Shown here: one piece after another, positions 1-64,000 of the stretch
How positions within the stretch are numbered: the stretch's first letter is position 1
Layout: every line of letters begins with the position of its first letter
NCBI GenBank assembly: GCA_038239115.1
Contig: JBBSFD010000001.1
Coordinates: 51,399 to 115,398, forward strand
Source: Candidatus Limnocylindrales bacterium
Lineage (GTDB): Bacteria; Chloroflexota; Limnocylindria; Limnocylindrales; CSP1-4
DNA length: 64,000 nucleotides
Direction of reading: 5' to 3'
Program-made: the position numbers and the translations under genes
Notes under the pieces: model-generated
What the model was told of the DNA's origin: nothing
The model's input: the letters and a program-made list of their open reading frames with translations, nothing else
Database searches by the model: none

Positions 1-82
1 AGCCCAATCCGATGTTGATCGCGATCGCAATCGGGATCAAGACGATCGTCCGGGTAGTGAACTGGCGCGAGATCCAGCCCAT
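1..82 (-). CDS. N-terminal fragment of a membrane protein; the gene runs off the window edge
   Basis: ATG at 80-82 (complement) with a GGAGGA Shine-Dalgarno about 9 nt upstream; translation MGWISRQFTTRTIVLIPIAIAINIGLG is hydrophobic. Confidence 0.35.
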   Translation of the reverse strand, partial: MGWISRQFTTRTIVLIPIAIAINIGLG

Positions 83-151
83 CGATCAGATCCTCCGAAC
101 CTGCTGCTCACCTGATCCGGGCGTTTGCCGGGCCTTGAGACTCCCTCGCCC

Positions 152-1234
152 TTAGGGTGCCACGTTCGAGTGCTCCGCCGCCACTCGTTCGGCCAGGCCG
201 CCCACCCGCTCGATGAGGCGACCCAGGAACTCGTCCACGTCGGCCCGCAGCACGACGTCGGTGTTGGGCGCCCTGTGCCACAGTCCGCGGAAGTCGGCGA
301 TCGTCTGACCCGCGGCCAGCTCGCCGCCGGTCTCGACATCCACGGCCAGCGCCTGCGTTTGCGCCAATGTCTCGTCCAGGGCCACGGCCGCCGCCAGTGG
401 ATCGTGGATGAACGCGCCGTAGAAGCCGTCGTACGTTGCGTGGAACTCCATGTAGAAGCGCAGGGCGTCGGCCACGAACCGGACCACCCGGTTGCTGGCC
501 ACCGAGCGCTCGGTCCGCATCGGATCCTCGCCCCGGCCCAGCGCGATCGCATCGTCGGGCCGGCTGCCTGCTCGACGGGCCAGGGCGACCACCGAGTCGG
601 GCCGGATGATCGCTTGCTCGGTCACGTCCAGGCCGAGCATGAGCAGGCGGGCCACCGACGGGTCCGCCTCGATGGCGGCCGACCAGGCCTGCAGGACGGC
701 TCGGGCGGCGTCCGGGTCGCAGTGGATGTTCCACTCCGCGACTGGGGTGGTGTTGCCCGGAACCCGGAACGCGCCGCCCATGATCACGACGCGGCGGAGC
801 AGCCGGGGCAGCTCCGGCTCCCGCTCGAGGGCCACGGCCAGGTTGGTCAGCGGCCCGATGCACAGGAGGGTGACCTCGCCCGGCCGGCGGCGAGCGTCCT
901 GGCCGATCAGGTCGGCGGCATGGCGCTCCGAGATCGGTCGCCGGCCGGCCGGCAGTTCGGCATGGCCGACCCCGCGCGGGCCGTGCGTCTCGGGCGTGAT
1001 CTCGAGCGGGCGCACGAGCGGGACCGTCCGGCCCAGGGCGATCTCGATGTCGCTCCGGCCGACCAGCTCGAGCAGCCCCCGATTGTTGTCGGCGACCTGA
1101 TGGGCCTCGACGTTGCCGGAGCAGCACGTGATCGCGAGGATCTCCGCCTCGTCCGACGCCAGGAGGTAGAGCAGGGCCAGGCTGTCGTCGATGCCGGTGT
1201 CGCAGTCGACGATGATCGGCTGCCGGCCGGTCAT
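152..1234 (-). CDS. nucleoside hydrolase, inosine-uridine-preferring (IunH family)
   Basis: N-terminal IIVDCDTGIDDSLALLYLL aspartate-cluster motif; start chosen at MTGRQP, in frame with ORF 152..1492; ATGA overlap with the upstream GNAT gene. Confidence 0.8.
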   Translation of the reverse strand: MTGRQPIIVDCDTGIDDSLALLYLLASDEAEILAITCCSGNVEAHQVADNNRGLLELVGRSDIEIALGRTVPLVRPLEITPETHGPRGVGHAELPAGRRPISERHAADLIGQDARRRPGEVTLLCIGPLTNLAVALEREPELPRLLRRVVIMGGAFRVPGNTTPVAEWNIHCDPDAARAVLQAWSAAIEADPSVARLLMLGLDVTEQAIIRPDSVVALARRAGSRPDDAIALGRGEDPMRTERSVASNRVVRFVADALRFYMEFHATYDGFYGAFIHDPLAAAVALDETLAQTQALAVDVETGGELAAGQTIADFRGLWHRAPNTDVVLRADVDEFLGRLIERVGGLAERVAAEHSNVAP

Positions 1235-1815
1235 GCCAGGTCCAGCCGGACGATGTCGCGGACGACGGTCGCCTGGCGTGACTCGACCTGGCGCATGACC
1301 CGGAAGCCGGCTCGCTCGAACGTCGACAGGGTGCCGGTGTAGAGCGTGGGCGGGGTGGGCTTGCCCTGCGATGTGTCGACCGGGTAGGCCTCGATCGCGG
1401 GTGCGCCGTGCTCCCGCGCGAAGCGCACCGCCGCGTCCAGGAGCTGACCAGCGACGCCCTGGTGCCGGGCACGGCGCGAGACCACGAAGCACAGGATCGC
1501 CCAGACGGGCACGTCGTCGAGGCGCGGTCGCACGCGCGATCGCTCGAGATGCTCGAACTCAGCGCGTGGGCCGACGCTCACCCAGCCCACGGCTCGTCCC
1601 TCCGGGTCGAGGGCGACCAGGCCGGGCGGGAGGGGCCCGCGCGCCTGGGCTTCGAGGCTCGCCCGGTCGACGGCCTTCTGCTCGGCGCGATCTGGATTGA
1701 ATCCGCTGCTCCGCCAGAACTGGCACCAGCACCAGGACGGATCGCCGCCCTCCTCGAAAAGGGAAGTGAGCGCCGTCCAGGTCTCGCCGGTCAGCGGCCG
1801 GATGTCCAGGTCCAT
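1231..1815 (-). CDS. GNAT family N-acetyltransferase
   Basis: ORF 1231..1902; start taken at MDLDIRPLTGETW; acetyl-CoA binding segment VSRRARHQGVAGQLLDAAVRFAREHG. Confidence 0.7.
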   Translation of the reverse strand: MDLDIRPLTGETWTALTSLFEEGGDPSWCWCQFWRSSGFNPDRAEQKAVDRASLEAQARGPLPPGLVALDPEGRAVGWVSVGPRAEFEHLERSRVRPRLDDVPVWAILCFVVSRRARHQGVAGQLLDAAVRFAREHGAPAIEAYPVDTSQGKPTPPTLYTGTLSTFERAGFRVMRQVESRQATVVRDIVRLDLA

Positions 1816-1909
1816 GCCCGAACGATAGCGGCGAGTGGGCCCGTACACTCCGGGCGTGAGCGCCCGCCCCGACGACCCAGCGCCGATCCTGCCGCCGGCC
1901 ACGATCGGG

Positions 1910-3037
1910 ATGATCGGCGGCGGCCAGCTTGGCCGGATGCTGGCGATGGCGGCCCGGGCGATGGGCTACCGGATCGCGATCATGGATCCGGATCCGGATT
2001 GTCCCTCGGCCGCGGTTGCCGACGAGGTCATCGTCGGCGCCTACGACGACGTTGCGGCGGCCGTCCGGCTGGCCGCGATCAGCGCGGTCGTGACCTACGA
2101 GCTGGAGCATGTTGCCGCGGCCGTGGGCCGGGCGGTGGCCGGCATCCGGCCACTGCGGCCGAGCCTGCGGGCGCTCGAGGTGACCCAGGATCGGCTGGCC
2201 GAGCGCCGCTTCCTCGAGGCAGCGGGTGCGGCCGTCGCCCCCTTTCGCGAGGTGCGGACACGGTCGGCGCTTGGCTCGGCGGCCACGGCGCTTGGCTTCC
2301 CGCTCCGCCTGAAGGCCGCGATCGGCGGCTACGACGGCCGGAGCCAGGTCCGGCTGGCCGGTCCGGACGACCTCGCGCCGGCGTGGTCCGCCCTCGAGCG
2401 CTCGGCGGCAGTCGCCGGCCTCCTGCTCGAGCGGGAGATCGACTTCGCCTGCGAGCTGTCGGTCGTCGTGGCCCGCGGCGTCGATGGGCGGGCCGTGCCC
2501 TTTCCGGCGGGCCGCAATCGCCACGACGCCGGGATCCTGTTCGAGACCCTCGTTCCGGCGCCGGCTCCGGTGACCGCCGACATCGCCCAGCGCGCCCAGG
2601 CCCTGGCGGTCGGGCTGGCCGATGCCCTCGAAGTGGTTGGCACCCTGACCGTCGAGCTGTTCCTGGTCGATGCCGGCTCGCTGATCGTCAACGAGCTCGC
2701 CCCTCGCGTCCACAACAGCGGTCACTGGACGATCGAAGGCGCCGCCACGAGCCAGTTCGAGCAGCACATCCGGGCGATCTGCGGCCTGCCCCTGGGCGAT
2801 CCTGCCGCCCATGGCGCGGCCGCGATGATCAACCTGCTGGGCAGCGGCGAGCGCCGCCCGGCCCAGCTCGCCGGCGTCGCGGATGCGCTTGACGATCCAG
2901 GCGCCCACCTCCATCTCTACGACAAGCTCCAGGTCTTCGAGCGCCGCAAGATGGGCCACCTGACCGTCCTGGCCGACACGCCTGAGGAGGCCCTCGAGCG
3001 AGCCGAGCGAGCTCGCGACCTGCTGAGCTGGGCATAG
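1910..3037 (+). CDS. purK: N5-carboxyaminoimidazole ribonucleotide synthase (PurK)
   Basis: ATP-grasp protein; MIGGGQLGRMLAMAA N-terminus, ELAPRVHNSGHWTIEGA motif; the start could instead be upstream at 1835. Confidence 0.85.
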   Translation: MIGGGQLGRMLAMAARAMGYRIAIMDPDPDCPSAAVADEVIVGAYDDVAAAVRLAAISAVVTYELEHVAAAVGRAVAGIRPLRPSLRALEVTQDRLAERRFLEAAGAAVAPFREVRTRSALGSAATALGFPLRLKAAIGGYDGRSQVRLAGPDDLAPAWSALERSAAVAGLLLEREIDFACELSVVVARGVDGRAVPFPAGRNRHDAGILFETLVPAPAPVTADIAQRAQALAVGLADALEVVGTLTVELFLVDAGSLIVNELAPRVHNSGHWTIEGAATSQFEQHIRAICGLPLGDPAAHGAAAMINLLGSGERRPAQLAGVADALDDPGAHLHLYDKLQVFERRKMGHLTVLADTPEEALERAERARDLLSWA

Positions 3038-3134
3038 TCCCCCGAACCACCGGCTAGGGCCCGGCTACCCGGTCGCTGGCTTCATCGGTCAGAATGGGCG
3101 GCACTCCCCACCAGCTTCCCAGGAGACCCTGCCG

Positions 3135-4613
3135 ATGCCTTCCGCCCCACACCGCGTGACCGTCATCCCGGGTGATGGCGTGGGGCCCGAGGTCGTGCGC
3201 TCAGCGGTCCGGGTGATCGAGGCCGCCGGCGTTCAGATTGACTGGGAAGAGGCGGCGGCCGGTGCCAGCGTGTTCGAGACGGGTGATACCTCGGGCGTTC
3301 CGGCCGAGACCCGCCACTCGATCGAACGGACCAAAGTCGTGCTCAAGGGACCGCTCGAGACGCCGGTCGGCTTCGGCGAGAAGAGCGCCAACGTGACCCT
3401 GCGCAAGCTGTTCGAGACGTACGCAAACGTCCGGCCGGCGCGCGAGCTGCCCGGGGTGCCCACCCGCTACGCCGGCGAAGGCGTGGACATGATCATCGTC
3501 CGCGAGAACGTCGAGGACCTCTACGCCGGGATCGAGCACATGGTCACGCCCGACGTGGGCCAGTGCCTCAAGGTGATCAGCCGGAAGGGCTCCGAGAAGG
3601 TCATCCGCTACGCCTTCGAGCTGGCCCGCCGCGAGGGCCGCCGGAAGGTCACCGCTGCGACCAAGGCCAATATCATGAAGATGACCGAGGGCCTGTTCAA
3701 GGCGGTCTTCGAGGAGCTGGCGCCCGAGTACCCGGAGATCGAGGCGCAGCACCTGATCATCGACAACGTCGCCCACCAGCTGGCCAAGGAGCCGGCCCAG
3801 TTCGACGTCGTGGTCACGACCAACCTGAACGGCGACATCATCAGCGACCTGGCCTCGGGCCTGGTTGGTGGGCTGGGCTTCGCCTCGTCAGGCAACTACG
3901 GCGACACGGTCGCGATCTTCGAGGCGGTCCACGGCTCGGCTCCGAAGTACGCCGGCAAGGACGTGATCAATCCCACCGCCTTGATCCTGAGCTCGGTCAT
4001 GATGCTCCGCCACCTGGGCGAGGCGGCCGCCGCCGACCGGGTCGAGGCCGCCGTCCTGGTCACCCTCGAGGAGGGCACGGCCACCACCCAGGACCTCGTC
4101 CGCCAGACCGGCGGCGATGTCGACACCGCGTCCTCGACGACCGGCTTCACCGACGCGGTCATCGGCAACCTGGGCCGCGGCCCGGCCACCCTCGCGGCTC
4201 GCCGGCCGGCGCCAGCCGCCTCGGTCCCGGCCAATCCGCCGACCTGGTCCTACGGCCCGGAGCGCTACGCCGCGATCGACCGCCGGACCGTTGGCCTGGA
4301 CGTCTTCATCGAGACCGACACGGACGCCGCCGAGCTCGGGCCGGAGCTCGAGGGGGTGGCCGCCGGCGGGCCGTTCGAGCTCCATTTCATCGAGAGCCGA
4401 GGGACGAAGGTCTACCCGTCGGTGGGCCTGTCATCTGACGGCGTCCGCCTGCTCCGAGCCCGCTTCCTGACCCGCGACGGCTCATCGGCGGCCGATCCGG
4501 CCCTCCTGGCCCTGCAGGCCGAGGTCGCCGCCCGGCAACCGGGCTGGACCCACATCGAGAAGCTCCACGTCTTCGACGGGGCCGACGGCTTCACCAAGGC
4601 CCAGGGCGAATAG
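3135..4613 (+). CDS. isocitrate/homoisocitrate dehydrogenase-like protein with a roughly 150-aa C-terminal extension of unknown function
   Basis: [31 protein letters not shown] and [19 protein letters not shown] motifs of the IDH/IMDH family; 492 aa against about 335 for the family; CAGGAGAC RBS before the ATG. Confidence 0.75.
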
Positions 4614-4617
4614 CCCG

Positions 4618-5121
4618 ATGGCCGAGAGCGGGCAGCCGGCCCTCCGGGTCGGGATCGTGGGCGGCAGCCGCTCCGACTTTCCGACCCTCGAGAAAGCGGC
4701 GGCGCTGCTGGCCGAGCTGGGCATCGGCCACGAGCTGCGGGTCGTCTCGGCCCACCGGACGCCCGATCTCCTGTATCGCTACGCCGAGGAGGCACCAGGC
4801 CGGGGGATCGCAGTGATCATCGCTGGGGCGGGTGGCGCCGCCCACCTGCCGGGCATGCTCGCCGCCAAGACGATCCTGCCGGTGATCGGCGTGCCGATTC
4901 CGACCCAGCACCTGGGCGGCCTCGACTCGCTCCTCTCGATCGTCCAAATGCCGCGCGGAATCCCGGTCGCGACCGTGGCCATCGGTAACGCCGAGAACGC
5001 GGCCATCCTGGCGGCCGAGATCCTGGCCTTGGCCGATCCGGCCGTGCGGGATCGGGTCGCCGCGCACCGGGCCGCCCAGACCCAGACCGTCCTCGACGAC
5101 GAGTCGAACCAGCCGCGCTAG
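4618..5121 (+). CDS. purE: N5-CAIR mutase (PurE)
   Basis: [14 protein letters not shown]...VISAHRTPD...[16 protein letters not shown] signature. Confidence 0.9.
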
Positions 5122-5132
5122 GGGTCCCGCGC

Positions 5133-5618
5133 ATGGATGACGAGCGCTGGGAACCGGGCATGCCGGTCCTTGACCGCCAGGCGGTCCCGAAACCGGCCGG
5201 GGCACCGGTGCCGGACGGCGGACCGGTGCCGGCGAAGCGCTCCCGTCCCGTTCCCGGCCCTCTCCCTCCGAGCCTGGCCGGGCTGCCGCCGCGGAGCGTC
5301 CCGGAGACCCAGCCCACCCGGCTCCAGCAGGAGTACGTCCTGCTGTCCGTGCCCGGCCTGATCGCCGGATTCGTGGCCATCACCGCCCTCGAGCTGGGGG
5401 CTCCCCTGGATAGCCCGTTGATCAAGCTGTGCGTGCTCATCGGGGCGCCCCTGCTGGCGATCGCCAACGCCGACGCGATCCTGCGGATCTGGCGAGCCGC
5501 CTGGGCCTGGATGCCGGTCGATCGGACCGGGGGCCTGTTCCGGCTCGCCTGGGTCGCCGTCGCGACGATCCTGTGGCTGCTGCTCATCGCGGTCGCCGTG
5601 TTCGTGCTCCTGGCATGA
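5133..5618 (+). CDS. hypothetical membrane protein with a proline-rich N-terminus and three predicted TM helices
   Basis: ORF with high third-position GC; hydrophobic C-terminal half; no recognisable family. Confidence 0.4.
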   Translation: MDDERWEPGMPVLDRQAVPKPAGAPVPDGGPVPAKRSRPVPGPLPPSLAGLPPRSVPETQPTRLQQEYVLLSVPGLIAGFVAITALELGAPLDSPLIKLCVLIGAPLLAIANADAILRIWRAAWAWMPVDRTGGLFRLAWVAVATILWLLLIAVAVFVLLA

Positions 5619-6268
5619 CCGACCACGACGCCCGGGCTGAGCTGGGCCATCTGCGCGGTCCCGACGGCCGCTCCACCGACATCCCCTCGGGCGGCGGCGT
5701 GCCGCCCTGGCTGGCCGCCTCGCTCAACAACTGCAGCCGCTGCGGGACGGCCCTCGCCTTCGGGGCGGTCGACGGCGAGCATCGTGATCGCCTGCTCTGT
5801 CCGGCCTGCGGCTGGATCGCCTACGTCAATCCGCGCCTGGTCGTGACCGCCCTGCCCCTGACCGAGACCGGCCAGGTGGTGCTCATCCGGCGCGGCATCG
5901 AGCCGGCCGTCGGGGCCTGGGCGCAGCCCGGCGGATTCCTCGAGATCGACGAGACGGTCAATGAAGGGGTGGTCCGCGAGACCTTCGAGGAGACCGGCCT
6001 GCTGATCGAGCCGGGTGAGGTGATCGGGCTCTATTCGCGCCTCGAGGCCGCGGTGGTCGTGCTCGTCTTCGAGGCCCGGATCGTCGGCGGTTCGTTCCGG
6101 CTGAGTCCCGAGGCCACCGAAATCGTGGCCTTCGAGCCGGACGCCATCCCCTGGCCCGAGATCGCGTTCAAGACCACCTACTGGGCCCTGAGCGACTGGC
6201 TCAGGCTGCGCCATCCCGACCTGCGACCAGGCGACGTGATCGGCGAACGCCGCCACTGGGAAGGCTGA
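5615..6268 (+). CDS. NUDIX hydrolase with an N-terminal zinc ribbon (NudC-like architecture)
   Basis: CSRCG...CPACG zinc-ribbon cysteine pairs followed by the Nudix box GGFLEIDETVNEGVVRETFEETGL; ATGA overlap with the upstream gene. Confidence 0.75.
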   Translation: MTDHDARAELGHLRGPDGRSTDIPSGGGVPPWLAASLNNCSRCGTALAFGAVDGEHRDRLLCPACGWIAYVNPRLVVTALPLTETGQVVLIRRGIEPAVGAWAQPGGFLEIDETVNEGVVRETFEETGLLIEPGEVIGLYSRLEAAVVVLVFEARIVGGSFRLSPEATEIVAFEPDAIPWPEIAFKTTYWALSDWLRLRHPDLRPGDVIGERRHWEG

Positions 6269-6279
6269 AGGCTGCGTCC

Positions 6280-7074
6280 GTGACGCCCTCGGTCGAGCTC
6301 GAGCTGCTCGACGAAGCCAACTTGGTCGTCTACCGGGATTCGACGATCCGATCCGGCGGCCGCGTCGTCGACCAGGACGGCCTCACCTTGATCATCGGGA
6401 CGCATCCATCGCCGGTCATCGTCAACACGATCCTGCGGACTGGACCGGTCAGCAATCCGGAGGAGGCGCTCGCCTCGGCTCGGGCGGTCTACTCCGCGAT
6501 CGGTCATGGGGTCAGCCTGATTGCCAGGGCGCACGCCGACATGGAGCTGGCCACGGCGGCCGCCAGGGCGGGCTGGAAACCCGTCTTCGAGCTGGTCGGG
6601 ATGATCCTCGACGCCCCTTGCCCGGTGAATGCCCTGCCGGCGGGCGTTTCGGTCTACGCCGCCGATGCCGTCGCCGACCTCGCAGCGATCCGGCGGGTCG
6701 AGGTCGAGGGCTTTGGCGAGTCCGAGGACGAGCGGGCGATGATCCGGACCGTCTTCGGGGATCCGCGCATGCTCGATTCGGCGGGCACGGCGACATACCT
6801 GGCCCGGGTGGATGACCCGGGAGGGGCGCAGGACGTGGCGGCGGCGATCGTCGACCGAGCACCGGCCGCCCTGATCACCTGGGTGGCGACGCTGCCGGAG
6901 TTCCGCCGACGCGGCCTGGGCGGCCTGGTCACGGCCGCCGCCGCGAACCGCGGCTTCGAGATGGGCTGTCCGGCTGTGGTCCTGCAGGCCTCACCCATGG
7001 GCCTGCCGGTCTATCGCCGGCTAGGCTTCCGGCCACTCGGCGGCTACACGATCTGGGATCCGCCCGAGGCCTGA
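6280..7074 (+). CDS. GNAT-fold acetyltransferase domain protein
   Basis: GTG start; C-terminal WVATLPEFRRRGLGGLVTAAAANRGFEMGCPAVVLQAS acetyltransferase fold. Confidence 0.6.
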   Translation: MTPSVELELLDEANLVVYRDSTIRSGGRVVDQDGLTLIIGTHPSPVIVNTILRTGPVSNPEEALASARAVYSAIGHGVSLIARAHADMELATAAARAGWKPVFELVGMILDAPCPVNALPAGVSVYAADAVADLAAIRRVEVEGFGESEDERAMIRTVFGDPRMLDSAGTATYLARVDDPGGAQDVAAAIVDRAPAALITWVATLPEFRRRGLGGLVTAAAANRGFEMGCPAVVLQASPMGLPVYRRLGFRPLGGYTIWDPPEA

Positions 7075-7120
7075 GCCAGGCCAGCCTGGCCCGGCCCGGC
7101 GCGGCCCCCAGAACCGAGCG

Positions 7121-8599
7121 TCAGGTCAGGTCGATGAAGATGTTCTTGGTCTCGGTGTACATGTCGATCGCGCTCATCCCGAGCTCGCGGCCGATGCCCG
7201 ACATCTTGTAGCCACCGAACGGCGCCTCGGTGTGGACCGAGCTGTTTGAGTTGACGCTGAGCACGCCGGCCTGTAGGGCCCGGGCCGTTCGCAGCGCCCG
7301 CCCGATGTCGCGGCTCCAGACCGAGCCGGACAACCCGTACGGAGTGGCATTGGCCAGCCGGATCGCCTCTTCCTCGGTGTCGAACGGAATGATCGAGACC
7401 ACCGGCCCGAAGATCTCCTCGCTGGCGATCCGCATGTCGTTGGTCACGCCGTCGAAGACCGTCGGCATCAGGAACGCGCCGCCGGCCAGGGCCGGGTCCT
7501 CCGGCGACCCGCCGCCGCAGACCAGGCGCGCTCCTTCGTCCTGTCCGATCGTGACGTACTCGGCGACCCGGTCCCGCTGGCGGAAGCTGACCAGCGAGCC
7601 CATCTCGGTCTCGTCGCTCTCGGGATCGCCCACCTTGACGTTCTTGGTCGCCTTGACGAACGCCTCGACGACCTGGTCGTGGGCCGAGCGCTCGACGAAG
7701 ATCCGGCTGCGGGCGCAGCAGTCCTGGCCGCTGTTGTCGAACACGGCGTAGGGCGACTCCCGGGCGAACCGATCGAGGTCGGCGTCGGCGTACACGATGT
7801 TGGGGCTCTTGCCGCCCAGTTCGAGGCTGATCTTCTTCACGTTGCCGGCGGCCAGCCGCATGATCTCCTGGCCGGTCGTCGTCTCGCCGGTGAAGGCCAC
7901 CTTGCCGATCCCGGGATGGGCCGCGATGCTCGCGCCGGCCGTGCCGCCCGGCCCCGTCACCACGTTCAGGACGCCGGCCGGGAAGCCTGCCTCGAGGGCC
8001 AGCTCGGCCAGGCGCAGGGCTGTCAGCGGGGTGTAGCTGGCGGGCTTGAGGATGCACGTGTTGCCGGCCGCCAGGGCCGGCCCGAGCTTCCAGCTGGCCA
8101 TCAGGAGCGGGAAGTTCCAGGGCACGATCAGGCCGACCACCCCGATCGGCTCGCGCACGGTGATGTCCAGGCCGGGCTTGCTGACCGGGATCGTCTGGCC
8201 GTAGACCTTGTTGGCCGCCCCGGCGTAGTACTCGAAGACGAGGCTCGTCCCTAGGATCTCGCCCCGGGCGCCGCTGATCGGCTTGCCCCCGTTGCGCGAC
8301 TCGAGCCGGGCCAGCTCCTCGAGGTTGGCCTTGACCAGGTTCGAAAGCTTGGCCAGGGTCCGGCCGCGCTTGCTGGCCGACCAGCTCGACCAGCCCTTGG
8401 GATCGTCGAACGCCTTGCGCGCCGCCGCGACTGCTCGATCGACGTCCTCGCGCCCGCCCAATGGTGCGTTGGCGATGACCAGGCCGGTCGCCGGGTTGAT
8501 CACCTCGAACGTCTGGCCATCGGCGGCGTCGACGGGCTTGCCGCCGATCAGCATCTGGGTCGGGGTGGGCGTCGCGATCGTCGCGGGCTGGTCGGTCAT
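7121..8599 (-). CDS. NAD(P)-dependent aldehyde dehydrogenase
   Basis: FTGETTTGQEI, ELGGKSPNIV and catalytic-Cys DNSGQDCCARSRIFV regions; GAGGA RBS. Confidence 0.9.
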   Translation of the reverse strand: MTDQPATIATPTPTQMLIGGKPVDAADGQTFEVINPATGLVIANAPLGGREDVDRAVAAARKAFDDPKGWSSWSASKRGRTLAKLSNLVKANLEELARLESRNGGKPISGARGEILGTSLVFEYYAGAANKVYGQTIPVSKPGLDITVREPIGVVGLIVPWNFPLLMASWKLGPALAAGNTCILKPASYTPLTALRLAELALEAGFPAGVLNVVTGPGGTAGASIAAHPGIGKVAFTGETTTGQEIMRLAAGNVKKISLELGGKSPNIVYADADLDRFARESPYAVFDNSGQDCCARSRIFVERSAHDQVVEAFVKATKNVKVGDPESDETEMGSLVSFRQRDRVAEYVTIGQDEGARLVCGGGSPEDPALAGGAFLMPTVFDGVTNDMRIASEEIFGPVVSIIPFDTEEEAIRLANATPYGLSGSVWSRDIGRALRTARALQAGVLSVNSNSSVHTEAPFGGYKMSGIGRELGMSAIDMYTETKNIFIDLT

Positions 8600-8681
8600 G
8601 TCGGGAGATCCTCGGCTCGAGTGGGAGCCCGCGCGGTGGGGCCTGTCAGGACGTCGATCATACGTCCGACCGGCGGGCGGC

Positions 8682-9140
8682 TCAGGAAGCCGGGGCGGTC
8701 CTGGCCTCGCGCTCGACCGCCCGAATCAGGCGATCGACCTGGGCCTGGAGGCCCTTGCTGACCTGTCCCCGGAACGAGCTGAGTGAGCCATCGAGGGTCA
8801 ACGTCGCCTGGTAGGAAACGAGTGAGCCGGCCGGGCTCGGCTGGAGCTCGAGCGGTACGGACAGGCGCAGGGCGCCACCCAGGCCGCGCGGCTTGCCATC
8901 GAGCTCGAGCCGCAGGTGGTGGGTCGGCTCGACGTCGTGCCAGGTGATGTGGAGGTCCATCCGGACGGTCATGAACAGCTGGTGGATCGCGACCACGACG
9001 TTCAGGCCGCCACTGCCGTCGGGTGCCACCGACTCACAGTCGGGCAGGATTCGGCCCACGGCCAGCGGGTCCGAGATCACCGCCCAGGTCGCCTCGGGCG
9101 ATGTCGACAGCTGGGCGCTGCCCGAGAACTCGTCGCTCAA
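8682..9140 (-). CDS. SRPBCC/CoxG-like small protein
   Basis: C-terminal part of ORF 8682..9731; probable TTG start at 9138-9140 overlapping the ppgK stop by 4 bp; CoxG-like ATWAVISDPLAVGRILPDCESV segment. Confidence 0.5.
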   Translation of the reverse strand: MSDEFSGSAQLSTSPEATWAVISDPLAVGRILPDCESVAPDGSGGLNVVVAIHQLFMTVRMDLHITWHDVEPTHHLRLELDGKPRGLGGALRLSVPLELQPSPAGSLVSYQATLTLDGSLSSFRGQVSKGLQAQVDRLIRAVEREARTAPAS

Positions 9141-10036
9141 GCGCCGGCCGCGCTGGGCAAGGCCGTGGCGGGCCCGGCTGCTGAGGCATGGTCCTCGGCT
9201 GCCCGTTCGGCGACGTCGGCCTCCTCGCGGACCATCTCGGTCTCGCGTTCGAGGCCGACCATGGCCGCCCCCACGATGCCCGCCTCGTTGTGCAGCTCGG
9301 CCGCCACGATCGGACCCTGGGCCTTGAGCAACGGCAGGAATCGGTCGGCCTTCTTGCTGATCCCGCCGCCCAGGATGAGCAGGCTCGGGCTGAACAGGAC
9401 GTCGATCGCCTTGAGGTGATCGTCGAGGTCCTCGGCCCAGGCCTTCCAGCTCAGGCCGCGCCGGATCCGGGCATTGGCCGCCGAGCGCTTCTCGGCATCC
9501 CGGCCGTTGACCTCCATGTGGCCCAGCTCGGTGTTCGGCACGAGCTTGCCGTCGACGAAGATGCCCGAACCGACACCGGTGCCGAGGGTGAGCACGATGA
9601 CCACGCCGCGCTTGCCATGACCGGCCCCGAAGCGCATCTCGGCCACGCCCGCGGCGTCCGCGTCGTTGACCAGCCAACTGCGCCGCTTGAACGCCTTGCT
9701 GAAGGCCGCCTGGGCCTCGAATCCGACCCATTCCGGGTCGACGTTGGCCGCCGTCTTGGTGACCCCATTCAGGATGACCGAGGGGAAGCCGACCCCGATC
9801 GCCTGGATCACCGGCGCCGGCCGGCCGGCCGCGGTGGCGGCCGCATTAGCGGCACGGATCAGCCGGGCTACGACCCGGCCGGCCGAGGCGACCACCGGAC
9901 CGGGCTTGGCCGGGATCGGGGTGAGCACCCGGATCCGCTCGCCGGCCAGCTCGCCGGTCCTGACATCGACGAGGGCGGCCTTGATCCCCGTGCCGCCGAC
10001 GTCGACGCCGATCGCGAGCTCGTGGTGGTCGGCCAT
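9137..10036 (-). CDS. ppgK: polyphosphate glucokinase (ROK family)
   Basis: IGVDVGGTGIKAALVD, NDADAAG, NTELGHMEV, GGGISKKADRF and AGIVGAAM motifs closely matching actinobacterial PPGK. Confidence 0.8.
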   Translation of the reverse strand: MADHHELAIGVDVGGTGIKAALVDVRTGELAGERIRVLTPIPAKPGPVVASAGRVVARLIRAANAAATAAGRPAPVIQAIGVGFPSVILNGVTKTAANVDPEWVGFEAQAAFSKAFKRRSWLVNDADAAGVAEMRFGAGHGKRGVVIVLTLGTGVGSGIFVDGKLVPNTELGHMEVNGRDAEKRSAANARIRRGLSWKAWAEDLDDHLKAIDVLFSPSLLILGGGISKKADRFLPLLKAQGPIVAAELHNEAGIVGAAMVGLERETEMVREEADVAERAAEDHASAAGPATALPSAAGA

Positions 10037-10803
10037 CAGAAGTAATTCACGCTGATTCCGCCATCGACGACCATCTGGGCGCCATTCGTCCAGCGCGCTT
10101 CGTCCGAGGCCAGGTACATCGCCATGTACACGATCTCCTCGGGCTTGCCGAACCGGCCGGTGGGATTGCGCGCGAGGCGGAGCTGCTTGGCCGCCTCATC
10201 CTTGACCAACCAGTCCATGAGGAGCGGAGTCTCGACCGGACCCGGGCAGATCGCGTTGGTCCGGATCCCCTTCGGCCCGAACTGGACCGCCAGGCTCCGG
10301 GTCAGGGCTAGCAGGGCGCCCTTCGAGGCCGTGTAGGCGTCCTGGGGAACCGTGCAGCCGAGCAAGGCCACGAAGCTGGCGATGTTGATGATCGAGCCGG
10401 AGCCGCCCTCGATCATCGCCGGGATGGCGTACTTGCAACCCAGGAACACGCCTCGGACGTTCACAGCCATGACCTTGTCCCACGTGTCGACATCGGTGTC
10501 GATGACCGAATGGTCCGCCTCGGGCATGATTCCAGCGTTGTTGTAGAGCACGTCGAGCCGGCCGTAGGTGGCCACGGCGTGGTCGACCATCGCCTTGGCA
10601 TCGGCCTCCCGACTCACGTCGGCCTTGACGAAGCTGGCCTGGCCACCGGCCTGGCGGACGAGCTCGACGGTCTCGTTCCCGGCGGCTTCGCTGAACTCGG
10701 CAACGACGATCCGGGCGCCCTCGGCGGAGAAGAGCTGGGCCGCGACCCGGCCCATGCCGCCGCCACCGCCGGTGATGATCGCCACCTTGTTGTCGAGTCG
10801 CAC
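10036..10803 (-). CDS. SDR family oxidoreductase
   Basis: TGGGGGMG Rossmann motif, NNAG, and the S...Y..SK catalytic triad (YTASKGAL). Confidence 0.85.
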   Translation of the reverse strand: MRLDNKVAIITGGGGGMGRVAAQLFSAEGARIVVAEFSEAAGNETVELVRQAGGQASFVKADVSREADAKAMVDHAVATYGRLDVLYNNAGIMPEADHSVIDTDVDTWDKVMAVNVRGVFLGCKYAIPAMIEGGSGSIINIASFVALLGCTVPQDAYTASKGALLALTRSLAVQFGPKGIRTNAICPGPVETPLLMDWLVKDEAAKQLRLARNPTGRFGKPEEIVYMAMYLASDEARWTNGAQMVVDGGISVNYF

Positions 10804-10833
10804 AGATCTGACCTCCTGGTTGACGGGGCTGGC

Positions 10834-12231
10834 TCAGCTGCGCTCGAGGTAGCGCTCGCGGTCCCAGTTGTGGACGACCGAATCGTAGACCTGCTGCTCG
10901 TAGCGAGCCGCGTTGAGGTAGTGGTCGATGATGTCCTGGCCGAAGATCTCGACGGCCGGCTGGCTCTTCTCCAGCTCCCAGATCGCCTCGTATAGGGCGC
11001 GCGGCATGCGGTCGCAGCCGGTGGCAATGTAGCCGTTGCCCTTGAACTCGGGCTCGAGCGCCAGCTCGTGCTCGATTCCGTAGAGGCCCGCCCCGATCGC
11101 CGCGGCGTAGGTCAGGTAGGCGTTCATGTCGCCGCCGGGAAAGCGATTCTCGACGTGCAGGTTGTTGCCGTGGCCGACGACCCGGAAGCCGGTCGTCCGG
11201 TTGTCCCGGCCCCAGACCACGTTGACCGGCGCCCAGGACAGCGAGGCATAGCGCTTGTACGAGTTGATGTTGGGGGCAATGAAGATGGCCAATTCGCGCG
11301 ACAGCTTCATCATCCCGGCCACGAAGTGGCTGAACGTCCGGGACATGCCGTAGGCCAGCCCGGCGGCCGGATCGTGGGTGACCGAATGCTCGCCGGCCTT
11401 GTCCCACAGGCTCATGTGGAGGTGGCCCGACGAGCCCGTCCAGCTCGCATCGGGCTTGGCCATGAAGGTGATCCCCCAGCCGTTGAGGTAGGCGATCTCC
11501 TTGGCGCCATGCTTGAAGATCACGCTCCGGTCGGCCGATTCGAGGACATGGTCGTAGCGGATGTTGACCTCGTGCTGGCCCGGCGCGGCCTCGCCCTTAC
11601 TGAACTCGATCGGGATCTGGGCGGCGGTCATTTGGTTGCGCAGGAGGCGATGGAGCGGCTCGGCCTTGGTCGCCTGGAGCAGGTGGTAGTCCTCGTTGTA
11701 GTAGCCGAAGCGCTCCGGGATGGCCCACCCCCGCCGGTTCGACTCCTCCCACGACTCCTTGAGGACGTAGTACTCGAACTCCGAGCCGGCCTTGACCGAG
11801 AAGCCGAGGGCCGCCGCCCGGGCCACCTGGCGCTTCAGGATGGTCCGCGGACTGACCGGGATCTCGTCGCCGCTCTCCTCGTCGGTCGCGTCGCTCAGGA
11901 CCAGGGCCGTCTTCTCGAGCCAGGGCAGCACCCGCAGGGTGTCCCAGACGGGCCGGGCGATCCAGTCGCCGTACCCGGTCTCCCAGTTCATCAGGGCGAA
12001 TCCGTCGGGCGTGGCCATCTCCATGTCCGTGCCCAGCAGATAGGTGCAGAAATGGGCGCCGTGGTCGATCACGCCGGCCAGGAAGGCCTCGGCCTGGACT
12101 CGCTTGCCCATCAGCCGGCCCTGCATGTCAGTGATCGCCACGACCAGCGTGTCGATCCGGCCGTCGCGGACCATCGCCTCGAGCTGGAGCAGGCGGGCGT
12201 GCTTGGCGTGGCCGTGGTCTTCTTTGCTCAT
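10834..12231 (-). CDS. glutamine synthetase family protein (GlnA-like, PuuA/GlnA3/GlnA4-type gamma-glutamyl-amine synthetase)
   Basis: GS catalytic-domain motifs (EFEYYVL, HLHMSLWD, NINSYKRY, NRTTGFRVVGHG, ENRFPGGDMNAY); start at MSKEDH (ATG at 12231) with a GAGGGA RBS. Confidence 0.85.
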   Translation of the reverse strand: MSKEDHGHAKHARLLQLEAMVRDGRIDTLVVAITDMQGRLMGKRVQAEAFLAGVIDHGAHFCTYLLGTDMEMATPDGFALMNWETGYGDWIARPVWDTLRVLPWLEKTALVLSDATDEESGDEIPVSPRTILKRQVARAAALGFSVKAGSEFEYYVLKESWEESNRRGWAIPERFGYYNEDYHLLQATKAEPLHRLLRNQMTAAQIPIEFSKGEAAPGQHEVNIRYDHVLESADRSVIFKHGAKEIAYLNGWGITFMAKPDASWTGSSGHLHMSLWDKAGEHSVTHDPAAGLAYGMSRTFSHFVAGMMKLSRELAIFIAPNINSYKRYASLSWAPVNVVWGRDNRTTGFRVVGHGNNLHVENRFPGGDMNAYLTYAAAIGAGLYGIEHELALEPEFKGNGYIATGCDRMPRALYEAIWELEKSQPAVEIFGQDIIDHYLNAARYEQQVYDSVVHNWDRERYLERS

Positions 12232-12327
12232 CCCAGGTTCCCTCACGCTGACGAGGACTGCTGACGGGTCGAGACCGGTGCGCGGAGGCAGAACGCCGCC
12301 TTCATGAGCCGTTCGTGAGATTCCGTA

Positions 12328-12362
12328 TTGACAGGAACCCGCTGGACCGGCCTAATCCGCCC
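12328..12362 (+). promoter_or_regulatory. candidate sigma-70-type promoter for the permease gene (TTGACA, 17 nt spacer, CCTAAT)
   Basis: Exact TTGACA at 12328-12333 in the divergent GlnA-like/permease intergenic region; AGGAGG RBS at 12386-12391, 8 nt before the ATG at 12400. Confidence 0.3.
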
Positions 12363-12399
12363 ATCTCAAATCGTACGCTGCCCCAGGAGGCTTCGAGGG

Positions 12400-14028
12400 A
12401 TGGCTGACAGACCCGGCGGAACCAGATCGGCCGACGAGGAAAAACTGCACAGCCTGGGCTATGCCCAGGAGCTCCGGCGGGGAATGAGGACATTCTCCAA
12501 CTTCGCGGTCTCGTTCACGATCATCTCGATCCTGTCAGGCTGCCTGACGCTGTTCGCCTTCGCCCTGAACACGGGCGGTCCGGCGGTCATGACCCTGGGC
12601 TGGTTGTTCGTCGGCTTCTTCGTCCTGATGGTCGCCCTGGGCATGGCCGAGGTCGCCTCGAGCTACCCCACGGCGGGCGGCCTCTATTACTGGTCGGCCA
12701 AGCTGGCCGACGAGGCCGGTGGCAATGGCGCGGCCTGGAGCTGGTTCGTGGGCTGGTTCAACCTCGTTGGCCAGATCGCGGTCACGGCCGGCATCGACTT
12801 CGGCCTGGCCTTCTTCATCAACACGTTCCTGACGATCCAGTTCGGCTTCCCGTCGGATCCGCCCCACACGATCCTGATCTTCGCAGTCGTCCTGTTCGTG
12901 CACGGCCTGCTCAATACGTTCGGGATCCGGATCGTGGCAATCCTCAACAACGTGTCGGTCTGGTGGCACCTCGTGGGCGTGGGCGCGATCGTGCTCGTCT
13001 GCACGGTCTTCAACCAGCACACCCGGACCGATCTCGGGACGGTATTCAGTACCGGCGTCAACAACACCAGTGCCGATCCGAATCAATCGTTTCCGGGCTT
13101 CCTGATCTTCGGGATTCCGCTATACGTCGCCCTGATCGGCCTGCTCAACGCGCAATACACGCTGACCGGCTTCGACGCCTCGGCCCACATGTCCGAGGAG
13201 ACCCACGATGCCCAGCGCTCCGCGCCGAAGGGGATCGTCTACTCGGTGATCATCTCGATCATCGCCGGCTTCGTGCTGCTCGTGGCGATGAACGTCGGGA
13301 TCACCCCTGACACCGTGTTCAAGGACGCGACCGGGGCGGCCATCGGTGGCTACCAGCACGTCCTCAACGCGGCCGCCGCCTACGGCATCGCCGGGCCCCC
13401 GACGCAGGTCTGGATCGATGCGATCGGCCAGACGGGCGGCCTAATCATCCTGCTGGTGGTTATTGGCGCTCAGTTCTACTGCGGCATGTCCTCAGTTACG
13501 GCGAACTCGCGGATGATCTACGCCTTCTCGCGTGACGGCGCGATCCCCGCCAGCAGCTTCTGGCACCGGATCAACAAGCGCACCCGGACTCCCACCAACT
13601 CGATCTGGCTGGCCGCCGTCGGGGCGTTCATCCTGGGCCTGCCCTATCTCTACAGCCCGGTGGCCTATGCGGCGGTCACCTCGATCGCGGTCATCGGCTT
13701 GTACGTGGCCTACGTGGCCCCGGTCTTCCTGCGTCTGCGCGCCGGCAGCAACTTCAAGGCCGGACCGTGGACGCTCGGTCGGTGGAGCAAGCCGATCGGG
13801 ATCATCGCCACGATCTGGGTCGTGTTCATCTTCATCCTGTTCATGCTGCCGCAGGCCTTGCCGATCAACATCAACACGTTCAACTACACCCCGCTCGTCT
13901 TCCTCATCGTCCTCGGCGGCGCCGGGATCTGGTACGCCGTCTCGGCCAAGAACTGGTTCAAGGGCCCCAAGGTCCAGGGGACGCCCGAAGAGCTGGCGGC
14001 CATCGAGCGCGAGCTCGAAGTCATCTGA
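12400..14028 (+). CDS. APC-superfamily amino acid/amine permease
   Basis: About 12 TM helices; APC-type segments (GGLYYWSAKLA, FDASAHMSEET); strong AGGAGG RBS. Confidence 0.85.
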   Translation: MADRPGGTRSADEEKLHSLGYAQELRRGMRTFSNFAVSFTIISILSGCLTLFAFALNTGGPAVMTLGWLFVGFFVLMVALGMAEVASSYPTAGGLYYWSAKLADEAGGNGAAWSWFVGWFNLVGQIAVTAGIDFGLAFFINTFLTIQFGFPSDPPHTILIFAVVLFVHGLLNTFGIRIVAILNNVSVWWHLVGVGAIVLVCTVFNQHTRTDLGTVFSTGVNNTSADPNQSFPGFLIFGIPLYVALIGLLNAQYTLTGFDASAHMSEETHDAQRSAPKGIVYSVIISIIAGFVLLVAMNVGITPDTVFKDATGAAIGGYQHVLNAAAAYGIAGPPTQVWIDAIGQTGGLIILLVVIGAQFYCGMSSVTANSRMIYAFSRDGAIPASSFWHRINKRTRTPTNSIWLAAVGAFILGLPYLYSPVAYAAVTSIAVIGLYVAYVAPVFLRLRAGSNFKAGPWTLGRWSKPIGIIATIWVVFIFILFMLPQALPININTFNYTPLVFLIVLGGAGIWYAVSAKNWFKGPKVQGTPEELAAIERELEVI

Positions 14029-14107
14029 GTCTCGCCGGCCGGGCCGTTCGCCGGCCTGCCTGGAGCGATCATCGAGCCCGGTGGCCTTGCGCCGCCGGGC
14101 TCGACAC

Positions 14108-14890
14108 CTAGTAGATCAGGGTCGCGCCGCTGGGAAACGCGAAGTGGAACGTGGCCGGAGTCAGCTGGGCATTGGGCGCCAGGCTGGTCACCCGGGCATC
14201 CCGGGTCACGCCGCCGGCGATCGTCTCGACCAGCCGGACGATCAGCCCCGTCTCTCGATCGAACGAGACCTGGAGCTGGTGGTCGGGTCGGTCGGCCGCG
14301 ATGCCGATCGAGCGGGGATGGTCGGAGGTGACCACCAGCGCCTCCCGTCCGGCGACCTCGATCGTGCCCGAGACCCACGCCTGGCCGGTGGCCAGGACGT
14401 TCTGGCAGAGCCCGGCCGGATGGATGAAGGCGTCGGGCAGCGACTCGGCCGGCAGGGCGGTAAGCGGCCGGTAGACGGTCGAGCCGCCCGGCAGGTCAGG
14501 ATCGTCCAGGCCGACGACCCGGCGGCGGACGGGTCGCTGCGTCCCCTTGCGATGCTGGGCCGACCAGGTGCGGACGGTCTGGCCGTCCGAGATCCACAGG
14601 TCGTAATTGCCGGCCGTGCCCAGCTTCGGGTCGGTGGTCACGACCTTGGCCTCGCCTGGGTGCCGGAGGGTGGCCTCGATGACCTCCTCGTGGTCGCCTC
14701 GGGTGCCCGCGACGTGGTCCTCGATTCGCATCCGGAGCGTTTCGAAGCGGAGCTCGGCATCGCGGGCGAAGGTGAACAGCTCGTCCAGGCTGGGCACGCC
14801 CTCGGGCAGGGCGACCAGCTCGGCCCGGCGCCGGCCGCCGGCCGTCAGCGCGCTGGTCACGGAGGCGGCGGTCCAGGCAGGGCTCGGCAT
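14108..14890 (-). CDS. hypothetical protein, possibly LolA-like/DUF fold
   Basis: Coding-like codon bias; no clear signal peptide; weak resemblance to LolA/LppX-like beta-rich proteins. Confidence 0.4.
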   Translation of the reverse strand: MPSPAWTAASVTSALTAGGRRRAELVALPEGVPSLDELFTFARDAELRFETLRMRIEDHVAGTRGDHEEVIEATLRHPGEAKVVTTDPKLGTAGNYDLWISDGQTVRTWSAQHRKGTQRPVRRRVVGLDDPDLPGGSTVYRPLTALPAESLPDAFIHPAGLCQNVLATGQAWVSGTIEVAGREALVVTSDHPRSIGIAADRPDHQLQVSFDRETGLIVRLVETIAGGVTRDARVTSLAPNAQLTPATFHFAFPSGATLIY

Positions 14891-14908
14891 GGCCGGTATC
14901 GTAGCGCC

Positions 14909-16348
14909 TCAGCCGGCTCCAAAGCCGCGAGCGCCACCGCCCGTGCCGCCGCCGACGCCCGGCCGGGTCATCCGCTCGGGGTCCAGCAGGACGTCCAGCT
15001 CGGCGGCCGGAATGCCGCCCTCCAGGGCCAGCTCCCGGATTGTCCGGCCGCTGGCCAGGGCATCCTTGGCCAGCCTGGCCGCGGCGTCGTAGCCGATGAC
15101 CGGGGCCAGCGCGGTGGCCAGCATGAGGCCCTGCTCCACCAGCTGGGGGCCGCGATCGGTGGCGCGCAGGCCTTCGACGGCTCGTTCCGCGAGGTTGAGC
15201 GCGGCGGCCCCGAGCAGCTCGATCGATTCGAGCAGGGCTGCCGCCGTGACCGGGATCATCACGTTCAGCTCGAGCAGGCTGCCGGTCTGGCCAAAGCCGA
15301 TCGTGGCGTCGTTGCCCACGACCCGGGCGACGACCATGGTCAGGCTCTCGACGATGACCGGGTTTACCTTGCCCGGCATGATGCTCGAGCCCGGCTGGGT
15401 CTCGGGCAGGGCCAGCTCGGCCAGGCCGGCCCGCGGGCCCATGCCCATCAGCCGGATGTCCGAGCCGATCTTCCACAGGCTCAGGGCGATCGCCCGGATC
15501 GCACCATGGGCGGCGATGACCGTGTCGAGGGTTGCCTGAGCGTGGAAGTGGCTGTCCGTCTCGCGCACGGGCAGGCCGGTCAAGCGGGCCAGTCGGGCGC
15601 AGGTCTGCTGGCTGGCACCCTCGGGTGCGTTGATCCCGGTGCCCACCGCGGTCCCCCCGAGGGGCACGCTGAGGAGCTCGTCGAGGGCCGCCCGGGCACG
15701 CCGGATCGAGGCCTCCACCTGGCCGGCATAGCCGGCGAACTCCTGGCCGAGCCGGATCGGGGTGGCATCCTGGAGGTGCGTCCGGCCGGTCTTGACGATT
15801 GGGTCGAACTCGATCGCCTTGGCCGCCAGGCTGGCCTGGAGCCGGACGAGGCCGGGCAGCAGGCGCCGATCGATGGCGATCGCAGCGGCCAGCTGCATCG
15901 CGGTCGGGATGACGTCGTTGGACGACTGGCCGGCGTTGACCTCGTCGTTGGGATGGACGGGCCGGCCGAGACGAGCCGCTGCGAGGTGGGCGATGACCTC
16001 GTTCGCGTTCGTGTTGGTCGAGGTGCCCGAGCCGGTCTGGTAGATGTCGATCGGGAAGTCGAGGTCGTGCCGGCCCTCGGCGACCTCGGTCGCCGCCGCC
16101 TCGATGGCCAGCGCGGCCGACGGCTCGAGCAGGCCCAGCTCGGCATTGGTGGCGGCGGCCGCGCCCTTGATCAGGGCCAGGGCGTGGATGAAGCCGGCGG
16201 GCATGGGCTGGCCCGAGATCGGGAAGTTGATCACGGCGCGCTGGGTCGATGCGCCGTACAGGGCGGCGGTCGGCACGGCCATCTCGCCCATTGAGTCCCG
16301 TTCCAGCCGGGTAGCGGGCGGATCGCCGGCTCGGTCCTCGTCGGTCAT
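14909..16348 (-). CDS. aspartate ammonia-lyase / class II fumarate hydratase family (aspartase-like)
   Basis: GSSIMPGKVNPV signature followed by IVESLTM (aspartase-like rather than the TQCEA of FumC); TGSGTSTNTNANEVIA region. Confidence 0.85.
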   Translation of the reverse strand: MTDEDRAGDPPATRLERDSMGEMAVPTAALYGASTQRAVINFPISGQPMPAGFIHALALIKGAAAATNAELGLLEPSAALAIEAAATEVAEGRHDLDFPIDIYQTGSGTSTNTNANEVIAHLAAARLGRPVHPNDEVNAGQSSNDVIPTAMQLAAAIAIDRRLLPGLVRLQASLAAKAIEFDPIVKTGRTHLQDATPIRLGQEFAGYAGQVEASIRRARAALDELLSVPLGGTAVGTGINAPEGASQQTCARLARLTGLPVRETDSHFHAQATLDTVIAAHGAIRAIALSLWKIGSDIRLMGMGPRAGLAELALPETQPGSSIMPGKVNPVIVESLTMVVARVVGNDATIGFGQTGSLLELNVMIPVTAAALLESIELLGAAALNLAERAVEGLRATDRGPQLVEQGLMLATALAPVIGYDAAARLAKDALASGRTIRELALEGGIPAAELDVLLDPERMTRPGVGGGTGGGARGFGAG

Positions 16349-16487
16349 GGCCCGATGGTAGCGACTCCCGTTCGGACCGGTTTCGCGTGGTGCCCGGCGG
16401 GGCTCCCTCGGGCGACTCCCGTAGACTCAGCCCGATGAGCATCCAAGGTCAGCAGCAAGTCCGGCAGGAAGGCTAGGGGCGCGCTGC

Positions 16488-17342
16488 GTGGCCCGCGACT
16501 CGATCGTAGCCGGCGGTCTCGAGATCGGCTTCGACGTCCACGGCGCCGGGCCGCCCCTCGTCATGCTCCACGGCGCGACGTCGACCGGTCGCGAGGACTT
16601 CGCCGCCCAGGTGCCCTCGTTCTCGAAGGCATTCCGGTTGTACCTGCCGGACGCCCGGGGCCACGGCTCGACGCGCTACGACGTGATGGCCGGCTTCGAC
16701 TACGGGATGCTGGTCGACGACGCGTTGGCCTTCGTCGATGCGCTGGGCCTGGACACGTTTCACCTGCTCGGCTTCTCGATGGGGGCGATGACCGCCCTCC
16801 AGTTCGCGGTGCGCCATCCAGCGCGGCTGCGGACCCTCGTGATCGTCGGGATCACCACCCAGCGCGAGCCCCGGGCAAGCGTCGTCCGGCGGCTGATGGA
16901 TCCCGACCGGGTTGATCGGCAGGACCCGGCCTGGGGCGCTCTCCTCGGCCGGCGCCACGATCCGGTCCAGGGCGCGGGTGCCTGGCGACGGCTCCTGCCC
17001 GCGATCGCCGCCGACGTGATGGCCCAGGAGCTCCTCGGGCCACGTGACCTGCGCCGGATCAGCGTGCCCGCCCTGGTCGCGGTGGGCGACCACGACCCAT
17101 TCGTGCCGGTTGACCATGCGTGGGGCTTGATGCGGCAGCTGCCCGACGCCCGCCTGTTCGTCGCCCCCGGCTGCGGCCATGAGGTGATGGTTCGCCGGCC
17201 CGGCCTGTTCAACGAAGCCTGTGCCGGGTTCTATCGTTCGACCGAGAAGATCGCTCAGACCATCGCCGGGCACAAGGCCCCGGAGCGTGCTGCCAATCAA
17301 CCCGGTGGCTCAGGTGCCACCTTCGAGGGAGACCCCCAATGA
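16488..17342 (+). CDS. alpha/beta hydrolase
   Basis: GTG start; HG oxyanion motif (VMLHGATS), nucleophile elbow GFSMGA, C-terminal GHEV catalytic His. Confidence 0.75.
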   Translation: MARDSIVAGGLEIGFDVHGAGPPLVMLHGATSTGREDFAAQVPSFSKAFRLYLPDARGHGSTRYDVMAGFDYGMLVDDALAFVDALGLDTFHLLGFSMGAMTALQFAVRHPARLRTLVIVGITTQREPRASVVRRLMDPDRVDRQDPAWGALLGRRHDPVQGAGAWRRLLPAIAADVMAQELLGPRDLRRISVPALVAVGDHDPFVPVDHAWGLMRQLPDARLFVAPGCGHEVMVRRPGLFNEACAGFYRSTEKIAQTIAGHKAPERAANQPGGSGATFEGDPQ

Positions 17343-17680
17343 CGACCCTGCTGGTCCAGTTCCGGCAACCCGACGGCGGCCCCGCGGCGACCGAAGCCTT
17401 CGAGCGAGCCTACGCTGACACGCACCTGCCCCTGGCGGTCGAGACGCCCGGCCTGCGCGCGGTACGGGTCAACCGGGTGAGCCAGGCCCTGGGCGGCGAG
17501 ACCGACCTGATCGTGGTCACCGAGATGGACTTCGACGACCGGGCCGCTCTCGACGCCGGCCTGGCGTCCGATGCGATGCGCGCGGCGGGTCGCAACCTGC
17601 GGGCGATCGCGCCCGGCCTGGCCACGCTGCTCGTGCTGGAGGCTGCGCCCGACCTCGTTCCGGAGGCATGGCGGGGGTAG
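17339..17680 (+). CDS. EthD-family / Dabb-like small protein
   Basis: 113 aa; EthD-like pattern (FERAYADTHLPLAVETPGLRAVRVNRV); ATGA overlap with the hydrolase gene. Confidence 0.5.
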   Translation: MTTLLVQFRQPDGGPAATEAFERAYADTHLPLAVETPGLRAVRVNRVSQALGGETDLIVVTEMDFDDRAALDAGLASDAMRAAGRNLRAIAPGLATLLVLEAAPDLVPEAWRG

Positions 17681-18504
17681 ATACTGGGCAGGTGTCGTCC
17701 GACCCGCTGGTCCGCGTCGCGTTCCCCGGTCCGGCTCCGTTCGGGACGGGCCAGCCACCCGCCGGGGTGGCCCTGGTCACGATCGATCGACCGGGCGCCC
17801 TCAACGCCCTGTCGTTCGGGCTGCTGGCGGAGCTGGTCGAGGCGCTCGAGCGACTCGACGCTGCGCGGACCTGCCGGGTGATCGTCCTGACTGGAGCGGG
17901 CTCGCGGGCGTTCGCGGCCGGCGCCGACATCAAGGAGTTGCTCGGCCAGACCCCGGCGTCGCTGGCGGGCGGCGGCGCGTTTCGGCCGTGGGACCGGTTG
18001 CGCGCGATCGGCCTGCCGATCATCGCCGCGGTCCGTGGCTACGCCCTGGGTGGCGGCTGCGAGCTGGCCCTGGCCTGTGACCTGATCGTGGCCGGCGAAG
18101 ATGCCCAGTTCGGCCAGCCGGAGATCCTGATCGGGGTCATGCCCGGTGCCGGGGGGACCCAGCGCCTGACCCGGGCCATCGGCAAGGCCCGGGCGATGGA
18201 CCTGATCCTGACCGGTCGATCGCTGCCCGCCCGCGAGGCCGAGGCGGCCGGCCTGGTCAGCCTGGTCGTGCCCGCCGAAGAGACCCTCGACCGCGCCCTC
18301 GAGCTGGCCGGCCGGATCGCGACGATGCCCCCGCTCGCGGTGCGGGCGGCCAAGGCGATGGTCAACCGGGCCTTTGAAACGAGCCTGACCGAGGGACTGG
18401 CCGATGAGCGCCAGGCGTTCTTCGAGCTGTTCGCAACCGAGGATCAGACCGAAGGCATGACCGCCTTCGCCGAAAAGCGCGCGCCGAGCTGGCAGGGACG
18501 CTGA
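17668..18504 (+). CDS. enoyl-CoA hydratase/isomerase (crotonase)
   Basis: VIVLTGAGSRAFAAGADIKE and GYALGGGCELALACD crotonase motifs. Confidence 0.85.
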   Translation: MAGVDTGQVSSDPLVRVAFPGPAPFGTGQPPAGVALVTIDRPGALNALSFGLLAELVEALERLDAARTCRVIVLTGAGSRAFAAGADIKELLGQTPASLAGGGAFRPWDRLRAIGLPIIAAVRGYALGGGCELALACDLIVAGEDAQFGQPEILIGVMPGAGGTQRLTRAIGKARAMDLILTGRSLPAREAEAAGLVSLVVPAEETLDRALELAGRIATMPPLAVRAAKAMVNRAFETSLTEGLADERQAFFELFATEDQTEGMTAFAEKRAPSWQGR

Positions 18505-18515
18505 GGGAGACGAAC

Positions 18516-19319
18516 GTGATCGACGAGACCGGTCAGGCCCTGGACGAGGGCGGCAGCGACTACGGCAGCGACCTGAGCCGGGACATGAGCGACGGCCCGC
18601 CGTCCTCGTTCCGGGACAGCGCTCCCGACCTCCTCGCGCCGATCGATGCCGACGCGCCGGTCAGCGGCCACGTCCCGCCGCCGGCCGATGCGCCGTCGCC
18701 GTCGCTGGCGCCCGAGCACGATTGGGACGCGGCTCGGGGCCTGGTCGTGCCTCTCCTGCGGCCGGTCGGCACGGTCGGGCTGCGCCTGGCCGACGTCAAC
18801 CGGAGCGCCCTGGCCCTGAACACGTCCAGCCACACCCTGCCCTTGTTGGCCGAGGGCCCGTGTGAGCTGCCCGTGGTCTATGCCATCCCGGCAGCCGGCT
18901 TCGATGTGGTGGTCAACGGGGAGCACCTCGTCTCGTGGGGCGTGGAACCGGCCGAGGTCGATGCCGCGGCGATGGCCAACCTGGCGGCCTGGTCGGCCGG
19001 CGCGGAGTGGACCGGCGAGGAGTCCGGCGGCCGCCGGCTCCTCTCGTCGGACACCGGTGAGGGTCCCGATGCGACCCGGATCCTGCTGCCCGAGGTGCGC
19101 GCCCACCTGGCCGCGACGCTGGGCGCCGTGGGCGGGCCGATCTACGTCGGGCTGCCCGACCGGCACCTGCTGGTGGCCGGCGCATCGACACCTGACGACG
19201 CCGAGTTCGAGGCCCAGCTGGCCGGCTTCGTGGCCGACCATGCCGACGGCGCCGATGAGCCGATCGATCGGCGCCTGTTCGTGCTGGTCGACGGCGAGCT
19301 CCGCCCGGCCGGCGCCTGA
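18516..19319 (+). CDS. hypothetical acidic protein
   Basis: 267-aa ORF with high GC3; Asp/Glu-rich; no recognisable family; sits between two crotonase genes. Confidence 0.45.
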   Translation: MIDETGQALDEGGSDYGSDLSRDMSDGPPSSFRDSAPDLLAPIDADAPVSGHVPPPADAPSPSLAPEHDWDAARGLVVPLLRPVGTVGLRLADVNRSALALNTSSHTLPLLAEGPCELPVVYAIPAAGFDVVVNGEHLVSWGVEPAEVDAAAMANLAAWSAGAEWTGEESGGRRLLSSDTGEGPDATRILLPEVRAHLAATLGAVGGPIYVGLPDRHLLVAGASTPDDAEFEAQLAGFVADHADGADEPIDRRLFVLVDGELRPAGA

Positions 19320-19324
19320 CGCCG

Positions 19325-20113
19325 ATGGCCCCGGCCTTGAGCGCCATCCGGTGGGCCGTCCAGGACGGGGTGGGCACGATCACCCTCGACCGCCCGGCGG
19401 CGCTCAACAGCCTCGAGGCGACCCTCAAGGCTGAGCTGCCGGCGGCCTTGCGGGAAGCGGCCCGCGACCCGGCCGTGCGCGTAGTCGTGCTCACCGGCGC
19501 GGGCCGGGCTTTCTGCGCCGGGCAGGACCTCAAGGAGCGCCTGGCGCCCGATCCGAGCCCGCTCGACGTCGAGGTCCGGACCCGGTTCAACCCGATCGTG
19601 CAGTCCATCCGTTCGCTCGACAAGCCGGTCATCGCCTCGATCAACGGCGTGGCGGCCGGGGCAGGCGCCTCGCTGGCCTTCGCCTGCGACCTGCGCATCG
19701 CCGCCGAGAGCGCGACCTTTGTCCTGGCCTTTGGCAGGATCGGCCTGATCCCGGACAGCGGGGCGACCTGGCTCCTGCCGCGCCTCGTCGGCCTGGGTCG
19801 GGCAACCGAGCTGATCCTGCTGCCTGACCCGATCTCGGCCGCCGAGGCGCTCCGGATCGGGCTGGTCAATCGGGTCGTGCCCGGCCCGGACCTGGCCGCC
19901 GAGACGGCGCGCCTGGCGTCCGCCCTGGCTTCCAGTGCGCCGCGCGCCCTGGCCCTGGCCAAACGGGCCCTGCGCCGCGCCCAGGAGTCGACCTTCGAAG
20001 CGGCCCTTGACTACGAGGCCTCGCTCCAGGGAATCGCCGGCCGAACCGCCGACCACGCCGAGGGCCTGGCGGCCTTCGTGGAGAAGCGCGAACCGAGATT
20101 CAGCGGCTCATAG
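19325..20113 (+). CDS. enoyl-CoA hydratase/isomerase (crotonase)
   Basis: VVVLTGAGRAFCAGQDLKE and NGVAAGAGASLAFACD crotonase motifs. Confidence 0.85.
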   Translation: MAPALSAIRWAVQDGVGTITLDRPAALNSLEATLKAELPAALREAARDPAVRVVVLTGAGRAFCAGQDLKERLAPDPSPLDVEVRTRFNPIVQSIRSLDKPVIASINGVAAGAGASLAFACDLRIAAESATFVLAFGRIGLIPDSGATWLLPRLVGLGRATELILLPDPISAAEALRIGLVNRVVPGPDLAAETARLASALASSAPRALALAKRALRRAQESTFEAALDYEASLQGIAGRTADHAEGLAAFVEKREPRFSGS

Positions 20114-20122
20114 GGGCCGGCC

Positions 20123-21376
20123 GTGGACGTTGCACCTCGGCCCGCCGCTGGCGCCTCGATCCTCCTGGCCGGCTGGGCCGCCGCGGCCGCTGTCGGCGCC
20201 TCGATCGTGCTGGCCGGCTGGACGTCGAGCCTGCCCCAGCCGCTGGGCTGGCCGTTCGGACCGAGCTGGCTCGCCGCCGTCGGCCTGATTCTCGGCGTGG
20301 CCCTGATCGTGCGCCGCCGGCTCGAGCCGGTCCTGGTCCTGGCTGTCATGGCGATCGTCGGCTGGGTCCTCGTCGACCTCACCTTCCTCGAGGGACGGGC
20401 CCTGCGCGACCTCGACCTGTACCTCAAGGCCGGTCTTCACTTCCGGCTGGGCCAGCCGGTCTACCTCGACCACCTGGTCAGCGCCCGGCCGGTCGATCCG
20501 ACCGACTACCCGTTCGTCTACCCACCCCCTGCGCTGCCGCTCGCCGCGGCCCTCTCGATCCTGCCGGCCGACGCGATCCGGATCGCCTGCCTGGTCGGCT
20601 CGATCGGGGCCGCCCTGGTCGGCCTCCAGCGGATCGGGCTACGCGGCTGGTGGCTCGTGGCGTTCCTGGCCTGGCCGCCGGTCGTCGAGGGGATCTACGT
20701 CGGCAACGTGGCGATTCTCCTGTTCCTGCTCTTCGCGATTGCGCCCCGGACGGGGCTCGGCCTGGTCGTCGGGCCGCTGCTCAAGCCGGCGAGCGGGACC
20801 CTCGGGCTGTGGCTGGTCGCCGAGCGACGCTGGCGGGAGATCGGGTTGGGCCTCCTGATCGTGATCGTGCTCGTCCTGGCCAGCCTGGCCGTCACCGGGA
20901 CTGATCCATGGCCAGCCTGGCTGGCCGGCCTGGCCTGGTTCGCCCGCTCGCAGCCGGAGGTTCCCGCCACGTTCTACGGGATCGCCCTCGATCGCTACCT
21001 TCCGGTGCTTGTCACAGGAGCGATCGGGATCGGCCTGCTTGGGCTCGCCCTCCTCGTTCGTGGACGGGCGCTGCTGGCCCGGCTGGGCGTCGTCACCGTC
21101 GTGATCTCCCCGTCCCTGTACGCCCATGGCTTCAGCGTCGCCCTGCCGGCCCTCCTCGAGCTTCGGGCGTTGGCGGTCTGGGCCGCGCTGGGGCTCATGG
21201 CCGCGCCGCTCGGACCCGCCTGGCTCATCGCCCCAGCGATCGTCGCCGCGAGCTGGGGGCTGCCTGGCCTCCGGCGTGGGCCGAGCACGGCCGAGCTCGA
21301 TCGAGGCGACGATTGGATCCATCCACTGCGGCGAGCCACGGGACCCTGGCCTGGAGCGCCCGATTCGCCGAGCTAG
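20123..21376 (+). CDS. polytopic integral membrane protein, possibly a GT87/DUF2029-type glycosyltransferase
   Basis: More than 10 hydrophobic helices and a proline-rich loop (PTDYPFVYPPPALPL); family assignment is tentative. Confidence 0.45.
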   Translation: MDVAPRPAAGASILLAGWAAAAAVGASIVLAGWTSSLPQPLGWPFGPSWLAAVGLILGVALIVRRRLEPVLVLAVMAIVGWVLVDLTFLEGRALRDLDLYLKAGLHFRLGQPVYLDHLVSARPVDPTDYPFVYPPPALPLAAALSILPADAIRIACLVGSIGAALVGLQRIGLRGWWLVAFLAWPPVVEGIYVGNVAILLFLLFAIAPRTGLGLVVGPLLKPASGTLGLWLVAERRWREIGLGLLIVIVLVLASLAVTGTDPWPAWLAGLAWFARSQPEVPATFYGIALDRYLPVLVTGAIGIGLLGLALLVRGRALLARLGVVTVVISPSLYAHGFSVALPALLELRALAVWAALGLMAAPLGPAWLIAPAIVAASWGLPGLRRGPSTAELDRGDDWIHPLRRATGPWPGAPDSPS

Positions 21377-23214
21377 GGATGCGTGGTCGTGAAGGCGCTG
21401 GCGTCGCCGACCACGAGATCGCCGAGCGGCGTATGACGAATCGCGACGACCGTGAACGTCGCCTGCTGACCGCTGGTCCAGCCTGGGATTGCGATGTTGC
21501 CCTGAAGGTCGTTGCTGACGTCGAAGACCTGCACCGTCGTGTTCGAGTAATGGATGACGTACTCGGTGAAGCAGCCCGGGGCAAAGTCCTGCGCCTGCCA
21601 GACCAGGAGCTTGTAGTCGGTCGTAACGTCCAGCGGCCCGAGGCCGGCAGTGGACAGGCCGTGGAACGTTCCCAGGGCGCTGGCCGCGAGGGTCTTATCG
21701 TTTGAGCCCAGGGCGAACGTCCGGTAGTGCGCTGTCGTCGACCCGATCTGGTCGACGGCCGTGGTGATCGATCGATTGGTGGTTTGGGCGACCACGGTCA
21801 TCCAGGACTGGAACGTCACGCCGATCGGCCCGCCGCTGCTGACCGTGACGTAGCGCACGAAGCCGGTGCCCGAGTACCTGGACCAGGACAGCACGACCCC
21901 GCCCGGGCACGAGGTGGACGACAGGTTGAAGCCTGCCTTGGCGGTGGCCGTCGGCGTCGGACTGGGAGAGTCTGTTGGCGCAGGGGTTGGGGTCGGGCGG
22001 TCCGTTGGCGTCGGGCTTGGTTCGGGCGTCGGGCTGGGCGCGAGGCTCGGACTCGGACTGGCGACCAGCGTCGGCGCGGCGCTGGGTTCGGGCGTCGGGC
22101 TCGGGTTCGTCGTCGGCGTCCCGTTGGGCGCCAGGGCCACGCCGGCCAGGGCCCCGATCGGGTCGCCCAGCTGCTCGTCGGTCTTGGCATTCGCGATTAG
22201 CCAGGGGTCGCTGAAGGCGCTGGCCGGGATCGGGCCGATGACCAGCGGTGCGGCGCTGGAACCCCCGAGCCGCCCGACGGCCGCGTCACCCTCGGCGACC
22301 TCGGTCTCGGCCGCCGGGCCGTTGGCCCCGACGGAGTGCTCGAGGGCCAGCAAGGTGACCTGCTCGAGCCCGCCGGCCAGGGGGGTCCGATCGAGGTCGA
22401 AGGCCGTTCCCGTCGCGCTCCAGCGGTAGGGCCCGGTCACGACGGTGTAGCCGCCGCCGGCCGGCAGGACGACCCGCGAATAGGCCCGGCCGGCTCGCAG
22501 GTCAAGGATGATCGCTGAGCTGGATAGCTGGTCGAGCACGACATCCGTTCCGCCGGCGAGGCGGGCCTGGCTCATGCCCAGGACGAGGGTGGCGTGGCCG
22601 CCGGCCGCAACCTTGACCTCGTCGCCGTTGGCGAGGGCTGCCCCGGCCGTCATCGCTCGGCTCGAGCCGGCGTGGAGCAGGGTCGTTGCGGCGACATCGC
22701 CGGCTCGGTTCGAGGGCGTGCTGGCCAACCGTCCACTGGCCAGGCCGGCGGCAACCACCGCTACGACCACGACCGCGACGAGAAGGACTCCGAGGAGGCC
22801 CTTCCGGCGCGCCCGCGGCCGGGCCATCGGGCCCGCCTCGGCCCCGGCTGCCGGCAAAACCGCAGGGCCCACTGAAGAGTTGAGTGCAGGGCTGACCGCT
22901 GGGCCTCTGCCGATCCGGGGCCGGCTGAGCGGCCCCAGCCATTCCCCGGCGGGACGGGCCGCCGCGGCGGCCGCCAGGACTGGGGCCATCGAGCCCTCGG
23001 CCGCGGCCTCGTCGCCTTCGATCAGCTTCCGGCGCAGGTCCTCGCTGAAGGCCGGATCGGGCCGGCTGGCCACGGCCTGGGCCTTGCGGCCGCGAGCCCG
23101 GCGCCCAGCACCGGCCAGGCTGGCCGACAGGGCTTCCATGGACGGACCGTCCTGACCGGGCGTGCTGAAGGGGATCGGCCCCTGGGCGGCCTTGCCGCCG
23201 GCCTCAGGCGGCAT
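21373..23214 (-). CDS. anti-sigma factor: cytoplasmic N-domain, single TM helix, large extracytoplasmic region with a Pro/Thr-rich linker and a C-terminal beta-rich domain
   Basis: Immediately downstream of and overlapping the ECF sigma gene; TM segment LLGVLLVAVVVVAVVAAGLA; PT linker PSPTPEPSAAPTLVASPSPSLAPSPTPEPSPTPTDRPTPTPAPTDSPSPTPTAT; start at 23214 (alternative 23139). Confidence 0.6.
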   Translation of the reverse strand: MPPEAGGKAAQGPIPFSTPGQDGPSMEALSASLAGAGRRARGRKAQAVASRPDPAFSEDLRRKLIEGDEAAAEGSMAPVLAAAAAARPAGEWLGPLSRPRIGRGPAVSPALNSSVGPAVLPAAGAEAGPMARPRARRKGLLGVLLVAVVVVAVVAAGLASGRLASTPSNRAGDVAATTLLHAGSSRAMTAGAALANGDEVKVAAGGHATLVLGMSQARLAGGTDVVLDQLSSSAIILDLRAGRAYSRVVLPAGGGYTVVTGPYRWSATGTAFDLDRTPLAGGLEQVTLLALEHSVGANGPAAETEVAEGDAAVGRLGGSSAAPLVIGPIPASAFSDPWLIANAKTDEQLGDPIGALAGVALAPNGTPTTNPSPTPEPSAAPTLVASPSPSLAPSPTPEPSPTPTDRPTPTPAPTDSPSPTPTATAKAGFNLSSTSCPGGVVLSWSRYSGTGFVRYVTVSSGGPIGVTFQSWMTVVAQTTNRSITTAVDQIGSTTAHYRTFALGSNDKTLAASALGTFHGLSTAGLGPLDVTTDYKLLVWQAQDFAPGCFTEYVIHYSNTTVQVFDVSNDLQGNIAIPGWTSGQQATFTVVAIRHTPLGDLVVGDASAFTTTHP

Positions 23215-23818
23215 TGCTGCTCCGGCCGGTGCTGGCCTGGTCGAGCGCCCGGAGGGCACGCTGCAGGCGACTCTCGAGGGTGGTGGCCGACACGCCGAGC
23301 GCCGAGCACAGCTCGGCCGAGCTCAGGCCGTCGAAGTACTTGAGGACGAGCACCCGGCGCTGTGGCTCGGTGATCCGACGCAGGCCCTGACGCATGTCGT
23401 CCCGGTCGAGGGCGGCAGCGAAGGCCGCGGTCGCGACCTCGTCGCCGACGAGGGTCTCTTCGCGCTCGGTGCCCGGTTCGTCCAGGTCGCCGGCTCGGAC
23501 GCCGTCGGGCACGTCGCGCCCGACGCGGGTCGCCTGGTCGACGATGGCACTGGCCGCGATCCGGATCAGCCAGCCGCCGAAGCTGCTGCCGTCCTTGAGC
23601 GTGCCCGCCTGGGTCGCCTCGAGACCGCGCTGGAACGTGCTGGCCGTGATCTGTTCGACGGCTGCGCGGTCGCCCACCCGCCGCGCGACGAAGCCGTAGA
23701 TCCGGGGCAGCTGGTAGTCAAACAGCTCGCCAAAGGCGGCCGAATCGGTCCGGGCGCGGGTCATCAGCCCGCGCTCCCGCTCGGGGTCCATCCGGCTGCC
23801 GGGGCGGTCATTGGCCAT
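23204..23818 (-). CDS. ECF (sigma-70 family) RNA polymerase sigma factor
   Basis: Region 2 (IYGFVARRVGDRAAVEQITASTFQRGLEA) and region 4 (LVLKYFDGLSSAELCSALGVSATTLESRLQRA) of ECF sigmas; start at MANDRP (23818); alternative MDPERE (23791). Confidence 0.8.
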   Translation of the reverse strand: MANDRPGSRMDPERERGLMTRARTDSAAFGELFDYQLPRIYGFVARRVGDRAAVEQITASTFQRGLEATQAGTLKDGSSFGGWLIRIAASAIVDQATRVGRDVPDGVRAGDLDEPGTEREETLVGDEVATAAFAAALDRDDMRQGLRRITEPQRRVLVLKYFDGLSSAELCSALGVSATTLESRLQRALRALDQASTGRSSNAA

Positions 23819-24006
23819 GTGTCGCGAAGGTACGAGCCCCGGGGCCGGTCCACCATCCTCCAGCGGTACTGTCAAGCCCCGTACGAGGTACCGATTCGGG
23901 GCTGTTCGCGGCGGCGCGGCGGCGCGACCGTGGCCCCGGGACCGCGCGCCCGTGGCAGCCGCCCACGTCCCCGGTCTTGACGACCCCCAACCGGCGGCCT
24001 AAGGTC

Positions 24007-24030
24007 AACCTAACAAACGTTTGGTTGGAG
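24007..24030. promoter_or_regulatory. candidate TetR operator palindrome (perfect 10-bp core CAAACGTTTG at 24014-24023) ending 15 nt before the tetR ATG
   Basis: aacctaaCAAACGTTTGgttgg with an imperfect extension; GGAG RBS at 24027-24030; classic autoregulatory position. Confidence 0.35.
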
Positions 24031-24037
24031 TTCGCGC

Positions 24038-24628
24038 ATGGTTGAAACCCGGCGACGGCAGATCGAAGACGTGGCATCCGGCCTGTTCCGCGAGCAGGGC
24101 TACGCCGGCACGAGCGTGCGCGACATCGCTCGTGGCCTGGCCATCCAGGGCGCCAGCCTGTATGCCCACGTTGCGTCCAAGGAGGATGTCCTGTGGGCCA
24201 TCGTCCGCCGGGCCGCCGATCGCTTCGAGGCAGCGGCCGACGAGGCCGAGCACGAGACGGCCGGCCGGCCGCCGGCCGAACGGCTCGAGGCGCTGGTCCG
24301 GGGCCACGTCGGCGTGCTGACCGACGATGTCGGCCAGGCCAGCGTGTTCGTCCGGGAATGGCGCTCCCTGTCCGGCGATCGCCGGGCCCGGATCAGCGCC
24401 CGCCGTGATGCCTATGAACAGCGCTGGCGGTCGCTCATCGCCGACGGCAGCCTGGCCGGCGCGTTCGCGCCGGTCGACCCGGTCCTGGCCGCGGCCTACC
24501 TGCTGACGGCCCTCAACGGGATCGCCACCTGGTACCGGCCCGACGGGGCGCTGTCCGCCCGGGCGATCGCGGCCGAGTACGTCAACCTCAGTGGGCGCGC
24601 CCTGACCACCAAGGAGTCAGCTCGATGA
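24038..24628 (+). CDS. TetR/AcrR family transcriptional regulator (PaaR-like)
   Basis: N-terminal HTH (FREQGYAGTSVRDIARGLAIQGASLYAHVASKEDVLWAI); directly upstream of paaA. Confidence 0.85.
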   Translation: MVETRRRQIEDVASGLFREQGYAGTSVRDIARGLAIQGASLYAHVASKEDVLWAIVRRAADRFEAAADEAEHETAGRPPAERLEALVRGHVGVLTDDVGQASVFVREWRSLSGDRRARISARRDAYEQRWRSLIADGSLAGAFAPVDPVLAAAYLLTALNGIATWYRPDGALSARAIAAEYVNLSGRALTTKESAR

Positions 24629-25614
24629 CCGATCCCCTGGCCCTTGATCCGGTCCTGCCCGAACGCGAGCGCAGCCGCCTGCCGTTTAACCAGGATCGGC
24701 CCCATGACGAGCGCTACGCCGCGTTCGAGGAGCACGTCCTGGCCGGCGGCAAGATCGAGGCCGGCGACTGGATGCCCGACGAGTACCGCCTGAGCGTCCT
24801 GCGCTTCGTGGAGATGCATGCCAACAGCGAGCTGATGGGCGTCCTCCCCGAGCGTGACTGGATCCTGCGCGCCCCGACCCTGCGCCGAAAGCTGGCCCTG
24901 ACCGCCAAGATCCAGGACGAAGTCGGCCATGCCCAGCTCCTGTACCGGGTCGCCGAGGACCTGGGCAAGACCCGAGAGGCGATGATCGACGACCTGCTGG
25001 CCGGCCGGACCAAGTTCCACAACGTCTTCCACTACCCGACCCGGACCTGGGCCGACATCGGGGTGATCGCCTGGCTGGTCGATGCCGCCGCGATCGTCGC
25101 CCAGCAGGCCCTGCGCGACTCGAGCTATGCGCCCTACGCCCGCACGATGAAGAAGATCTGCTGGGAGGAATCCGTCCACATCATGCACGGACGCGACGTG
25201 GTTGTGACCCTGGCCGCCGGTACGCCCGACCAGCGGGCGATGGTCCAGGAGGCGCTCGATCGCTGGTGGCCGCCGCTCATGCAGATGCACGGGCCCCGCT
25301 CGGCCCGGGAGAAGGACCGCGACCTGCACTGGCGGATCAAGGCCAAGACCTCCGAGGAGCTCCGCCAGGAATTCCTGTCGATCTACGTGCCGCGCGTCCG
25401 GGAGCTCGGCCTGACCCTGCCCGACCCCGCCCTGCGCTTCGATTCGGAGGCGGATGCCTGGACCTACACCGAGCCCGACTGGGCCGAGCTCCGCTCGGTG
25501 GTCACTGGTCACGGCCCGGCGTCCGAGGCCCGGATCGCCTTCCGCCGGGCCAGCTACGACGAGTCACGCTGGGTGCGCGAGACGATTCTGGTGCCGGCAG
25601 GAGCGGTCGCCTGA
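24625..25614 (+). CDS. paaA: 1,2-phenylacetyl-CoA epoxidase subunit A (PaaA)
   Basis: Di-iron ferritin-like oxygenase with conserved EVGHAQLLYRVAEDLG and EESVHIMHG ligand motifs. Confidence 0.9.
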   Translation: MTDPLALDPVLPERERSRLPFNQDRPHDERYAAFEEHVLAGGKIEAGDWMPDEYRLSVLRFVEMHANSELMGVLPERDWILRAPTLRRKLALTAKIQDEVGHAQLLYRVAEDLGKTREAMIDDLLAGRTKFHNVFHYPTRTWADIGVIAWLVDAAAIVAQQALRDSSYAPYARTMKKICWEESVHIMHGRDVVVTLAAGTPDQRAMVQEALDRWWPPLMQMHGPRSAREKDRDLHWRIKAKTSEELRQEFLSIYVPRVRELGLTLPDPALRFDSEADAWTYTEPDWAELRSVVTGHGPASEARIAFRRASYDESRWVRETILVPAGAVA

Positions 25615-26039
25615 TGCTGCCACCCGACCCAATCCGCCCGGCCGCGGCGCGGGAGCCCGGCGTCACTCCCAGCCCCGCTGCCTCCCCGACCGGCCGGCTC
25701 GAGCCGTTCGAGGTCTTCCGGCAGGAGCGCGAAGGCGATCCGATGCGCCACGGCGGCAGCGTGATCGCACCCGACCCCACGCTCGCCTCGGACTATGCCC
25801 GCGAGCTCTATTCCCGGCGTGGCGAGAGCCTCCGGCTGTGGGTGGTCCGCCGAGCCGACATCGTCGAGCTCGACGACCCCGACCTGCTCAATCCGCCGCT
25901 CGACCGTTCGTATAAGAAGCCGGGTGGCTTCGTGATGCGTGACAAGCTGGCCCAGGCGCGAGCGCGGACGGGCCAGCCGAAGCGGACCGCCAGCTCCGGT
26001 GGAGCTCCCGGCGCCCGTCCGGACGCGGATCAGCCATGA
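25614..26039 (+). CDS. paaB: phenylacetyl-CoA epoxidase subunit B (PaaB)
   Basis: Core FEVFRQEREGDPMRHGGSVIAPDPTLA...RRGESLRLWVV typical of PaaB; the start overlaps the paaA stop. Confidence 0.8.
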   Translation: MLPPDPIRPAAAREPGVTPSPAASPTGRLEPFEVFRQEREGDPMRHGGSVIAPDPTLASDYARELYSRRGESLRLWVVRRADIVELDDPDLLNPPLDRSYKKPGGFVMRDKLAQARARTGQPKRTASSGGAPGARPDADQP

Positions 26040-26812
26040 GCAGCCTGGCCCCGTCCCGGGCCGCCGCCACGGCCAGCCTCCTGTGGGCGCTGGCCGATGA
26101 CGATTTCGTGCTCGGTTTCGCCGACAGCGAGTGGACCGGGATCGCCCCGCACCTCGAAGAAGACGTGGCGATGAGCTCGATGGCCCAGGACGAGCTCGGT
26201 CACGCTGCGGCCTACTACCGCCTGCTGGCGGATCTCATCGACGGCGACCCGGACCAGCTTGCCTACGATCGGCCGGCCAGCGCGTTCCGGCACTGCCGGC
26301 TGGTCGACCATGGTCGCGGCGACTGGGCCCGGACGATGGCCCGGCGTTGGCTGTACGACACCGCCAACGCGGTCCGGCTGGAGGCCCTGGCCGATTCGAG
26401 TGATCGGCCGCTGGCCGAGCTGGTGGGCAAGGTCCGGCGCGAGGAGTCGTACCACCTGGCCCACGACGAGGCCTGGATCGAGCGCCTGGCCGGCCACCCG
26501 GGCGAGCCTCGCCAGCGCCTGATCGAGGCGCTCGAGCTGGTCGGGCCGGACGCGCCGAGTGCCCTGGCGCCGCTGGCCGATGAGCCGGCCCTGCTCGCCG
26601 CCGGCGTCTTGCCGGTCGGCGGTGCGGAGCTCGAGGCACGCTGGCTGGCCCGGCTGGGGCCCGTCCTGGAGCGCACCGGGCTGCGCCTTCCGCCACCCGC
26701 TCCGGCCGCCACCGCGCCGGCCACGGCCCGGTCGGGCCACGGTCCCGATTTCGACGCCCTCTGGTCTGAGTTCACGTCGGTCCGCCGCCTCGATCCGCTG
26801 GCCACCTGGTGA
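26036..26812 (+). CDS. paaC: phenylacetyl-CoA epoxidase subunit C (PaaC)
   Basis: Ferritin-like PaaC signature (MAQDELGHAAAYYRLLADL); operon position. Confidence 0.8.
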   Translation: MSSLAPSRAAATASLLWALADDDFVLGFADSEWTGIAPHLEEDVAMSSMAQDELGHAAAYYRLLADLIDGDPDQLAYDRPASAFRHCRLVDHGRGDWARTMARRWLYDTANAVRLEALADSSDRPLAELVGKVRREESYHLAHDEAWIERLAGHPGEPRQRLIEALELVGPDAPSALAPLADEPALLAAGVLPVGGAELEARWLARLGPVLERTGLRLPPPAPAATAPATARSGHGPDFDALWSEFTSVRRLDPLATW

Positions 26813-27375
26813 CCACTGACCTGGGACCGGCCCGGTCCGAGCTGCGATCCGGAGCCTCGGCCCCGCCGGCCGTTGCAGCCGCCTCGGACGGCGCCGTCGG
26901 ACGAGCCTGGCGGATCCTGGCCGGCATCGTCGATCCCGAGATTCCGGCGATCTCGATCGTCGAGCTGGGCATCGTCGGCGACGTGCGCTACGCCGGCAAC
27001 TGGCTGGAGATCGAGCTCCTGCCCACGTTCATCGGCTGCCCCGCTCTCGAGCTCGTCCAGGCGACGATCGGCCAGCGGCTCGAGCCGCTCCGGCTCGACC
27101 CCGGTCTGGCGATCGAGCAGGTCGTCGTCACGACCAGCTATGCCCAGCCGTGGACGGCGGAGCGGATCAGCCCCGCCGGCCGGGCGGCCCTGCGCGCCAG
27201 CGGCTTCGCGCCGCCCGAGCTCACGGCCGCCGAGGCACTTCCGCCCCGGGCGACCTGCCCCTATTGCGGCTCGCGCAGGACCATCCTCGAGAACGCCTTC
27301 GGGCCGACCCGCTGCCGCTCGATCCATTACTGCACCGATTGCCGCCAGCCGTTCGAGCAGTTCAAGGACGGCTGA
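26809..27375 (+). CDS. paaD: phenylacetyl-CoA epoxidase subunit PaaD (PaaJ/PaaD family)
   Basis: DUF59/MIP18-like N-domain (VDPEIPAISIVELGIVGDVR) plus C-terminal cysteine cluster CPYCGS...CTDCRQPFEQF. Confidence 0.8.
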   Translation: MTTDLGPARSELRSGASAPPAVAAASDGAVGRAWRILAGIVDPEIPAISIVELGIVGDVRYAGNWLEIELLPTFIGCPALELVQATIGQRLEPLRLDPGLAIEQVVVTTSYAQPWTAERISPAGRAALRASGFAPPELTAAEALPPRATCPYCGSRRTILENAFGPTRCRSIHYCTDCRQPFEQFKDG

Positions 27376-27376
27376 G

Positions 27377-28495
27377 CTGCCCCCGCAGATCGCCGTGGTC
27401 GGCGCCGGGACGATGGGCGCCGGGATCGCCCAGCTGGCCCTCGAACACGGGCACCCCGTCCTCCTGATCGACCTCGATCCGGCGGCGTCCGAGCGGGCCC
27501 GGTCGCGGATCGCCGATGGCCTCGGCCGCCGGCTCGTCAAACGAGGCCTGGTGGGACACGCGCTGGACGAGGCCCGGGCCACGATCCTGGAGCAGCTGAC
27601 GGTGGGCGCGGATCCCGACGAGGCCGTCGGCTCGGCGGTCGCAATCGAGGCCGTCGTCGAGCAACTCGAGGTCAAACAGGCGCTCGTACGCCGTCTCGAT
27701 CGGCTCCTGGACCCGGCCGCGTTGCTCGCCACGAACACGAGCGCGCTGTCGATCGACGCGATCGCACGGGCGGCCGGCGAGCATCGCGAACGCGTCCTCG
27801 GGCTGCACTTCTTCAACCCGGCGCCGGTCATGCCCCTGGTCGAGGTCGTGGCCGGACGGCAGACCACGCTCGAGGTCGTCGAGGCTGCAGCCAGCCTGGT
27901 CACTGACTGGGGCCGGACGCCGATCCGCTGTGCCGATCACCCCGGCTTCATCGTCAACCGGGTCAACCGCCCGTTCACGATCCAGGCTCTGCGCGAGCTC
28001 GAACGCGGCGTGGCTACGATGGCCCGGATCGACGCCGCGTTCTGTGCCGACGGCTTTCCGCTCGGACCTTTCGCCCTGATGGACCTGATCGGGATCGACG
28101 TGAACCTGGCAGCCGCCAAGGGTGTGTGGGAGGGCTTCGACCGGGCGCCCCGATTCCGGCCATCGCCAATCCAGGAGGCGCTTGTCGCTACGGGCAGGCT
28201 CGGCCGCAAGACCGGCGAGGGCTTCTATCGCTACAACGCCGACGGCACCCCGCTCGGTCCGGCCCAGGAATTCGAGCGTCCGCCCGATGGCGCGAAGGAC
28301 GGGTCGCAGGGCGTGGTCGAGCGTGTGCGGCAGGCGATCGCGGACGAGGCCGCCCTGGCCCTCGCCGAGAGCGTCGCGGCCGACGAGGCCACGATCGACC
28401 TCGCCCTCCGGCTCGGCGCCGGTCACCCGCAGGGCCCGTTTGAATGGGCCCGGACGCATGGCCGTTTCGAGCCCAGCCCTACAATCGAGCCATGA
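27377..28495 (+). CDS. paaH: 3-hydroxyacyl-CoA dehydrogenase (PaaH-type 3-hydroxyadipyl-CoA dehydrogenase)
   Basis: [14 protein letters not shown] Rossmann motif, [21 protein letters not shown]; the start codon is unclear (no ATG before the Rossmann strand; CTG at 27377 or GTG at 27395); the stop overlaps the thiolase ATG. Confidence 0.75.
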
Positions 28496-29724
28496 GCCGA
28501 GACCTGCAGCGCGCCCTGCGCGAGCCCTGGATCATCGACGCCGTCCGAACCCCGATCGGGCGCTACGGTGGGGCGCTCGCGTCGGTCCGCCCGGATGACC
28601 TGGCTGCGCTGGTCCTGCGGGCACTGGTCGACCGGGCCGGAATCGACCCCGGCCTGATCGAGGATGTGATCCTCGGCTGTGCCAACCAGGCCGGCGAGGA
28701 TAATCGCGATGTCGCCCGGATGGCCCTCCTCCTGGCCGACCTGCCGATCGAGATCGGCGGCCTGACCGTGAACCGCCTGTGCGGGAGCGGGCTCCAGGCG
28801 ATCAATTCGGCCGCCCACGCGATCCAGGTCGGCGACGGCGAGGTATTCATCGGCGGCGGTGTCGAATCGATGACCCGGGCGCCGTGGGTCATGGCCAAGC
28901 CGGCGACCGCCTGGGAGCGCGGCGGCCACGAGCTGCAGGACACCACCCTGGGCTGGCGCTTCATCAACCCGCGCCTGGCCGAGCGGCACAAGCCCGAGGC
29001 GATGGGCGAGACCGGTGAGAACGTGGCCGAGCGCTGGGGAGTGAGCCGCGAGCGCCAGGATGCGTTCGCGCTGGCCAGCCACCACAAGGCGATCGCCGCG
29101 ATCGAGGCGGGCCGGTTCGACAGCCAGATCGTGCCGGTCGAGGTCGCCGGCCGGCCCGGCTCGGAATCGGTCGTGGTCGGTCGCGACGAGCATCCCCGGG
29201 CCGACACCAGCCTGGCCGCCCTGGCCAAGCTGCGCCCGGCCTTCCGGGCCGGCGGCACGGTCACGGCCGGCAACAGCTCCGGGATCAACGATGGCGCCAG
29301 CGCCGTGCTCCTGGTCGAGGCCGATCGAGCCCGGGCGCTGGGCCTTCGTCCGCTGGCCCGGGTCGTGTCCACGGCCGTGGCCGGCGTCGACCCCGCGATC
29401 ATGGGCATCGGACCCGTGCCAGCCAGCCGCAAGGCCCTCGAGCGGGCCGGGATCTCGGCGGCCGACCTGGACCTGGTCGAGCTCAACGAGGCGTTCGCAA
29501 GCCAGTCGCTGGCGTGCATCGACGAGCTCGGCCTCGATCCCCAGCGAGTCAACGTCAACGGCGGGGCGATCGCCCTGGGCCATCCCCTCGGGATGAGCGG
29601 TGGCCGGCTGATTACGATGCTGGTCCACGAGCTGGTCCGCACCGGCGGCCGCTACGGCCTGGCCACGATGTGCATCGGCGTCGGCCAGGGCATCGCCACG
29701 GTGGTCGAACGGATCGACGGCTGA
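28492..29724 (+). CDS. paaJ: acetyl-CoA acyltransferase / 3-oxoadipyl-CoA thiolase (PaaJ-type)
   Basis: Thiolase active-site motifs [18 protein letters not shown] and [14 protein letters not shown]; start at MSRDLQ with an ATGA overlap. Confidence 0.85.
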
Positions 29725-29736
29725 GCTGCCGGTACC

Positions 29737-29771
29737 AACGGATTTCGTCGGTACGCTTGTCGAAACCCGTT
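29737..29771. other. imperfect inverted repeat AACGGATTTCG / CGAAACCCGTT with a 13-nt spacer, downstream of the thiolase and upstream of iscA
   Basis: 10/11 complementary arms at 29737-29747 and 29761-29771; no T-tract follows. Confidence 0.25.
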
Positions 29772-29847
29772 GCGGTGCGTACGATGAGGGCCGACAGAGC
29801 CCAACCCGCGCAGAACTTACCAGCGCCTCCGAAGGAGGAAGCACCGA

Positions 29848-30228
29848 ATGCTCGAGATCCAGCCCACGACCCTGAGCCTCACCGACGCCGCCGCCGGCAA
29901 GCTGCGCGAGCTCACGGCTGCCGAGACGAGCCCGGAAATCGGGTTGCGCGTGTATGTCTACAGCGGCGGCTGCTCGGGCTTCAAGTACGGCATGATGATC
30001 GAGGACGCGCCCACGCCCGAGGATCAGACCCTCGAGGCCAACGGGGTCAAGGTCTACGTCGACGGCAAGAGCATCGACCTGCTGCGGGGCGCCCAGATCG
30101 ACTACGTCGACACCCTGATGGGTGCCGGTTTCACGGTCAACAACCCGAACGCGGTGTCGGCCTGTGGGTGCGGCTCCAGCTTCCGGACCGCCGACGACGG
30201 TGGCGCCCCGCGGGGTTGCGCTCACTGA
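29848..30228 (+). CDS. HesB/IscA/ErpA family iron-sulfur cluster insertion protein
   Basis: YVYSGGCSGFKYG and the C-terminal CGCGSSF cysteine motif; GAAGGAGGAAG RBS. Confidence 0.8.
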   Translation: MLEIQPTTLSLTDAAAGKLRELTAAETSPEIGLRVYVYSGGCSGFKYGMMIEDAPTPEDQTLEANGVKVYVDGKSIDLLRGAQIDYVDTLMGAGFTVNNPNAVSACGCGSSFRTADDGGAPRGCAH

Positions 30229-30257
30229 GCTGGCCGGCCTGACGGGCCCGTTCTCGA

Positions 30258-30288
30258 CGCCGCCGGTGAGCAAACCCGGCGGCGTTTT
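30258..30288 (+). terminator. rho-independent terminator
   Basis: Perfect 9-bp GC stem CGCCGCCGG / CCGGCGGCG with a 9-nt loop, followed by a TTTT tract, 30 nt after the iscA stop. Confidence 0.6.
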
Positions 30289-30309
30289 CATTGCCGGTTG
30301 GGGCTGACC

Positions 30310-31074
30310 ATGGAGCTACCCCTCTTCCCACTTCACACCGTGCTCTGCCCGGGCGTCGTCCTGCCCCTCAAGATCTTCGAGGAGCGCTACCGCCTGATGG
30401 CCAGCCGCTGCCTCGACCGCGAGGAGCCGTTCGGGATCGTGCTGATCCGCGACGGCCGGGAGGTGGGCTCAGGCGCGGCCTCGATCGCGACGGTCGGTAC
30501 GGTGGCCGAGATCCGCGAGGCGTCCAAATACAGCGATGGTCGCTACGACCTGCTGGTCGTCGGCACCCGCCGGTTCCGGATCGAGCACGTCGCGATCGGG
30601 CGCGAGCCGTACCTGGTGGGCGAGGTGACCGAGCTCGATGAGCCGCTGGGCGACGGCGAGAGAGCGGAACGCCTCACAGCCGATTTGACCCAGCGTTTCG
30701 TGCGCTATCTCAACTTGCTCCAGCCGGTCGAAGGCGAAGATGCGGCCGATATCGACGTCCAGGTCGAGGTTGAGGTGGACGACGACGACCCGGCCGAGAG
30801 CGAGGTCGTCGCAAGCCGCTCGGCCGACCGTGGCGAGGGCCGGATCGAGGAGGTCCGGGTGACGATCCCCGATGACCCGACCGTCCTGTCCTACCTCCTG
30901 AGCGGGATCATCCAGGTCGACCAGCCGCGGCGCCAGGCCCTGCTGGAGGCGGAGACGACGGTCGACCGGATCGATGCCCTGCTGCGCCTGGTCGACCGCG
31001 AGGTCAGCCTGCTCGAGCGGCGCCTCCGGATGTACAGCGCGGATCCACGCCTGTCGGCGATCCGTCGCAACTGA
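30310..31074 (+). CDS. LON N-terminal substrate-binding domain protein (no ATPase or protease domains)
   Basis: LPLFPLHTVLCPGVVLPLKIFEERYRLM LON-N domain pattern; acidic middle region. Confidence 0.7.
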   Translation: MELPLFPLHTVLCPGVVLPLKIFEERYRLMASRCLDREEPFGIVLIRDGREVGSGAASIATVGTVAEIREASKYSDGRYDLLVVGTRRFRIEHVAIGREPYLVGEVTELDEPLGDGERAERLTADLTQRFVRYLNLLQPVEGEDAADIDVQVEVEVDDDDPAESEVVASRSADRGEGRIEEVRVTIPDDPTVLSYLLSGIIQVDQPRRQALLEAETTVDRIDALLRLVDREVSLLERRLRMYSADPRLSAIRRN

Positions 31075-31080
31075 CCGGGG

Positions 31081-31683
31081 CTACTCCGAGAAGCGCTCTT
31101 CCTTCCACGGATCGGCGTCGTTGTTGTAGCCGTAGCGCTCCCAGAAGCCGAGGATGTCCTGGTCGAGGAACTCCAGGCCGCGAATCCACTTTGCGCTCTT
31201 CCAGAAGTAGCGCTTGGGGACGAGCAGCCGGAGCGGCCAGCCGTGCTCGAGCTCGAGCGGCTCGCCACCGAACGTGTGGGCCAGCAGGACGTCCTCGTCG
31301 TCCAGGATCGACAGGGGCAGGTTGGCGGTGTAGCCCTGCTCCGAGTGAGCCAGCACGAACTTCGCGGCGGGTCGCAGCTGCGCCCGGCTGAGGATCTCCT
31401 GGATTGGCACGCCTTCCCAGGTCGTGTCGAGCTTCGTCCAGCGGGTGACGCAGTGGATGTCGGTCTGAACCGTCTTGCGCGGTAGCGCCTTGAACTCGGT
31501 CCAGGTCAGGCTGAACGGGCTGTCGACCTCTCCGAACACCTTGAAGTCCCAGGTCGCCAGGTCTGTTTTGGGCGTCGAGCCGTAGTGCAGGACCGGGAAC
31601 TTCTCGGTCCGATACTGGCCGGGCGGGATGCGCACGGCGATCGCCGGATCCTGGGTCTTGCCGCCAAACACTCGCTCGAACAT
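31081..31683 (-). CDS. sulfite oxidase-like molybdopterin-binding oxidoreductase (MsrP/YedY-like catalytic domain)
   Basis: Conserved HCVTRWT molybdenum-ligand cysteine region and the GWPLRLLVP motif. Confidence 0.8.
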   Translation of the reverse strand: MFERVFGGKTQDPAIAVRIPPGQYRTEKFPVLHYGSTPKTDLATWDFKVFGEVDSPFSLTWTEFKALPRKTVQTDIHCVTRWTKLDTTWEGVPIQEILSRAQLRPAAKFVLAHSEQGYTANLPLSILDDEDVLLAHTFGGEPLELEHGWPLRLLVPKRYFWKSAKWIRGLEFLDQDILGFWERYGYNNDADPWKEERFSE

Positions 31684-31695
31684 ATCCGCTCCCTG

Positions 31696-31731
31696 GACTC
31701 GCCCGACTCGCCCGACTGGCCCGACTGGCCC
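31696..31731. repeat. 9-nt tandem repeat, 4 copies (GACTCGCCC x2, GACTGGCCC x2), filling the intergenic gap
   Basis: Read directly; lies between the stop of the 31733..33361 membrane gene and the start of the sulfite-oxidase-like gene. Confidence 0.7.
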
Positions 31732-31732
31732 G

Positions 31733-33295
31733 CTACGGCGCCGGATCGATCCGGTCCACCCAGTAGCCGTTGGCCGGGCTGGCCAGCAGCGGGGTCACCT
31801 TGATCGAGCCAATTATCGTCGGACTGCTCACCTCGAGGAAATCGAAGGCCGGGTCCGGCTCCGAACGCTGGTCGTGGAACACGATCTGGCCCGCCCGCGG
31901 GAAGCTGCCGTCGGTGCGCAGGCTGGCCGGCAGGCCCGAGCCAACCTGGCCAACCGGCAGCCCGAGGTCGACCATGAACTGGGGCTTGAGCAGGGTCGGC
32001 ACCAGCAGGGCCGCCGGTTCGTTGGCGGCCGGCCCGGGCCAGTCGGACACCCCGGGGATCGCAGCCACGGCCTTGCGGATCGTCGGCAGCGCGTCGCGCG
32101 CGTCGCGCTCGATATCGAGGTTGCCCCGGATCGTGAGGCGGAGGGCCCGATTCGTCGGGGCGAACGGCGTCGAGGCGACGAGGACGACGATCGCGGTGAG
32201 CGCCACGATCGCGGTCGGTCGCGCCCAGGCGGGAGCACGCGGACGATCCAGCAGCCGCCCGACCGCCGGCCCCAGGCTCGGAATCGCGAGGGCCCCGAAG
32301 CCGATCGCGGCGGCAACCATGATCGAGATGTCGATCGGGTCGAGGTAGCGCGCCGAGACATAGATTCGGCGGGCCGCCAGCAGGACCAGGAACGCCGCGA
32401 CGCCTGGGCCCATGGCCGCCAGGCCAACGAGCAGGGCCCAGTGCCGTCCTCGCCACAACACGAGGACGCCAAGGGCAGCCAGGACCCCGAAGATCCCGAG
32501 CTTCAACACGTGCTCGGCGATCAGCACGATCCAGGTGCCCGGCCCGGTCAGGGTCAGGCCGGCCGAGCCGATGCCCGGCACAGCCTCCGAGTAGAGCGCG
32601 TTGCCCGCGAGCAGCCAGTCGTGGGCGAACTGGATCGGCACGGCCAGCAACCCGATCAAGACCAGCCACGGGCGTCGATCCGGCGCGGGCCGCTGGCCGA
32701 TGCGGGCGCTGGCCCAGGTGGCGACGAGGACGACCAGGGCGAGGCCGGGGATCAGGACCACTTCGATCCGGGCCAGGCCGGCGAGGGCCAATGCGACGCC
32801 CGCCCAGGCGTAGCGCGGCCGCGCCCCGCTGGCCGCCAACCCGGCCAGCAGGCAGCCGGCGAAGGCCCAGCCGACCGCGTAGCTCAGGGAGGCGTCCTTG
32901 AGCAGGGCTTCGAGGCCGATCACGGCCAGACCCGCGAACGTCGCACCCGGCATCCCGGCGAATCGGCGGACGAGCGCGGCGGCCAGGACGGCCGTGCTGC
33001 CCAGCACGGCGATGGCCAGCCACGAGATCGGCCGCCAGTCGTGGAAGACGTTGTAGACGAGCCCGTAGACCACGGTCAGCAGGGGCTTGGGCGTGGTGCC
33101 CACGAAGCCCTCCAGGTGGCGGCCCTGGATCAGCCGGTCGAAGTACAGCACGGACGCCGTCGCATCGAAGCCGACCTGGCCGGCCCGGACCGGCAGGATC
33201 ACGTAGAAAGCGGTCGCGCTGGCGGCCACGAAGAGCAGGACGTAGCCGGCGTACACCGCCCGGCGACCCACGAATCCGGTCGCCCACGCCCTCAT
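31733..33295 (-). CDS. large polytopic membrane protein (putative glycosyltransferase or envelope protein); C-terminal extracytoplasmic domain
   Basis: About 11 TM helices followed by a roughly 170-aa soluble domain; start at MRAWATGF (alternative 33361); divergent from the GT2 gene. Confidence 0.5.
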   Translation of the reverse strand: MRAWATGFVGRRAVYAGYVLLFVAASATAFYVILPVRAGQVGFDATASVLYFDRLIQGRHLEGFVGTTPKPLLTVVYGLVYNVFHDWRPISWLAIAVLGSTAVLAAALVRRFAGMPGATFAGLAVIGLEALLKDASLSYAVGWAFAGCLLAGLAASGARPRYAWAGVALALAGLARIEVVLIPGLALVVLVATWASARIGQRPAPDRRPWLVLIGLLAVPIQFAHDWLLAGNALYSEAVPGIGSAGLTLTGPGTWIVLIAEHVLKLGIFGVLAALGVLVLWRGRHWALLVGLAAMGPGVAAFLVLLAARRIYVSARYLDPIDISIMVAAAIGFGALAIPSLGPAVGRLLDRPRAPAWARPTAIVALTAIVVLVASTPFAPTNRALRLTIRGNLDIERDARDALPTIRKAVAAIPGVSDWPGPAANEPAALLVPTLLKPQFMVDLGLPVGQVGSGLPASLRTDGSFPRAGQIVFHDQRSEPDPAFDFLEVSSPTIIGSIKVTPLLASPANGYWVDRIDPAP

Positions 33296-33388
33296 CGGCG
33301 GAGTATACGCAGCCGTCCTGGGCCGGTCCGAGCCGGACTGCGAGAATCGATTCGGGACCATGTCCCGGATGCGGTAGGCTACCGCCCC

Positions 33389-34201
33389 GTGAACCCCCCA
33401 TCACCCGAACCGACGGCGCCGGACGGTCCGACCAGTTCGACCAGTTCGGCCGCGCCCCGGGTGATCGTGGTCATGCCTGCCTACAACGCGGCCCAGACCC
33501 TGGAACGGACCTACGCTGACATCCCCTTTGACGTGGTCGATCACATCATCCTGGTGGACGATGTGTCCAAGGACGAGACGGTCGATATCGCCAAGCATCT
33601 CGGCCTGCAGGTCGTGGTCCATCGCCAGAACCGGGGCTACGGCGGCAACCAGAAGACGTGCTACGACACGGCCCTGGCCGAAGGCGCCGACGTGGTCGTC
33701 ATGCTCCATCCCGACTACCAGTACGACGCCACGCGAATCCCCGAGCTGATCGCGCCGATCGTCGCGGGCGAGCGCGACCTGATGCTCGGCAGCCGCTTCC
33801 TGGGCAACCCGCTGGCCGGTGGGATGCCCCGCTGGAAGTACGTCAGCAACCGCTTCCTGACCGGCGTCGAGAACATGGTCTTCGGCCTGCACCTGTCCGA
33901 GTACCACACCGGCCTGCGGGCCTACAGCCGAGCCCTCCTCGAGGCGATCCCGTACCAGCTCAACAGCAACGATTTCGTGTTCGACCAGGAGCTCATCGCC
34001 CAGGTCGTGGCGGCCAAGCGCTTCCGGATCGGCGAGATCGGCGTGCCCACCCGCTACTTCGAGGAGGCCAGCTCGGTCGGCTTCAAGCGCAGCGTGGTCT
34101 ACGGCCTGGCGACCCTCGGGGTGGTCGTCCGCTACATGCTCCACGCGACCCGCATCCGGCGCTCGGCCCAGCTGACCGCTCGCAACCGCCCGACGGGCTA
34201 G
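33389..34201 (+). CDS. family 2 glycosyltransferase (polyprenyl-phosphate sugar transferase, DPM/GtrB-like)
   Basis: VIVVMPAYNAAQTL, ILVDDVSKDETV, VVVMLHPDYQYD and GSRF GT2 motifs; start is GTG at 33389 (alternatives 33461 or 33473). Confidence 0.8.
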   Translation: MNPPSPEPTAPDGPTSSTSSAAPRVIVVMPAYNAAQTLERTYADIPFDVVDHIILVDDVSKDETVDIAKHLGLQVVVHRQNRGYGGNQKTCYDTALAEGADVVVMLHPDYQYDATRIPELIAPIVAGERDLMLGSRFLGNPLAGGMPRWKYVSNRFLTGVENMVFGLHLSEYHTGLRAYSRALLEAIPYQLNSNDFVFDQELIAQVVAAKRFRIGEIGVPTRYFEEASSVGFKRSVVYGLATLGVVVRYMLHATRIRRSAQLTARNRPTG

Positions 34202-34204
34202 CCG

Positions 34205-35209
34205 ATGCGCGGCCGAAGAGGCTCGATCGGGCGGGTCGCGATCGGCCTGGTCATCTCCGTCGTCTCGCTGTGGCTCGTCCTGAGCTCGGTGAACTTGGGC
34301 GAGGCCTGGGATGTGATCCGAACCGCCAGCCCGGCATGGCTGGTCGTCGGGTTGCTGTTCCTGTCGGCCGACGTGCTCGTCCGGGCCGTCCGCTGGCAGC
34401 GCCTGGTCCTGCCCATCAAGCGCGTCCGCTACGGTCCGATCCTCGAGTACACCCTGGTCGGCTACCTGGCCAACAACGTCCTGCCGGCCCGCCTGGGCGA
34501 GCTCGTCCGCTGCCACTACCTGGGCGATCGCGAGAAGGTCAGCCGGGCCTCGGCGCTGGGCACGGTGGTCGTCGAACGGGTGGTCGATGCGGCCGTGGTC
34601 GTCGCCATCGCCGCGGCAGCGATCCTCGTCCTGCACGTGCGCGGCGTCGTGGCCAGCGCGATCCTGGTCGGGCTGGCCGTCGTCGGCCTGCTGGTCGTGG
34701 CCCTGGCGATCGGGATCGCCGCCCATCGCCTGCCCGGCGCCCGCCGCCTCGGAGGGCTGGTCGAGCGCTGGCCGAGCGTGGCCGAGGCGGCCCGCCGCCT
34801 GCGCGATGGCCTGGCCGTGGCCGGCCGGCCACGGACGCTGGCCGAGGCGCTGATCCTGACCGTCGTCGCCTGGAGCGCGACCGTGGTGGCGTTCGCCGCG
34901 ATCGGCCAGGCGATCGGCCTGCACCTGCTCATCGGTGAGGCGGCCCTGCTGGCGTCCGGTGTGGCCCTGGCCACGGCGATCCCGTCCGGCCCGGGCTACC
35001 TCGGCACGTACGAGCTGGCGGCCGTGAAGATCGCCGAAGCGCTCGGCCAATCGACCGAGCAGGCCTTCGCCCTGGCCCTCCTCGCCCACGCCTCCGTCCT
35101 CATCCTAACCAGCGTCGCCGGCGCCGGAGCGTTCATCCGCCTGGGCTGGACGAGCAGCGTGCACGAGGTCGAGGACGTGATCGCGGGCCGGCCCGACCCG
35201 GCGCCGTAG
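34205..35209 (+). CDS. flippase-like membrane protein (lysylphosphatidylglycerol synthase TM-region / UPF0104 family)
   Basis: Multi-TM protein of the family that commonly partners GT2 transferases (YLANNVLPARLGELVRCHYL). Confidence 0.7.
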   Translation: MRGRRGSIGRVAIGLVISVVSLWLVLSSVNLGEAWDVIRTASPAWLVVGLLFLSADVLVRAVRWQRLVLPIKRVRYGPILEYTLVGYLANNVLPARLGELVRCHYLGDREKVSRASALGTVVVERVVDAAVVVAIAAAAILVLHVRGVVASAILVGLAVVGLLVVALAIGIAAHRLPGARRLGGLVERWPSVAEAARRLRDGLAVAGRPRTLAEALILTVVAWSATVVAFAAIGQAIGLHLLIGEAALLASGVALATAIPSGPGYLGTYELAAVKIAEALGQSTEQAFALALLAHASVLILTSVAGAGAFIRLGWTSSVHEVEDVIAGRPDPAP

Positions 35210-35284
35210 CGGCCTCCTTCCGCGCGGTTCCGTGCCGCGGCGATCGTTCCTGACCTCGGCTGCGTTCGTGCCCCGTCGCCGAGT

Positions 35285-35490
35285 GTGTGTTCTCAGTTCC
35301 GCAAAAGGTCCATATGGGGACCCGTTCGGGCGTGGCCCGGCCATTCGGAGCCTCTGCGCCCGGTCTTCGGGCGAGTATTCGTCCTGGCCCACGCTCAGGT
35401 CCGCCCAGCGATCGACACGATGAGGTCGTGGCCGGGAGGGCCGCCTCGCCAAGGCCCTCAGATTGCAGTTTTGCGGTTCTGAGTGCACAT
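35285..35490. repeat. about 200-bp non-coding block bounded by inverted repeats (CTCAGTTCCGCAAAA ... TTTTGCGGTTCTGAG; 13/15 complementary); MITE-like or structured-RNA candidate
   Basis: Arms at 35292-35306 and 35469-35483, flanked by GTGTGT / TGCACA; lies within the 680-bp convergent non-coding region 35210-35890. Confidence 0.4.
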
Positions 35491-35743
35491 CCCGACGCGG
35501 CAGGCCCGGGCCCCGCCCCGGGCCGGCGGCCGCGCCGCCGCCGAGAGCCGGCCCCGAAGCGATGTTGCGTGGGGTAGGACAAAACCGAGGTTTCGGCCGC
35601 GCCAGGCTTGCTCGGGGCTCCATCGCGGGCGAACTTCCGCACCTGTTGAGCGTGGCTCGGGATAGCCTCGGCCCATTCGAGCCAGCTGGAGCCGGTCTCG
35701 GGCTTCGAAAGGCCCGTTTGGCCTATGGCACGCACCGTTGCGC

Positions 35744-35810
35744 GAGCCGCCGAGCCGCCGAGCCGCCGAGCCGCCGAGCCGCCGCGCCCCGCAGAGCCGG
35801 CCCGGCCCGG
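35744..35810. repeat. compound tandem repeat: (GAGCCGCC)x4 then (GGCCC)x4
   Basis: Read directly at 35744-35775 and 35791-35810. Confidence 0.7.
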
Positions 35811-35890
35811 CCCGGCCCCAAGAGGCACCCGGAATCGAAGAGCCCCCGGCGCGAGGCCGAGGGCTCCTGGAATTGCGGCGCGATCGACGC

Positions 35891-36802
35891 TTACTTCACG
35901 AAGCCGTTCGTCTGGAGCCAGGACTTCGCGACGGCGGCGATGTCCTTCTTGTCGACGGACACCTGCTTGCCCAGGTCGGTCAGGGTGGTAGTGTCCATCT
36001 TGGCCGAGACGGCGTTCAGGAGCGCCTCGAACGAGGTCTTGTCGACCTTGGCGAGGTAGTCGTTGCGGACGAGCGGCGCGATGTTGTCGGCCGGCTGCGT
36101 CTGCTTGTCGTCCTGGAGGGCGACCCAGCCATTGACGGCGATGTCCGGCTGAGTCGAGCACAGCTCGCCGACGTCGATCGTCTTGCCCAGCAGGGCCTGG
36201 GCCATCGGGGTGTCGCACGCCGATAGCAGGGTTGCCTTGGACAGGTCCAGCCCGTACGCGGCCTTGAGCGCCGCACCGCAGACCGGGTTGGTCGGGCAGT
36301 CGGTCGCAACGCCGAACTTGAGCTGGGCCTGGACCGCGGTCAGGTCGCTCATCTTGGTCAGGTGGAACTGGGCCGCGGTGTCCGCCCGGACGACGAACGT
36401 GTTCTGGTCCGCTGCCGGCGAGAAGTTCAGGACGGTGATCCCACCACCCTTGCCATTCATGACGTTCTGCAGCTCGGTCTCATTGGCCGCCGGATCGCCG
36501 GTCTGCTTGCCCGATTCGTAGAATGCGAGCGCGCTGCCGATGTACTCAGGAACCATGTCGAGTTGGCCGCTCACGAGAGCCGGCTCGAATACCTTGCGAC
36601 CGCCGATGCCGAGACCCGTCCGATCGACGGTGTAGCCGTTGGCTTCCAGATCCTGAGCGTAGATCTCGGCCATCAACTTGGATTCATAAAACGTGTCTGA
36701 ACCAATCTTGATCGTGGGCTTGCTGCTGCCCCCTCCCGACGAACAGGCGCTCAAGAGCACCATCATCGCCGCCCCGAGGGCTAGCGCGCGGTTAAGCCGC
36801 AT
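35891..36802 (-). CDS. ABC transporter substrate-binding lipoprotein, glycine betaine/choline (OpuAC/ProX family)
   Basis: Lipoprotein signal MRLNRALALGAAMMVLLSAC; OpuAC-like fold. Confidence 0.8.
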   Translation of the reverse strand: MRLNRALALGAAMMVLLSACSSGGGSSKPTIKIGSDTFYESKLMAEIYAQDLEANGYTVDRTGLGIGGRKVFEPALVSGQLDMVPEYIGSALAFYESGKQTGDPAANETELQNVMNGKGGGITVLNFSPAADQNTFVVRADTAAQFHLTKMSDLTAVQAQLKFGVATDCPTNPVCGAALKAAYGLDLSKATLLSACDTPMAQALLGKTIDVGELCSTQPDIAVNGWVALQDDKQTQPADNIAPLVRNDYLAKVDKTSFEALLNAVSAKMDTTTLTDLGKQVSVDKKDIAAVAKSWLQTNGFVK

Positions 36803-36910
36803 GTGGGTATGCCTCCTCCTGATAAGCGCCGCCCAGGCGGGCGGCGACTGGCTGGTCGACTATAGCAGCGACCTCGTCGGGAGCCGTCATGAACCGATTC
36901 CCAGAGACGA

Positions 36911-37606
36911 CTACGCGGGTTCCCCCCGGGCGGATGAACGGGCCTGTCGCAGGCCGGGCGAAGTCAGTCCGCGCTGGAGCAGGGCGAAGCCGCCCTCCGC
37001 GGCCAGGGCCAGGGCCGCCACCAGGAGGACGCCGCCGTACAGCTGGCCGTCGTCGTTCTGGGCCACGCCATCGACCAGGTAGCGGCCGAGCCCGCCGAAG
37101 CCGAAGATCGCCCCCAGGGTGGCGGTGGCGATCACCTGGACGGCCGCCGAGCGGAGGCCCCCGCCGATGACCGGCAGGGCGATCGGGACCTCGACCCGGC
37201 CCAGGATCTGGCGTTCGCGAAAGCCCATCCCACGGGCGGCCTCGACCAGCTCGCGATCGACCCCCGAGACCCCGGCATAGGCGTTCACCAGGATCGGCGG
37301 GATGGCCAGGATGATCATCGCGATCAAGGTCGGGTAGACCCGGAAGCCGAGGTCGGGATCGATCGCCTGGGTGATCGGGAGCACGATCCCGATGGCGGCC
37401 ACCGACGGGATCGCCCGACCGATGTTGGCCAGGTTCACGGCCAGGGTGGCCGCCCGCCCGGTGTGCCCGATCCAGACGCCGATCGGCAGGGCGATCAGGG
37501 AGGCGATCAGGAGCGACAGCGCCGAGATCCCGACCTGCTCGGCCAGTCGGAGCGGGATCCCGTTCGGGCCGGACCAGTTCACTGGGTCAAGAAGCCACTG
37601 GATCAT
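36911..37606 (-). CDS. ABC transporter permease (OpuBB-type)
   Basis: Start at MIQWLL (ATG at 37606) overlapping the upstream permease by 4 bp; EAA-like loop GVDRELVEAARGMGF. Confidence 0.8.
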   Translation of the reverse strand: MIQWLLDPVNWSGPNGIPLRLAEQVGISALSLLIASLIALPIGVWIGHTGRAATLAVNLANIGRAIPSVAAIGIVLPITQAIDPDLGFRVYPTLIAMIILAIPPILVNAYAGVSGVDRELVEAARGMGFRERQILGRVEVPIALPVIGGGLRSAAVQVIATATLGAIFGFGGLGRYLVDGVAQNDDGQLYGGVLLVAALALAAEGGFALLQRGLTSPGLRQARSSARGEPA

Positions 37607-38304
37607 CCGGTTGGCCCCCCGGCCGGCCCGACCACGATCTGCTCGAAGGTCGGCCGACTCGGCGGCTGGCTTGAGGCCCATGGGGTGAGCCGGCGCTGGA
37701 CCCGGACCAAGATCAAGTCGATGGCGATGGCCAGCAGGATCGAGGGAACCGCGCCGGTCAGGATCTCGGTGGGAAAGAACCGGTGGTAGCCCTCGAAGAT
37801 GAAGAAGCCAAGCCCCCCAAACGAGTCGCCCAGGGTCGCGGTGATCGTGACCAGGCCAATGGTCGAGACGCTGGCCAGGCGCAGGCCGGCCACCATCAAG
37901 GGCACGGACAGGGGCAGGACGATGCGCTGGAACCGCTCCCGGCGGTTGTAGCCCATCCCGTCGGCTGCGTCGAGCACGTCGCCGGGCGTCGCGTCGAAGC
38001 CGGCCACGATGTTCCGGACCAGGATGACCAGGGTGTACATGATCAGGGGGATCTCGGCCGTGTAGATCGTCAGGCCGGTGACCGAGACGAGGGCGGCGAA
38101 CACGGCCAGGCTGGGGATCGTGTAGAGAAGGCCGGCAAAGCCGCTGATCAGGGGATAGGTCGAGCGCCGCGACTGGACCAGGACGGCGAGGGCGAACGAG
38201 ATGGCGAAGCCGAAGAGCACGGCGATCGCGGCCAGCTCGAGGTGCTGGATCGTCCGGCTGAGGATGGCCCCAAGGTGGTCGCCGATCCAGCCCCAGTCGA
38301 TCAC
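37603..38304 (-). CDS. ABC transporter permease
   Basis: Six TM helices; GFDATPGDVLDAADGMGYNRRERF permease loop. Confidence 0.8.
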   Translation of the reverse strand: MIDWGWIGDHLGAILSRTIQHLELAAIAVLFGFAISFALAVLVQSRRSTYPLISGFAGLLYTIPSLAVFAALVSVTGLTIYTAEIPLIMYTLVILVRNIVAGFDATPGDVLDAADGMGYNRRERFQRIVLPLSVPLMVAGLRLASVSTIGLVTITATLGDSFGGLGFFIFEGYHRFFPTEILTGAVPSILLAIAIDLILVRVQRRLTPWASSQPPSRPTFEQIVVGPAGGPTG

Positions 38305-39506
38305 GAGCCGGCCTGTGAACCTGCCAGGGGGCTGACGGAGCCGTGCGATTGGAGGAACGCTCCGATCAGGTCGGTCGTGACCAGGCCCTTCAGGCGGCCG
38401 TCGCGATCGACCACGATGCCGGTGTGGACGTCCGCGTCGAGCATCATCGAGAGAGCGTCCTTGAGGGTGGTCTGGCCCGACAGGAGGGGCGACATCGGGA
38501 TGGCCATTGCCTCAGTCAGGACGCCGTCGCCGGGGATGTCCAGGTCGCGCACCCAGCCGACCGGCCGGTCGGCGGCATCGACCAGCAGGAGGTACGGGAA
38601 CGGGTCGGCCGCCGCCCGTTTGCCGGCGGGGCCGGCCGGCTCGCCGATCCGGCCGACCACGGCCGGCCGGAGCTCGACCTCGCTAATCCGGCTGAGCGAC
38701 AGCCGCTTCAGGCCGCGATCGGCGCCCACGAAGCGGGCCACGAAGTCGGAGGCGGGATTGGCCAGCAGCTCGGTCGGGGTGCCGTACTGGGCGACCCGGC
38801 CGCCCTGCTCGAAGACGGCCACGAGGTCGCCCATCCGGATCGCCTCATCGATGTCGTGGGTAACGAACAGGATCGTCTTGGCCAGCTCCTCCTGAAGGCG
38901 CAGGAACTCGTGCTGCAGCCGTTCCCGAACGATGGGATCGACCGCTCCGAAGGGCTCGTCCATGAGCATGATCGGGGGATCCGCCGCCAACGCCCGGGCC
39001 ACCCCCACCCGCTGGCGCTCGCCGCCCGACAGCTGGCCGGGAAACCGGCCGGCGTAGCGGGCCGGGTCGAGGCCGACCAGCCCGAGCAGCTCCTCGGAGC
39101 GTTCCTTGACCCGGGCGGCAGGCCAGCCCAGAAGGCGGGGCACCGTGCCCACGTTCTCGATGATCGTCTGGTGCGGGAACAGGCCGGTCTGCTGGATCAC
39201 GTAGCCGATGCCCCGGCGCAGCTCGGTCACGTCCCGGCTGGCCGCGTCCACGCCGCCCAGCAGGATCCGGCCCGAGGTGGGTTCGATCAGCCGGTTGACC
39301 ATCTTGAGCGAGGTCGTCTTGCCGCAGCCCGAGGGGCCGACCAGGACGCAGATCTTGCCCGCCGGAATCGACAGCGACAGGTCGTTGACCGCGCCCGGCG
39401 TCGGCGTCTGGCCGGCCCCCGAGTGGGGCCGGGCCGGGGCCGGGCCGTAGACCTTGCTGACGTGCTCGAACTCGACGGTGGCGGCGGTGGCGCGTTCTTT
39501 GGTCAT
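38301..39506 (-). CDS. ABC transporter ATP-binding protein with a C-terminal CBS pair (OpuAA/ProV-type)
   Basis: Walker A GPSGCGKTT, signature LSGGERQR, Walker B IMLMDEPF; C-terminal CBS domains; start at MTKERA (ATG at 39506). Confidence 0.85.
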   Translation of the reverse strand: MTKERATAATVEFEHVSKVYGPAPARPHSGAGQTPTPGAVNDLSLSIPAGKICVLVGPSGCGKTTSLKMVNRLIEPTSGRILLGGVDAASRDVTELRRGIGYVIQQTGLFPHQTIIENVGTVPRLLGWPAARVKERSEELLGLVGLDPARYAGRFPGQLSGGERQRVGVARALAADPPIMLMDEPFGAVDPIVRERLQHEFLRLQEELAKTILFVTHDIDEAIRMGDLVAVFEQGGRVAQYGTPTELLANPASDFVARFVGADRGLKRLSLSRISEVELRPAVVGRIGEPAGPAGKRAAADPFPYLLLVDAADRPVGWVRDLDIPGDGVLTEAMAIPMSPLLSGQTTLKDALSMMLDADVHTGIVVDRDGRLKGLVTTDLIGAFLQSHGSVSPLAGSQAGS

Positions 39507-39519
39507 GCCTGGCCGGCGC

Positions 39520-39924
39520 TCAGCCCCGGGCCCGGACGCGGTCGGGCGTGATCTCGAAGATCTCCCGTTCGCCGGTCGAGCGCCAGTAGGCCCGGCCGTT
39601 GTAGCGCTGGGACAGCTTGTTGATGAAGGCCAGCCCGTCGTCGTCGCGGATGGCCGTGACCCGGCCGCTGATCGACAGGACCCGGCCGGCATTGGCCGGG
39701 TCGGCGACCGAGATCGCGACCTGCGGCCGGGCCCGGATGTTGCGGCCCTTGTAGGAGCCCTTGGGCGAGCTCGTCAGGACATGCTCGCCGTCATAGTCGA
39801 CCCAGACCAGGTGGCTGACCAGCGAGCCGTCGCCGCCCGTTGTCGTCAGGTGGGCCAGGGCCGTGGTCGTGAGCAGGTCGACCACCGACGGGGGAATCCG
39901 GGCGGGCTGGGCATTGGCGCTCAT
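39520..39924 (-). CDS. PPOX-class F420-dependent enzyme / pyridoxamine 5'-phosphate oxidase-like
   Basis: 134-aa split-barrel protein (LAHLTTTGGDGSLVSHLVWVDYDGEHV). Confidence 0.7.
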   Translation of the reverse strand: MSANAQPARIPPSVVDLLTTTALAHLTTTGGDGSLVSHLVWVDYDGEHVLTSSPKGSYKGRNIRARPQVAISVADPANAGRVLSISGRVTAIRDDDGLAFINKLSQRYNGRAYWRSTGEREIFEITPDRVRARG

Positions 39925-39997
39925 GGCCGGGCTATTGTGCCGCGCCGGCGCGATGAGGCCCGGCCACGGCTGACCGATCAGGTCGACGAACCGCTCC

Positions 39998-40939
39998 TCA
40001 GGCGAGGAGCGGTTTCACCTCGGAGATGAACCGTTCGATCGTCTCGACATCATGGGGGGCCGGCTGCTCCGAGATCACCGTGCCGAAGCCCAGCGCGACG
40101 TATGGCCGGAGCCGGTCGGCGATTTGCTCGGGCGAGCCATTCCAGAACGTGTCGTCGTCCTCGACGTCCGACCAGGGCGTCCGGTTGTGCTCGAGCGCTG
40201 CGTGCATCACCCGTTCGGCATCGGCCTGGCTGTCCCGGATCGTCAGCTTCACCCCGAGCGTGAACTCGATCTCGGAGATGTCCCGGCCGACCGTGTCGCA
40301 GTGGCCCTTGAGCACGTCGACCTTGTGGGCGATGAACTCGGGCGTACCCATGGCATTCCACATGTCGGCGTAGCGGGCCACCGTCCGGAGCGTCTTCTTC
40401 TCGCCGCTGCCGCCGATCATGATCGGCAGGTGGGCCTGGATCGGCGCCGGCTGATGGCGCAGGTCGTTGAAGGCGTAGTGGCCGCCCTCGGACGTGACCG
40501 ACCTGCCATCGAGCAGGGGACGGATCGCCGCGACCGATTCGTCGAGCCAGTCCAGGCGCTGGCCGAAGCCGGACCCGAAGTCGATGCCGTGGGCCAGGTG
40601 CTCCGGCTCCATCCAGGCTCCGCCAATGCCCAGGATCGCCCGGCCGTTGCTGATGTGATCGAGGGTGGCGGCCGTCTTGGCTACGAGGCCCGGGTTGCGG
40701 AACGTGTTCGCCCCGACGAGCAGGCCCAGCCGGGTCCGCTTGGTGGCCATCGCCCAGGCCGCCAGCGTCGACCAGCCCTCGAAGATCGGCTGGTACGGGT
40801 CGCCGAAGATCGCGTAGAGGTGATCCCACGCCCAGAGGTGGTCGTAGCCGAGCTCGTCGACGCGTCGGGCCGTATCGAGCATCTCCGGCCAGCTCACCGA
40901 CTGGCTCCAGGGCAGGATTCCTAGCTTCAGGTCGGGCAT
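39998..40939 (-). CDS. LLM-class F420-dependent oxidoreductase (luciferase-like monooxygenase family)
   Basis: LKLGILPW N-terminus, GRAILGIGGAWMEPEH motif, TIM-barrel LLM family; a GC-rich hairpin overlaps the stop codon. Confidence 0.8.
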   Translation of the reverse strand: MPDLKLGILPWSQSVSWPEMLDTARRVDELGYDHLWAWDHLYAIFGDPYQPIFEGWSTLAAWAMATKRTRLGLLVGANTFRNPGLVAKTAATLDHISNGRAILGIGGAWMEPEHLAHGIDFGSGFGQRLDWLDESVAAIRPLLDGRSVTSEGGHYAFNDLRHQPAPIQAHLPIMIGGSGEKKTLRTVARYADMWNAMGTPEFIAHKVDVLKGHCDTVGRDISEIEFTLGVKLTIRDSQADAERVMHAALEHNRTPWSDVEDDDTFWNGSPEQIADRLRPYVALGFGTVISEQPAPHDVETIERFISEVKPLLA

Positions 40940-41068
40940 CTCGACACGATCTCCGTTGGGCGGGCTGGGCGGTCAGTATCGCCGATCGTGGCGCCGGACT
41001 CGGGCTCGGGCCGGGAGCCTCGCCCATTGGGGCCCGGGCGTCGGCGAGTCCCCTGACCCTAGGCCTCG

Positions 41069-41237
41069 CGATTCCGCGTGCATGGTCACTGGCTAGTGAG
41101 GGACGCCCTTAGCCTACGAAACGCCCGCCTCGGCTCCCCGATTCGCGCATGGCTCGAGCTCAAGCCGCAGTCGGCCCCGCCAAACCCTGGTCTGGGGCCT
41201 GGGCCTTGTGCTCGCCGCGTCCATGCACGCGGAATCG
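41069..41237. repeat. perfect 17-bp inverted repeat (CGATTCCGCGTGCATGG / CCATGCACGCGGAATCG) bracketing 135 bp of non-coding DNA
   Basis: Arms at 41069-41085 and 41221-41237, verified against the codon positions of overlapping track ORFs; lies in the 385-bp gap between the LLM oxidoreductase and a small upstream gene. Confidence 0.5.
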
Positions 41238-41324
41238 ATTGAGCGAAGGCCCAGGCCGAGGGTCGCGCCACCGAACCCCGAGCCGCCCTCGTCGCGGAAC
41301 GAGGACCTCGCCACGGAACGAGAG

Positions 41325-41603
41325 TCAGGCGTTATCCAGCTCGCGCGAGATCGCCCGCAGGATGAACCGGGCCGCCTCGGCGCTCTTGCCGCCGAGCTTC
41401 TGGCCGTCGTCCTGTTCGAGGGCGCGGCCCAGGTCGCCCAGCATCAGGTCGAGGGTCGGGGTGCGGACCAGGGTGCCTGCTGCAAAGGCCGCCTCGAGGC
41501 CGGCTGCGGCGGTTCGGGCGTTGTCGACGGCATGGCCCTTGGCCTCCATCGCCTCGCGAAACGCCAAGCGTGCCGCGTCGGCCGCCGGCCCGCTGCTGGC
41601 CAC
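41325..41603 (-). CDS. hypothetical small alpha-helical protein (92 aa)
   Basis: GTG start; high GC3; co-directional and 20 bp downstream of the RimJ-like GNAT gene. Confidence 0.35.
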   Translation of the reverse strand: MASSGPAADAARLAFREAMEAKGHAVDNARTAAAGLEAAFAAGTLVRTPTLDLMLGDLGRALEQDDGQKLGGKSAEAARFILRAISRELDNA

Positions 41604-41622
41604 GGTCAGCTCATCCCCACGG

Positions 41623-42300
41623 TCAGCCGATCCGCTGGATCGTGGGAGCGTCGACCGGGCGGCCCGTCGCCGGGTCGGTGAGCGGCGACTCGTCCGCGCC
41701 GGGATCAGCCACGGCGCCCGACACGCCAGCGGGAATGGCCGCCTGCATCGCCCGCCAGTCGCTGTCGAGGATGCTCATCTCGACCTCGTCCCACCAGCGG
41801 TCGTCGCGCCGGATCGCCTCCCGGGACCGGCCCTCGATGATGAAGCCGGCCCGCAGGTAGGCCCGAATCGCCCGCTCGTTGAAGGCGAACACGCTCAAGC
41901 CGATCCGATGCAGCCGCAGCCGCTCGAACGCGTGCTCGAGCATCAGCCGGGTGGCTTCGGTGCCATAGCCCTTGCCCCAGGCTTCCTTCTCGCCGATCGT
42001 GATGTGGAACAGGGCCGAGCCGTTCTCGCCGTCGAGCTGGCTGAAGGCGCACGTCCCGAGCAGCCGATCCGAGGTCCGCTCGTGGATCGCCATGGCCAGC
42101 GAATCGGAGCCCAGGACCCGGGCATGGAAGAAGCGCTCGATCTCGGGCCGGGCCATCGGCCCTTCCTGGTAACGGGTCAGGCGGGACACCTCGGGGTCGG
42201 CGTACCAGCGCATGAACGCGGCCAGGTTGCCGGGCACGTGTCGCTTCAGGACGACCCGGTCGCCCACCAGACGGTCGGGGAACCAGCTGCGGTGGAGCAT
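41623..42300 (-). CDS. GNAT family N-acetyltransferase (RimJ/RimL-like)
   Basis: C-terminal 225 aa of track ORF 41623..44544; HITIGEKEAWGKGYGTEATRLMLEHAFERLRLHRIGLSVFAFNERAIRAYLRAGF acetyltransferase core. Confidence 0.75.
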   Translation of the reverse strand: MLHRSWFPDRLVGDRVVLKRHVPGNLAAFMRWYADPEVSRLTRYQEGPMARPEIERFFHARVLGSDSLAMAIHERTSDRLLGTCAFSQLDGENGSALFHITIGEKEAWGKGYGTEATRLMLEHAFERLRLHRIGLSVFAFNERAIRAYLRAGFIIEGRSREAIRRDDRWWDEVEMSILDSDWRAMQAAIPAGVSGAVADPGADESPLTDPATGRPVDAPTIQRIG

Positions 42301-42327
42301 CGAGGCGGACGGTATACCATCCCCGCC

Positions 42328-44181
42328 ATGCGCCGCTGGAGCGAGGTCGCCGAGCGGGTTTCGGCCACGACGCGGACCTCTGTCAAAACGCACCTGCTGG
42401 CCGACTACCTGCGCGCGATCGACGTCGAGCAGCTGCCCGTGGCCACGGTCTTCTTCGCCGGACGGCCCTTCGCCGAGGTGGACAGCCGGACGACCGGCCT
42501 GGGCTGGGCGACGATCTCGGGTGCCGTGGCCGGCCTCGACGACCTGCCGGCCGATGCCCTGGGCGACGCCTACGATCGATCGTCCGACCTGGGCCTGGCC
42601 GTGGCCGACGTGCTCGAGCAGGCGATCGAGTCGCGCCGCCAGCGGGGTCAGCCGGAGCGCGACACCGAGGGCCTCAGCCTGGCCGAGGTCGCCCGTGCGT
42701 TCGCCGCGATCGAGACCGCGAGCGGCTCGACCGCCAAGGCCGAGCGCTTCTCCGAGCTCCTGGCCCGGTGTGACCCGCTGACCGCCCGCTACGTGGTCAA
42801 GATCCTCACCGGGGAGCTCCGGATCGGGCTGGGCGAGGGCCTCCTCGAGGCCGCCCTGGCCGAGGCGTTCGGGCGGCCGATCGCCGCCGTCAAGCGGGCC
42901 GGGATGCTCACCGGCGACGTCGGCCAGACAGCCCTGCTCGCCCGCGACGACCGACTGGGCAGTGCCGCCATCGCCCTGTTCCATCCGCTCAAGTTCATGC
43001 TCGCTTCGCCGGCCGAGGACGCCAGCGAGATCATCGGCCGGCTGGGCCCGACGGCCTGGGTCGAGGACAAGTACGACGGGATCCGGGCTCAGCTCCACCG
43101 GGCCGGCCGCGACGTGCGCCTGTACAGCCGCGACCTGCACGACATCACCGGCCAGTTTCCCGAGGTCGTGGACGGGGCTCGCGACCTGACCTGGACGGGC
43201 ATCCTCGACGGCGAGATCCTGGCCTATCGGGAGGGCACGGTGATGCCCTTCGTGGCCCTCCAGAAGCGCCTCGGCCGGAAGGCGCCGTCCGCCGCGATCC
43301 GGGCCGAGGTACCCGTTGTCTACGTGGCCTTCGACCTGCTGGCCCTGGCCGACTCGGGCGTGCCCAACGGCACGGAGCGGGCAACTGGTTCGGAGCCGGC
43401 CGCCGAGGCCCTCCTCGATCGGCCCCTGGCGGAGCGCCGCCGCCGCCTCGAGGCGCTCGACCTGCCGGCCGCCGACGACGGCGGCTCGTTTGCCCTGTCG
43501 CACCTGGTCTCGGTCGACTCGGCCGACCAGCTGGAGGAGGCCTTTGACCAGGCCCGCCTGCGGCGCAACGAGGGGCTCATGGTCAAGGACCCGGCCAGCC
43601 CATACTCGCCCGGCCGGCGCGGCCTGGGCTGGCTCAAGATGAAGAAGGCCCTGGCGACCCTCGACTGCGTGGTCGTCGGCGTCGAGCTCGGCCACGGCAA
43701 GCGCCACGGGGTCCTCTCGGACTACACCTTCGCCGTGCGCGACGAAGCGAGCGACCGGCTGGTCACGATCGGCAAGGCCTACACCGGCCTGACCGACGCC
43801 GAGATCGCCGAGATGACCGCCTGGTTCGAGGCCCACACCCTGGCCCGCTATGGACGCTACCGGACGGTCCAGCCGACCGTGGTCGTCGAGATTGCCTTCG
43901 ACGTGATCGTTCGCTCCAACCGGCACAGCTCGGGTTTCTCGCTGCGCTTCCCCCGGATCGCCCGGCTGCGCCTCGACAAGGACGCCGCCGAGATCGACAC
44001 GACCGCCTCGGTCGAGGCCGTCTGGAGCGGCCTCCAGCACGAGCCAGAGCAGCTGGTAACGGCCGGCCACGTGCGCGGCGGGACGCCATCGGCCCGTTGG
44101 CGCAAGGTCCCTGGCGAGGTTCCTGGCGCGGCCGGGGATGGACCTTCGGATGGGCCGGCGGGGGACAACTCGCCGGGCTAG
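42328..44181 (+). CDS. ATP-dependent DNA ligase (LigB-type)
   Basis: Adenylation motif I WVEDKYDGIRAQLH (KYDG-type lysine), motifs III-V (EGLMVKD..., LKMKK); in-frame internal ATG at 42328 of ORF 41149..44181. Confidence 0.85.
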   Translation: MRRWSEVAERVSATTRTSVKTHLLADYLRAIDVEQLPVATVFFAGRPFAEVDSRTTGLGWATISGAVAGLDDLPADALGDAYDRSSDLGLAVADVLEQAIESRRQRGQPERDTEGLSLAEVARAFAAIETASGSTAKAERFSELLARCDPLTARYVVKILTGELRIGLGEGLLEAALAEAFGRPIAAVKRAGMLTGDVGQTALLARDDRLGSAAIALFHPLKFMLASPAEDASEIIGRLGPTAWVEDKYDGIRAQLHRAGRDVRLYSRDLHDITGQFPEVVDGARDLTWTGILDGEILAYREGTVMPFVALQKRLGRKAPSAAIRAEVPVVYVAFDLLALADSGVPNGTERATGSEPAAEALLDRPLAERRRRLEALDLPAADDGGSFALSHLVSVDSADQLEEAFDQARLRRNEGLMVKDPASPYSPGRRGLGWLKMKKALATLDCVVVGVELGHGKRHGVLSDYTFAVRDEASDRLVTIGKAYTGLTDAEIAEMTAWFEAHTLARYGRYRTVQPTVVVEIAFDVIVRSNRHSSGFSLRFPRIARLRLDKDAAEIDTTASVEAVWSGLQHEPEQLVTAGHVRGGTPSARWRKVPGEVPGAAGDGPSDGPAGDNSPG

Positions 44182-44211
44182 AACGGTCCGGACCGGGCGT
44201 ATCCTGTAGGC

Positions 44212-44742
44212 GTGTATGAGGACATCGGGCCCGCCCAGCTGGAGCTCACCCTGTACACCGACTCGTTCATCATCCGGGGCTCGATCGCGACTCGCTACAA
44301 GCGGGTGACCGATGTGCTGACCGACCCCGAGCACCACTTCATCGTGCTCTCGGACGCGACCGTCGACGAATACGGCTCGCGCGAGCTGGCGACCAAGACC
44401 CAGTACGCCCAGGTCAACCTGGCCACGGTCCTGTTCGCCGTCTCGAACCAGCCGGTCGAGTCGACGCCCGAGCTGCGCACGATCAAGGTGCCCGAGGCGG
44501 CCCTGATCTCGATCCCACCGTTCCGGATCAGCGGCCGGATCCACCTGCTGCCCGACCGCAGCCTGGCCCAGGCGTTGGGCGAGCTGGAGGCCAGGTTCCT
44601 GCCCGTGACCGAGGCGACGTTCTGGTCGGAGACCGTGGGCGAGGCCCGCCAGACGGTGCCCCTGCTGGCCTTCAACCAGGCCCGTGCCCAGGTCCTCGCG
44701 CCGTTCCGGATCGTCGACCCGTGGGCCGACCTGAAGACCTGA
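44212..44742 (+). CDS. hypothetical protein (176 aa), 30 bp downstream of the DNA ligase
   Basis: Clean ORF with high GC3; no recognisable domain. Confidence 0.45.
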   Translation: MYEDIGPAQLELTLYTDSFIIRGSIATRYKRVTDVLTDPEHHFIVLSDATVDEYGSRELATKTQYAQVNLATVLFAVSNQPVESTPELRTIKVPEAALISIPPFRISGRIHLLPDRSLAQALGELEARFLPVTEATFWSETVGEARQTVPLLAFNQARAQVLAPFRIVDPWADLKT

Positions 44743-44766
44743 CGCCGACCGGCCCAGGTCAGCGGG

Positions 44767-45609
44767 CTAGCGCTCGACAGGCAGGTCCAGTCGATCGCCC
44801 CATTCGGCCCAACCGCCGTCGTACACCGCGACATCGTCGTGGCCGGCCAGGGCCAGGATGAAGGCCAGCTTGGCCGCAGCGACTCCTGAGCCGTCGTAGC
44901 ACACGATCCGCCGACTGCGGGTGACGTTCGCTTTGAGCAGCACGTCACGCAGCCGGTCGGCCGGCTGGAACAGGCCGGTGCCGGGTTGGGTGAGGCCGGC
45001 GACCGGCAGGTTGACCGCACCGGGGATATGACCCAGCCGCTGGGTGTTGCCCTCGAAGCCATGGAACTCGGCCGTCGCCCGGGCGTCGACGAGCAGGACG
45101 GCCGCTGAGCCAAGCAGGTCCCGGACGTCGGTCGTGGTCAGGCGCAGCTCGGGCCGGGCGACTGCCTCGAACCGGCTGCTGGCGGTGGCCGGGCCGGCCG
45201 CCGTGATCTCGCCTGCGCCGTCGGTCCAGGCCCGGAAGCCGCCGTCGAGGATGGCCACCGACCCGACCCCCGACGCGCGCAGGCTCCACCAGGTCCGGCC
45301 CGCGTACAGGCTGGCCACATCGTCGTACAGGACAACCGTGCTGCCCGCTTCCACGCCCGCCCGGCCCAGGGCGGCCCCGACCCGTTCGGGGTCGGCCAGG
45401 GTCAGGATGCCCGTCTCGTCGTCCCGATCGGACAGCTCCACGACCCAGTCGAGATAGCTGGCGCCGGGGATATGGCCAGCTCCGTAGACCGCCCGGCCGG
45501 TGCCATCGGGCCGCCAGCGGACATCGATCAGCCGGAGGTCCGGCCGGCCCAGGTTGGCGGTCAGCCACTCGGCGGACGCGACGAGCTCGGGGCGCGGGTA
45601 GTCAGCCAT
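44767..45609 (-). CDS. thiosulfate/3-mercaptopyruvate sulfurtransferase (tandem rhodanese domains)
   Basis: Two rhodanese domains; active-site loop IVCYDGSGVAA. Confidence 0.85.
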   Translation of the reverse strand: MADYPRPELVASAEWLTANLGRPDLRLIDVRWRPDGTGRAVYGAGHIPGASYLDWVVELSDRDDETGILTLADPERVGAALGRAGVEAGSTVVLYDDVASLYAGRTWWSLRASGVGSVAILDGGFRAWTDGAGEITAAGPATASSRFEAVARPELRLTTTDVRDLLGSAAVLLVDARATAEFHGFEGNTQRLGHIPGAVNLPVAGLTQPGTGLFQPADRLRDVLLKANVTRSRRIVCYDGSGVAAAKLAFILALAGHDDVAVYDGGWAEWGDRLDLPVER

Positions 45610-45629
45610 GCACCCATATCATACGGACC

Positions 45630-46871
45630 GTGGTGAGCCCTCTTTCCGGCGAGGCCGACAAGGTCGCCGCCCTGCGCCAGGCCCTGCCCGCCACCTCGGC
45701 CGGGATCTACCTCAACACGGGCACATGCGGGCCGCTGCCGGCCGAGACGGCCGCGGCGATGGCCGAGCTGGCCGACTGGGAGCTGCGCCTCGGCCGGGCC
45801 TCGCCCGACACCTACTACGACGTCCTGCAACGGATGGAGGAGGCCCGCGCCTCGGTCGCGGCGATCGTCGGCGCGGACATCCGGGACATGGCCCTGACCC
45901 ATGCCGCGACCGAGGCGATGAATGTGGCCACCTGGGGGATCGATTGGCGGTCGGGTGACCGGGCGGTCAGCGCTCGCCGGTTCGAGCACGCCGGCGGGCT
46001 GGCCGCCCTGTACAGCGTGCGCGATCGATTCGGGATCGAGCTCGACCTGGTCGACATCGGTGACGGTGATCCGGGCCGCGCCCTCGAGGCGTTCGACCGG
46101 GCGATCCGGCCCGGCACGCGCCTGGTCAGCCTGTCCCACGTGTCGCACGCCACCGGGGCCGTCCTGCCGATCGCCGAGATCGCCCGGCTGGCCCATGAAC
46201 GGGGCGCGCTCTTGGCGGTCGACGGGGCCCAGGCCGTCGGCGCGATCCCGGTCGACGTCGCCGGCCTGGGGGTCGACCTGTATGCGATTGCCGGCCAGAA
46301 ATGGCTCATGGGACCCGAGGGCACGGCCGCCCTGTACGTCGCGCCGGCGGCGCTCGAGCGGGTCCGGCCGGCCTATGCCTCGTTCTGGTCGCTCGAGGAG
46401 CACGACCTCGAGGGCTTGGCCCGGCCCTGGCCGAACGCTCGTCGCTTCGAGGGCACGAGCGGGGTGAACCACGGCCTGGTGGTTGGGTTTGCCCGAAGCT
46501 GTGGCTGGCTGTCGATGTACGTCGGGCTGGAGTGGGCCAACCAGCGCACGGCCCGGCTGGCCCGGCAGACGGCCGAGCGGCTGGCCGCGATCCCGGGCGT
46601 GACCCTGATCACGCCGACCTCGACCATGGCCGGGCTGGTCGTATTCAGCCTGGCCGGCTGGCCGGCCGAGACGATCGTGGACGAGCTGGGCGCCCGGATC
46701 TTCGTGATCAGCCGAGCCATCAAGGACTTCGACGCGGTCCGTTTCTCGGTCGCCTGGTTCAACACCGAGGCCGAGCTGGAGCGGACCCTCGAGCTGGTGG
46801 CCGAGCTGGCCCGACACACGCCCGAATCGATGCCCGCCCGGCGGACCCTCAACGTCCTCGAGGGAGGATGA
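45630..46871 (+). CDS. class V aminotransferase / cysteine desulfurase-like PLP enzyme
   Basis: GTG start; SLSHVSHATGAVLPI and AIAGQKWLMGPEG (PLP-lysine region); divergent from the rhodanese gene with a 20-bp gap. Confidence 0.8.
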   Translation: MVSPLSGEADKVAALRQALPATSAGIYLNTGTCGPLPAETAAAMAELADWELRLGRASPDTYYDVLQRMEEARASVAAIVGADIRDMALTHAATEAMNVATWGIDWRSGDRAVSARRFEHAGGLAALYSVRDRFGIELDLVDIGDGDPGRALEAFDRAIRPGTRLVSLSHVSHATGAVLPIAEIARLAHERGALLAVDGAQAVGAIPVDVAGLGVDLYAIAGQKWLMGPEGTAALYVAPAALERVRPAYASFWSLEEHDLEGLARPWPNARRFEGTSGVNHGLVVGFARSCGWLSMYVGLEWANQRTARLARQTAERLAAIPGVTLITPTSTMAGLVVFSLAGWPAETIVDELGARIFVISRAIKDFDAVRFSVAWFNTEAELERTLELVAELARHTPESMPARRTLNVLEGG

Positions 46872-47263
46872 GCAGCCAGCCGCCGCTGCGCCGACGGTCC
46901 GAAGTCCAGGTTCGCTGGCGCCAGTTCCGCAATCCACCCCGGCCGATCCTGCGTGCCGTCCTGAGCTCGCTCAGCGTGGCGAGCCTGCTCGGCCTTGTGT
47001 ATCTGGTCTACGACGTCCTGCTCAGCCGGGGCGCCCACCTGCCCGGCGGCGACCTGCGGACGCTGGCTGTGCTGGTCTTCGTCCTGGTCGTGCTCGTCTC
47101 GGGCAGCCTGCTGACCTACCTCGTCGTACCCCAGCCGACCGGTTCGGGCAACGTCCGTCGGCGCAGCCGCTGGAGCGCGGCCCTGGGCCTGTTTGCGGCG
47201 GTCCCGATCGCCTACCTCGTCCTGGTCGTGGAAGGCCAGATCCTGCGGCCCCTGCTGGGTTGA
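46868..47263 (+). CDS. small membrane protein (131 aa, 3 TM helices)
   Basis: ATGA overlap with the aminotransferase stop; hydrophobic helices. Confidence 0.4.
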   Translation: MSSQPPLRRRSEVQVRWRQFRNPPRPILRAVLSSLSVASLLGLVYLVYDVLLSRGAHLPGGDLRTLAVLVFVLVVLVSGSLLTYLVVPQPTGSGNVRRRSRWSAALGLFAAVPIAYLVLVVEGQILRPLLG

Positions 47264-47820
47264 CCGAGCGCCCCGGCTTCAAGGCTGTGGTGCGCTCGGG
47301 CAACACCAACGCAGTGGTCGTGCTCAACTGGCATAGTCCTTTCGTACTCTTCCGCGCTACCCTGCACTGGATATCATCCGGGGCGGATCGCCTCGCAGGG
47401 ATCCACGCGCTGAGGTTCTTTGTGTCCGAAGAACAGCATCTCGCCCTGCCCCATCTGTATGGGGCACCCGCCTACTCGCGCCCACCGCGCGTGGTCGAGC
47501 AGGTGGCTCGGCCGTTCGACCCGGACGAGCTGCCAATCGAGGCGGATCGTACCGACCAGGACGCGCTCGCTCTGGCCGAGCTGGCCGGCAATAGCTGGGC
47601 GCCCGCGGTCGAGCCGACGCCCAAGGCCCACAAGCGGGTCCGCCTCGGGCGGGCCGCGCGCAATGCGGCCCCCTCCGACCAGGCGAAGGCCGTGGCCGTT
47701 TCCGTCGGCGTGGCCGCCGCGCCGGCCGGCCGGGAGGATCCGAACGAGCAGCCCAGCCTCGAAGGACGGCCGTTCCGGCTGCGTAGCCTGGGCCGGATCT
47801 TCGGCAGCGATCAGAAATAG
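47260..47820 (+). CDS. hypothetical protein
   Basis: TTG start overlapping the preceding stop; high GC3 supports coding; no family. Confidence 0.35.
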   Translation: MTERPGFKAVVRSGNTNAVVVLNWHSPFVLFRATLHWISSGADRLAGIHALRFFVSEEQHLALPHLYGAPAYSRPPRVVEQVARPFDPDELPIEADRTDQDALALAELAGNSWAPAVEPTPKAHKRVRLGRAARNAAPSDQAKAVAVSVGVAAAPAGREDPNEQPSLEGRPFRLRSLGRIFGSDQK

Positions 47821-47832
47821 GGCTGGCCGGCC

Positions 47833-47875
47833 CAGCTCGCCCTGCTGAGCTCGCCCTGGCTGAGCTCGCCCCTCG
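47833..47875. repeat. three tandem copies of a 14-15-nt unit (GAGCTCGCCCTGGCT-like) in the promoter region of the HTH-TOBE gene
   Basis: cagctcgccctgct / gagctcgccctggct / gagctcgcccctcg, read directly; each unit contains the palindromic hexamer GAGCTC. Confidence 0.6.
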
Positions 47876-47899
47876 ACATTTCGGCCCGAACGTGGCGCA

Positions 47900-48358
47900 A
47901 TGACGGGCATGGCCCGCCCACGGCACAGCGCCCCTGCCAGCGACGAGACTCCGTTCGATCCTGAACACGCCCTCCGGATCGGCCAGGCGGCCGAGCTGCT
48001 GGGCGTGGGCATCGACACTCTGCGCCGCTGGGAAGCCACCAGGAAGCTGCGGGTCATCCGCACGCCTGGCGGCCAGCGGATCGTGCCGATCCTCGAGGTG
48101 AGCCGTCTGCTGGGAGAACGCCGCCGGGGCACGCCCGACCGGCCGATCGTGGCCCAGTCCGCCCGCAACCGCTTTGCCGGGATCGTGACCCGGGTCGAGC
48201 GAGATGGGGTCGCGGCCGTGGTCGAGGTCATGGCCGGGCCGCACCGGCTGGTCAGCCTGATGACCGCGGAGGCGGTCGACGAGCTGTGCCTGGCTGTTGG
48301 CCAGGAGGTCGTGTGCGTGGTCAAGTCGACCAACGTGATCGTCGAGATCCCACGCTGA
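47900..48358 (+). CDS. excisionase/MerR-type HTH fused to a TOBE (molybdate/oxyanion-binding, Mop-like) domain
   Basis: HTH_17-like AAELLGVGIDTLRRWEATRKL; C-terminal TOBE RNRFAGIVTRVERDGVAAVVEVMAGPHRLVSLMTAEAVDELCLAVGQEVVCVVKSTNVIV. Confidence 0.65.
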   Translation: MTGMARPRHSAPASDETPFDPEHALRIGQAAELLGVGIDTLRRWEATRKLRVIRTPGGQRIVPILEVSRLLGERRRGTPDRPIVAQSARNRFAGIVTRVERDGVAAVVEVMAGPHRLVSLMTAEAVDELCLAVGQEVVCVVKSTNVIVEIPR

Positions 48359-48401
48359 GCCGTCGCCCGGAGCTCCGCCCGGGCGGTGCTAGGATGCCGC
48401 C

Positions 48402-48477
48402 GGGGGAGTAGCTCAACGGTTAGAGCGGCGGGCTTATATCCCGCTGGTTCCAGGTTCGAATCCTGGCTCCCCTACCA
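48402..48477 (+). tRNA. tRNA with anticodon TAT (tRNA-Ile, AUA-decoding), CCA encoded
   Basis: Cloverleaf folded by hand: acceptor GGGGGAG/CTCCCCT (G1-U72 wobble), D-arm GCTC-AACGGTTA-GAGC, anticodon arm GCGGG-CTTATAT-CCCGC with T35A36T37 at 48435-48437, variable loop TGGTT, T-arm CCAGG-TTCGAAT-CCTGG, discriminator A, CCA. Confidence 0.75.
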
Positions 48478-48486
48478 GCGCGCCGG

Positions 48487-49278
48487 TCAGGCCAGGCTCA
48501 GCCGGATCCGGTCGAGGACCTGCTTGCGCCGAGCCGGGCTGAACGTCCGGTGGGGAGGCAGCGAAGCCAGGTAGGCGGGCACCTGGCCAGGTCGGACGAT
48601 GGCGATCGCCGGATTGCGGGTGGCGGGATCGACCTCGGCCACGACCAGGCCGTAGACCTTGACCACGAAGCCGTGCTCGTCGGCGGCCAGCCAGCGCCGG
48701 ACCGCCTCGGCATCCCGGGCCGTCCGGTCGAGGGGATCCTCGATCGCCGTCCAGACGTCCCCCCGGACTCGCCCCTCCCAGTGGCCGTCGACCTGCCGGC
48801 TCGAACGAGGGTTGGGCAGCGCCCCCACGATCACGATCCCCTGCGGGCCAACGATCAGGCGACCAATCGTGCGTCCGCCGGGCAGGCTCAGGCCGCGGAC
48901 CGCGGCGTAGTCCTCGCCCAGGTTGCCGACGCCGGCCAGCGGATTGCGGCCCGCGCCGAGCGGATTGGGCAGGTCGGCGAAGTCGAGGATTCGATGGGTG
49001 CCCACGATCAGGCACAACCCGGGCAGGGCGAGCGCGGTCAGCCAGGCCAGGGTATGAACGGTCGTGTCCCCGGCGAACGCCCGGCCGTGGGCAGCAAAGA
49101 CATCGACATAGGGCGTGGTCAGGGTGAGCCAGGCAATCGCCAGGCCGGTCGCGACGTACAGGGCGCCGATCAGGCGGGCGATGGCCAGCGCGCGGGCGGT
49201 CGGGCGTCGACGACCCTGGGCGCTGATGACCTCCATGCCCGGATCCTCGGCCATCCGGCCCGCCACGGCCATCCCCAC
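48487..49278 (-). CDS. membrane-anchored NERD (nuclease-related domain) protein
   Basis: Two N-terminal TM helices, then a NERD-like core (GRLIVGPQGIVIVGALPNP..., compare the family consensus DHLVIGPxGVFVIETK); the start may be an internal Met (49236). Confidence 0.5.
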   Translation of the reverse strand: MGMAVAGRMAEDPGMEVISAQGRRRPTARALAIARLIGALYVATGLAIAWLTLTTPYVDVFAAHGRAFAGDTTVHTLAWLTALALPGLCLIVGTHRILDFADLPNPLGAGRNPLAGVGNLGEDYAAVRGLSLPGGRTIGRLIVGPQGIVIVGALPNPRSSRQVDGHWEGRVRGDVWTAIEDPLDRTARDAEAVRRWLAADEHGFVVKVYGLVVAEVDPATRNPAIAIVRPGQVPAYLASLPPHRTFSPARRKQVLDRIRLSLA

Positions 49279-49458
49279 TTCGGGCTAACCGGGGCCCGCC
49301 AGCCTGACCAGGCGCCCGTCCAGACCGCCCAAGACCCGACCCCGGCCGGTGCTCCGGCGCACCACGTCCGCGCCCAGCCGAGGGTCCCGCGGCCGTGGAT
49401 TGGTGGGGTGGACTCCGGAGAGGTACCTGGCCTGGGGCCGCGCGCCTAGAATTCGACC

Positions 49459-52400
49459 ATGGCGGAGGGGTTCACGAGCGCGCGATTCGTGGGGCGTGAG
49501 CGAGAGCTCGCCCGGATCGCCACCGCCCTCGAGCAAACGGCCGACGGCCGATCCACGACGCTGCTCATCGCCGGCTCCGGTGGTGTCGGCGTCTCGCGCC
49601 TGCTCACCGAGACGCGCCACCGACTGTCCGCCCTGCCCGAGCCCTTCGAGGTCATCCGCTGCCGGGCCCGGTCCGGTCGCTCCGGCGATCCGTATGCCCC
49701 GCTCGGGGTCGCCTTCGGCCGGCTCCTCGACCAGATCCCCGACGACGAGCTGCCGGCCCTCGTCGAGACCGGCGCCGACGAGCTCATCCGCCTCCTGCCC
49801 GACCTGCAACCCCGGCTGGCCGACCTGGGCCTGCTGCCCAGCCGCCAGACCACGATCGATCCGGAGCGCCGCCAGACCAGGATGCTCGAGGCGATCCTGG
49901 GCCTGCTGACCCGGCTGGGTGAGCGCCGGCCGGTGGTCCTGACCCTCGAGGATCTGCATGACGCCGACGCCGGCACGCGAGCCCTGGCGGCTTTCCTGGC
50001 CCGCGTCTCCCGGCCCGGCCGGCTGTGCGTCATGGCGACCTACCAGCCCGACGAGCTCACCCGCCAGCACCCGCTCCACGACACCCTGGCCGCGATGGCC
50101 GACGCGGCCCGGCCCCCAGAGCGGCTCGTCCTCGAGCCGTTCCGCCGCGACGAGCTCGCCCGGCTGATCGAGTCGATCGAAGGCGAGCGGCCGTCGGCCT
50201 CGGTCCTCCTGCTCGTGACCGAGCGCTCCCGGGGCAACGCCCTGATCGCCGAAGAGCTGCTGGCCGCCCGGCGCGAGCTGGCCGGTGCGTCCCTGACGAG
50301 CTCCCTGGACGAGCTGGTCATTGCCCGCCTGGCCGGGCGTTCGCCCGAATGCCGGCGGGTGCTGCGCCTGCTCGCGCCGGCCGGTGAGCCTCTCACCCTC
50401 GAGCAGCTGGCCGCGGCCTCGGTGGCTTTCGAGCGCGAGGCGGACCGCCCGGCGCCCCGCTCGAGCTCGTCGCCCAGGCGCGGCGGCGGGGTCCTCGAGG
50501 CGGACCTCGGCCACGGCCTGGCCGAGGCCCTGGAGCACGGCTTCGGCCGGCTCGAGGGGCCCGACGGCGAGGACTTCGATGACGAAGGCGCCGTGGCCGA
50601 CCTGCCCGCCGATGCCGTGGTCGGGATCCGCCACCCGCTCATCGCCCGCTCGATCGAGGCCGACCTGCTGCCCGGCCAGCGCCGCCGCCATCACGCCGCC
50701 CTGGCCGAGGGCCTGGCCGATCGGCCCGGAGCCCAGGCCCGCCACTGGCTGGCGGCCCACGAGCTGGGCCGGGCCAGGATCGCCGCCATCGAGGCGGCCT
50801 CGCTGGCCGAGAACGTCGACTCGCTGGCCGACGCGCTGGCTCACCTGGAGCTCGCCCTGGAGCTCGACGACCGGACCGAGCCCGCCGCCGGCGAAGCCGA
50901 CCAGGCCTCGCCGGCCAGCCTGCTCCAGCGAGCCGGTGAGGCGGCCTTCGCCGACGGCCGGCCGGCCCGCGCCGCGGCCTACGCCGAATCGGCCATCGCC
51001 CGCCTCGATGAGCGGGGCGATCGGCTCCGGATGGGCCTCCTGTTCGAGCGACTCGGACGCTACCGCCGGGCGGCCGGCGACCAGGACGGTTCGATCCTGG
51101 CCCATCGCCGGGCGGTCGAGCTGGTGCCGGTCCGGCCGTCGCGCGAGCGTGCCCTGGTCGTCGCCGCGCTGGCCCAGGTGCGGATGCTCGAAGGCACGTT
51201 CACCGAGGCCGAGCGGCTGGCGGTCGAGGCGATCGAGGTCGCCCAGGCGGTTGGCCCGGCCGCCCGCGGCGAGGAAGGCCACGCCACCTGCACCTTGGGC
51301 ATTAGCCGGGTGTGGGGCGAGGATCCCGAGGGCGGCCTGGCCCTCCTGCTCGAGGCCCGCCAGATCGCGACCGAGCTGGCCCGCTTCGACGATGTCTTCC
51401 GGGCCACCGCCAACCTGACCACGGCCCTGGACCTGCTCGGCCGCAAGCGCGAGGCCGTGGACGTGGCCCGGGCCGGCATCGAAGCGGCCCGGCGGGCCGG
51501 CCAGGAAGCAGTGTTCGGCAACTACCTGCGCGGCAACGGCGCCGATTCGCTATTCCTGCTGGGCGACTGGGCCGCCTCCCGGGCCCTGGTCGAGACCGCT
51601 CTCGAGTGGAGCCCGGTCGGAGTGAACCTGGTCAACGCCCTGTCCAACCTGGCCATCGTCGAGATCGAGACCCGGGCGGGCGAAGTGGCCGGGCGCCTGC
51701 TGGGTCGCCTGTTGCTCGAGCTCGACACCGTCCCCGACGCCCAGGATTCCGTGCCGACCTACCAGGCGGCCGCCTCGTTCGCCCTGTGGCGGGGCGATCT
51801 CGAGGACGCCCGCCGGGCGGTGGCCCGGGGCTGGAGCCGGGTCCGCGCGACCGAGGACTGGGTCCTGGTCGCCCGGATGGCCGCAGTCGTGATCGAGGTC
51901 GACGCCGTCTCGATCGCCGACGCCCGGGGCGGTCGGGACCTGTCCACCGTGGCCGAGGCCCGGAGTCGCAGCTCGATTGTCCTGGCCGAGGCCGAAACGG
52001 CCGTCCATGAGGCGGGCGTGGCCGCTCGCTTCGGCTCGCGTCGCGAGGCCGATGCCCATCTCGCCCTGGCCCGGGCCTATCGCGCCCGAATCGAGGGCCG
52101 CGACGAGCCGGTGGCCTGGGATTCCCTGGCCCGAACCTGGGAGCAGCTCGAGCGTCCGTACCAGGTGGCCCGGGCCCGCTGGCGCCAGGCCGAGGCGGCC
52201 CTGGGTGCGGGCGACGGGCGGGCCGGCCGGATCGCGGCCAAGGCCCCCCTGGTCGAGGCCGTTCGGCTGGCCCGTGAGCTCGGAGCCGGTCCGCTCCTGC
52301 GGGAGCTGCAGGAGCTTGCCGGCCGTGCCCTGATCCCGCTGCCCGAGCCGATCCTGGCCACGACCGACCTGGGTGAGCCGCCGGCTGGCTCCGAGTCCGA

Positions 52401-52761
52401 GCTGGTGGCGGTGCCGATGGGCGGCGGCCACGATCCAGCCGATGGGGGCTCGACTGGCCGGGCCGGCTGGGCGGTGGCCGGCCTGACTCCGGCAGCGGCG
52501 GAACGGAGCGGCCTGGCCTCGGTCTTCGTGGGGCCGGCCGAACCGCCACCGGGCGATACGTTTGGCCTCAGCCGGCGCGAGCGCGAGGTGCTCATCCACC
52601 TGTCCCAGGGGCGGACCAACCGTGAGATCGGCGAGCGCCTGTTCATCAGCCAGAAGACCGTCGGCGTCCACGTCGGGAACATCCTGGCCAAGCTCGGCGT
52701 GTCCGGCCGGGTGGAGGCCGCCGCCGTGGCCATTCGGCTGGGCCTGACCGAAGCCGCCTGA
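49459..52761 (+). CDS. LAL-family (large ATP-binding LuxR-type, MalT-like) transcriptional regulator
   Basis: N-terminal STAND/AAA NTPase domain, long TPR-like helical middle, C-terminal LuxR HTH (LSRREREVLIHLSQGRTNREIGERLFISQKTVGVHVGNILAKLGV); the Walker A reads GSGGVGVSRL, with Val in place of the conserved Lys. Confidence 0.85.
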   Translation: MAEGFTSARFVGRERELARIATALEQTADGRSTTLLIAGSGGVGVSRLLTETRHRLSALPEPFEVIRCRARSGRSGDPYAPLGVAFGRLLDQIPDDELPALVETGADELIRLLPDLQPRLADLGLLPSRQTTIDPERRQTRMLEAILGLLTRLGERRPVVLTLEDLHDADAGTRALAAFLARVSRPGRLCVMATYQPDELTRQHPLHDTLAAMADAARPPERLVLEPFRRDELARLIESIEGERPSASVLLLVTERSRGNALIAEELLAARRELAGASLTSSLDELVIARLAGRSPECRRVLRLLAPAGEPLTLEQLAAASVAFEREADRPAPRSSSSPRRGGGVLEADLGHGLAEALEHGFGRLEGPDGEDFDDEGAVADLPADAVVGIRHPLIARSIEADLLPGQRRRHHAALAEGLADRPGAQARHWLAAHELGRARIAAIEAASLAENVDSLADALAHLELALELDDRTEPAAGEADQASPASLLQRAGEAAFADGRPARAAAYAESAIARLDERGDRLRMGLLFERLGRYRRAAGDQDGSILAHRRAVELVPVRPSRERALVVAALAQVRMLEGTFTEAERLAVEAIEVAQAVGPAARGEEGHATCTLGISRVWGEDPEGGLALLLEARQIATELARFDDVFRATANLTTALDLLGRKREAVDVARAGIEAARRAGQEAVFGNYLRGNGADSLFLLGDWAASRALVETALEWSPVGVNLVNALSNLAIVEIETRAGEVAGRLLGRLLLELDTVPDAQDSVPTYQAAASFALWRGDLEDARRAVARGWSRVRATEDWVLVARMAAVVIEVDAVSIADARGGRDLSTVAEARSRSSIVLAEAETAVHEAGVAARFGSRREADAHLALARAYRARIEGRDEPVAWDSLARTWEQLERPYQVARARWRQAEAALGAGDGRAGRIAAKAPLVEAVRLARELGAGPLLRELQELAGRALIPLPEPILATTDLGEPPAGSESELVAVPMGGGHDPADGGSTGRAGWAVAGLTPAAAERSGLASVFVGPAEPPPGDTFGLSRREREVLIHLSQGRTNREIGERLFISQKTVGVHVGNILAKLGVSGRVEAAAVAIRLGLTEAA

Positions 52762-52767
52762 CCGACG

Positions 52768-52822
52768 CGTTCCGGCGGCGCAGTTCCGGCGGCGCGGTTC
52801 CGGCGGCGCGGTTCCGAACCGC
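52768..52822. repeat. 14-nt tandem repeat, about 3.5 copies (GTTCCGGCGGCGCR), starting 7 nt after the LAL stop codon
   Basis: gttccggcggcgc a gttccggcggcgc g gttccggcggcgc g gttccgaaccgc, read directly. Confidence 0.7.
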
Positions 52823-52926
52823 AACCGACCTGCATCCATCCCGTTATCGCCGGCTAGGCCGGCCGCGGGTCATCCTCGACCCAGTATCGCGCAGACTCGC
52901 TCGATCCCAGCCCGCGGAGGCGTCCG

Positions 52927-53157
52927 ATGATCCAACCAACCAGCCGATCCCCCTGGCCGACCCGCCAGGCCGATCTCGCCTCGGGTCCGATCACCTGCGC
53001 GACGTGCGGCTGCCGCCTGAAGGTTGATGCGTTCGAGGAAACCTGGCGCCACTTCGAAGGCACGACCGGCCGCGACGCCCGGGGCTGCCGGGTCGAGTGC
53101 GTGACCCTGGCCCACGATGCCCACGGCATCGCGCTGATGAGCTACACCGCCGGATAA
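52927..53157 (+). CDS. small cysteine-rich protein (76 aa; putative zinc-ribbon-like)
   Basis: GGAGG RBS 7 nt upstream; high GC3; Cys pattern CxxCxC...CxxxC (ITCATCGCRL...GCRVEC). Confidence 0.45.
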   Translation: MIQPTSRSPWPTRQADLASGPITCATCGCRLKVDAFEETWRHFEGTTGRDARGCRVECVTLAHDAHGIALMSYTAG

Positions 53158-53412
53158 TCCGGTCGGCTCCGGTTTGCTCGGCCCGGGTTCCTATCGTTTA
53201 GCAATCACCGTGCTAGTAGGCGCGATCCAAGGCCGATTCTTCGGCCCCAGGGCCGCGGGGTCAGAAGCGCCACGCTCATTCCGGGCCGCCTGACCTCCGA
53301 TCAGGTCGGAATTCGGGTCTCGGTACCCGCCTAACAGCACGGGGAGTGCTGTTCGGTGGATTCGGGCGCCCGGCCTGGCTGGCCACGCCAGCGGGCGGGT
53401 CAGCGGCTCGAC

Positions 53413-54132
53413 CTACGCCTTCGGCCGCGCGTCCTCGCCGGCTTCGATCCGGTAGCCGACCGAGCGCACCGCCACGACCGCCGGGCCTCCGGCGCTGACT
53501 ACCTTGTAGCGCAGCCGGGCCAGGTGCGGCTTGAGCCAGAGCTGGTCGGGATTCGGCTCGGATGGCCAGCCGGCTCGGACCAGCCGGGCGTGGGGAACCA
53601 CGTCGCCGCCGGCCCGGACGAGGGCCTCCAGCAGCCGGTACTCGGTGGCCGTCAGGGGCAGGAGCGTGTCGCCGACCCGGGCCTCGTGGCGGCCGGGATC
53701 GATCGTCAGCTGACCGGCCTGGAGCGTGCTACCGCCACCACCAGAACCGCCCGCCGCGTCCACCCGGCGCATCACCGCGGCGATCCGGGCGAGCAGCTCC
53801 TGGCGTCCGAACGGCTTGACCAGGTAGTCGTCGGCGCCGAGCTCGAGGGCCCGAACCTTGGCACCCTCGCCGCTTTCGCCCGAGACGATCAGGATGGGCA
53901 CGTTGCCGGCGGCCCGGATCTGGCCGGACACGCTGAAGCCGTCCGGGCCGGGCATCGCCAGGTCGAGCAGGACCAGGTCGGGCGACTCCTCGCGGAAGCG
54001 CCGGACGGCCGTCAACCCGTCGTAGGCCGTGATCACCTGGTGGCCGTCCTGGCCGACCAGGGCGGTGATCGCGCCGACCATGGCCGGGTCGTCGTCGACG
54101 ACGAGGATGCGGAGCGGACGAACGTTGGGCAC
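53413..54132 (-). CDS. OmpR/PhoB-family response regulator
   Basis: Receiver domain (ILVVDDDPAM...LVLLDLAMPGPDG...ADDYLVKPF) plus a winged-helix C-terminus (LTATEYRLLEALV...VGYRIEA). Confidence 0.9.
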   Translation of the reverse strand: MPNVRPLRILVVDDDPAMVGAITALVGQDGHQVITAYDGLTAVRRFREESPDLVLLDLAMPGPDGFSVSGQIRAAGNVPILIVSGESGEGAKVRALELGADDYLVKPFGRQELLARIAAVMRRVDAAGGSGGGGSTLQAGQLTIDPGRHEARVGDTLLPLTATEYRLLEALVRAGGDVVPHARLVRAGWPSEPNPDQLWLKPHLARLRYKVVSAGGPAVVAVRSVGYRIEAGEDARPKA

Positions 54133-54144
54133 TGGTGGGCTTCC

Positions 54145-55425
54145 TCAGACGGCCACGGCCGCGGGCAGGGCAAGGACGAATCGGGCGCCGTTGCCCGGAG
54201 CAGGCTCACACCATAGCCGGGCGCCCATCGCTTCGGCCAGCCGGCGGGCCGCGTACAGGCCGATGCCCGATCCGCGCGCGGTGTGGGTGTCGCGCCGGGC
54301 GTAGGGCTCGAAGATCCGCTCGCGCCACTCGGGTGGGATGCCTGGACCCTCGTCACCCACCCCCAGCCGGACGATGCCCTCGACCAGCGTGACGTCGACC
54401 GTGATCGTCGTCTCGGGCGGGGCGTACTTGACCGCATTCTCGACTAGGTGCTCGATGATCTGGCGCAGGCGAGGCGGGTCGGCAAGGGCGTGCCGGCGGA
54501 CCTCGACGTGACGCTCGATCCCGTGCTGGCGCAAGAGTGGCTTGAGCTCGACGACGAGCTCTTCGAGGAGCGCCCCGACGTCGATCGGCACCACCTCGAC
54601 CGGGCCCTCGGTGCTCGGCCGAATCGAGGCCAGGATCGAATCGACCAGGCGGTCCAGCCGGTCGATCTGGCTGAGCGTGCCCTGGTACCACTCCTCGCGC
54701 TGGGCCCGGCGCTCCGGATCGCGGCTCGGGCGGCCGTCCAGGGGTGGGTCGTCGGCCAGCAGGTCGGCGTAGGCGCGAACGACGGCCAGCGGCGTCCGCA
54801 GCTCGTGGGTGACCATCGCGATCAGCTCGGTCCGAGCCACATCGAGGCGTTGCAGGGCGATCACCTGGGCCTCGGCATCGCGCTGGAGGCGGCCCTTCTG
54901 GACGACTCCTGCCAGCAGGTCGGCGATCGCGCTGAGCTGGGCGGCATCCTCGGGGTCGAAGTCACGGTGGGCCTCGGTCTGGACGTTGAGCACGCCCACG
55001 ATCTCGGCATGCCACGACAGCGGGACCGACAGCATCGAGGCGACATAGCGGCGCTGGTCGATGCCCCGGACCCACAGGAAGCGCTGGTCCTGCCGGACGT
55101 CGGCCACGATCATCGCTTCCTGGCTGGCGGCCACCCGCCCGGTCACGCCCTCGCCGAACGGGACGCGGGCACGTCCGATCTGGTGGCGGTCGAGCCCGTT
55201 CGTGGCGGCCAGGGTCAGGTGGCTGCCGTCCCGATCGAGCAGGTACAGCGAGCTGACGTCGGCATGGAGCGCGTCGCGGGTCTCGTCCACGATCGTCTCA
55301 AGCAGCTCGTCCCAGGTCCGGGCGGTGGTAGCCAGCCGGGCGACGCGATGCAGGAAGCGCAGCTGCCGAAGCTGCTCCTCGGGCGATCGGCTGGGCGCTG
55401 GCACCTGCTTGACCATGTCCTCCAT
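54145..55425 (-). CDS. cytoplasmic GAF-domain sensor histidine kinase
   Basis: GAF domain (GEGVTGRVAASQEAMIVADV), HisKA H-box MVTHELRTPL, HATPase N, G1 (GVGDEGPGIP) and G2 (GSGIGL) boxes; real start MEDMVKQ at 55425; the 788-aa track ORF extension is rejected. Confidence 0.85.
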   Translation of the reverse strand: MEDMVKQVPAPSRSPEEQLRQLRFLHRVARLATTARTWDELLETIVDETRDALHADVSSLYLLDRDGSHLTLAATNGLDRHQIGRARVPFGEGVTGRVAASQEAMIVADVRQDQRFLWVRGIDQRRYVASMLSVPLSWHAEIVGVLNVQTEAHRDFDPEDAAQLSAIADLLAGVVQKGRLQRDAEAQVIALQRLDVARTELIAMVTHELRTPLAVVRAYADLLADDPPLDGRPSRDPERRAQREEWYQGTLSQIDRLDRLVDSILASIRPSTEGPVEVVPIDVGALLEELVVELKPLLRQHGIERHVEVRRHALADPPRLRQIIEHLVENAVKYAPPETTITVDVTLVEGIVRLGVGDEGPGIPPEWRERIFEPYARRDTHTARGSGIGLYAARRLAEAMGARLWCEPAPGNGARFVLALPAAVAV

Positions 55426-55518
55426 GGTACGGGAGGCTCGTGCTTGCGCCCGACGCCGATTTCGGGATGGCCGGCCCAGGCGGCAGGAATGTGCACACAG
55501 ACCGACGCCGGACAGCAA

Positions 55519-55556
55519 GAGACCCGGACGGAGGAAGTCCGGGTCTCGAGCCTTTT
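55519..55556 (+). terminator. terminator-like hairpin on the plus strand (11-bp perfect stem GAGACCCGGAC / GTCCGGGTCTC, 7-nt loop, then GAGCC-TTTT)
   Basis: Position verified against the codons of overlapping track ORF 55298..55684; about 95 nt upstream of the HK start on the opposite strand; no plus-strand gene ends here. Confidence 0.35.
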
Positions 55557-56065
55557 GGCTGCGAGTCAGCGGGAGGAGGGATTCGCTGACGTACAACCGG
55601 GAACGTCGGCGGGCCGGGGCACCGGTCCGCTGGGACGAATGAGTCAGGCCCAGCGGCGGCCCAGGGGAACCACGACGAAGGCAAGGACGACCGGCACGAC
55701 GGACAAGCCGAGGAGCCAGGCGCTGGTCTTGATTCGATCGAACATTCCAGGAACTCCGCTGCCCGGCAAGGCCATGAAACGAGCCCGTTCGCGTGCCGGT
55801 CACGATCGGGAGCCGGAGGTTACCCGCCGAAAGGCCCATTCGCCAAGCCGGACGAAGGTACTGGTACTTATGGGTCAGTGCGCCCTGGCACCGTCGGGCC
55901 CGGCCACCTCCGTGGCTCGGCCAACTGGCCACGACCGGCCACCGGCGACGACGGGCGGCCCACGCTAGAGTGGGCACGAACACTTCAATTTCGATCCTCC
56001 GCCGGGCGCGCCGACGCCCACGTCCCAGTCGGCCGGCCGACTGAACGAAAGGACGACAACCCGAG

Positions 56066-56599
56066 ATGCGTCTCGCCCGAACTACCCGGTTGGCGGCCTT
56101 CGCGGCGATCGCCGCGATCGTGCTGGCCGGTTGCACCGCCTCGGCCCAGGCCGGCTGGACGTTCGCCCCGGTCCCGTCGGCAACGGCCGCCCCATCCACC
56201 GGCCCGAGCGGAGCACCAGCCAGCAGCGCACCAGCCAGCGGTGCACCAGCCAGCAGCGCACCAGCCAGCGGTGCACCCGCCAGCAGCGCTCCGTCCGGCG
56301 CGCCCGCCCCTAGCGGGGCGAGCGCCTCGGTGACGATCAGCGCCTTGAACATCACCTTCGAGCAAACCTCGGTCGATGCCCCGGCCGGCACGCCGTTCAA
56401 CGTTGACTTCGACAACAAGGACGCGGGCGTGCCCCACGACGTGTGGATCAAGGATTCGACCGGCAACCCCGTCTTCCAGGGTGCGATCGTGACCGGCCCG
56501 ACCCAGACCACCTACAACGTGCCGGCCCTGCCGGCCGGCTCATACACCTTCAACTGCTCGGTCCACCCGAACATGACCGGCACGATGGTGGTCAAGTAG
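56066..56599 (+). CDS. cupredoxin (type-1 blue-copper, plastocyanin/azurin-like) lipoprotein with a low-complexity Ala/Pro/Ser linker
   Basis: Lipobox IVLAGC; copper ligands H (GVPHDVW) and C-x2-H-x2-M (CSVHPNM); linker encoded by about 30-nt tandem DNA repeats at 56218-56290. Confidence 0.7.
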   Translation: MRLARTTRLAAFAAIAAIVLAGCTASAQAGWTFAPVPSATAAPSTGPSGAPASSAPASGAPASSAPASGAPASSAPSGAPAPSGASASVTISALNITFEQTSVDAPAGTPFNVDFDNKDAGVPHDVWIKDSTGNPVFQGAIVTGPTQTTYNVPALPAGSYTFNCSVHPNMTGTMVVK

Positions 56600-56624
56600 C
56601 GCTGAGCCGCGAGCGGGCACGAGG

Positions 56625-57374
56625 ATGACCGACGCGATCTGCTATCGCGATGCCTACGCGGACCGGATCGAGGCGGTCGTCGTCGCGTCGACCGCGGTTG
56701 CTGACGGCCAGGGCGCCCAGGTCGTGCTCGACCGGACTGTCTTCTACCCGGGCGGCGGCGGCCAACCGGCCGATCGGGGCCTGCTCCTGCGAGCGGCCGA
56801 TGGCCGGACCTGGACGGTCACCTCGGCGCGCAAGGATGGCCCTGACATCGTCCACGATCTGGAGCAGGACGGCGGCGAACCGCCCGCGGTCGGCGACCGG
56901 CTCGAAGTGGGGCTCGAATGGGCCCGCCGCCATCTCCTGATGCGGACCCATACCGCCCTCCATGCCCTGTGCGGGGTGGTCTGGCGCGACTACGGGGCGC
57001 AGGTCACCGGCGGCAACATGGAGCCCGGCAGCGGCCGGATGGATTTCGAGTTCGAGCGGATGAACGCCGACCTGGTCGGCTCGATCGAGGCGACCGTGAA
57101 CGCCGAGCTGGCCCAGGGCCGGCCCATCAAGGTCAACGTCCTGCCCCGCGACGAAGCCTTCGCGATCCCGGACCTGATCCGGACCAAGATCAATCTGCTG
57201 CCACCGGGGATCGCCGAGATCCGCACGATCGAGATCGTCGGTCTCGACCTCCAGGCCGACGGCGGCACCCATGTGGCCAACACGAGCGAGGTCGGCTCGA
57301 TCCGGGTGACCGGCTACGAGTCCAAGGGCCGGATCAACAAGCGCATCCGGATCGAGCTGGTCGCGCCGGCCTGA
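56625..57374 (+). CDS. alaX: AlaX-family trans-editing protein (alanyl-tRNA synthetase editing/second additional domain homolog)
   Basis: Zinc motif HTALHALCGVV...and GGTHV of the AlaRS editing fold. Confidence 0.75.
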   Translation: MTDAICYRDAYADRIEAVVVASTAVADGQGAQVVLDRTVFYPGGGGQPADRGLLLRAADGRTWTVTSARKDGPDIVHDLEQDGGEPPAVGDRLEVGLEWARRHLLMRTHTALHALCGVVWRDYGAQVTGGNMEPGSGRMDFEFERMNADLVGSIEATVNAELAQGRPIKVNVLPRDEAFAIPDLIRTKINLLPPGIAEIRTIEIVGLDLQADGGTHVANTSEVGSIRVTGYESKGRINKRIRIELVAPA

Positions 57375-57531
57375 TCCGGCCACGGAGGCTCCGGCACCAA
57401 GTTCGGCTTCGGCCGCGGGTCCGGCTATACTCCACGTCCGCCTCCCAGCCCACGCGATCCGCTGCGGCGCGCGCCCATCTCGTGACGCGCCGTTAGCCAG
57501 GCCCAAAGCGACGAAGGAAATCGCCCCGCCC

Positions 57532-58593
57532 ATGTTCGATCGTCTCCTCGGCCTCTTCTCGCGCGACATCGGGATCGACCTGGGGACCGCCAACACGCTC
57601 GTCCACGTGCGGAACCGGGGAATCGTGATCAGCGAGCCAAGCGTGGTCGCGATCGAGGCCAAGACCAAGAAGGTGCTCGCGATTGGCGCCGAGGCCAAGC
57701 GGATGGTCGGCCGGACGCCCGCCTCGATCATCGCCGTCCGCCCCCTGCGTGACGGCGTGATCAGCGACTTCGACGTGACCGAGCAGATGATCAAGTACTT
57801 CGTCAACCGGGTTCACGATCGGGTCGGCCTGATCCCCCGGCCGCGCATGCTGCTGGGCGTGCCATCGGGCGTGACCGAGGTCGAGAAGCGGGCGGTCCGC
57901 GACGCCGCCCTCAATGCCGGCGCTCGCTGGGCGCGCCTGATCGAGGAGCCAATGGCCGCCGCGATCGGAGCGGGCTTGCCGGTCAGCGAGCCGTCGGGCA
58001 GCCTGATCGTCGATATTGGCGGCGGCACGACCGAGGTCGCCGTGATCAGCCTGGGCGGGATCGTCATCGCCCGGAGCATCCGGATCGGCGGCGACGAGAT
58101 GGACGCGGACATCGTCACCTTCGCCCGGCGCGAGTACAACCTGTTCCTGGGCGAGCGGACTGCAGAGGACATCAAGATCGCGATCGCCTCGGCCTATCCC
58201 GGCGACTGGGACGCCCAGCGGGTCGTCCTCCGCGGCCGCGACCTGCTGACCGGCCTGCCCCGCAGCGTCGAGGTTGGGGCCGACCAGATCCGCGAAGCGA
58301 TCGAGCCCTCGGTCCAGCAGATCGTCGACACGATCAAGGACACGATCGAGGAGACGCCGCCCGAGCTGGTCGCGGACATCATGGACCAGGGCATCGTCCT
58401 GGCCGGCGGCGGTGCCCTGCTGGCCGGCCTCGACCAGCGCATTGCCGAGGCGACCCAGATGCCCGTCCACATCGCCGACGACCCGCTGACCTGCGTGGCC
58501 CGCGGCACCGGCGTGGTCCTCGAGGAGCTCGCCACCAATCCGGCGATGCAGCGGGTCCTGGTCGCCGACACCTACGCCCGGGCGCCGCGCTGA
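57532..58593 (+). CDS. mreB: rod shape-determining protein MreB
   Basis: DLGTANTLV, actin-fold phosphate-1 and phosphate-2 loops (IVDIGGGTTEVAVIS), LAGGGALL. Confidence 0.9.
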   Translation: MFDRLLGLFSRDIGIDLGTANTLVHVRNRGIVISEPSVVAIEAKTKKVLAIGAEAKRMVGRTPASIIAVRPLRDGVISDFDVTEQMIKYFVNRVHDRVGLIPRPRMLLGVPSGVTEVEKRAVRDAALNAGARWARLIEEPMAAAIGAGLPVSEPSGSLIVDIGGGTTEVAVISLGGIVIARSIRIGGDEMDADIVTFARREYNLFLGERTAEDIKIAIASAYPGDWDAQRVVLRGRDLLTGLPRSVEVGADQIREAIEPSVQQIVDTIKDTIEETPPELVADIMDQGIVLAGGGALLAGLDQRIAEATQMPVHIADDPLTCVARGTGVVLEELATNPAMQRVLVADTYARAPR

Positions 58594-58618
58594 CGGCCGG
58601 AATCCAGGCAGCGCCGGC

Positions 58619-59575
58619 GTGACCGCTCTCCTCAACGATCGCAAGACGCGCCGCCGCTCGGTCAGCTACGTGATCCTGCTGGTGAGCTGCCTGGTCCTGA
58701 TGGTCTTCTCGTCCAGCCCGCCGGTCCAGGAGATCCAGAAGGGCGTGGCCTTCGCCTTCAAGCCGGTCCAGGGGGCGCTCGATTCGGTCGCCCGGGGCGT
58801 CGGCGGGCTGGTCGGCACGATCAGCGAGATCGACACCCTGCGCCGGACGAACAACGAGCTGGCCGCTGAGAACGCCACCCTGCGAGCCGAAAACGCCCAG
58901 GCTCTCGAGATCCAGCGCGAGAACCAGATCCTGACCGGGCTCCTGCAGGTCCAGTCGGGCCTCGGCTTCAAGACCGTCGCCTCGAGCGTGATCGGGCGCG
59001 AGACGTCCGAGTTCAGGCGGGTGGTCACGATCGACGTCGGGACGGACCAGGGGATCCTGATCGGCGATGTGGTCGTGGCCGATGGCGGCGCACTGGCCGG
59101 CCGGGTCACGGCCGTGACCTCGGGCACCGCCAGCGTCCTGTTGATCAACGACACGAGCTCGACCGTGATCGGCCAGCTGGTCACCAACCAGGCCAGCGGC
59201 TCGGTCATCGGCCAGCTCGGTGGCGTCCTGGTCATGGAGAACATCGATTCGACCGAACGGGTCCAGATCAATGACCAAGTGGTCACCGCCGGGATCGACC
59301 TGGGCAACGGGGTCCGCTCGCCGTTCCCCAAAGGGCTCCTGATCGGGACCGTCGTCGACGACCAGCGCGACGCGAACGCCGTCGTCCAGACAGCCTTCAT
59401 CGAGCCTGCGGTCGACCTGGACAAGCTCGAATACGTGCTGGTCATCACCAACTACCAGGGCGGCCTGCCGCCGGTCGACCAGCAGGCCGTGCCCTGCCCC
59501 ACGGCCGGCGCGACCTTGCCGGCCGGCGAGCAGCCGTGCGTGACTGCGGCGCCGACCCTCGCGCCCAGCCCCTGA
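58619..59575 (+). CDS. mreC: rod shape-determining protein MreC
   Basis: GTG start; N-terminal TM helix, coiled coil (NNELAAENATLRAENAQALEIQREN), beta-rich periplasmic domains; directly follows mreB. No mreD follows. Confidence 0.8.
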   Translation: MTALLNDRKTRRRSVSYVILLVSCLVLMVFSSSPPVQEIQKGVAFAFKPVQGALDSVARGVGGLVGTISEIDTLRRTNNELAAENATLRAENAQALEIQRENQILTGLLQVQSGLGFKTVASSVIGRETSEFRRVVTIDVGTDQGILIGDVVVADGGALAGRVTAVTSGTASVLLINDTSSTVIGQLVTNQASGSVIGQLGGVLVMENIDSTERVQINDQVVTAGIDLGNGVRSPFPKGLLIGTVVDDQRDANAVVQTAFIEPAVDLDKLEYVLVITNYQGGLPPVDQQAVPCPTAGATLPAGEQPCVTAAPTLAPSP

Positions 59576-59592
59576 CAGGTAGGCTCTATCCG

Positions 59593-60354
59593 ATGAAAGG
59601 CATCGTCCTGGCCGGTGGAACGGCGACCCGCCTGTTCCCGCTCACGATCGTGACCAACAAGCACTTGCTGCCGATCTACGACCGGCCAATGATCTACTAC
59701 CCGATCGAGACCCTGGCTGGGATGGGCATTCGCGAGGCGATGGTCATCGTCGGCGGCAAGAGCGTCGGCGACGTAGTCGAGCTGCTCGCCGACGGCTCCC
59801 ATTTCGGGCTGGACCTGACCTATCGCTACCAGCATGGCGCGCTGGGCATTGCCCACGCCATCGGGCTCGCCCGCGACTTCGTCGGCGACGAGGCGTTCTG
59901 CTGCGTCCTCGGCGACAACATCCTGCTGGGCGAGCCGCTGGCCGATGTGGCCAAGGCGTTCGAGTCTGGCTCGTACGGTGCCGGCACGCTCCTCTACCGG
60001 GTGCCCGATCCGGAGCGCTTCGGGGTGGCCGAGCTGGGCCCCGACGGCGCGGTCGTCGGCTTCGAGGAGAAGCCGGCCGTGCCCAAGAGCGACCTGATCC
60101 CGATCGGGGTCTATTTCCTGCGCGCGGCCGCGTTCGACGTGATCGACCAGCTGGCGCCGTCCGGGCGGGGCGAGTTCGAGATCACCGACGTGCTCAACCA
60201 CTACATCCCGAACGGCGGCCTGTTTACCAAGGTGTACGAAGGTCAGTGGGCCGACGCCGGCACGGTCCCGTCGCTGATGCGGGCGGCCACGATCGCCGCC
60301 GGTGACGACCGCGACGGCCGGTTGAGCCCGGCCCCGCAGCGTCCGGGCCGCTGA
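59593..60354 (+). CDS. rmlA: glucose-1-phosphate thymidylyltransferase (RmlA-like sugar nucleotidyltransferase)
   Basis: MKGIVLAGGTATRLFPLT N-terminal nucleotidyltransferase motif; start is the ATG at 59593 within track ORF 59536..60354. Confidence 0.85.
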   Translation: MKGIVLAGGTATRLFPLTIVTNKHLLPIYDRPMIYYPIETLAGMGIREAMVIVGGKSVGDVVELLADGSHFGLDLTYRYQHGALGIAHAIGLARDFVGDEAFCCVLGDNILLGEPLADVAKAFESGSYGAGTLLYRVPDPERFGVAELGPDGAVVGFEEKPAVPKSDLIPIGVYFLRAAAFDVIDQLAPSGRGEFEITDVLNHYIPNGGLFTKVYEGQWADAGTVPSLMRAATIAAGDDRDGRLSPAPQRPGR

Positions 60355-60361
60355 GGACGCC

Positions 60362-61498
60362 ATGACGACCGAGCGGCTTGGTCCGGGCTCGCACCTGCTG
60401 GTGACCGGTGGCGCGGGCTTCATCGGCTCGTCGTTCGTGCGCGAGATCCTGGCCCGCGACGACGGCACCCGGATCACCGTCCTGGACACCCTGACCTACG
60501 CCGGCAACGAGGCCAACCTGCGACCGGTCCTGGACGATCCCGGCCAGGCCGGCCGGCTGCGCTTCGTACGCGGCGACATCGCCGACCCGGCCGTCGTCGG
60601 GCCGCTGGTGGCCGAGGCCGACGCGGTCGTCAACTTCGCCGCCGAGTCGCACGTCGACCGCTCGATCCTCGATCCGGAGGCCTTCCTGCGGACCGGCGTG
60701 ATCGGCGTCCACGTCCTGCTCGACGCCTGCCGGGCCGAGTCGATCGCGGCGGCCAGTGGCCGGCGGCGGACGTCCGCCGGCGCCGCCCGGCCGGCGCCGC
60801 GCTATCTCCAGGTGAGCACCGACGAGGTCTATGGCTCGGTCGAAACCGGCCAGTCGATCGAGACCGACGCGCTCGCCCCGCGCTCGCCCTATGCCGCGGC
60901 CAAGGCCTCGGGCGAGCTGCTCGTCCGGAGCTACATCGTAACCCACGGTCTCGACGCCGTCGTCACCCGCGGATCCAACACGTTCGGCCCATACCACCAC
61001 CCCGAGAAGCTGATCCCCCTGTTCATCACCAACGCCCTCGAGGACCGGCCCCTGCCGCTCTATGGCGATGGCCTCCAGCAGCGCGACTGGCTGTACGTGA
61101 CCGACCACGCAATGGCGATCGAATGGATTCTCCGCCATGGCCAGGCCGGCGAGACCTACAACATCCCGGGCTCGGCCGAGCTGACCAACCGGGAGGTGGT
61201 CCGGCTCCTGCTCGACGCCCTGGCCAAGCCCTGGTCGCTGGTCCGGACGGTCGAGGACCGGCCCGGCCACGATCGGCGCTACTCGCTGGACGGCACGAAG
61301 CTGGCTGCCCTGGGCTGGCACAACCGGGTCGACTTCGCCACCGGGCTGCGGGCCACGATTGACTGGTTCCAGGCCAACGAGGGATGGTGGCGGGCGATCA
61401 AGGCCGGCGACTGGGATGCCTACTACGAGCGCCAGTACGGGCGTCGCCTGGCCGGCTCGGTCGCGGCCAGCCCCGAGCCGGGAGCGCTGACCGACTGA
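60362..61498 (+). CDS. rmlB: dTDP-glucose 4,6-dehydratase
   Basis: GGAGFIGS Rossmann motif; catalytic YAAAKAS (Y-x3-K); extended-SDR fold. Confidence 0.9.
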   Translation: MTTERLGPGSHLLVTGGAGFIGSSFVREILARDDGTRITVLDTLTYAGNEANLRPVLDDPGQAGRLRFVRGDIADPAVVGPLVAEADAVVNFAAESHVDRSILDPEAFLRTGVIGVHVLLDACRAESIAAASGRRRTSAGAARPAPRYLQVSTDEVYGSVETGQSIETDALAPRSPYAAAKASGELLVRSYIVTHGLDAVVTRGSNTFGPYHHPEKLIPLFITNALEDRPLPLYGDGLQQRDWLYVTDHAMAIEWILRHGQAGETYNIPGSAELTNREVVRLLLDALAKPWSLVRTVEDRPGHDRRYSLDGTKLAALGWHNRVDFATGLRATIDWFQANEGWWRAIKAGDWDAYYERQYGRRLAGSVAASPEPGALTD

Positions 61499-61499
61499 C

Positions 61500-62426
61500 A
61501 TGCGTGTTGCGATCACGGGCAGCGGCGGGCGCCTGGGCCGGGCGGTGCTGGCGGCCTTCGCCGATGCCCCGTTCACCGGGATCGCCGGCCCGCTGGCCTG
61601 GCACCGGCCGGACTACGACCTCGACGATCCTGCCTCGGCCGCCCGCCTGATCGAGCGCGACCGGCCCGAGGTCATCGTCCATACGGCCGCCTGGACCGAC
61701 GTCGACGGCTGCGCCCGCAACCCGGAGCTGGCCCTGCGCCGCAACGGCGAGGCGGTCGATGAGCTGGCCCGGGCAGCCGTGGCCGCCGGGATCGACCTGC
61801 TCCTCGTCTCGACCAACGAGGTCTTCGACGGTCAGCGGACCGATGGCCTGGGTTATGGGCCGGATGACAAGCCGAGCCCGATCAACGCCTACGGGGCGAG
61901 CAAGCTGGCTGGCGAGGTCGCGGCACGCGCTGCCTACGCCAGCGGCCCGGGCCTGGCGATGGTGCGCACCGCTTGGCTGTACGGCCCGCCGGGCAACGAC
62001 TTCCCCGAGAAGATCGGGCGGGCCGCGGAACGTGCCCGGGTGGCCGGCGAGGCCCTCCGGGTCGTGGTCGACGAGACAGGTTCACCCTCGTACACGGCCG
62101 ATGTCGCCGAGGCGATCGTGGAGCTGGTCGGATCGGGTGCGCCGCTGGCCGGAATCCACCATCTCGTCAACGCCGGCCGGGCAACCCGGGCCGAGTGGGC
62201 GCGGGCGGTGCTGGCCGGGCTCGGAATCGACGTTCCGATCGACGAAGTCCCGGCAGCGACCTGGCAGCGGCCCTCCACGCCGCCGGCCTGGGGGGTCCTC
62301 GAACCGACCCGCCTGCCGTCGGGTGAGCCGATCCGGCCGTGGACCGCGGCCCTGGCCGACTACCTGCCGGCCCTCCGGCGGCAGCTGGCTGGCGGGCCGG
62401 CGACCGCGGCGAGCGGACTGCGATGA
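61500..62426 (+). CDS. rmlD: dTDP-4-dehydrorhamnose reductase
   Basis: MRVAITGSGGRLG; YGASKLAGE catalytic motif. Confidence 0.85.
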   Translation: MRVAITGSGGRLGRAVLAAFADAPFTGIAGPLAWHRPDYDLDDPASAARLIERDRPEVIVHTAAWTDVDGCARNPELALRRNGEAVDELARAAVAAGIDLLLVSTNEVFDGQRTDGLGYGPDDKPSPINAYGASKLAGEVAARAAYASGPGLAMVRTAWLYGPPGNDFPEKIGRAAERARVAGEALRVVVDETGSPSYTADVAEAIVELVGSGAPLAGIHHLVNAGRATRAEWARAVLAGLGIDVPIDEVPAATWQRPSTPPAWGVLEPTRLPSGEPIRPWTAALADYLPALRRQLAGGPATAASGLR

Positions 62427-63001
62427 GCCCGGAGTTGGGCGCGCCTTCGGCCCTGCCCGGCGTGCGCTGGTCGTCGATTGCCCGGCATGCCGACGTCCGG
62501 GGCTCGTTCCGGGAGCTGTGGCAGGCCTCCGCCGGCTTCGACCTCGATCCACGCTGGACCGGCGCCGCCGACGCTCGCTTTGTCCAGGCCAACCTGTCGG
62601 CCTCGGCCGCCGGGGTCCTGCGCGGGCTGCACTACCATCGCCGCCAGCTGGACCACTGGATCGTGGCCTCGGGCCGGGCGATCGTGGCCCTGGTCGATGT
62701 CCGGCCGGCCGCGGCCGGTACCGGGCCGGCCGTGGTCGAAACACGCGAGCTGGCGGCCGACAGCACGGTCACGATCCCGGTGGGCGTGGCCCACGGCTTC
62801 CTGGCCCTCGAGCCACTCGAGCTGATCTACCTGGTGACCAACGAGTACGACGGCTCCGACGAGCTGGGCTTTGCCTGGGACGATCCGGCCGTCGGCGTGC
62901 CCTGGCCGGCCTGTCCCACGCCCGACGGACGGCCGATCCTGTCCGAGCGAGACCAGGCCAATCCAAGGCTGGCCGGCCTGCTGGAGCGCCTGCGGGCCTG
63001 A
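62423..63001 (+). CDS. rmlC: dTDP-4-dehydrorhamnose 3,5-epimerase
   Basis: ATG overlapping the rmlD stop; RGLHYH and cupin-fold motifs of RmlC. Confidence 0.85.
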   Translation: MSPELGAPSALPGVRWSSIARHADVRGSFRELWQASAGFDLDPRWTGAADARFVQANLSASAAGVLRGLHYHRRQLDHWIVASGRAIVALVDVRPAAAGTGPAVVETRELAADSTVTIPVGVAHGFLALEPLELIYLVTNEYDGSDELGFAWDDPAVGVPWPACPTPDGRPILSERDQANPRLAGLLERLRA

Positions 63002-63262
63002 ATCCACCCGGAATCGGTGCACCGGCGCCACACAATCCGTTACCGTGGCCGGAGACGGCGCACCACCGTCGACCACCACCAAGTCCACCGCACAGCGCCC
63101 GACCGGGCCGTACCGACCGGCCCTTCGGACGATGGGGCCATTCGGGCCCGGGACCATGTCGGTATTGAGTCGGGCCACCCCATCCGGGAGTCTGGGGTTG
63201 CCCTCCACCGCCGGTTCGTGTTGAACCACGGGCCGGCACGCGGAAAGCTCGGAGACTCCCAT

Positions 63263-64000
63263 TGCGCAAGTTCGTCGGTGCCTTGACTCTCACGCTCCTC
63301 ATCGCTGGACTTTCGGTGTCCGGCGTGTCGGCCTCGACCCGGCCCGCGGCTAGTCAGCTGAGCGGTGGGCTATCGACGGCCAAGATCGTGATCATCGTTG
63401 GGCCGGTCGAAGGGACCACCCAGACGTACATCACCGACGCCGAGGTGACGGCGGGGGTGGCCCGCAAGTACAGCTCCAACGTCGTCACGATCTACTCGCC
63501 CAACGCTACCTGGGCCAATGTCGAGCCCGCTCTCCAGGGAGCCTCGATCGTCGTCTACTACGGCCACGGCAACGGCTGGCCGAGCCCGTACAAGCCGTTC
63601 CAGGAGAACACCAAGGACGGCATCGGCCTGAACACCGCCACCAATCCGACCAACGGGGCGCACACCTACTACGGTGCGACCTACCTGGCCAAGTACATCA
63701 AGCTGGCGCCAAACGCGGTCGTGATCCTCGGCCACCTGTGCTACTCGGCCGGCAACTCCGAGATGCAGGACCCGCCGCCGGCCACGCTGGACATCGCCAA
63801 GCAGCGGGTCGACAACATGGGCGCGGGCTGGCTCCAGACTGGCGCCCGGGCGGTCGTGTCGGAGCCCTACTCGAACAACGATGGCTCGTACATCGAGGGC
63901 ATCTTCACCACCCACCAGACGATCACCCAGCTGTGGCGGACCGCGCCCGGCTACAACAACAACGTCCAGACCTGGCCCTCGCTCCGTACGTCCTGGTCGC
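63263..64000 (+). CDS. secreted protein (5' part only; runs off the window), with a possible caspase/gingipain-like (clan CD) His-Gly ... Cys dyad
   Basis: TTG start 7 nt after a GGAGAC RBS; signal peptide LTLTLLIAGLSVSGVSAS; VVYYGHGNGW and VILGHLCYSAGN segments; not in the ORF track because no stop lies within the window. Confidence 0.45.

Follow-up and report, generated by a model that had tools for sequence, protein, structure and literature searches.

A subfamily IV (Thermus-type) isocitrate dehydrogenase, predicted to use NADP, is encoded between purK and purE in a Limnocylindria-type Chloroflexota

The gene icd, at 3135..4613 on the forward strand of the window (the whole 64-kb stretch of DNA that was analyzed), encodes an unremarkable isocitrate dehydrogenase (IDH) of a known class, and its architecture is already documented in Pfam, in NCBIfam, by a crystal structure, and in a subfamily described in the literature. 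We are highly confident that the product is a subfamily IV (Thermus-type), NADP-dependent IDH with an ancient and fixed C-terminal domain, and that the gene order in which it is found, purK-icd-purE, is fixed in its clade. The best-supported reading of the product is as the NADP-IDH of the TCA cycle, with both the activity and the preference for NADP predicted from the protein sequence. The locus can be annotated as icd (NADP-dependent isocitrate dehydrogenase, PRK09222 type). What had appeared to be an anomaly is standard for an IDH subfamily that is already known; the result matters mainly as a negative, and the locus needs no special follow-up.

The icd gene and its C-terminal extension

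The icd product has the two domains of a subfamily IV enzyme, in the expected order and at the expected length. The ORF begins with ATG and encodes 492 amino acids followed by a stop codon. A Shine-Dalgarno-like AGGAG (3122..3126, forward strand, read from the sequence) is located 8 nt before the ATG and supports the start at 3135, and we found the ORF to be real, as the earlier note had proposed. Residues 8-342 (3156..4160, forward strand) are the catalytic isocitrate/isopropylmalate dehydrogenase domain (PF00180, Iso_dh, E 4.3e-107), confirming the isocitrate dehydrogenase fold that had been recognized in the N-terminal part of the protein. Also as described there, the ORF runs approximately 150 residues beyond the catalytic domain in the same frame. 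The first part of this extension, residues 343-382 (4161..4280, forward strand), is a variable Pro/Ala-rich linker that is poorly conserved and gapped relative to the chain in PDB entry 2D1C. The remainder, residues 383-492 (4281..4610, forward strand), is the IDH C-terminal domain PF18324 ("Bacterial isocitrate dehydrogenase, C-terminal domain"), a ferredoxin-like beta-alpha-beta-beta-alpha-beta domain that is the 'second clasp' of subfamily IV. These residues cover positions 1-110 of the 110 in the Pfam model, with E 2.6e-19 in the whole protein and 6.8e-20 when residues 341-492 were scanned alone, so the claim that the tail has no similarity to anything recognizable does not hold. Both PF00180 and PF18324 scored above their gathering scores. 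The protein also passed the NADP-dependent IDH equivalog NF006673 (PRK09222; 552.5 bits versus a cut-off of 509), with residues 6-492 aligned to model positions 5-482 of 482. A protein of 492 amino acids with PF00180 followed by PF18324 fits the definition of subfamily IV, the members of which are 480-500 amino acids long (PMC3521221).

The closest known enzyme is the NADP-IDH of Thermus thermophilus HB8 (TTHA1535/TT0538, PDB 2D1C), a long type I homodimeric 'subfamily IV' enzyme with which the icd product aligns end to end. In a PDB sequence search, chain 2D1C_A (496 amino acids) was collinear with the icd product (query residues 7-492, chain residues 21-495, E 1.7e-175), and the last 152 residues alone matched 2D1C and no other PDB chain (E 3.5e-25). 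The two differ in source, which for the window is a high-GC, uncultured, Limnocylindria-type Chloroflexota; in the linker, which in the window is Pro/Ala-rich and of a different length and sequence; and in genomic context, in that purK-icd-purE was seen at none of the loci compared outside the clade.

The long IDHs of Alphaproteobacteria and Rickettsia (TIGR02924, ICDH_alpha) constitute the second subgroup of subfamily IV (PMC3521221) and have the same combination of PF00180 and a C-terminal extension. The icd product aligned with positions 2-473 of the 473 in the TIGR02924 model, but its score of 410.1 bits was below the equivalog cut-off of 561.35, and we therefore place it in the Thermus-like subgroup. 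Among enzymes without the tail, the nearest catalytic domains are those of the short (approximately 335 amino acids) NAD-IDHs and mitochondrial IDH3 (6LKY, 6M3S, and human IDH3 alpha; E 8.4e-98 to 2.8e-86). These enzymes lack PF18324 and their alignments stop at approximately residue 325-345. Their cofactor is NAD+, and those of mitochondria are hetero-oligomers.

The extension is an ancient and fixed domain fusion that is common to all orthologs in the group. Both domains were present in all of the best 120 matches among 5.8 billion clustered proteins, which answers in the affirmative the question of whether orthologs carry the same extension. The length was 482-497 amino acids in 119 of these 120, and the exception was a 418-amino-acid entry labelled partial by its source. 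Every one of the 82 complete orthologs that we collected from 80 genomes and related loci was 474-517 amino acids long, and none was near the 335 amino acids that the earlier note had expected if an assembly error explained the extension. In the ortholog alignment, mean column identity reached 0.99 in the catalytic domain, was 0.40-0.54 in the linker, the least conserved stretch, and was 0.53-0.77 in the C-terminal domain, the columns of which were essentially gap-free. Conserved residues of this domain include R441, invariant in one of the alignments, the RG pair at 422-423, and an FDG..GFT.AQG motif at the C-terminus. The suggestion of a fusion to an uncharacterized domain was thus right about the fusion and wrong about the domain, since PF18324 is present in 2D1C and defines subfamily IV.

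We considered the possibility that the extension is an artefact of a frameshift or of the assembly, or the result of read-through into a small gene that lies downstream and is separate from icd. Frameshift and read-through were assessed from the GC content by codon position in blocks along the ORF, from maps of stop codons in the other two forward frames, and from the lengths of the orthologs. Codon-position GC was continuous across the junction: GC at third positions (GC3) was 0.80-1.00 per block of 41 codons over the icd ORF and 0.85-0.98 in the four blocks of the extension. The reading frame that matched 2D1C was the same on either side of the linker, and an independent contig from a public run encoded an identical protein with the same neighbors. 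We found no support for an artefact; the low-complexity, poorly conserved linker may be why the junction aroused suspicion. Because the orthologs are all 474-517 amino acids long and GC3 remains within 0.85-0.98 along the whole tail, frameshift and read-through are excluded, and the probability that an artefact of any of these kinds produced the extension is negligible.

Active site and cofactor

The residues expected in the active site of an isocitrate dehydrogenase are all present in the icd product. We used MAFFT to align it with E. coli Icd (from NC_000913.3) and compared the same positions in the 82 orthologs. S113, N115, R119, R129, and R153 of the E. coli enzyme correspond to S84, N86, R90, R100, and R123 of the icd product, and Y160, K230, D283, D307, and D311 correspond to Y130, K177, D210, D234, and D238; all ten were invariant in the 82 orthologs. 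In E. coli IDH, these ten residues bind isocitrate or Mg2+ or take part in catalysis.

The sequence is also consistent with the use of NADP+. The NADP determinants K344, Y345, and R395 of the E. coli enzyme are K271, Y272, and R323 in the icd product, and the K-Y pair, which specifies NADP in E. coli IDH, was kept in 81 of the 82 orthologs. Two E. coli NADP-contact positions differ (Y391 is replaced by Q319, and R292' by E219), and because of these replacements it is uncertain how strongly the enzyme prefers one cofactor. The nearest solved relative, 2D1C, is a complex with NADP+ (PMC12667214). From the retained K, Y, and R and this NADP+-bound relative, we infer that the icd product is NADP+-dependent.

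It is highly improbable that the enzyme is a homoisocitrate, isopropylmalate, or tartrate dehydrogenase, or an NAD-dependent IDH, instead of an NADP-IDH. Such an assignment could be suggested by the catalytic domain, which among short enzymes is closest to NAD-IDHs and homoisocitrate dehydrogenases (E 8.4e-98 for 6LKY, 2.8e-86 for human IDH3 alpha, and 1.1e-77 for the Thermus homoisocitrate dehydrogenase). However, scores were below the equivalog cut-offs for NF040626 (316.5 bits versus 540), TIGR00169 (203.1 versus 353.2), TIGR00175 (352.8 versus 432.4), and TIGR02089 (218.3 versus 470.4), whereas NF006673 was passed, the K-Y pair is present, and the closest solved relative was crystallized with NADP+. 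Further equivalogs for homoisocitrate and isopropylmalate dehydrogenases were also below cut-off (NF040619, 268.5 versus 500; NF040855, 200.3 versus 680; NF002898, 246.2 versus 393). With homoisocitrate and isopropylmalate dehydrogenase models this far below their cut-offs, we drop the earlier label of a homoisocitrate dehydrogenase-like gene and retain the assignment as an NADP-IDH.

The C-terminal domain: structure, likely role, and occurrence outside IDHs

The domain has been described structurally in related enzymes. The T. thermophilus and Rickettsia enzymes form one clade, 'subfamily IV' (Vinekar et al., PMC3521221), of homodimers with a unique C-terminal region, the clasp-like C2 domain; without this tail, subfamily IV resembles subfamily III (PMC3521221). 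A 'novel terminal domain' is credited to Kumar et al. 2014 in the citation given by Wang et al. (PMC4360740). Our literature searches on PF18324 and on IDHs of Limnocylindria returned nothing further.

The predicted structure of the tail is a linker of approximately 40 residues and a ferredoxin-like domain with a fold identical to that of the Thermus enzyme. We used an AlphaFold2 model of the full-length protein solely for coverage of 2D1C, and a model of the domain alone for fold assignment. The full-length monomer (35 sequences) was of moderate quality, with a pLDDT of 67.7 and a TM score of 0.55 to 2D1C. In this model, the block-mean pLDDT of the C-terminal domain was 87-94 over residues 381-470, with a dip to 74-78 at 421-440, and linker residues 357-373 had pLDDT <50. 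The moderate confidence of the model fits a shallow alignment, a predicted obligate dimer, and a flexible linker. In a Foldseek search, the top match was 2d1c_A (E 2.4e-49, 497 columns), the sole full-length chain among the matches listed. The other matches listed to isocitrate, homoisocitrate, and isopropylmalate dehydrogenases covered approximately 350-425 columns, most of them approximately 350, and none reached the tail. When residues 375-492 were modelled alone from a diverse alignment of 32 sequences, as the earlier note had advised for the tail, AlphaFold gave a folded ferredoxin-like domain with a pLDDT of 93.4, a pTM of 0.87, and elements in the order beta-alpha-beta-(beta)-beta-alpha-beta.

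Based on the comparison with the Thermus enzyme, the most likely role of the C-terminal domain is structural, as a clasp at the dimer interface. Residues 8-342 adopt the beta-decarboxylating dehydrogenase fold and would convert isocitrate to 2-oxoglutarate, CO2, and NADPH, and the poorly conserved linker of approximately 40 residues connects this catalytic domain to the 110-residue PF18324 domain. In the T. thermophilus enzyme, the C-terminal domain lies over a reduced, two-strand clasp as a second, larger clasp-like module between the subunits. The corresponding domain of the icd product would complete and stabilize the dimer interface. By analogy with the description of 2D1C in PMC3521221, we infer a homodimer in which the C-terminal domains act as the second clasp. 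The literature that we searched contained no truncation, thermostability, or effector study of the domain, and the second-clasp role is for this reason drawn from structure.

A regulatory function would be an alternative to this passive clasp. The C-terminal domain might be a ligand-sensing module of the ACT or RAM type that tunes the activity of IDH allosterically, although we consider this unlikely. The Pfam scan gave no match of the domain to ACT or RAM families, and the structural comparison gave no fold match to them that was clearly above the ferredoxin-like background; ACT/RAM-type regulatory domains resemble the domain in fold class alone, with identities of 4-19%. What keeps a small probability for a binding or regulatory role is the occurrence of PF18324 outside of IDHs.

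PF18324 is not strictly confined to IDHs and is able to exist outside of an IDH dimer. An exhaustive phmmer search of 1.84 billion representatives, with residues 341-492 as the query, gave 185 matches at E up to 1e-3. We compared 145 domain matches with the full protein; 12 were full-length, and most of the short ones were fragments of full-length IDHs. Among the short matches, 57 include the tail of the catalytic domain, and many begin at internal Met or Val codons. One match was on a contig of only 581 nt (P0126). An apparent stand-alone domain gene (L087) was rejected as a contig-edge fragment in which the match extends back to residue 332, and the matches of five proteins with 6-13 matching stretches each (P0150, P0211, P0236, P0240, and P0248) were attributed to low complexity in the Pro/Ala linker.

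Two contexts outside of IDHs survived, and there were only these two (L085 and L086). In the first (ENA ERZ27247766 k141_5102328), a free-standing PF18324 gene (P0140, 3001-3327, forward strand) encodes 108 amino acids that match the Pfam model with E 3.3e-30. A divergent Rce1-like gene ends approximately 260 nt upstream, the spacer contains a promoter-like TTGACT-17 nt-TATTCT, and there was no remnant of an IDH catalytic domain anywhere on the locus. In the second (Logan SRR20718480_154625), a gene at 2728-3609 on the forward strand, downstream of an Asp-Al_Ex/TrkA_C transporter gene, encodes a protein of 293 amino acids (P0170) with DUF1206 (PF06724, residues 24-90) followed by PF18324 (residues 157-268), an architecture for which we found no description. 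A broader proposal would be that PF18324 is a portable ferredoxin-like module that binds an effector or a partner in IDH, and that icd-purE in Limnocylindria marks a link between IDH and the CO2 step of purine synthesis; we regard this combined proposal as quite unlikely. The residual value of the locus is in the domain itself, the biochemical role of which is described only structurally in the literature searched, and which on rare occasions is found alone or in another fusion.

The purK-icd-purE gene order and its surroundings

The placement of icd between purK and purE is real. The purK gene (N5-CAIR synthetase; 1835..3037, forward strand) was identified by NF004676 (405.5 bits versus 387), TIGR01161 (349.9 versus 318.4), PF22660, PF02222, and PF17769, and purE (class I N5-CAIR mutase; 4618..5121, forward strand) by TIGR01162 (209.7 versus 149.6) and PF00731. 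The earlier note had found this placement odd; it is the conserved order of the clade. With the GTG at 1835 as its start, purK shares 68 nt with a divergent acetyltransferase ORF. PurK domains are matched only from residue 22 onward, and the true start is for this reason probably downstream of 1835. The spacer between purK and icd is 97 nt, and only 4 nt separate the icd stop codon from the purE ATG, which makes co-transcription and translational coupling of these two genes probable. A scan of 1700-6400 found no consensus promoter or terminator, a result that is uninformative for a Chloroflexota genome with 70% GC.

The linkage of icd to purE and purK depended on the relatedness of the IDHs. 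The closest genomic relatives are metagenome-assembled genomes (MAGs) labelled Chloroflexota, Chloroflexia, or Candidatus Limnocylindrales. We scored purE as linked if it was within 300 nt downstream on the same strand, and purK if it was within 2.3 kb upstream; denominators are the loci with enough flanking sequence (at least 700 nt downstream for distant loci). At IDH identities of at least 85%, purE was downstream in 6/6 loci and purK was upstream in 6/6. At 69-84% identity, the counts were 26/33 for purE and 15/30 for purK, and at 68% or less they were 0/33 and 0/22. Among the loci at 68% identity or less, at least seven other phyla are represented, including Actinomycetota, Planctomycetota, Verrucomicrobiota, and Bacillota. 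Since other genes intervene between purK and icd in some relatives, we consider icd-purE to be the conserved core. A gene for a DUF1697 protein, for example, is located between purK and icd at L083 (79% IDH identity). At that locus, purK (2694-4421, forward strand) was called as a protein of 575 amino acids in which PurK is fused at its N-terminus to a GrpB domain (PF04229).

The simplest explanation of these patterns is that the order purK-icd-purE has been fixed by descent in Limnocylindria-type Chloroflexota. The order might instead reflect a functional coupling beyond inheritance, for example if CO2/bicarbonate and NADPH from IDH supported the carboxylation steps of PurK and PurE. This would be consistent with the gap of only 4 nt between icd and purE, and with the persistence of icd-purE adjacency down to approximately 69% IDH identity (32 of the 39 informative loci of the clade), even where purK has moved or genes have been inserted. 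It would also be consistent with a locus from a Terriglobia-labelled MAG (L065), which has purE 40 nt downstream of the same type of IDH. However, common descent by itself would be expected to conserve gene order within one class, the linkage was absent in 33/33 informative loci at 68% identity or less from at least seven other phyla, and it has been lost in some members of the clade (L019-L021, L027, L031, and L035). We know of no biochemical link between IDH and PurE. Taken together, we consider functional coupling improbable and retain descent as the explanation. The icd-purE linkage is usable as a synteny marker for the Limnocylindria clade.

Outside of the Chloroflexota clade, only two loci had purE beside an icd of the subfamily IV type. 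At the Terriglobia-labelled locus, purE is on the same strand as icd and its product is 61% identical to PurE of the window; at the other, from a Verrucomicrobiia MAG (L068), purE is upstream of icd and on the opposite strand. These could be due to independent linkage, gene transfer, or mis-binning.

The surroundings of icd have a purine or nucleoside flavor: a nucleoside hydrolase, purK, purE, and a NUDIX hydrolase, plus a GNAT acetyltransferase. Upstream and on the reverse strand are an inosine-uridine nucleoside hydrolase (152-1492; PF01156, E 4.1e-92) and the GNAT acetyltransferase (1231-1902), which is divergent from purK. After purE, on the forward strand, are a hypothetical protein of 161 amino acids with no Pfam match (5133-5618) and a Zn-ribbon NUDIX hydrolase (5615-6268), the start of which is overlapped by 4 nt by the ORF for the 161-amino-acid protein. 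This pair accompanies icd-purE in most of the clade relatives, with 42-80% identity for the hypothetical protein, and at the three loci L019-L021, where purE is missing, it is found directly after icd.

An Rfam scan of the window found nothing near the icd locus. In bacteria, AUA is mostly read by a lysidine-modified CAU tRNA, and a UAU tRNA-Ile is uncommon. The sole RNA gene in the 64 kb is a tRNA-Ile of this uncommon kind, with anticodon TAT (UAU), at 48402-48477 on the forward strand (ARAGORN; Rfam tRNA, 73.1 bits).

Follow-up and report, generated by a model that had tools for sequence, protein, structure and literature searches.

The question raised by this locus is what occupies the 681 bp (35210-35890) between the stop codons of two convergent genes, and how so long a spacer came about. 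The locus lies in a stretch of 64,000 nucleotides that was analysed as a whole and is referred to here as the window. The gene on the plus strand (34205-35209) encodes a protein of 334 aa with a Pfam match to LPG_synthase_TM. On the minus strand lies opuAC (35891-36802), which encodes a 303-aa protein matching the OpuAC substrate-binding domain and is the final gene of an ABC-transporter operon (opuA operon). On a crude gene map, convergent gaps elsewhere in the 64-kb window do not exceed 128 bp, except for one of 651 bp, and long stretches of non-coding appearance occur besides the gap only at 40940-41324 and 52762-53412. The GC content of the gap varies between 0.67 and 0.73 along its length and is 0.72 overall, similar to the surroundings. 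This is a genuine non-coding gap, of unusual length for this genome. A preliminary description of the locus, made from the sequence, had reported a gene-free convergent gap of about 680 bp and considered it unusually long. Both statements hold, as the distance from the LPG_synthase_TM stop to the opuAC stop is 681 bp and the only other convergent gap above 128 bp contains a probable gene.

The latter gap, 52762-53412, has a probable small gene at 52927-53157 (+), whose 76-aa Cys-rich product has no Pfam match, and a 14-nt tandem repeat (GTTCCGGCGGCGCG x3, 52769-52816) directly past its upstream stop. Elsewhere in the window, at 41149-44544, two very long ORFs overlap on opposite strands. ATP-dependent DNA ligase domains begin at residue 397 of the plus-strand ORF, and the minus-strand ORF has a GNAT domain close to its C-terminus. 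The real genes of this stretch are far shorter than the ORFs, as is typical of high-GC shadow frames.

We searched the gap for traces of coding sequence. In the GC frame plot the flanking genes reach GC3 values of 0.93-0.97, and all frames within the gap stay at or below about 0.80. Pfam searches with four ORF translations from the gap matched nothing. A single frame, on the minus strand, stays open through the entire gap, and this was the frame covered by the exhaustive protein search, a HMMER comparison with 1.84 billion representative proteins. The search returned one match (E 7e-5), which we rejected as spurious, for it is a 12/28 alignment to a protein with internal repeats, three copies of which inflate the score. 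There is no protein gene in the gap, as the preliminary description had supposed: GC3 signal, Pfam match and credible homologue are all absent.

The same junction was then compared in related genomes. The OpuAC homologues carry the names of Candidatus Limnocylindrales or Chloroflexota MAGs, which places the organism in Candidatus Limnocylindrales, and the closest one besides the source itself is about 90% identical. In total, 173 related loci were collected, by look-ups of exact proteins and by scanning representative genomes and metagenome contigs once each. Where LPG_synthase is still convergent with opuAC, the spacer between them ranges from 43 to 1687 bp. Short spacers measure 43, 61, 70, 72, 79, 87, 91, 97, 102, 119, 124 and 149 bp, long gene-free ones 323, 357, 386, 416, 520, 622 and 672 bp, and those with an inserted gene 823-1687 bp. 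Many relatives have a spacer of 61-124 bp at this junction, and others have unrelated long filler or inserted genes. The locus whose LPG_synthase protein is nearest to that of the window (L104, 90% identity) has a spacer of 61 bp.

The genes inserted 3′ of opuAC are a 371-aa acyltransferase-like gene, DUF72-like genes, a gene of about 245 aa and a small membrane protein of 149-166 aa, the names being given from recognised sequence motifs. Inserts are present in L091, in L032/L034/L041/L064, in L075/L086/L088 and in L016/L094/L099. Because the inserted genes differ between lineages, the opuAC/LPG_synthase junction is a hot spot of gene content. The gap could accordingly be imagined as the decayed pseudogene of a gene once inserted here, as in these relatives, and the open minus-strand frame does show a weak codon-position skew in GC (0.78, 0.60 and 0.63) over 35540-35780. 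However, tblastx and tblastn comparisons of the gap with all genes inserted at the junctions of relatives gave nothing above low-complexity matches, Pfam was negative on the gap ORFs, and the sole HMMER match among the 1.84 billion proteins, besides being spurious and driven by repeats, lies outside 35540-35780. We regard a pseudogene origin as very improbable.

Of the whole gap, only about 35 nt at its opuAC end (35829-35866) have a BLAST match in relatives. The remaining ~610 bp have none, also when compared with the gene-free spacers of L001, L005 and L007. The third codon positions of opuAC are 0.69-0.74 identical between the window and its relatives, and intergenic elements of 69-70% identity were found with the same BLAST settings, therefore orthologous neutral DNA would be visible. 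The lack of any match for the ~610 bp thus shows that the filler of the gap is non-orthologous to the fillers of the relatives, each lineage having acquired its own. Among the outcomes that the preliminary description had listed as speaking against its reading was absence of the region at the orthologous junction. This is what we see, since the region is missing from many relatives (spacers of 43-124 bp) and unrelated sequence takes its place in others. Judged by this criterion, the reading as an sRNA locus fails.

The source is a MAG, judging from the names of the homologues, and the region contains simple repeats, so the gap might be an assembly artefact, either a chimeric join or a collapsed repeat. 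This explanation is hardly credible in our view. Both flanking genes are intact and syntenic with those of the relatives, and long spacers appear at this junction in independent assemblies of relatives, including four in which the locus is identical (L001-L004) and two in which it is 99% identical (L005/L006).

The conserved part of the gap corresponds to a GC-rich hairpin at 35838-35868 (-), located 22 nt past the opuAC stop and consisting of a 13-bp stem and a 5-nt loop. It is followed by the tail CGAUUCC (at 35826-35837), with no canonical U run. The local fold of 35822-35890(-) has -36.6 kcal/mol over 69 nt (z -2.47). A strong GC-rich hairpin is located ~15-60 nt past nearly all of the ~130 distinct opuAC orthologues, with a stem of 11-16 bp and a loop of 3-9 nt. 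The stems vary in sequence (GAGCCCCCGGCC, GAGCCCGCCG, GAACGGCCTGCCCG, CAGATGCCCCGCC and others), and a tail of the CGATTCC or TTCGTT type often follows, some relatives having UUCGUU or UUUUC. An alignment of 45 of these hairpins shows changes on both sides in 7 of the 9 predicted pairs; as the alignment consists of pre-selected hairpins, the percentage paired is biased in it, but the diversity of complementary stems is not. The hairpin is very probably the intrinsic terminator of the opuA operon. A strict consensus scan for a hairpin plus T run called no terminator-like site in the gap, because the tail of this hairpin has no U run. In the shortest spacers, such as the 61 bp of L104, the opuAC hairpin abuts the stop of the converging gene and probably serves both genes as a putative terminator. 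At two loci of relatives, L007:4919-5250 and L016:3910-4110, the 3′ half of the opuAC terminator and its TCGATTCC tail are present in 2-3 tandem copies. The idea that the terminator together with this tail constitutes a repeated element in the window was rejected, as only one copy is found there.

At the other end of the gap, 44 nt past the LPG_synthase_TM stop, the local fold contains a stem-loop at 35253-35286 (+), formed by CCUCGGCUGCG...CGUCGCCGAGUG and followed by UGUGUUCU. This stem-loop may terminate LPG_synthase_TM, but its fold is no better than that of shuffled sequences (z +0.27) and relatives do not conserve it. Three short GC-only hairpins were seen in the local fold of 35503-35552, for example GGCCCGGG-CCCCGC-CCCGGGCC at 35503-35524, and they are no better than shuffles either (z +0.09 and +0.96). 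A weak BLAST similarity of this segment to the GC-rich spacers of L012/L013 and L007 is a matter of low complexity.

Tandem Repeats Finder recovered two arrays in the gap, (CGAGCCGC)x5.8 at 35743-35788 (97% matches, score 85), which was also found by a separate repeat search, and the microsatellite (CCGGC)x4.4 at 35797-35818 (100% matches, score 44). Relatives have other GC-rich tandem repeats where the microsatellite sits. On the minus strand the microsatellite reads GGGGCCGGGCCGGGCCGGG, a motif of the G-quadruplex type (35801-35819), but it was dropped as a special feature given 12 regex matches in the 64-kb window. The compound tandem repeats of the preliminary description are therefore there, as these two arrays, while its short direct repeats fared less well. 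The two occurrences of TTCGGGCG in the gap are explained by chance, as by our own arithmetic 681 nt of the same composition should contain ~14 repeated 8-mers. The other example, CCATTCG(G)AGCC, falls inside a 47-nt imperfect direct repeat (35326-35372 and 35657-35703) that was matched by 4 of 200 shuffles and is borderline, and for the same reason direct repeats were rejected as att-like sites.

The preliminary description had also reported a block of about 200 bp flanked by inverted repeats. Such a block exists at 35286-35489 (204 nt, hereafter block 1), with imperfect inverted repeats TGTGTTCTCAGTTCCGCAAAA / TTTTGCGGTTCTGAGTGCACA and a multi-branched interior, and it is our candidate for a MITE-like unit. 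The core of the arms lies at 35286-35308 and 35467-35489, with 17 of 21 bases matching across the 204-nt span. Shuffles of the gap average 10.5 and reach 13.4 at most, and the ungapped inverted-repeat score of the block is 10.6, hence the arms by themselves are no more than chance. The RNA fold of 35280-35495, by contrast, is more stable than expected, with z -3.6 on the plus strand, where 0 of 200 shuffles were as stable, and z -2.7 on the minus strand. The block thus stands as a stable RNA fold, but not by its arms. The whole gap, folded on both strands as the preliminary description had suggested, does no better than chance (z -1.3 and +0.35).

We found no copy of block 1 elsewhere in the 64-kb window, in the 173 related loci or in plasmids (the gap as a whole has no BLAST match among 72,556 of these), and a 23-mer of its arm was not found among metagenome contigs. 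No target-site duplication surrounds it, the best flanking direct repeat being 4 nt long and offset from the ends. By reading the sequence we picked out the arms of a weak second block of 175 nt at 35564-35738, closed by a 15-nt imperfect inverted repeat (35564-35578 / 35724-35738, 11 of 15 bases). Its closing stem is present in the MFE structure, but the fold is no better than that of shuffles (z -1.28 on the plus and -0.52 on the minus strand). This block, which shares the borderline 47-nt direct repeat with block 1, is possibly a second unit in decay.

The long gene-free spacers of the relatives have the same layout as the gap, that is, the terminator, GC-rich tandem repeats specific to the lineage and an inverted-repeat block, here of 125-240 nt. 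The block of L007 has closing arms of 25 nt and a fold with z -6.8, that of L001 arms of 23 nt and z -3.1, and further blocks closed by inverted repeats occur in L005 and L103. Inverted repeats with a span of 100-260 nt are enriched: over 818 kb of non-redundant sequence, those with a score of at least 15 were counted 16 times against 2 per shuffle, and those with a score of at least 16 were counted 8 times against 0-1 per shuffle. Two of the relatives' units have a second copy. Family A is present at the opuAC junction of L016 and at the Oxidored_molyb/LON junction of L001 (69% identity), and family B at the opuAC junction of L094 and, in the opposite orientation, beside A in L001 (70% identity). 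The units, 160-190 nt in size, are located at L001:8085-8271, L001:8343-8504, L016:4175-4366 and L094:1823-2006. In both families the homology is confined to the unit, with the inverted-repeat termini as its limits, between unrelated flanks. L016 and L094 are closely related (identity of 0.89 at opuAC third positions), yet the site is occupied by A in the former and by B in the latter, and in L099 the 3′ arm of B alone is left at the opuAC-junction site (L099:1187-1215). Families A and B are discrete units that are quickly gained, replaced and deleted, which is MITE-like behaviour, and the dispersal of such inverted-repeat-bounded units in the relatives suggests a MITE-like class of elements.

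Further members of these families did not turn up, as nhmmer profiles of A and B retrieved no more copies in ~950 kb and the exact arm patterns of both were absent from viral contigs. No target-site duplications were seen around the blocks of the relatives. In pairwise comparison of the blocks, only A-A and B-B were significant; WIN1 against L016A reached z 6.4 with a 15-nt match, which is marginal after 156 comparisons. An interior motif, GATTCGYGCRTGG / GCTCAG, that by eye appeared to be shared between blocks was dropped, for no k-mer was enriched above dinucleotide shuffles in 13 independent blocks and, by our own estimate, an 11/13 match between two 170-nt sequences is expected by chance. 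Because there is no common motif and no similarity beyond A-A and B-B, placing block 1 in the same class as these units is an assignment by architecture.

The window itself contains a second block of this type, at 41069-41237, with 169 nt closed by a perfect 17-nt inverted repeat (CGATTCCGCGTGCATGG / CCATGCACGCGGAATCG). It lies inside a 385-bp non-coding gap (40940-41324) between two minus-strand genes, and the fold of 41063-41243(-) has -99.5 kcal/mol (z -5.45). It has no Rfam match and nothing similar in the related loci, and it exemplifies the block type better than block 1 does. In the checked parts of the window we found no transposase; the large unassigned stretches encode a DNA ligase, a GNAT acetyltransferase and a histidine kinase.

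The preliminary description had offered the region as a candidate sRNA locus, and block 1 or the whole gap could indeed be a structured non-coding RNA acting through its structure, either an sRNA or an element in the 3′ UTR of opuAC or LPG_synthase_TM, closed by a long stem. The fold of block 1 (z -3.6 on the plus and -2.7 on the minus strand) is what such an RNA would show, the analogous blocks also beat their shuffles (L007 z -6.8, L001 z -3.1, window 41063-41243 z -5.45), and some closing stems contain G-T pairs, which are tolerated at the RNA level only, although this concerns very few events in the arms of family B. Against this, the best Rfam match in the gap has E 0.75 and lies below the gathering score, so that the suggested Infernal/Rfam check gave no covariance-model match here. 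Rfam found only a tRNA (48402-48474) in the whole window and nothing in eight related loci, ARAGORN reported nothing near the gap, and no sigma-70-like promoter was found in it. The block is missing from many orthologous junctions, L099 shows such a unit decaying by deletion, there is no motif common to the blocks, and the gap as a whole is not unusually structured. With no Rfam family, no promoter, conservation limited to the terminator and a single sub-block folding above chance, the sRNA reading did not hold up, and we consider a structured RNA unlikely.

The explanation that we favour, with moderate confidence, is that non-coding DNA was inserted or expanded in one lineage at a Candidatus Limnocylindrales junction of fast turnover, so that the gap is now composed of a conserved terminator hairpin and ~610 bp of filler with a MITE-like unit. 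The ancestral state was likely a short spacer of ~60-120 bp with one GC-rich hairpin terminating the opuA operon. The lineage of the window would then have gained ~610 bp between the opuAC hairpin and the LPG_synthase_TM stop. This DNA would comprise one MITE-like unit of ~204 nt closed by inverted repeats, perhaps a second and decayed unit, the GC-only hairpins, and two micro/minisatellites that probably arose from replication slippage; at this place relatives have tandem repeats of other kinds and terminator halves in duplicate. By analogy, block 1 would have come by the same route as the inverted-repeat units of the relatives. We infer that the added DNA has no sequence-specific function beyond stable hairpins between converging transcription units, and the stability of the block 1 fold might equally reflect an RNA function. 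The arms of block 1 at chance level, the lack of a homologue or second copy in the sequences searched and of a target-site duplication, and the fact that no transposase was seen in the checked parts of the window all count against the insertion or expansion with a MITE-like unit.

Several of these same observations would fit a neutral filler that arose at the site itself, without any mobile element. The spacer would then have been stretched by repeated slippage, by duplications or inversions of local sequence, and by illegitimate recombination at a terminator that is GC-rich and forms hairpins, and the inverted repeat of block 1 would be a chance match or the product of a duplication with inversion. 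The block 1 inverted-repeat score equal to the shuffle expectation, its lack of a second copy or target-site duplication, the tandem arrays in the gap, the tandemly duplicated terminator halves of L007 and L016 and a GC content of 0.72 as in the surroundings are all in line with this account. On the other hand, no segment of the 610 bp is similar to anything else in the window, which leaves no obvious local source, the plus-strand fold of block 1 beats all 200 shuffles, and discrete units bounded by inverted repeats do land in such junctions in relatives. We consider neutral filler possible but rather improbable. Of the alternatives named in the preliminary description, a remnant of a mobile element or a recombination scar are the best descriptions of the region by analogy with the units of the relatives, although no second copy, target-site duplication or homologue was found for block 1.

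In a wider reading, block 1, the block at 41069-41237 and the two families of the relatives would be members of a hitherto undescribed class of GC-rich elements of 160-200 nt that colonises terminator-proximal intergenic DNA in Limnocylindrales. We put this forward tentatively and regard it as doubtful. The class may be defined by a long closing stem, no target-site duplication and a turnover faster than point mutation, and its members may act as mobile hairpin elements of a new type or as RNA modules that stabilise or insulate converging 3′ ends. In a full-text search we found, among the matches listed, no publication that pairs 'Limnocylindr' with repeat terms.

As it stands, the gap is a minor finding, another long, repeat-rich spacer whose sole conserved part is a terminator hairpin. 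Its interest lies in the convergent opuAC/LPG_synthase junction as a hot spot in an uncultured Chloroflexota order, where the gain and loss of genes, of inverted-repeat-bounded units and of simple repeats outpaces the divergence of neutral sequence, and in the discrete 160-200-nt inverted-repeat-bounded units that Limnocylindrales genomes contain at different loci. Should these units turn out to form a coherent family, they would, to our knowledge, be the first small mobile or structured elements described for the group, and they could serve as a marker for strain-level variation.

How does the gap compare with known classes of elements? REP units are ~20-40 nt long, highly similar to each other and very numerous per genome. 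With REP and the RAYT-mobilised REPIN the gap shares GC-rich, extragenic, palindromic DNA between convergent genes and long hairpins. The units described here, however, are 160-200 nt in size and mutually dissimilar, with no evidence of high copy number, and neither similar copies nor a RAYT gene were seen in the sequence examined.

MITEs are shorter than 500 bp, lack a transposase ORF and have terminal inverted repeats of ~4-30 bp; their flanks carry direct repeats (target-site duplication), though these can become indistinct in old copies, they occur in several dispersed copies with unrelated flanks, they are AT-rich and reside in AT-rich intergenic DNA, and their transcript forms a thermodynamically stable stem-loop (PMC10969869). 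Block 1 resembles the ERIC and Correia-type MITEs in its size of 204 nt, below the 500-bp limit, and in having no transposase ORF or coding signal. It is intergenic, its inverted repeats measure ~20 nt (the arm score being at the shuffle mean), and its transcript would fold stably (z -3.6 on the plus strand). Families A and B of the relatives are likewise discrete, with two loci each and homology ending at the inverted-repeat ends. Unlike MITEs, block 1 shows no target-site duplication and no second copy in the sequences compared, and the gap is GC-rich (0.67-0.73) rather than AT-rich. No cognate insertion sequence was identified, the blocks within one genome are mutually dissimilar, and there is no sign of an amplification burst.

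The head-to-tail units of 5 and 8 nt with 97-100% matches correspond to bacterial micro/minisatellites of the VNTR type, and related genomes differ in the units and copy numbers at the same place, as is seen for such loci. The arrays of the gap differ in lying outside any promoter or coding region, therefore no role in phase variation is suggested. The conserved hairpin, finally, is to be compared with the intrinsic (Rho-independent) terminators of convergent genes. It departs from them in its tail, CGAUUCC or other U-poor variants in place of a U run, and it agrees with them in being a GC-rich hairpin of 13 bp located 22 nt past the opuAC stop, at a position that is conserved and with stems that covary across the order.

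What the first reader, a model, noticed from the sequence alone, without database searches (positions are those of the whole stretch)
35285..35490. MITE-like element: two 15-bp inverted repeats enclosing about 160 bp
CTCAGTTCCGCAAAA (35292-35306) is the near-perfect reverse complement of TTTTGCGGTTCTGAG (35469-35483), with 13 of 15 positions complementary. The partially complementary flanks are GTGTGT and TGCACA. Terminal inverted repeats around a short AT-poorer core are the hallmark of miniature inverted-repeat elements. They can also mark a long-stem structured RNA.
Basis: seen in the sequence. Interest (0 to 1): 0.5.

Follow-up and report, generated by a model that had tools for sequence, protein, structure and literature searches.

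The report
Orphan inverted-repeat insertion in variable spacer
The inverted repeat is real and bounds a roughly 205-bp non-coding stretch found only in one strain cluster of an uncultured Chloroflexota (Limnocylindria) bacterium, but it is single-copy wherever I could look, so it is at most an orphan MITE-like insertion and is of low interest.

Summary
With the GTGTGT/TGCACA flanks it forms a 19-bp interrupted stem enclosing 162 nt.

It lies in a 681-bp spacer between convergent genes of a Limnocylindria MAG lineage. About 618 bp of that spacer (35213-35830) is lineage-specific; relatives have only 59-100 bp with a terminator hairpin. Element A (the finding) occurs only in the window's strain cluster. 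A sibling clade carries only a second hairpin element, B (35559-35741).

Points for a MITE:
- it is small and non-coding;
- it has terminal inverted repeats;
- it is present in some close relatives and absent in others;
- a 7/8 direct repeat flanks it, and the same octamer marks the junction in the A-less clade.

Points against:
- no second copy in any sequence or collection I could search;
- direct repeats of that quality occur at 22% of random positions;
- the window holds 19 comparable inverted repeats, against 5-15 in shuffles;
- the interior has no excess structure (z -0.4);
- there is no Rfam match.

Verdict: an orphan MITE-like insertion in a hypervariable spacer. Mobility and function are unproven. 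Interest is low.

The parts
35286..35489 (+). Element A: the unit bounded by the inverted repeat (TGTG...CACA), 204 bp, non-coding
   Evidence: It is found only in the window and in the near-identical strains L001, L002 and L004.
35285..35306 (+). 5' arm of the closing helix (GUGUGU-U-CUCAG-UU-CCGCAAAA)
   Evidence: MFE and consensus folds pair it with 35469-35490 in segments of 6+5+8 bp, with a 1x1 and a 2x2 internal loop. The loop positions 35297-98 are tri-allelic among strains: TT, TA and GA.
35469..35490 (+). 3' arm of the closing helix (UUUUGCGG-UU-CUGAG-U-GCACAU)
35307..35322 (+). Inner hairpin GGUCC-AUAUGG-GGACC, carrying the only compensatory change in A
   Evidence: T35309->C together with A35320->G in L001 and L002 converts a U-A pair to C-G.
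35272..35279 (.). CCCGTCGC: candidate left target-site copy. The identical octamer directly abuts B in the A-less clade.
   Evidence: Such repeats occur at 22% of random positions, so this is not significant alone.
35491..35498 (.). CCCGACGC: candidate right target-site copy (7/8 match to the left copy)
35499..35552 (.). GC-rich spacer containing the hairpin GGCCCGGG-CCCCGC-CCCGGGCC (35503-35524), followed by a third CCCGAAGC octamer at 35553-35560
   Evidence: The hairpin sequence is unique in the window.
35559..35741 (+). Element B: a second hairpin element of about 185 nt, rod-like, conserved in the sibling clade
   Evidence: About 70% identical in L065, L069 and L070. The + strand consensus has 67 pairs, 5 of them compensatory. 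The B covariance model does not match A.
35743..35788 (.). Tandem octamer (CGAGCCGC)n whose copy number varies between strains
35213..35830 (.). Lineage-specific non-coding block (spacer, A, GC hairpin, B, tandem repeats), absent from relatives
   Evidence: L005, L066, L067, L072, L073 and L076 have spacers of only 59-100 bp. Several more distant syntenic relatives also have short spacers. No ORF here has a coding-like GC3, and a six-frame protein search found nothing.
35840..35866 (.). Ancestral terminator-like hairpin (GAGCCCCCGG...CCGAGGGCUC) shared by the convergent genes
   Evidence: Conserved in L005, L066, L067, L072 and L075.
34205..35209 (+). Upstream gene: LPG_synthase_TM family membrane protein
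   Evidence: Pfam PF03706, E = 1.6e-46.
35891..36802 (-). Convergent downstream gene: OpuAC-type glycine-betaine ABC substrate-binding protein
   Evidence: Pfam PF04069, E = 1.2e-39.

Best explanation
Element A is a roughly 205-211-bp non-coding insertion, bounded by inverted repeats, that sits in a hypervariable spacer between two convergent genes. It is most likely the footprint of a non-autonomous, MITE-like insertion next to an older hairpin element, B. Today it is an orphan with one detectable copy and is probably inert.

Shown: the inverted repeat exists. A is present in one strain cluster and absent from its nearest sibling clade and from all more distant relatives. It has no coding signal, and its only structure is the terminal stem.

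Inferred: it arrived by transposition-like insertion at the octamer CCCGTCGC, which duplicated that octamer. If the LPG-synthase-like gene is read through, A would form a 19-bp interrupted stem in that gene's long 3' UTR. That stem could at most impede 3' exonucleases or polymerases arriving from the convergent gene.
For: - A is absent in the sibling clade, whose neighbouring protein is 94% identical (L065, L069, L070, L071), although that clade retains B.
- Both A and B are absent in relatives at 81-91% protein identity, whose spacers are 59-100 bp.
- The inverted-repeat arms match 17/21, with 13/15 in the core and TG...CA termini.
- CCCGTCGC (35272-79) and CCCGACGC (35491-98) flank the unit. 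The A-less clade has a single CCCGTCGC directly abutting B, as expected of an empty site.
- The interior is random-like, with z = -0.43 and -0.04, as expected for a TIR-plus-filler element.
- No ORF has a coding-like GC3. There is no protein homology in any frame and no Rfam family.
- The locus is a variability hotspot. It shows four different spacer states, variable tandem repeats, and a step in divergence from 0.2% to 8-25%.
Against: - No second copy or related arm was found in the 64-kb window or in 550 kb of related Limnocylindria loci.
- Pattern scans of metagenome and viral contigs found nothing, and neither did searches of plasmids and phages.
- An 8-bp direct repeat with at most 1 mismatch is found at 22% of random positions using the same boundary search.
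- The left direct repeat lies 5-6 nt outside the stem, and a third copy of the octamer (35553-60) muddies the picture.
- The window's flanks of A do not align significantly with the sibling clade's 45-nt spacer, so the empty site cannot be reconstructed cleanly.
- Gain in the window clade and loss in the sibling clade are equally parsimonious.
- Inverted repeats of this quality are expected by chance in this window.
- Three assemblies (the window's contig, L001 and L002) run through the whole spacer, and L004 runs through A and B. That argues against many near-identical copies.
Confidence: 0.4

Rival explanations
1. Fast-evolving, non-functional spacer DNA at a recombination junction, in which the inverted repeat is a chance or locally generated quasi-palindrome. 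On this view there is no discrete element and no mobility.
For: - The window has 19 comparable inverted repeats, against 5-15 in shuffles.
- 30% of positions have an equally stable long-range duplex.
- The interior has z of about 0.
- The indel relative to L065 (about 35213/35280 to about 35537/35552) does not coincide with the repeat's ends on the right side.
- The spacer exists in at least four different states among close relatives and carries variable tandem repeats.
- A diverges by about 3% between strains whose neighbouring gene diverges by 0.2%, so it shows no sign of constraint.
Against: - This is the only inverted repeat of its class in the window with AT-containing arms.
- The whole-element fold is in the 0.5% tail.
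- The octamer at A's left edge is identical to the B-abutting octamer of the A-less clade.
- There is one compensatory substitution in an inner hairpin.
Confidence: 0.3
2. A is a young, lineage-specific structured RNA on the + strand. It could be an independent sRNA or a module of the 3' UTR of the LPG-synthase-like gene, possibly working together with B.
For: - The + strand fold is -104.3 kcal/mol (z -3.6), against -94.7 kcal/mol (z -2.7) for the - strand.
- The closing stem survives when the whole spacer is folded on the + strand only.
- A U-A pair changes to C-G in the inner hairpin.
- The L002 allele closes the internal loop with G.U plus A-U, which works only on the + strand.
- The neighbouring element B keeps a rod-like + strand structure, with 5 compensatory pairs across about 30% divergence.
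Against: - The interior has no excess structure.
- There is no sigma-70-like promoter and no intrinsic terminator consensus.
- No Rfam family matches even at E <= 10.
- A is not conserved beyond one strain cluster and is absent in a clade 94% identical in the adjacent protein.
- A does not fit the covariance model built from B.
- One substitution breaks a predicted pair and one deletion shortens the stem.
- Expression was not testable.
Confidence: 0.2
3. A is a 6S/Ms1-type RNA that binds RNA polymerase. Such RNAs are about 200 nt with a long closing stem.
For: Only the size and the long closing stem. This was an initial lead from memory, and I checked the Ms1 literature (PMC9130861).
Against: - The Rfam 6S and related models give no match at E <= 10.
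- The predicted interior is multi-branched rather than a rod with a central bubble, and it has no excess stability.
- The element is missing from close relatives, whereas a housekeeping RNA would be conserved.
- The organism belongs to Chloroflexota, not Actinobacteria, and the flanking genes are not the Ms1 synteny genes HAD-IB hydrolase and oxidoreductase.
Confidence: 0.02

Closest known systems
Bacterial MITEs (for example Correia elements of Neisseria, RUP of Streptococcus, Nezha of cyanobacteria). The comparison rests on my general knowledge.
   Same: The size of about 200 bp, the lack of coding capacity, imperfect terminal inverted repeats of about 20-37 bp, an intergenic position close to a terminator, presence/absence between close strains, and a candidate short flanking direct repeat.
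   Different: Only one copy is detectable, and no family or parent IS was found. The direct repeat is not statistically supported and does not abut the left repeat end exactly. The inverted repeat is weak (17/21).
REP/BIME-type extragenic palindromes and 3'-UTR stabiliser hairpins
   Same: Location downstream of a stop codon between convergent genes, a stable hairpin in a read-through transcript, and clustering with other hairpin elements (B and the GC hairpin).
   Different: REPs are palindromes of 20-40 bp present in tens to hundreds of copies. Here the stem encloses 162 nt and the sequence is unique.
Lineage-specific sRNAs or 3'-UTR-derived sRNAs, and 6S/Ms1-like long-stem RNAs
   Same: A length of about 200 nt, a closing stem, a more stable + strand, and one compensatory change.
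   Different: There is no Rfam match, no promoter or terminator consensus, no structured interior and no conservation beyond strain level. Expression is unknown.

Membership tests
MITE | Small (under about 500 bp) and non-coding | tested here: met
   The unit is 204-211 bp. ORFs across it have GC3 of 0.66-0.71, against 0.88-0.94 in the neighbouring genes. A six-frame translation finds no protein at E <= 0.01 among 5.8 billion sequences.
MITE | Terminal inverted repeats | tested here: met
   The core matches 13/15, the arms 17/21, and the repeat extends to 37 nt at 70%. However, inverted repeats of this quality are not rarer than chance in this window.
MITE | Target-site duplication directly flanking the TIRs | tested here: inconclusive
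   CCCGTCGC and CCCGACGC (7/8) flank 35280-35490, and the same octamer abuts B in the A-less clade. But 22% of random positions give a direct repeat of this quality, the left copy is offset 5-6 nt from the stem, and a third copy exists.
MITE | Multiple copies in different genomic contexts (a repeat family) | tested here: inconclusive
   There were zero extra copies in the 64-kb window, in 550 kb of related loci, or in the metagenome, viral, plasmid and phage collections. The rest of this genome could not be searched, and the metagenome collection lacks even this locus. From the window alone, more than about 150 copies per 3.5 Mb is unlikely, but a low-copy family is not excluded.
MITE | Insertion polymorphism, with an empty site in relatives | tested here: met
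   A is present in the window, L001, L002 and L004. It is absent in L065, L069, L070 and L071 (B only) and in L005, L066, L067, L072, L073 and L076 (neither element). The exact empty site is only partly reconstructible, and the direction of change (gain or loss) is unresolved.
MITE | TIRs related to those of an autonomous IS | not testable with these tools
   No IS-end database was available.
6S / Ms1 RNAP-binding RNAs | Match to the family covariance model; a rod with a central bubble; conservation and synteny across the clade | tested here: not met
   There is no Rfam hit at E <= 10. The fold is multi-branched and the interior has z of about 0. The element is absent in sibling clades. The flanking genes are not the Ms1 synteny genes.
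Any curated Rfam family | Score at or near the family's gathering threshold | tested here: not met
   Searching 34000-37000 at E <= 1 gave no match. Searching 35260-35770 at E <= 10 gave only two sub-threshold chance matches.
REP/BIME | Palindromic unit of 20-40 bp in high copy number | tested here: not met
   The stem encloses 162 nt. The arms and the adjacent GC hairpin are unique in the window.

The most novel reading that the evidence does not exclude
A and B, which have no detectable sequence similarity but similar architecture, could represent an undescribed class of ~200-nt hairpin elements in Limnocylindria. Both are about 185-205 nt with closing stems of about 20 bp or more that end in CAAAA/UUUUG, and they share the same orientation. 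Such elements would insert serially at a CCCGNNGC site just downstream of a stop codon and would be maintained as + strand RNA structures. That would make them a mobile or expandable structured-RNA island in a 3' UTR, rather than a classical DNA MITE.
Probability: 0.08. Interest if true: 0.55.

Novelty: new member of a known kind. Interest (0 to 1): 0.2.

Why it matters
If A is a genuine MITE, it would be a first marker of active or recent non-autonomous transposition in Limnocylindria, an uncultured soil and freshwater class of Chloroflexota. It would also be a useful strain-level marker. If A and B are RNAs, they would be candidate lineage-specific sRNAs in a group with no described non-coding RNAs: my full-text search found no paper pairing Limnocylindria with non-coding RNA. 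On present evidence it is an ordinary, single-copy variable piece of spacer DNA and changes nothing about known biology.

Tried and rejected
- **6S/Ms1 RNA.** This was my first guess from the size and the long stem. I rejected it on Rfam, on the element's absence in relatives, on the wrong phylum and on the wrong synteny.
- **Conserved syntenic sRNA.** Rejected. Fetching 60 loci around homologues of the neighbouring gene showed short spacers in relatives.
- **A and B as two copies of one family.** Rejected. The local alignment is marginal and non-collinear, nhmmer finds nothing, and the B covariance model does not hit A.
- **Pseudogene or small protein gene.** Rejected.
- **Copy searches.**
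  - The two-arm A pattern and the conserved B motif both gave 0 hits in metagenome contigs and in viral contigs.
  - The metagenome collection evidently lacks this lineage, so those two results are uninformative.
  - Distant blastn against plasmids and phages gave no match.
- **Six-frame translation trick.** I used it to find spuriously called ORFs from other copies. It gave no hits, and it is also uninformative because gene callers do not call ORFs here.
- **Empty-site reconstruction.** Aligning the L065 spacer to A's flanks was not significant.
- **Extending the source contig.** This was not possible. The 163-kb NCBI contig is not in the index used for locating genes.

Full report
**Observation.** The inverted repeat is present exactly as described. 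CTCAGTTCCGCAAAA lies at 35292-35306. Its reverse complement with two mismatches (TTTTGCGGTTCTGAG) lies at 35469-35483, and 162 nt separate them. The repeat finder extends the ungapped arms to 37 nt at 70% complementarity (35286-35322 / 35453-35489). In RNA or DNA folds the arms plus the GTGTGT/TGCACA flanks make a closing helix of 6+5+8 pairs (35285-35306 with 35469-35490), interrupted by a 1x1 and a 2x2 U/U loop.

**Is it more than chance?** Only marginally.
- The window, at about 72% GC, contains 19 distinct ungapped inverted repeats with 21-nt arms, at least 17/21 matches and 100-260-nt loops. Local-composition shuffles give 5-15.
- This repeat scores the minimum of 17, although it is the only one whose arms are 50% GC or less.
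- An RNAduplex scan shows that 30% of + strand positions can form a long-range duplex as stable as A's closing stem.
- The whole 216-nt segment folds better than all 200 shuffles (z -3.6 as RNA, -3.8 as DNA). It sits in the 0.5% tail of GC-corrected 204-nt windows.
- The 162-nt interior alone has z = -0.43 on the + strand and -0.04 on the - strand. All the excess stability is therefore the terminal stem.

**Context.**
- The element lies in a 681-bp spacer (35210-35890) between two convergent genes. One encodes an LPG_synthase_TM-family membrane protein (34205-35209, +). The other encodes an OpuAC-type substrate-binding protein (35891-36802, -).
- The lineage is not an actinobacterium, as the GC content first suggested. 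It is an uncultured Chloroflexota of the class Limnocylindria.
- Rfam finds nothing in 34000-37000 at E <= 1, and only noise in 35260-35770 at E <= 10. The only Rfam hit in the whole window is a tRNA.
- No sigma-70-like promoter or intrinsic terminator consensus is found.
- No ORF across the spacer has the strong GC3 bias of real genes here.
- A concatenated six-frame translation of A and B finds no protein among 5.8 billion.

**Comparative picture.** I fetched the locus from relatives through the neighbouring protein.

| Lineage (loci) | Identity to the window's LPG-synthase-like protein | Spacer content |
|---|---|---|
| Window, L001, L002, L004 | 100% | A and B; spacer about 97% identical |
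| L065, L069, L070, L071 | 94% (about 90% nt) | B only, starting about 45 nt after the stop codon |
| L072, L073 | 90-91% | Neither; 61 bp |
| L076 | same 90% cluster | Neither; 59 bp |
| L066, L067 | 87% | Neither; 62-76 bp |
| L005 | 81% | Neither; about 100 bp |
| L075 (found through OpuAC) | not applicable | A different filler of at least 120 nt next to the terminator |

- The short spacers contain only a terminator-like hairpin, which the window retains at 35840-35866.
- About 618 bp (35213-35830) is therefore lineage-specific. The finding (A, 35286-35489) is its youngest or most restricted part.
- B (35559-35741) is a second hairpin element of about 185 nt. Its + strand consensus is a long rod of 67 pairs. 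Five pairs show compensatory changes across about 30% divergence. The - strand consensus is poorer.
- A and B are not detectably related.
- The locus is also a recombination junction. Between the window and L001, divergence is 0.2% in the left gene, 1.5-6% across the spacer and 8-25% in the opu operon.

**Evidence bearing on a MITE.**

In favour:
- the small size, lack of coding capacity and imperfect TIRs with TG...CA ends;
- presence/absence between very close relatives;
- a flanking direct repeat, CCCGTCGC (35272-79) and CCCGACGC (35491-98);
- the A-less clade carries a single CCCGTCGC directly abutting B, the arrangement expected of an empty site.

Against or missing:
- No additional copy of A or of its arms (up to 4 mismatches in 21) exists in the window or in 550 kb of related loci.
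- Pattern scans of the metagenome and viral collections and blastn against plasmids and phages found nothing. The metagenome collection lacks even this locus, so it says little.
- An 8-bp direct repeat with at most one mismatch turns up at 22% of random positions under the same boundary search.
- The left repeat is offset 5-6 nt from the stem, and a third octamer copy (35553-60) precedes B.
- The flanks of A do not align significantly with the sibling clade's short spacer.
- Gain and loss are equally parsimonious.
- Several independent assemblies run straight through A, which argues against many near-identical copies.

**Evidence bearing on an RNA.**
- The + strand is 9.5 kcal/mol more stable than the - strand.
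- Among only six strain-level changes in A, two form a U-A to C-G compensatory pair in the inner hairpin GGUCC/GGACC (35307-35322). By my rough estimate this has about a 2-5% chance of happening randomly.
- One allele (L002) closes the internal loop with G.U plus A-U.
- Against this, one substitution breaks a predicted pair and one deletion shortens the stem.
- The interior is unstructured, there are no transcription signals, and there is no conservation beyond one strain cluster.
- A diverges faster (about 3%) than the adjacent gene (0.2%).

**Verdict.** The independent comparative evidence shows that A is part of a lineage-specific, hypervariable non-coding block.
- The best reading is an orphan MITE-like insertion whose mobility is unproven (confidence about 0.4).
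- Next is meaningless fast-evolving filler with a chance inverted repeat (about 0.3).
- Then a young structured RNA or 3'-UTR module (about 0.2).
- A 6S/Ms1-type RNA is effectively excluded.

The finding is ordinary in kind and low in interest unless copies in other contexts, or a discrete transcript, are found.

Noticed in passing
window 35559-35741 (+); L065 2796-2981; L069 5044-5207; L070 5044-5203: A second hairpin element, B, of about 185 nt lies 70 nt downstream of the finding. It is about 70% conserved in the sibling clade. Its + strand rod-like consensus has 67 pairs, 5 of them compensatory. It has no Rfam match and is a candidate lineage-specific structured RNA.
   Followed up: partly
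window 35272-35279, 35491-35498, 35553-35560: The octamer CCCGNNGC occurs three times, in register with the boundaries of A, of the GC-hairpin spacer and of B. The A-less clade has one copy, which abuts B. This may reflect serial insertion at one target, or it may be coincidence in GC-rich DNA.
   Followed up: partly
window 35297-35298: The 2x2 internal loop of A's closing stem has three alleles (TT, TA, GA) among four otherwise near-identical strains. That is unusually variable for two adjacent sites.
   Followed up: no
window 35743-35819; L065 2983-3001: The tandem (CGAGCCGC)n has 5 copies here and 6 in L001 and L002, and (GCCCG)n follows it. The sibling clade has a different repeat, GCGGCTTAGGA, at the same place.
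   Followed up: no
window 31400-39200 compared with L001: There is a sharp step in strain divergence at this spacer. The left side, including the LPG-synthase-like gene, differs by 0.2-2%, while the opuAC-permease operon on the right differs by 8-25%. OpuAC is only 89% identical although the LPG-synthase-like protein is 100% identical. This points to a recombination junction or allelic replacement.
   Followed up: partly
L075 1668-1790 (reverse strand): Another strain (Logan ERR15946016) carries an unrelated filler of at least 120 nt next to the conserved terminator hairpin. The spacer therefore exists in at least four states.
   Followed up: no
L065, L069, L070, L071 (contig ends); L003 (end): All four contigs of the B-only clade end inside or just after B, and L003 ends at the stop codon. 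These could be assembly breaks caused by strain heterogeneity, by GC-rich repeats or by a multi-copy sequence. This was not resolved.
   Followed up: no
window 35133-36218 (-): A 361-aa ORF spans the whole spacer and overlaps opuAC out of frame. It is an artefact of the high GC content (GC3 0.59, against 0.88-0.94 in real genes).
   Followed up: yes
window 48402-48474 (+): A tRNA gene, the only Rfam match in the whole 64-kb window.
   Followed up: no

Follow-up and report, generated by a model that had tools for sequence, protein, structure and literature searches.

The question raised by this locus is why an intergenic region should contain a long, perfect and widely spaced inverted repeat. 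In the window, that is, the whole stretch of 64,000 nucleotides analysed here, CGATTCCGCGTGCATGG occurs at positions 41069-41085 of the plus strand, and its exact reverse complement occurs at 41221-41237 after a spacer of 135 nt. The pair, already noted in the preliminary description, was recovered by reading of the sequence, by a repeat finder and by pattern search, and no other perfect spaced inverted repeat in the window reaches 16 nt. The expected number of perfect 17-mer pairs with arms 20-600 nt apart, estimated in 150 first-order Markov simulations of 64 kb, is 0.013 per 64-kb sequence. Chance coincidence is improbable, as the preliminary description held, yet this number is not overwhelming by itself. 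The decisive evidence is conservation: the same arms are carried by ten independent assemblies of related Limnocylindrales. Pattern search of the window yielded no close match to the 17-mer outside the pair, the next best site having three mismatches, which is the chance level.

Two other inverted repeats were noted in the window. A perfect 15-bp repeat with a 40-nt spacer (45848-45862 and 45903-45917) lies inside a class-V aminotransferase gene (45630-46871); about 0.39 repeats of this kind are expected per window by chance. A 16-nt repeat with 94% identity (46882 and 47155) lies in the region 46872-47262, between the aminotransferase gene and an ORF at 47260-47820. It was considered as a second element and rejected, as it sits within an ORF-like stretch, apparently an unannotated small membrane-protein ORF, and is probably coding.

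The 17-bp pair is located, as originally described, in a 385-bp gap between a gene encoding a small protein (the small gene below) and the gene of a luciferase-like oxidoreductase (the LLM gene below). The neighbouring genes are on the minus strand, called the gene strand here, and an ATP-dependent DNA ligase gene is transcribed divergently. In the order of transcription, the features are as follows.

About 41623-42300, minus strand: GNAT acetyltransferase gene
41325-41603, minus strand: the small gene, conserved hypothetical, 92 aa, directly upstream of the element on the gene strand
40940-41324, 385 bp: the gap holding the element
41287-41322, minus strand: two tandem 17-nt hairpin units right after the stop codon of the small gene, with loops TTCCG(C/T)G
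40975-40980, minus strand: -10-like hexamer GATACT of the LLM gene, predicted from conservation, downstream of the element
40950-40954, minus strand: Shine-Dalgarno box GGAGA of the LLM gene, downstream of the element
39998-40939, minus strand: the LLM gene, luciferase-like oxidoreductase of the F420 class, downstream of the element (Bac_luciferase, 4.3e-49)
39520-39924, minus strand: gene of a PPOX-class F420 enzyme
Minus strand, last in this order, after the PPOX-class enzyme: opu-type ABC transporter

The best NCBIfam match of the LLM gene product is the F420-dependent LLM class family TIGR03560, with 226 bits, slightly below the cut-off of 231.4. For the 92-aa protein, 6262 homologues were found (E<=0.001), but it belongs to no Pfam or NCBIfam family; in close relatives its gene is also preceded by the GNAT acetyltransferase gene and the divergent DNA ligase gene. 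The loop motif TTCCG(C/T)G of the two small hairpins recurs in the outer half of the repeat arm, and a CGTTCC motif is present at the same spot in L106 and also in L107, which has no element. No transposase, recombinase or nearby regulator genes were found within 10 kb on either side of the element; the closest regulator is a MerR-TOBE protein encoded at 47900-48358.

Comparison of the upstream regions of the LLM gene in 54 distinct relatives demonstrated, in 43 of them, a -10-like hexamer (TAGACT, TACACT, GATACT or TACCGT) 30-45 nt before the ATG, accompanied by a Shine-Dalgarno box. This holds with the element and without it; a clear -35 box was not apparent in the 54 regions. The LLM gene thus probably has a promoter of its own, downstream of the element and independent of its presence.

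Alignment of left arms with reverse-complemented right arms revealed longer, imperfect arms of about 35 nt each, with the 17-bp repeat at their conserved core, bounding an element of about 200 bp (approximately 41055-41264). Beyond the core, whose conserved part is 14-17 nt long, the arms remain similar for about 20 nt on the outer side and about 12 nt on the inner side. The outward consensus is c.GGcCTTg.g.C.atCGATTCCGCGTGCATGG, the inward consensus is tCGc.GCGAGC, and the arm in short form reads TTCCGCGTGCATGG. Arm positions 6-7 form a tolerant centre; elsewhere the sequence is conserved in both arms. Neither arm is self-complementary, and there is no GTAG or CGTC tag at the ends. The form of the element found in the window is called type I below; its parts, read along the gene strand, are as follows.

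41238-41264: outer extension of the small-gene-side arm, GACCCTCGGCCTGGGCCTTCGCTCAAT on the gene strand, carrying the family-wide GGyCTTg box
41221-41237: core arm of the small-gene side, CCATGCACGCGGAATCG on the plus strand and CGATTCCGCGTGCATGG on the gene strand, identical in L001, L002, L084, L086-L089 and L090
41086-41220: interior of 135 bp, non-coding and fast-evolving
41208-41220, minus strand: sub-terminal block ACGCGGCGAGCAC inside the small-gene-side arm, conserved in every type I copy
41137-41161, minus strand: central block GAGC..GCRCGAATC, conserved across lineages
41139-41152, plus strand: degenerate third arm-like copy CGATTCGCGCATGG within the central block
41086-41102, minus strand: sub-terminal block CCCTCACTAGCCAGTGA inside the LLM-side arm, common to L084, L034 and L106
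41069-41085: core arm of the LLM side, CGATTCCGCGTGCATGG on the plus strand, with 0/17 differences from L084
41055-41068: outer extension of the LLM-side arm, CGAGGCCTAGGGTC on the gene strand, complementary to 41238-41264

An outer flank pairs better with the opposite flank of its own element than with the flanks of other elements: in 5 of 7 cases the own partner ranks first (permutation p=0.008). The element is non-coding, because single-base indels separate near-identical strains; these break the ORFs that cross it, such as 41078-41242 on the plus strand, and a coding function was rejected.

The arms and the interior evolve at different rates. In L001 and L002, which are near-identical strains, both arms are intact, whereas the interior has accumulated 5-6 substitutions and three single-base indels. 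Between L084 and the window, whose small proteins are 96% identical, the arms have 0/34 differences, the interior 35%, and the immediate flanks about 58%. The probability that the arms remain unchanged at the rate of the interior is about 3.5e-7. After the small gene, the arms are perfect or have one to three changes also in L086-L089, L106, L034, L045 and L124/125. Several copies (L034, L045, L106, L090) contain uncompensated breaks in the core. Outside the three conserved blocks, the interiors of different lineages are nearly unalignable: their gapped identity is 55-62%, and that of shuffled sequences is 50+-4%.

The length of the element is conserved better than its interior. From core to core, the type I copies of five lineages span 190-191 bp; the span is 168-169 bp for the window clade and 118 bp for L045. 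The arm distance, measured from centre to centre, is constant within these classes (171, 149 and 98 bp), and the classes differ by roughly whole helical turns. The window clade is shorter than the 190-194 bp seen elsewhere by about 22 bp, and L045 by about 73 bp, corresponding to roughly two and seven turns.

The distribution of the element is patchy. A type I copy follows the small gene in the window, L001, L002, L084, L086-L089, L034, L045, L106 and L124/125. Among 80 species-level genomes having the small gene, type I was found only in L034 and L045. Short "empty" spacers were observed in L085, L107, L060 and L065, and the first two of these are close relatives. In relatives where the gap measures 17-110 bp there is no element, and both the gene order and the LLM promoter are retained. 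The findings on the 17-mer itself are mixed: it does occur outside the window, in some relatives, and is missing from others with identical gene order. In L086-L089 the element is situated between the small gene and a convergent gene of the LacI family, and in L045 it precedes a gene of the MerR family. In all cases it lies after the 3' end of a gene or beside a tRNA gene.

The distance between the small gene and the LLM gene varies among relatives from 17 bp to more than 2 kb, and the contents of the spacers are unrelated. This spacer is a hot spot of variation (L003-L082; e.g. L045 731-1561, L008, L048, L068, L067, L064, L057, L071, L105). Depending on the genome, it holds a full gene of the MerR family, ORFs or remnants of the C-terminal domain of this protein only, a (CCCGT)n microsatellite, or other short repeat units. 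In L105 it contains another, unrelated inverted-repeat element, ATATCGACCCGATC... The possibility that the element of the window is a decayed gene was considered and rejected, as a tblastn search with the MerR-like protein of L045 against the window gap gave no match.

A type I copy was also found at an unrelated locus, upstream of the tRNA-Val(tac) gene and a LemA gene in L090. Loci L108-L113, whose LemA proteins are 91-94% identical to that of L090, lack the element and have other tandem repeats in the spacer. The spacer between tRNA-Leu(gag) and tRNA-Val(tac) contains two to three tandem units, of about 130 nt in L110 (2333-2666) and in L111-L113 and of about 75 nt in L108 (2349-2541); the same spacer holds the type I element in L090.

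L090 was the single match of a metagenome pattern scan, which is not a census and is incomplete, because it missed L001, L002 and L087. A profile search of about 107 loci, roughly 0.8-0.9 Mb of related DNA, found no copies beyond these two loci, and the 64-kb window of the source genome contains one copy. As only two loci are known, the word "dispersed" applies to the element on the strength of a single out-of-context copy. No match to the element was found in plasmids by blastn. In IMG/VR viral contigs, searches with the exact 17-mer and with degenerate arm patterns produced only solitary chance matches in unrelated, often AT-rich or coding contexts, and never a second arm.

A sister form, type II, was found at the same site. 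In L083, type I is replaced, between the same two flanking junctions, by a segment with the inverted repeats GCTCGCTGCATGGGCAT / ATGCCCATCCAGCGAGC, and L083 and its type I counterpart L084 encode an identical small protein. The arms of type II differ from those of type I and are again self-complementary: GCTCGCTGCATGAGCATTCC; in L124 they are perfect over 30 bp. In the latter locus, type II directly follows a decayed type I copy, in tandem. Type II is also present in L126, with arms of at least 19 bp, and as a deletion relic in L095-L104. The frame CTTGACC-N14-TGCATG is common to the two types. The N14 middle of the arm differs between them, yet it is matched on both arms within each element. 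The core-to-core length of type II is 191-194 bp. Together, the two types have a length of 190-194 bp in eight lineages (type I in L034, L087, L090, L106 and L124; type II in L083, L124 and L126).

Standard pairs are formed by 76% of arm cells of both types, compared to 68% in shuffles and 25-44% with slid partners. In 40 cells both sides have changed with the pairing kept, compared to 18.7+-3.2 in shuffles (0/500 reach this value); these 40 cells derive from few events, namely the split of the types, L124 and L045. In L124 the inner stem GGTCGCTGTGAGC/GCTCACAGCGACC has become perfect through paired changes. The window copy is one member of a small group of related elements with inverted repeats in Limnocylindrales.

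Our tentative reading, to which we assign a probability of roughly 0.45, is that these elements form a new, low-copy, non-autonomous family of foldback repeats, mobile or selfish, similar to MITEs, ERIC and Correia repeats. One trans-acting protein, presumably a transposase or a recombinase encoded elsewhere, would recognise the same sequence at both ends, and hence the arms would be retained, with the interior largely free to drift. Copies would be gained, lost, swapped and stacked in a permissive spacer. In the window genome, the element would have landed in the variable spacer between the stop codon of the small gene and the promoter of the LLM gene. Read-through transcripts of the small gene would contain a long hairpin, by which they could be blocked or destabilised; such effects on neighbours would be a by-product.

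The preliminary description had listed a MITE-like element among the possible explanations, and of its three suggestions this one has the best support. The element consists of terminal inverted repeats of about 35 nt around a short segment, within the 50-500 bp range, without a transposase gene. It is present or absent at orthologous sites, as illustrated by the empty sites and by the swap between L083 and L084, it has a copy at an unrelated locus in L090, and it has a sister type. On the other hand, no target-site duplication was seen: no direct repeat flanks the plausible termini of the copies in the window, L084 and L090. The ends of these copies are placed only approximately, since no empty site from a close enough relative can be aligned over the junction. 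Neither the genes within 10 kb on either side nor plasmids or viral contigs yielded an insertion sequence with matching ends. The probability is kept at this level because of the missing duplication, at termini that are themselves uncertain, the missing partner transposase, and the single copy in the 64 kb of the source genome that were covered. Besides, local recombination instead of transposition could account for the presence of the two types at the very same junctions in L083 and L084.

Prokaryotic MITEs are 50-500 bp long, occupy intergenic and 3'-end positions, cluster and insert into one another, and their transcripts form hairpins that are cleaved by RNase III or act as terminators (PMC10969869). 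Like Correia/NEMIS of Neisseria, ERIC/IRU of enterobacteria and RUP, BOX and SPRITE of pneumococcus, the element of the window is a short non-coding unit bounded by inverted repeats. It shares with Correia-, ERIC- and RUP-type MITEs the intergenic location, often at gene 3' ends, the patchy occurrence at orthologous sites, the clustering and the predicted long-hairpin transcripts (PMC10969869). Unlike these, it is known from only two loci, conservation is strongest inside the arm and not at its tip, an overall length kept near 190 bp goes together with a drifting interior, and two arm types share the insertion frame and the site.

REP units occur in tens to hundreds of copies, with an associated RAYT transposase, and REPINs consist of two inverted units forming one long hairpin. 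Each REP unit is itself a short hairpin of 20-40 nt tagged GTAG or CGTC (PMC3733652). The element resembles the REP, BIME and REPIN group as an intergenic palindromic repeat without visible target-site duplications, often at the ends of transcription units. However, its arms are not self-palindromic, its ends are untagged, and about 0.9 Mb of related DNA yielded no further copies. On these features of hairpin, tag and copy number, the REP/REPIN identity was rejected.

A possible, although unlikely, alternative to the mobile foldback family is that the element acts as RNA. Transcription would either run into it from the small gene, making it part of the 3' UTR of that gene, or yield a separate RNA of about 190 nt. 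The transcript would form a long hairpin, closed by the 17-bp helix, that works as a terminator or insulator, as a substrate of RNase III, or as a small RNA. Folding of the minus-strand transcript had been proposed in the preliminary description, and the predicted structure is indeed very stable, much more so than shuffles (-117.9 kcal/mol, z=-5.2). The survival of arm complementarity through changes on both sides across the family and the perfected inner stem of L124 agree with this alternative. So do the length of about 190-194 nt kept despite diverged interiors, the conserved central motif, and the constant position after gene 3' ends or beside a tRNA gene.

However, conservation is highest in the sequence of the helix and lowest in the interior, which is the opposite of most RNA families. 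The covariation term of RNAalifold is near zero, and the interior helices are not shared. Mismatches between the arms do not point to either strand: the gene strand has 13 that are compatible with G-U pairing and the other strand 14, and 60 are transversions. The core breaks in L034, L045, L106 and L090 are uncompensated, and close relatives manage without the element. A consensus scan of 40800-41700 found no intrinsic terminator (a short GC-rich hairpin with a U-tract) on either strand; the second arm is followed by CGAGGCC, with no T run. In a search against Rfam 15, including 6S RNA, riboswitches and ribozymes, the best matches in the window had 14-19 bits, compared to gathering scores of 50-68, and in six other loci carrying the element only the tRNA was matched. 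Similarly to 6S RNA, the element has a size of about 190 nt, a long closing helix and partly rod-like folds. In contrast to 6S RNA, it has no Rfam 6S match, no conserved central bubble was seen, it is absent from close relatives, and the sequence of the helix is conserved rather than its shape.

It may also be asked whether the units of about 190 bp are under selection as such, given the identity of the arms, the fixed length and the central motif. They would then be new structured-RNA genes, or sites of a trans-acting recombinase or looping protein that operates genome-wide (a "global inverton"). A purely neutral relic would not predict the fixed length, the conserved central motif and the shared junctions of L083 and L084. 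For these three reasons we keep this explanation alive, as an unlikely one.

An improbable explanation is a pair of protein-binding or recombination sites on DNA, either an inverton, the recombinase of which would be encoded elsewhere, or a pair brought together in a loop by a DNA-binding protein. Invertons, such as fimS of E. coli and the invertible polysaccharide promoters of Bacteroides, have perfect inverted repeats of 15-30 bp around 130-190 bp and are intergenic. The geometry of the element is similar, with perfect inverted repeats of 17-30 bp around 135-157 bp in an intergenic region, about 75 bp upstream of the predicted promoter. Sequence conservation in both arms around a tolerant centre, and the class-specific arm distances differing by roughly whole helical turns, also fit protein binding. 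The element may resemble fimS and the Bacteroides promoters also in the vicinity of a promoter and in arms conserved as sequence.

However, unlike invertons, the interior has only one orientation relative to the small gene in all assemblies of the small-gene locus, which represent about seven independent lineages, and for no pair of interiors does the inverted alignment beat the direct one. There is no invertase, integrase or regulator gene near the element or co-varying with it. A consensus scan found no sigma-70-like promoter in the interior, and the predicted promoter of the LLM gene is present with or without the element. In L086-L089, where the element is flanked by two convergent genes, a switchable promoter would have nothing to drive. 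As the assemblies examined contained neither both orientations nor an adjacent recombinase with an internal promoter, identification as an inverton is not supported by them.

It is highly improbable that the arms are operator half-sites or the base of a 5'-UTR stem controlling the LLM oxidoreductase gene, which were the other two suggestions of the preliminary description. What speaks for this is position only: the arm lies 130 bp, and its outer end 115 bp, upstream of the LLM start codon. However, a stem in the LLM 5' UTR is not supported, as the predicted -10-like hexamer and the Shine-Dalgarno box lie downstream of the element, an arrangement supported by the 43 of 54 distinct relatives. 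As for looping between operators, no regulator travels with the element, and many relatives retain the gene order and the promoter without it. The element also occurs away from the LLM gene, namely between convergent genes (L086-L089), upstream of a tRNA gene (L090), and before the MerR-family gene (L045). A gene-specific device is inconsistent with such a variety of contexts: tandem genes in the window, convergent genes, and the promoter region of a tRNA gene.

Finally, a palindrome that is neutral or due to chance, without any property being maintained, would not have a negligible expectation, 0.013 per window, once many windows are scanned. It is practically excluded, because the arms are conserved across relatives, in independent assemblies and at two loci, and their identity to those of L084 would itself be a rare accident.

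To our knowledge, Limnocylindrales are abundant soil Chloroflexota with no cultured representatives. A literature search on repeats, MITEs and mobile-element families of Limnocylindria and Chloroflexi found nothing specific. The element family is a marker of recent genome change: at a single hot spot it is present or absent, one type is exchanged for the other, and copies stand in tandem. For annotation, it is a caution that a striking perfect inverted repeat upstream of a gene need not be its regulator. Should the constraints on the length and on the arms prove functional, this soil phylum, so far uncultured, would have in the family a new system based on RNA or on recombination.
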